A DNA stretch of 7,174 nucleotides. Origin: Octopus sinensis. Its lineage: Eukaryota. Below are positions 1-7,174 of the stretch, piece by piece. Positions within the stretch are counted from its first letter, which is position 1, and every line of letters starts with the position of its first letter. Position numbers and translations under genes: made by a program. The notes under the pieces were generated by a model. It saw only the letters and a program-made list of their open reading frames with translations. It did no database searches and was not told where the DNA came from. Location of the stretch: contig NW_021828941.1 of the NCBI RefSeq assembly GCF_006345805.1, positions 1 through 7,174 on the forward strand. Reading direction: 5' to 3'.

Positions 1-1660
1 GCTCTCTGCGTGGCTGAGGCCATGTTGAGAGGGCCATTTGAACAGTAGTGGTCCCAAAACAGTGACCTGCGGAACACCGCTCACTATTTGCGTGTTAATG
101 GAAGTGGCCCCGGGTTACTACCACCTGACTTCTATCCTTCAGAAAGTCATGAAGCCATTCTCCAATTTTCCAACTATACCAACATCACGCAGTTTGTGAC
201 ATATCATTCCATAATCGACTTTATCAAAGGCCTTTGCAAAGTCGAGATATATCACGTACCACATTTGTGTGGTTGAGCAGTCGTTTCAGCCCAGTCATAG
301 TGTTGTAGGAGCTGAATTAGCAGTTCTTCCTGGTCGGAAACCATGTTGGGTGTCAGGCAGCAAGTTATTTTCTTCAAGGAAGGTGATTAGTTTCCTTCTG
401 ACTATTCGTTCCATTGACCTTGCTGATGTTGTGAGGTCAGAGAGATAGGTCTGTAGTTCTTGGCCTCCGCTCTGCTACCTCCTTTATGAATAGGGCATAT
501 TTTACCTTCCTTCAGTTTTCTTGGAAGTTTGCCAGTTGCAAGGAAGCTCTGAAAGAGGAAGGAACTGCAGTAGTCTTGCTAGGACTCTCTTACATACTTT
601 TAGAAGGATCGCCGGGGGGAATCCATCGGGGCCAGTAGCTGAGTTTGTTTTCATTTCATCTATAGCCTTTATTACATCGTCTTCCTTTATATTGATTTAA
701 TCAATCATCGCTGCCTCTGATTTTATATCTGCAGTGGTAAGAAGTCAGTTAGATTGCTGATTTGGAAATGCCAAGAGGTGGAGTGAAAACACTCTTGAAT
801 GCTCAATTAGTATTTCACTTACCCTCATTGGATTTCCTGTGAGTGTGCCATCCTTTTAAGGAGTGTGCCCATCCTACAGTGCACCGTAGCTGTTTCTTTG
901 GCATACATGTAGAGAAAGCTCTGGTGTTAGATTTTATGTTGTCTATAGCCCAGGCTTCTTTGTCTGCACTTTCCTTTTCATGGAGAGAGTGCAGACATTT
1001 TTCGATTTCCAACAGTTCTATTCAGGCGGGGACTTTTTCACTGCTTTCAATTTGTTTGTTTAGCCGATTTGAAACTTTTGTACGCACCGTTCATTAGAAT
1101 TTTCCTCTCTCTGGGGATTTCGTTCTTGTGTACAGTGGCCTTTCTCTCTGGGACACCATTGTAGCATATGGCTTGCATTACAGACATGAAATGTTGAAGT
1201 TTCATGTCGATGTCTGGCGAGGAGAGACATTAGGCCAGTTTTGTTTGAGGATCTCTTCTCAATTTGTTTCCAGTTTGCCTTATGGAAGTCAAGCTGGAAG
1301 ATTCTGAGAGTTTCTTGTAGGCTGCATGCCATGCTTTCCTTTGGCCGTACATGGTCAGCTCTACCATGTTGTGATCCGAGAGTAGTGTCGGTGTCACTTT
1401 CACATTATGGATGAGATCCATATATTTGTGAGGTGAAGCAGAGATCTAGTATGTACCTGCCCTGTTGGTTGAGTAGTGGAGTACTTGCTCCATGTACAGG
1501 GTGTTGATGAGGTTCAGGAGGGACCCCGCTGTCCTCGTTCACATCGTGTCATTACTGGGAGAGAAAGGCTCGGGCCATCTGAAATTAGGTAGATTGAAAG
1601 TCTCTCATAATAAGTACACTTATGTGTTGTTCTAATGTGACTAGAACTTCTATTTTTATA
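1..1660 (-). mobile_element. Degraded CR1/L2-group LINE ORF2 (APE endonuclease C-terminal half, linker, RT domains up to motif 4); runs off the left edge
   Basis: Hand translation of the minus strand across several frameshifts gives motifs in the expected order: VLIMRDF(N)LPNFRW (GDFN-like, 1593-1605), ILDLCFT, LSDHN (SDH, 1371-1379), DFHKANW, NIKSNTRAF, ATGPDG (GPDG at 622-633), NYRPISLTS (432-458), QHGFRPGR (325-348), YLDFAKAFDKV (217-249), GVPQVTVLGPLLF (40-78). The YADD motif should lie just beyond position 1. Non-LTR RT identity is firm; CR1 versus L2/Crack assignment is by motif recollection only. Confidence 0.85.
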
Positions 1661-1668
1661 CGGCAGTC

Positions 1669-1704
<36 letters not shown>
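1669..1704. repeat. (TA)n microsatellite ending in AA
   Basis: Directly visible; abuts the 5' end of SINE F1 copy A. Confidence 0.95.
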
Positions 1705-1706
<2 letters not shown>

Positions 1707-2003
1707 GGAGGCGCAATTGGCCCAGTGGTTAGAGCAGCGGACTCGAGGTCGTAGGATCGCGGTTTTCGATTCCCAGACCGGGAGTTGGTGTGTTTATTGA
1801 GCGAAAAACACCTAAAAAGCTCCACGCAGCTCCGGCAGGGGGGGGGGTTGATCTCTACTGTACCTTTCACCACTATTTCTCTCACTCTTTCGTTGTTGGC
1901 CTGCTCGCTTAGCCAGCGGGGGTGGCGTCATTCGATGGCTAAAACGAACGCATTGTGACCAGCGATGTGTAGCAATATCTGATGGTCTGGTCGGTCACGT
2001 GAT

Positions 2004-2011
<8 letters not shown>
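1705..2011 (+). mobile_element. tRNA-derived SINE, family F1, copy A (full length)
   Basis: A box TGGCCCAGTGG (1718-1728), B-box-like GGTTTTCGATTCC (1761-1773), 3' end GGTCACGTGATCACGTGAT. A second, similar copy lies at 5755-6046 on the minus strand (roughly 85% identical by eye). Confidence 0.9.
1718..1773 (+). promoter_or_regulatory. Internal RNA Pol III type-2 promoter (A and B boxes) of SINE F1 copy A
   Basis: TGGCCCAGTGG matches the TRGCNNARYGG A-box consensus. GGTTTTCGATTCC resembles the GTTCGANNC B box with extra T residues. Confidence 0.7.

Positions 2012-2052
<41 letters not shown>
2011..2052. repeat. (TA)20 microsatellite ending in AA
   Basis: Directly visible; ends TATATATAAA like the tract at 1669-1704. 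Confidence 0.95.
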
Positions 2053-2053
<1 letters not shown>

Positions 2054-2061
2054 AAAGTGAA

Positions 2062-2096
2062 GATGTAAGGTAATGGGGCGAGTGTGTCTCCCTGCA
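2062..2096 (-). mobile_element. Orphan ~35-bp fragment of RTE RT motif 4 (QGDTLAP)
   Basis: 2072-2096 is a 25/25 exact direct repeat of 4228-4252 (AATGGGGCGAGTGTGTCTCCCTGCA); 31/35 identity when extended to 2062. Confidence 0.8.
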
Positions 2097-2108
2097 TAAT
2101 AATAATAA

Positions 2109-2407
2109 GGAAGAAAGAAAAGTTGAGAGATATAACAGGTTAGATTGGGAAGTTAAGCAGTTGTGGTCGATAAAAAAGGTGGTAGTAGTACAATAATTGT
2201 CGGAGTCCTGGGAACAGATGAGCAAAATCTCGAGAAGTACGTGGAACAAATAAGGGCTGCAATAAAGGTGGAGGCTTACAGAAAACATCACTGCTTTGAC
2301 CGTCGAATACACCGGAAGGTGCTCGACAAAATAAGGAGGTGTTACCTAGTTAATGGAATGAACAGCTGGAAAATGAGTACATATCCAGGGTTGAAAGTGG
2401 GCAAAGG

Positions 2408-2408
<1 letters not shown>
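2109..2408 (+). mobile_element. 5'-truncated 3' end of an R4/Dong-clade (restriction-like endonuclease) non-LTR retrotransposon
   Basis: With frameshifts it reads EERKVERYNRLDWEVKQLWSIKKVVVV / IIVGVLGT..KNLEKYVEQI..IKVE / LQKTSLL / RIHRKVLDK. This matches my recollection of the R4/Dong/Rex6-type ORF C-terminus (KYxDLxxExxxLWxxxxxxVxPIxxGALG...LQKxxLLGTAxILRKVL). About 70 nt of 3' UTR follow, then (AAT)n; (TAA)4 lies directly upstream at 2097-2108. Confidence 0.7.
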
Positions 2409-2439
<31 letters not shown>

Positions 2440-2549
2440 TAATAATAATATAATAATAATAATAATAATATAATAATAAATAATAATAAATAATAATAAT
2501 AAATAATAATAATAATAATAATATATAATAATGATAATAATAATCATTG

Positions 2550-2584
<35 letters not shown>

Positions 2585-2588
2585 AATG

Positions 2589-2621
<33 letters not shown>

Positions 2622-2773
2622 TAATAATAATAATAATGATAATAATAAATAATAATAATAATAATATAATGATAATAATAATAATAATAATAATATAATG
2701 ATAATGTAATATAATAATAAATAATAATAATAATATAATAATATATAATAATATAATAATAATGATAATTAAT
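2409..2773. repeat. Long imperfect (AAT)n microsatellite (~365 bp) with GAT variants and 1-nt indels
   Basis: Directly visible; source of the spurious poly-Ile/Tyr/Leu ORF 2350-2799. Confidence 0.97.
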
Positions 2774-2988
2774 GAAAAAGAATAAGAAAGAAAATCCAAA
2801 TTATAGAGACGAGAAAGATAGGTCTAGAAAAAAAAAAACATGAAAACGTAAGAGCGAAGCATTTGTATGGGCACACAAGCTGAGAATTAAGATGGGGGCC
2901 AAAAGAAAGTTAACCCTAAACGAATCATGAGAAAGGCGAAGAAGAAAGGAGAAAATAATTGAAGCCATAAGTGATTATAGGGCGAAGT

Positions 2989-3151
2989 TATATATTATAA
3001 TATATATAATATTATATATTATATATATTATATATATATATATATATAGATATAAGATATTATATATATAGATATATATATAAATATATGTATATATATG
3101 TAGATTATATATATATACATATGTAATATTTATATGTATGTATATAATATA

Positions 3152-3196
<45 letters not shown>

Positions 3197-3233
3197 GGTA
3201 TGTGCGTGTGTATATATAGATTAGTATATATAT
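2989..3233. repeat. Compound (TA)n/(TG)n microsatellite
   Basis: Directly visible. Confidence 0.93.
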
Positions 3234-3385
3234 ATTCTCTTTAATATTACTCTTTACTTGTTTTAGTTCATTTGTCTGCCGGCCATGCTGGAGCACCGCC
3301 CCAGGACTTATTCTTTGTAAGCCTAGTACTTATTCTATCGGCCGCCTTTTGCCGAACTGCTAAGTTACGGGGCGTAAACACACCA
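3234..3385 (-). mobile_element. tRNA-derived SINE family F2, 3' portion (left half of a copy split by the RTE insertion)
   Basis: Ends at TAAACACACCA (3375-3385), which recurs at 4888-4898 where SINE-like sequence resumes; short CTCTTTA tail repeats at 3237-3256. Contiguity of the two halves matches a common octopus SINE as I recall it; not checked against a library. Confidence 0.7.
3375..3385 (+). repeat. Left target-site duplication TAAACACACCA
   Basis: Identical 11-mer at 4888-4898; extends to 15 bp with one mismatch (TAAACACACCA-T/G-CAT). Confidence 0.85.
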
Positions 3386-4577
3386 TCATCATCATTGTTC
3401 GACCGTGGTCGAGACACATGCAATTTTTACTATGTTACGCCAGACTTAACGGTCAATCATAGCATTACGGAGGTCCCGTGGCTGGATGCCTGTATCCCTG
3501 GAGATTACATCAGTGTTTGAGATACCCTCTGGTATCGCGAGCAGATGGCTTCCAGAGGAGAAGAGTAAAAATTACCTCGTTTTCAGCTCCACAACAATGT
3601 CCAGCAAGAGATGACACAGGTGGTAGTTTCCCATATATTTGTACTTTGGTTGGATGAAGCTTCCACGAGAATTTTTGAGCTCTCATAAGGAGGCGAGTGT
3701 AAGTTCCATCCAACCACCTCTCAAGCTTCTTTGATAACATCCAGGTTTCTGAGCCATATAGTAGAATTGGTTCGACTGATTTAACTTTGAAATCTCTACT
3801 TAGATTTGATGACCAGATCTTATGCATATCATTACAGGCTGACCAGGCCATACCCTTTCTAGTTAGAAAATCTTTTTCAGATGATGATATGTATGACCCA
3901 AGATATTTGTAATCAGAAACCATATTTAAGAGCGTATTGTTGAGAGTATGGATGATGAAATCACTGTTGGACAGGCATTTGTTTACATATTCAGTCCTGG
4001 ACTCATTGAGGTAAAGACCTACACAATTTGAGGCTTGTTCAAGAGATTGTAAAAGAGACTGGGCGTTGGAGAGGGAATCACTGATAAGAGCGATGTCGTC
4101 AGCAAAGTCAGTGTCTGTTAAGTATTCAGCTGGGTGTCTGGAACTTCTAGGTTTTATTTCAAAGCCCTTACCAGAAATGGTATCAACTGACATACGTAGC
4201 ACATAGTCAACGACAATGATGAAGAGAAATGGGGCGAGTGTGTCTCCCTGCAGTATTCCGGCTCTGATTGAGGAAGATGATGTTTCCCCATCAGGGGATA
4301 AGATGATTGAAGACGTATCTGTGTAGAGGACCTTGATGGCAGAAATGATTTTGTCTGGAATCCCATAGAGCTTAAGGATTTCAAACATCTTCTACCTATC
4401 TACAGAGTCGAACACTTTAGAAAAGTCTAAGATCGCGATTAAATGCTTTTGATTCTTCAATGAGTCTGCGTAGGCATAGTATTTGGCTCAACGTGAGCGC
4501 CCATGTCTGAATCCATTTTGGTTCTTTCGGAGCAAAGGTTCAACAAAAGGGACGAGACGGTTTAGAATCAGTTTGTT
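3386..4577 (-). mobile_element. RTE-group LINE, 3' segment (RT domain to (TGA)n tail)
   Basis: Minus strand: NKLILNRLVPFVEPLLRKNQNGFRHGRS (NQNGF 4509-4523), TLSQILCLRRLIEE, DFSKVFDSVDR (4395-4427), LQGDTLAPFLF, DFADD (4095-4109), YKYLGS (3894-3911), LLYGSETW, AGHC, then DVISRDTG...STTVEQ followed by TGATGATGA (3394-3386). Confidence 0.9.
3510..4388 (-). pseudogene. Open 292-codon stretch of RTE ORF2 (RT core and C-terminal region); non-functional fragment
   Basis: ORF track entry carries LQGDTLAPFLF, FADD and YLGS motifs. It is preceded by an in-frame TAG (4392-4394), lacks the endonuclease and ends at a frameshift. Confidence 0.85.
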
Positions 4578-4887
4578 CTAATTCTCCAAATGTCATCGAA
4601 CCCAGAAACCATCTAACGTCTATATCACTAGCTTACCACCGTTCTCCATTCCAGTCACTGAAGATCTAACTCATAACTGCCAAGAAGAATCTTGATGATG
4701 CTTACTTGAACGCCGAGGTCGAATTTGTCAACGGCAAAATTAGCAAACTATCCAAAGAGCACATTAGTAAAAAATACCATCTTGCCTGGAAATCCATCAA
4801 AGACCTATCAGGCAAAAATTCTGGGTCATCAATTAGAATCAAAGGGGGATCAGCTAAGAAGCGTTTAGAAAATTGGTCAACTCATTT
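4578..4887 (+). mobile_element. Inverted 5' segment of the RTE-type ORF2 (EN-RT linker region)
   Basis: One plus-strand frame reads NSPNVIEPRNHLTSISLAYHRSPFQSLKI*LITAKKNLDDAYLNAEVEFVNGKISKLSKEHISKKYHLAWKSIKDLSGKNSGSSIRIKGGSAKKRLENWSTHF(K), with a single stop at 4667-4669. This resembles the WKxIxxLSG...WxxHF linker that precedes the RT in such ORF2 proteins. It lies inside the TSD pair. Confidence 0.75.
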
Positions 4888-4898
4888 TAAACACACCA
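4888..4898 (+). repeat. Right target-site duplication TAAACACACCA
   Basis: Identical to 3375-3385. Confidence 0.85.
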
Positions 4899-5041
4899 GC
4901 ATTGGTTGTCAAGCGATGTTGGGGGGACAAACACAGAAACACAAGGCACCAACACACACACACACACACACACACTTATTTATATAACATATATACGATA
5001 CGACCGGCTTCTTTCAATTGCTGGTCTGTCACCAAATCCAC
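4888..5041 (-). mobile_element. SINE family F2, continuation (middle portion with internal (AC)n/(TA)n and diverged central domain)
   Basis: Resumes the SINE interrupted at 3385; (AC)n at 4952-4975; 4999-5041 is a diverged copy of the motif at 5149-5189. Confidence 0.65.
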
Positions 5042-5090
5042 GATCGTACCAATTACCGAAGATAATTCTTGTTGCTTACTTTGATTATAT

Positions 5091-5094
<4 letters not shown>

Positions 5095-5150
<56 letters not shown>
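5095..5150. repeat. (TA)n microsatellite
   Basis: Directly visible. Confidence 0.97.
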
Positions 5151-5151
<1 letters not shown>

Positions 5152-5314
5152 GACTGGGCTTCTTTTCAGTTTCCGTCTACCAAATCCACTCACAAATCTT
5201 TGGTCGGCCCGAGGCTGTAGTAGAAAACACTTGGCCAAGGTGCCACGCAGTGGATTGAACCCGGAAACATGTGGTTGGTAAGAAAGCTACTTACCACACA
5301 GCCACTCCTACGCC
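5149..5314 (-). mobile_element. SINE family F2, tRNA-derived head plus central domain
   Basis: Minus strand starts GGCGTAGGAG; A-box-like TGGCTGTGTGG (5304-5294), B box GGTTCAATCC (5261-5252), then GGATTTGGTAGACGGAAACTGAAAAGAAGCCC ending in (TA)n. Confidence 0.85.
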
Positions 5315-5317
5315 TAT

Positions 5318-5366
<49 letters not shown>
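5315..5366. repeat. (CA)n(TA)n compound microsatellite
   Basis: Directly visible. Confidence 0.95.
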
Positions 5367-5423
5367 AATTATATACCCATCCACACGAGTGATGGCCATC
5401 TATATGTACCAGTATAGGTCGTA

Positions 5424-5460
5424 TGTGTGTGTGTGTGAGAGAGAGAGTGAGAGGGAGAGA
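5424..5460. repeat. (TG)n(GA)n compound microsatellite
   Basis: Directly visible. Confidence 0.9.
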
Positions 5461-5684
5461 TTGGAAATGCGCGGTGCCTATTATAATGTTGTTCAGTTAA
5501 AGATTAGAGATAAAGTGTCTTAAGAAGTTTATGTGGTATAATCTATTTTGGGCCGGAAATGAGTTAATTGAAGAAATCTTAAACAATATTACAATATAGA
5601 GGTCGCTCCGTACGTTACAGCGACGGATGTTCCATTTGATCAGCTGAACAGCCTAAGTTTTGCTTCCAACAACAACAGGTTCCC

Positions 5685-5715
5685 GATTCAGTAGGCGGAA
5701 ACTAAAAGAAGCCCG

Positions 5716-5719
<4 letters not shown>
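5685..5719 (+). mobile_element. Isolated fragment of the SINE F2 central domain
   Basis: GATTCAGTAGGCGGAAACTAAAAGAAGCCCGTATA aligns with the reverse complement of 5149-5186 (GATTTGGTAGACGGAAACTGAAAAGAAGCCCAGTCGTA). Confidence 0.7.
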
Positions 5720-5751
<32 letters not shown>

Positions 5752-5754
5752 ATA
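5716..5754. repeat. (TA)n microsatellite
   Basis: Directly visible. Confidence 0.95.
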
Positions 5755-6046
5755 ATCACGTGATCACGTGACCGACCAGTAGTTACACATCACTGGTCAC
5801 AATGCGTTCGCATTGTTTTAGCCTTCGAATGATGGTATTGTAAGTGAGCAGGCCAACAGAAGAAAGAGTGAAAGAAAGAGTGGTGAAAGAGTACAGCAGG
5901 GATCACCACCCCCTGCCGGAGCCTCGTGGAGCTTTTTTTATGTGTTTTCGCTCAATAAACACTCACAACGCCCGGTCTGGGAATCGAAACCGCGATCCTA
6001 CGACCGCGAGTCCGCTGCCCTAACCACTGGGCCATTGCGCCTCCAC
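5755..6046 (-). mobile_element. tRNA-derived SINE, family F1, copy B (full length)
   Basis: A box TGGCCCAGTGG (6034-6024), B-box-like GGTTTCGATTCC (5991-5980), same GGTCACGTGATCACGTGAT 3' end; colinear with 1705-2011, with two small internal deletions. Confidence 0.9.
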
Positions 6047-6047
6047 A

Positions 6048-6113
<66 letters not shown>

Positions 6114-6236
6114 CATATATATATTATATAAATATATATATATATTGTATATAAATAATAATAATGATAACAAGCAACACACAACAACAACAACAACAAA
6201 ACAACAACAATAATAATTAATAATAATAATAATGAT
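6047..6236. repeat. (TA)n/(TACA) tract followed by (AAT)n/(AAC)n compound microsatellite
   Basis: Directly visible. Confidence 0.93.
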
Positions 6237-7174
6237 AGGGAGTATAACTCCGAACTTACAGGGAAAAATTCAATTTAGTATTAAATTAAATTTCACAACA
6301 TATATAAAAATATATATATATATAAAATGTGTAATTAGATATAAGAGAACAAAATGTACGGATGCCGCTATATATATATACATACATACATACATATATA
6401 TATATTCGATTCGATTCGTTTCGTTTCGTATCTTCTTCTTCTCTAAGCTGGTTTATATATATTATTATATATATATATATACATATATAATATATATATA
6501 TAATACAAAATGGGGCAAGAACGCAAAACATCCGGACAACTAGGTGATACAAAAAGGGACAACAAAACATCCAGATAGACGATACTAAAAAACAAGGACG
6601 GGTCATTCTACCCTCAGTCAAGAACCGGATCATCCTCGCAATTTCGTCTGATTAATCTTGAGATTGCTCCAATTTGACCAGCCCCAATGAAAAACTAAGC
6701 TAAGAGCATTAGATTCCTTGGAGGAAAGCATCGAATGTATACGAAAACAAGGGCGGAAAACATATATAAATTAGAGAAAAACCACTATAATGTAATTCAA
6801 ACAAGGATAGACGTAAAACATACCATATAGAAAAAATAAAATATTTTATAAACCATATGTCTAGAGCACAATAAAGAACATAATTATAAACCGTATATAA
6901 TTAATAAATAGACTACATACGTTTCGTGGCTGTAGCTTCAATTCGAATTCGAATTAAATTTAAATATAATCGATCCAAAAACAATTCAATTTAAAAGTAT
7001 AGTCACTTCTCAGGGGAGCAATAATAACAATATTAGTTAGATAAATACATAGTGTTAATAAATAATCAAAGAGAATTAAATATTTCTTAAAGAAATAAAA
7101 AATGCTTCTTAAAGAATATAAACACGAAGAAATTCCGTTAACTAAATTTTAAACGTAAAAAGGAGGTCCAAGTG
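6237..7174 (-). mobile_element. Possible Penelope-like element terminal (pLTR-type) non-coding sequence, fragmented
   Basis: AT-rich and non-coding, with internal imperfect repeats (6503-6601) and a hammerhead-like CUGA..GAAG / CGAAAC motif on the minus strand (7013-6911), a motif class associated with Penelope-like elements. No GIY-YIG or RT sequence is visible, so the call is tentative. Confidence 0.35.

Follow-up and report, generated by a model that had tools for sequence, protein, structure and literature searches.

How did a LINE copy come to have two of its parts in opposite orientations between the two copies of a single direct repeat? The copy is at positions 3375-4898 of the window (the whole stretch of 7,174 nucleotides that was analysed). 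The sequence-only reading had proposed that it is an RTE-group LINE insertion with a 5' inversion, and that the inversion arose by twin priming, that is, by reverse transcription from both nicked strands of the target.

The window is AT-rich, repeat-laden eukaryotic DNA. Microsatellites are abundant in the region, and fragments of transposable elements, nested and adjacent, are common. There was no Rfam match and no ARAGORN match in the window. The flanks of the insert may resemble cephalopod repeats. In the right flank, only the distal part (4995-5041) matches a repeat module, which occurs twice more in the window.

Anatomy of the insert

We found an exact 11-bp direct repeat, TAAACACACCA, at 3375-3385 and at 4888-4898. 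The 1502-bp insert between the two copies of TAAACACACCA has end-to-end homology to one LINE family, and the copies sit precisely at both independently defined limits of that homology. The repeat lengthens to 14 matching bases of 15 if the adjoining positions are included (TAAACACACCA(T/G)CAT). The probability of an 11-bp match by chance is ~7e-5, calculated from base composition and allowing ±5 nt around two fixed boundaries. In addition, we shuffled the two 61-nt neighbourhoods of the boundaries 2000 times without obtaining a shared word of more than 10 nt, and TAAACACACCA is among the few exact non-simple 11-mer repeats within the window. The bracketing repeat had been noticed in the initial reading and is as it was described there, as is the size of the insert.

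The insert consists of two segments. The larger one (3395-4577, minus strand) is not inverted and would correspond to the first cDNA. It encodes a 5'-truncated RT and, after it, the C-terminal region of ORF2 (NKLILNR to ...STTVEQ). Read from 4577 to 3395 it begins NKLILNRLVPFVEPLL and matches Pfam RVT_1 (E = 3.7e-23). Its best relatives in the databases have 67-75% amino acid identity, the top one being P0001 (75%), and its nucleotide identity to positions 548-1800 of the related copy L003 is 76.5%. The segment is decayed, with several in-frame stops and frameshifts.

The RT segment is followed by a microsatellite tail at 3386-3394 (minus strand). The tail is TCATCATCA on the plus strand, that is, (TGA)3 in the sense orientation, and its first TGA (3394-3392) is the stop codon of the ORF, directly after ...STTVEQ. 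The termini of L003, L004, L005 and L006 likewise read ...GTCGA(A)C(AA)(TGA)n. Because these four relatives share the ending, the (TGA)n tail is a feature of the family. Both the sense RT segment and its tail had been recognized from the letters of the window, and the domain match and the four relatives agree with that description. Only the minus-strand segment has the family 3' end and the (TGA)n tail.

The smaller segment (4578-4887, plus strand) is inverted and would correspond to the second cDNA. It encodes the ORF2 linker, which precedes the RT in the element; the linker reads NSPNVIEP...ENWSTHF here and is interrupted by one in-frame stop. It can be written as NSPNVIEPRNHLTSISLAYHRSP...KKRLENWSTHF; the full reading is NSPNVIEPRNHLTSISLAYHRSPFQSLKI, the stop, and then LITAKKNLDDAYLNAEVEFVNGKISKLSKEHISKKYHLAWKSIKDLSGKNSGSSIRIKGGSAKKRLENWSTHF. 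No Pfam domain matched 4578-4887. Along its entire length the segment has 79% amino acid identity to P0121, and its identity to residues 1-75 of P0008 is 73%. At the nucleotide level it is 82% identical to L001, 80% to L002 and 85% (85.6%) to L003. The RT segment, compared to L003 in 150-nt windows, has 65-85% identity, against the 85.6% of the inverted piece. Judging from their similar decay and similar distance to L003, the two segments are probably of similar age. The copy as a whole has decayed since insertion and is functionless.

The position of the inverted segment is as originally read: the HF end, which is the RNA-3'-most end, is at 4887 and adjoins the repeat at 4888, and the RNA-5'-most end (NSPNV...) is at 4578 and adjoins the NKLILNR of the truncated RT at 4577. 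In tblastn, plus-strand matches extended back to 4541-4547, as if the inverted piece began within the RT. We rejected this start; the extension is weak and the RT homology there is strong. The inverted segment has neither a tail nor a target-site duplication of its own. A plus-strand piece from a different LINE family, or one with its own duplication or tail, had been named as evidence against a common origin; the piece belongs to the same family as the RT segment and has neither.

Order of the pieces in relatives and assignment to the RTE type

We compared the order of the two pieces in the window to that in related elements. Four relatives (P0008, P0015, P0019 and P0024) are uninterrupted ORFs in which the linker precedes the RT on one strand, in the order ...HF-KNLLGK...GPDNIP...NYRGISL...AKIY-NKMILNRL... 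and then the RT. In P0008, residues 1-73 are equivalent to the inverted segment and residues 193-604 to the RT segment; the L003 counterparts are 44-189 and 548-1790. In L003, window positions 4742-4894 match 44-196 and window positions 4577-3381 match 548-1800, on one strand and in one frame. Both pieces are collinear in L003, L004, L005, L011, L012, L013, L014 and L015. L006 and L010 are simple 5' truncations that do not reach the linker stretch. All 10 related copies, which come from public assemblies, are collinear or simply truncated, and a piece in the opposite orientation is found in none of them. Since the relatives that cover both pieces are collinear, the order in the window is a derived inversion and deletion in one family. 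The best relatives of the RT piece (P0001 and L003) and of the linker piece (P0128) are from one subfamily.

The stretch that separates the two pieces in relatives is missing from the window. It is ~357 nt, or 119 codons (residues 74-192 in P0008, 190-547 in L003), and it includes the GPD and NYRGISL motifs. These comparisons are in line with what had been predicted: both pieces come from one family in the expected order (within a single ORF in L003), and the absent part of ORF2, put at a few hundred nucleotides with GPD and NYRxIxL motifs, is of that size and content. We looked for target-site duplications in L004, L005 and L006. L005 has a 10-mer, perhaps by chance, and L006 is within a satellite.

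The assignment of the element to the RTE type, based on its hallmark architecture, is well supported but not proven. The window copy itself is without the endonuclease part, and the architecture was read from relatives only. The relatives have a single ORF of ~1000-1100 amino acids with an N-terminal AP-type endonuclease and the RT, and no ORF1 was found within the contigs seen. EN, linker and RT are collinear over ~2.6-3.1 kb in L012 and L015, and L004 has a 985-amino-acid gene with Exo_endo_phos and RVT_1. Relatives lack a zinc knuckle C-terminal to the RT; the C-termini of P0008 and P0001 contain no CCHC motif. There is only a very short 3' UTR: ...VEQ is followed by TGA TGA TGA and then by the duplicated target, with a microsatellite instead of poly(A). 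The PDB relatives were L1 ORF2p and R2 only.

Several of these properties can be compared to those of described RTE elements. RTE-2_OV from Octopus vulgaris has been described with the same RTE hallmarks, including a very short 3' UTR made of tandem repeats (PMC9115989). RTE-clade LINEs also resemble the window copy in that the tail repeat runs on into the first bases of the duplicated target; the window copy differs from them by its truncation and inversion. Bov-B and plant RTEs have a Tn-TA signature, in which the duplicated target begins with TA and is preceded, at ~10 nt, by a T stretch (PMC6007223, PMC13295347). In contrast, the site in the window, which reads ...GACAACCAATGC/TGGTGTGTTTA in the sense orientation, has no T stretch and a repeat that starts with TG. 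Other animal RTEs show different target patterns (PMC6007223, PMC13295347), and therefore the absence of Tn-TA does not disqualify the element as an RTE.

Junctions and the origin of the inversion

The outer junction in the window reads ...TGG TCA ACT CAT TTT/AAA CAC ACC A. At the corresponding priming point, L001, which has the WSTHF motif in common with the window, reads CATTTTAAA, and both L002 and L003 read CATTTCAAAAAC. Many relatives have K after HF. Because relatives read CATTT(T/C)AAA and the repeat starts TAAAC, the element and the target have TAAA in common (4888-4891), or AAA if the source read TTC. Microhomology at the 5' junction, between the element and the 3'-terminal bases of the second-strand primer, thus spans 3-4 nt, or 6 of 7 nt counting the next AAC. 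This microhomology was deduced from relatives that are 80-85% identical and not from the source copy; the window has a single, old and mutated copy, and so the junction bases of the source element can be read only from relatives. TAAA had been suggested as the priming microhomology on the grounds that the frame continues as CAT TTT AAA (HFK), and the sequences of L001, L002 and L003 are in agreement with this.

At the 3' junction, the duplicated target starts with TG in the sense orientation and extends the TGA repeat, giving 2 nt of microhomology. This is the match between the primer end CA and the (TGA)n tail that had been pointed out previously.

The inversion junction, between 4577 and 4578 (4577-4580 with the shared bases), was defined by alignment to L003, L004 and L005 and to L001, and by comparison of the residues before NK(L/M)ILNR in ~60 relatives. 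Every base is assigned and there is no filler. Homology to L003 on the RT side reaches 4577, and homology to L001 on the inverted side reaches 4577-4578 (TCTaAtTCTCC versus TCTcAcTCTCC). Base 4577 can be assigned to either segment, and the shared stretch may be as long as 4 nt if one mismatch is allowed. There are no inverted repeats at the breakpoints; the region's strongest pair (24 nt, 71% identity) is located elsewhere.

The insert is best explained as the outcome of one retrotransposition event, in which an RTE-type LINE was inserted by twin priming. We give this reading a probability of about 0.8. The layout and strand polarity are exactly those that priming from the second-strand nick would give, and in this respect, as in all of its structural statements, the sequence-only reading was accurate.

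Based on the positions of the junctions, we infer an order of events and a responsible enzyme. The element's endonuclease would have nicked the plus strand of the window after ...TAAACACACCA, the copy of the duplicated target on the tail side (3375-3385). The ...CA-3' at this end would have served as the first-strand primer by pairing with UG of the (UGA)n RNA tail. The plus strand ...TAAACACACCA-3' would then have been extended by TCATCATCA..., which is complementary to the RNA tail, as in ordinary target-primed reverse transcription. The first cDNA would have run from the RNA tail to the N codon of NKLILNR, a distance of 1192 nt that is now 3386-4577. The opposite strand would have been nicked 11 bp away, leaving a free 3' end ...GTGTTTA-3', and this second primer would have annealed at UAAA(AAC), just past the WSTHF codons, on the same or a sister RNA. 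Extension of the minus strand, ...TGGTGTGTTTA-3' (the complement of the copy on the inverted-segment side, 4888-4898), by AAATGAGTTGACC... would have copied the RNA directly upstream of UAAA. This second cDNA would have run toward the RNA 5' end for 310 nt, now 4578-4887. Finally, the two cDNA ends would have been joined without filler, with loss of the ~357 nt of RNA in between, and gap repair would have yielded the 11-bp target-site duplication.

If so, the target before insertion would read ...GGGGCGTAAACACACCAGCATTGG..., with a single TAAACACACCA followed by GCATTGG. We looked for such an empty site. A gapped DNA pattern across the site had 0 matches in JGI metagenomes, and a conserved word from the flank repeat had only chance matches in bacterial contigs and none in viral contigs. 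The peptide across the joined flanks had no word in common with any database protein, and an exhaustive HMMER search with a peptide from the reverse frame of the flanks gave low-complexity matches only. The flank words did not occur in literature text. In all, the searchable collections yielded neither a paralogue of the flanks nor an allele or orthologue.

The same arrangement could in principle have been reached in other ways. One is a conventional 5'-truncated RTE insertion, starting at NSPNV..., in which the first ~310 bp were later inverted and ~357 bp were deleted. A simple flip of the 5' segment yields the identical order and orientation of the pieces; in addition, the copy is old (several stops and frameshifts) and therefore had time for rearrangement, and the region is microsatellite-rich. 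However, this requires one breakpoint exactly at the boundary between insert and target, within 4 shared bases, and, in the same event, loss of 357 bp at the other breakpoint. Inverted repeats around the flipped segment had been named as the sign of a later genomic inversion; with none at the breakpoints, no repeat is present to drive such an event. The bases shared at the outer junction are already predicted by priming. Based on these considerations, a later inversion seems unlikely.

The remaining explanations invoke two copies of the element. Repeats are frequent sites of misassembly, and two opposite RTE copies might have been misjoined at ~4577/4578. But the segments cover different parts of the element, with no common sequence to mislead an assembler, and an exact 11-mer is common to the two outer flanks, which is not expected from a chimeric join of two loci. 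For these two reasons we regard an assembly artefact as quite improbable. It is more improbable still that two RTE copies, one on each strand, were inserted independently side by side, or that opposite copies underwent ectopic recombination. Nested and adjacent fragments of transposable elements are indeed frequent in the window, but the plus-strand piece is without the 3' end and tail that are obligatory for a target-primed insertion and without a repeat of its own, and one 11-bp repeat encloses both pieces. Homologous recombination is ruled out because the join links non-homologous positions of the element.

Comparison with known 5' inversions

Twin priming is a textbook mechanism for mammalian L1. 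Ostertag and Kazazian reportedly put it forward in 2001 as the origin of 5'-inverted L1 insertions. What is unusual at the locus described here is the LINE clade and the host; the mechanism is already known, and the case is one old copy. We consider it probable that an RTE-clade ORF2 protein, acting in a natural non-mammalian germ line, primed from both nicked strands of its target. Among the matches listed, the open-access papers that use the term twin priming concern L1 almost throughout and the insertions of no other LINE family. No report of RTE twin priming was found in open-access literature. These searches are in line with the earlier remark that there is little documentation outside L1.

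If twin priming is the origin of the window copy, then the mechanism also operates in a host other than a mammal and in a LINE clade far removed from L1. It would not be special to L1 and to mammalian host factors, and may be general for LINEs with an AP endonuclease and a staggered-nick overhang of ~10 nt or more. There is also a warning for annotation: where fragments from the same LINE family lie side by side in opposite orientations, they may have been inserted together in one event. A single decayed copy is silent on the frequency of RTE twin priming, and because 0 of the 10 other copies are inverted there is no evidence that it occurs often. For comparison, 5' inversion is found in 18-31% of young L1 insertions and in 1 of the 11 copies of the window family examined.

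The window copy is similar to 5'-inverted L1 insertions in most of its details. In both, two segments are in opposite orientations, the upstream segment is the inverted one, and its 3'-most end is at the 5' copy of the duplication (PMC2912911, PMC12016303). One duplication of normal length (10-20 bp for L1, 11 bp here) brackets both segments. A tail is found on the non-inverted segment only, element and target overlap by a few bases at the 5' junction, the inversion junction is free of filler, and the intervening part of the element is missing. In L1, 95% of 5'-inverted copies have microhomology at the 5' junction, mostly of 2-5 bp, and at the inversion junction microhomology is common and extra nucleotides are rare (PMC2912911). 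The two cDNA ends are >20 bp apart in over half of L1 inversions (PMC12016303). The differences are in the element and the host. L1 has ORF1 and ORF2 and a poly(A) tail, whereas in the window family there is only one ORF, and its stop codon is the first unit of a (TGA)n tail. The first primer would pair with UG(A) in the window copy and with poly(A) in L1, and the host of the window copy is non-mammalian.

Experiments with other LINEs indicate what might permit a second priming. L1 inversions have been tied to duplications of 10-20 bp, and it was proposed that an overhang of ~5 nt is not long enough to prime a second time (PMC4245944). When three LINEs were assayed in cells, 5' inversions were found only for human L1 in human cells and in one Nimb-2_DR insert; the authors' conclusion was that both the LINE species and the host matter, and perhaps also an overhang of sufficient length to anneal to the RNA (PMC4245944). 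With a duplicated target of 11 bp, the window copy is compatible with the idea that overhang length matters. No inversion was found for ZfL2-1, which makes ~5-bp duplications (PMC4245944). The Nimb-2_DR insert, from a zebrafish element in chicken DT40 cells, is a 5' inversion outside L1 with a duplication of ~12 bp (PMC4245944), and in this it is like the window copy. It was an experimental insert of an element from another clade in a heterologous cell. In contrast, the window copy is a fixed genomic insertion in its own host.

Repeats around the RTE locus

We found that the RTE copy (3386-4887) was inserted in repetitive DNA, because its distal right flank (4995-5041) is the first occurrence of a SINE-like module that is present three times in the window. 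This module, (TA)n-ACGGGCTTCTTT-CAGTTTCCG-CTACCAAATCCAC, is found at 4995-5041, at 5150-5190 and, as the reverse complement, at 5685-5725. The entire RTE locus is also enclosed between the two arms of an inverted repeat of ~380 nt (1670-2050 and 5716-6081). The arms are 84% identical to each other and both are flanked by (TA)n microsatellites. Searches with ARAGORN and Rfam found no tRNA or known RNA in either arm.

Almost every repeat in the window is edged by additional TA, AT or CA tracts, and two microsatellites are very long: ~121 units of AAT and ~100 units of TA (2409-2769 and 2989-3189).

Other mobile element sequences in the window

A second LINE fragment, from a family other than that of the RTE copy, occupies 1-1640 on the minus strand. 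It contains many frameshifts, and matches Pfam RVT_1 (1.4e-10). Three motifs can be read on the minus strand: SDH, of the endonuclease, at about 1370, GPDG at about 620 and YLDFAKAFDKV at about 230. The fragment is cut off by the start of the window at one end and meets a (TA)n tract at the other. There was no nucleotide similarity between this fragment and the RTE copy.

We also found an exact 25-nt copy (2072-2096) of the RT motif region at 4228-4252 that encodes LQGDTLAP. It has the same orientation as the RTE copy and is isolated, with (TA)n and (AAT)n tracts on either side. Since related elements carry 3-7 mismatches to this 25-nt sequence, the short copy was probably derived from the RTE copy in the window or from its nearest kin. 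The plus strand at 2163-2400 carries an ORF fragment (...GGSSTIIVGVLGTDEQNLEKYVEQIRAAIKVEAYRKHH...) that had no match in Pfam and that may be a remnant of a further mobile element.

Related elements elsewhere

A contig from a different organism (L006, 9818-9910 and 11050-11180) contains a related, 5'-truncated RTE copy. This copy is embedded in tandem repeats of the 10-nt unit GACTTCTTAA, and its target-site duplication is therefore unreadable. In a related JGI protein of 531 aa (P0005), an internal RT block is tandemly repeated and the junction ...SLEKASNS|VDRDNIFEIL... is present twice. That repeat could be an assembly artefact, or else could reflect a tandem array derived from the interior of an RTE element.
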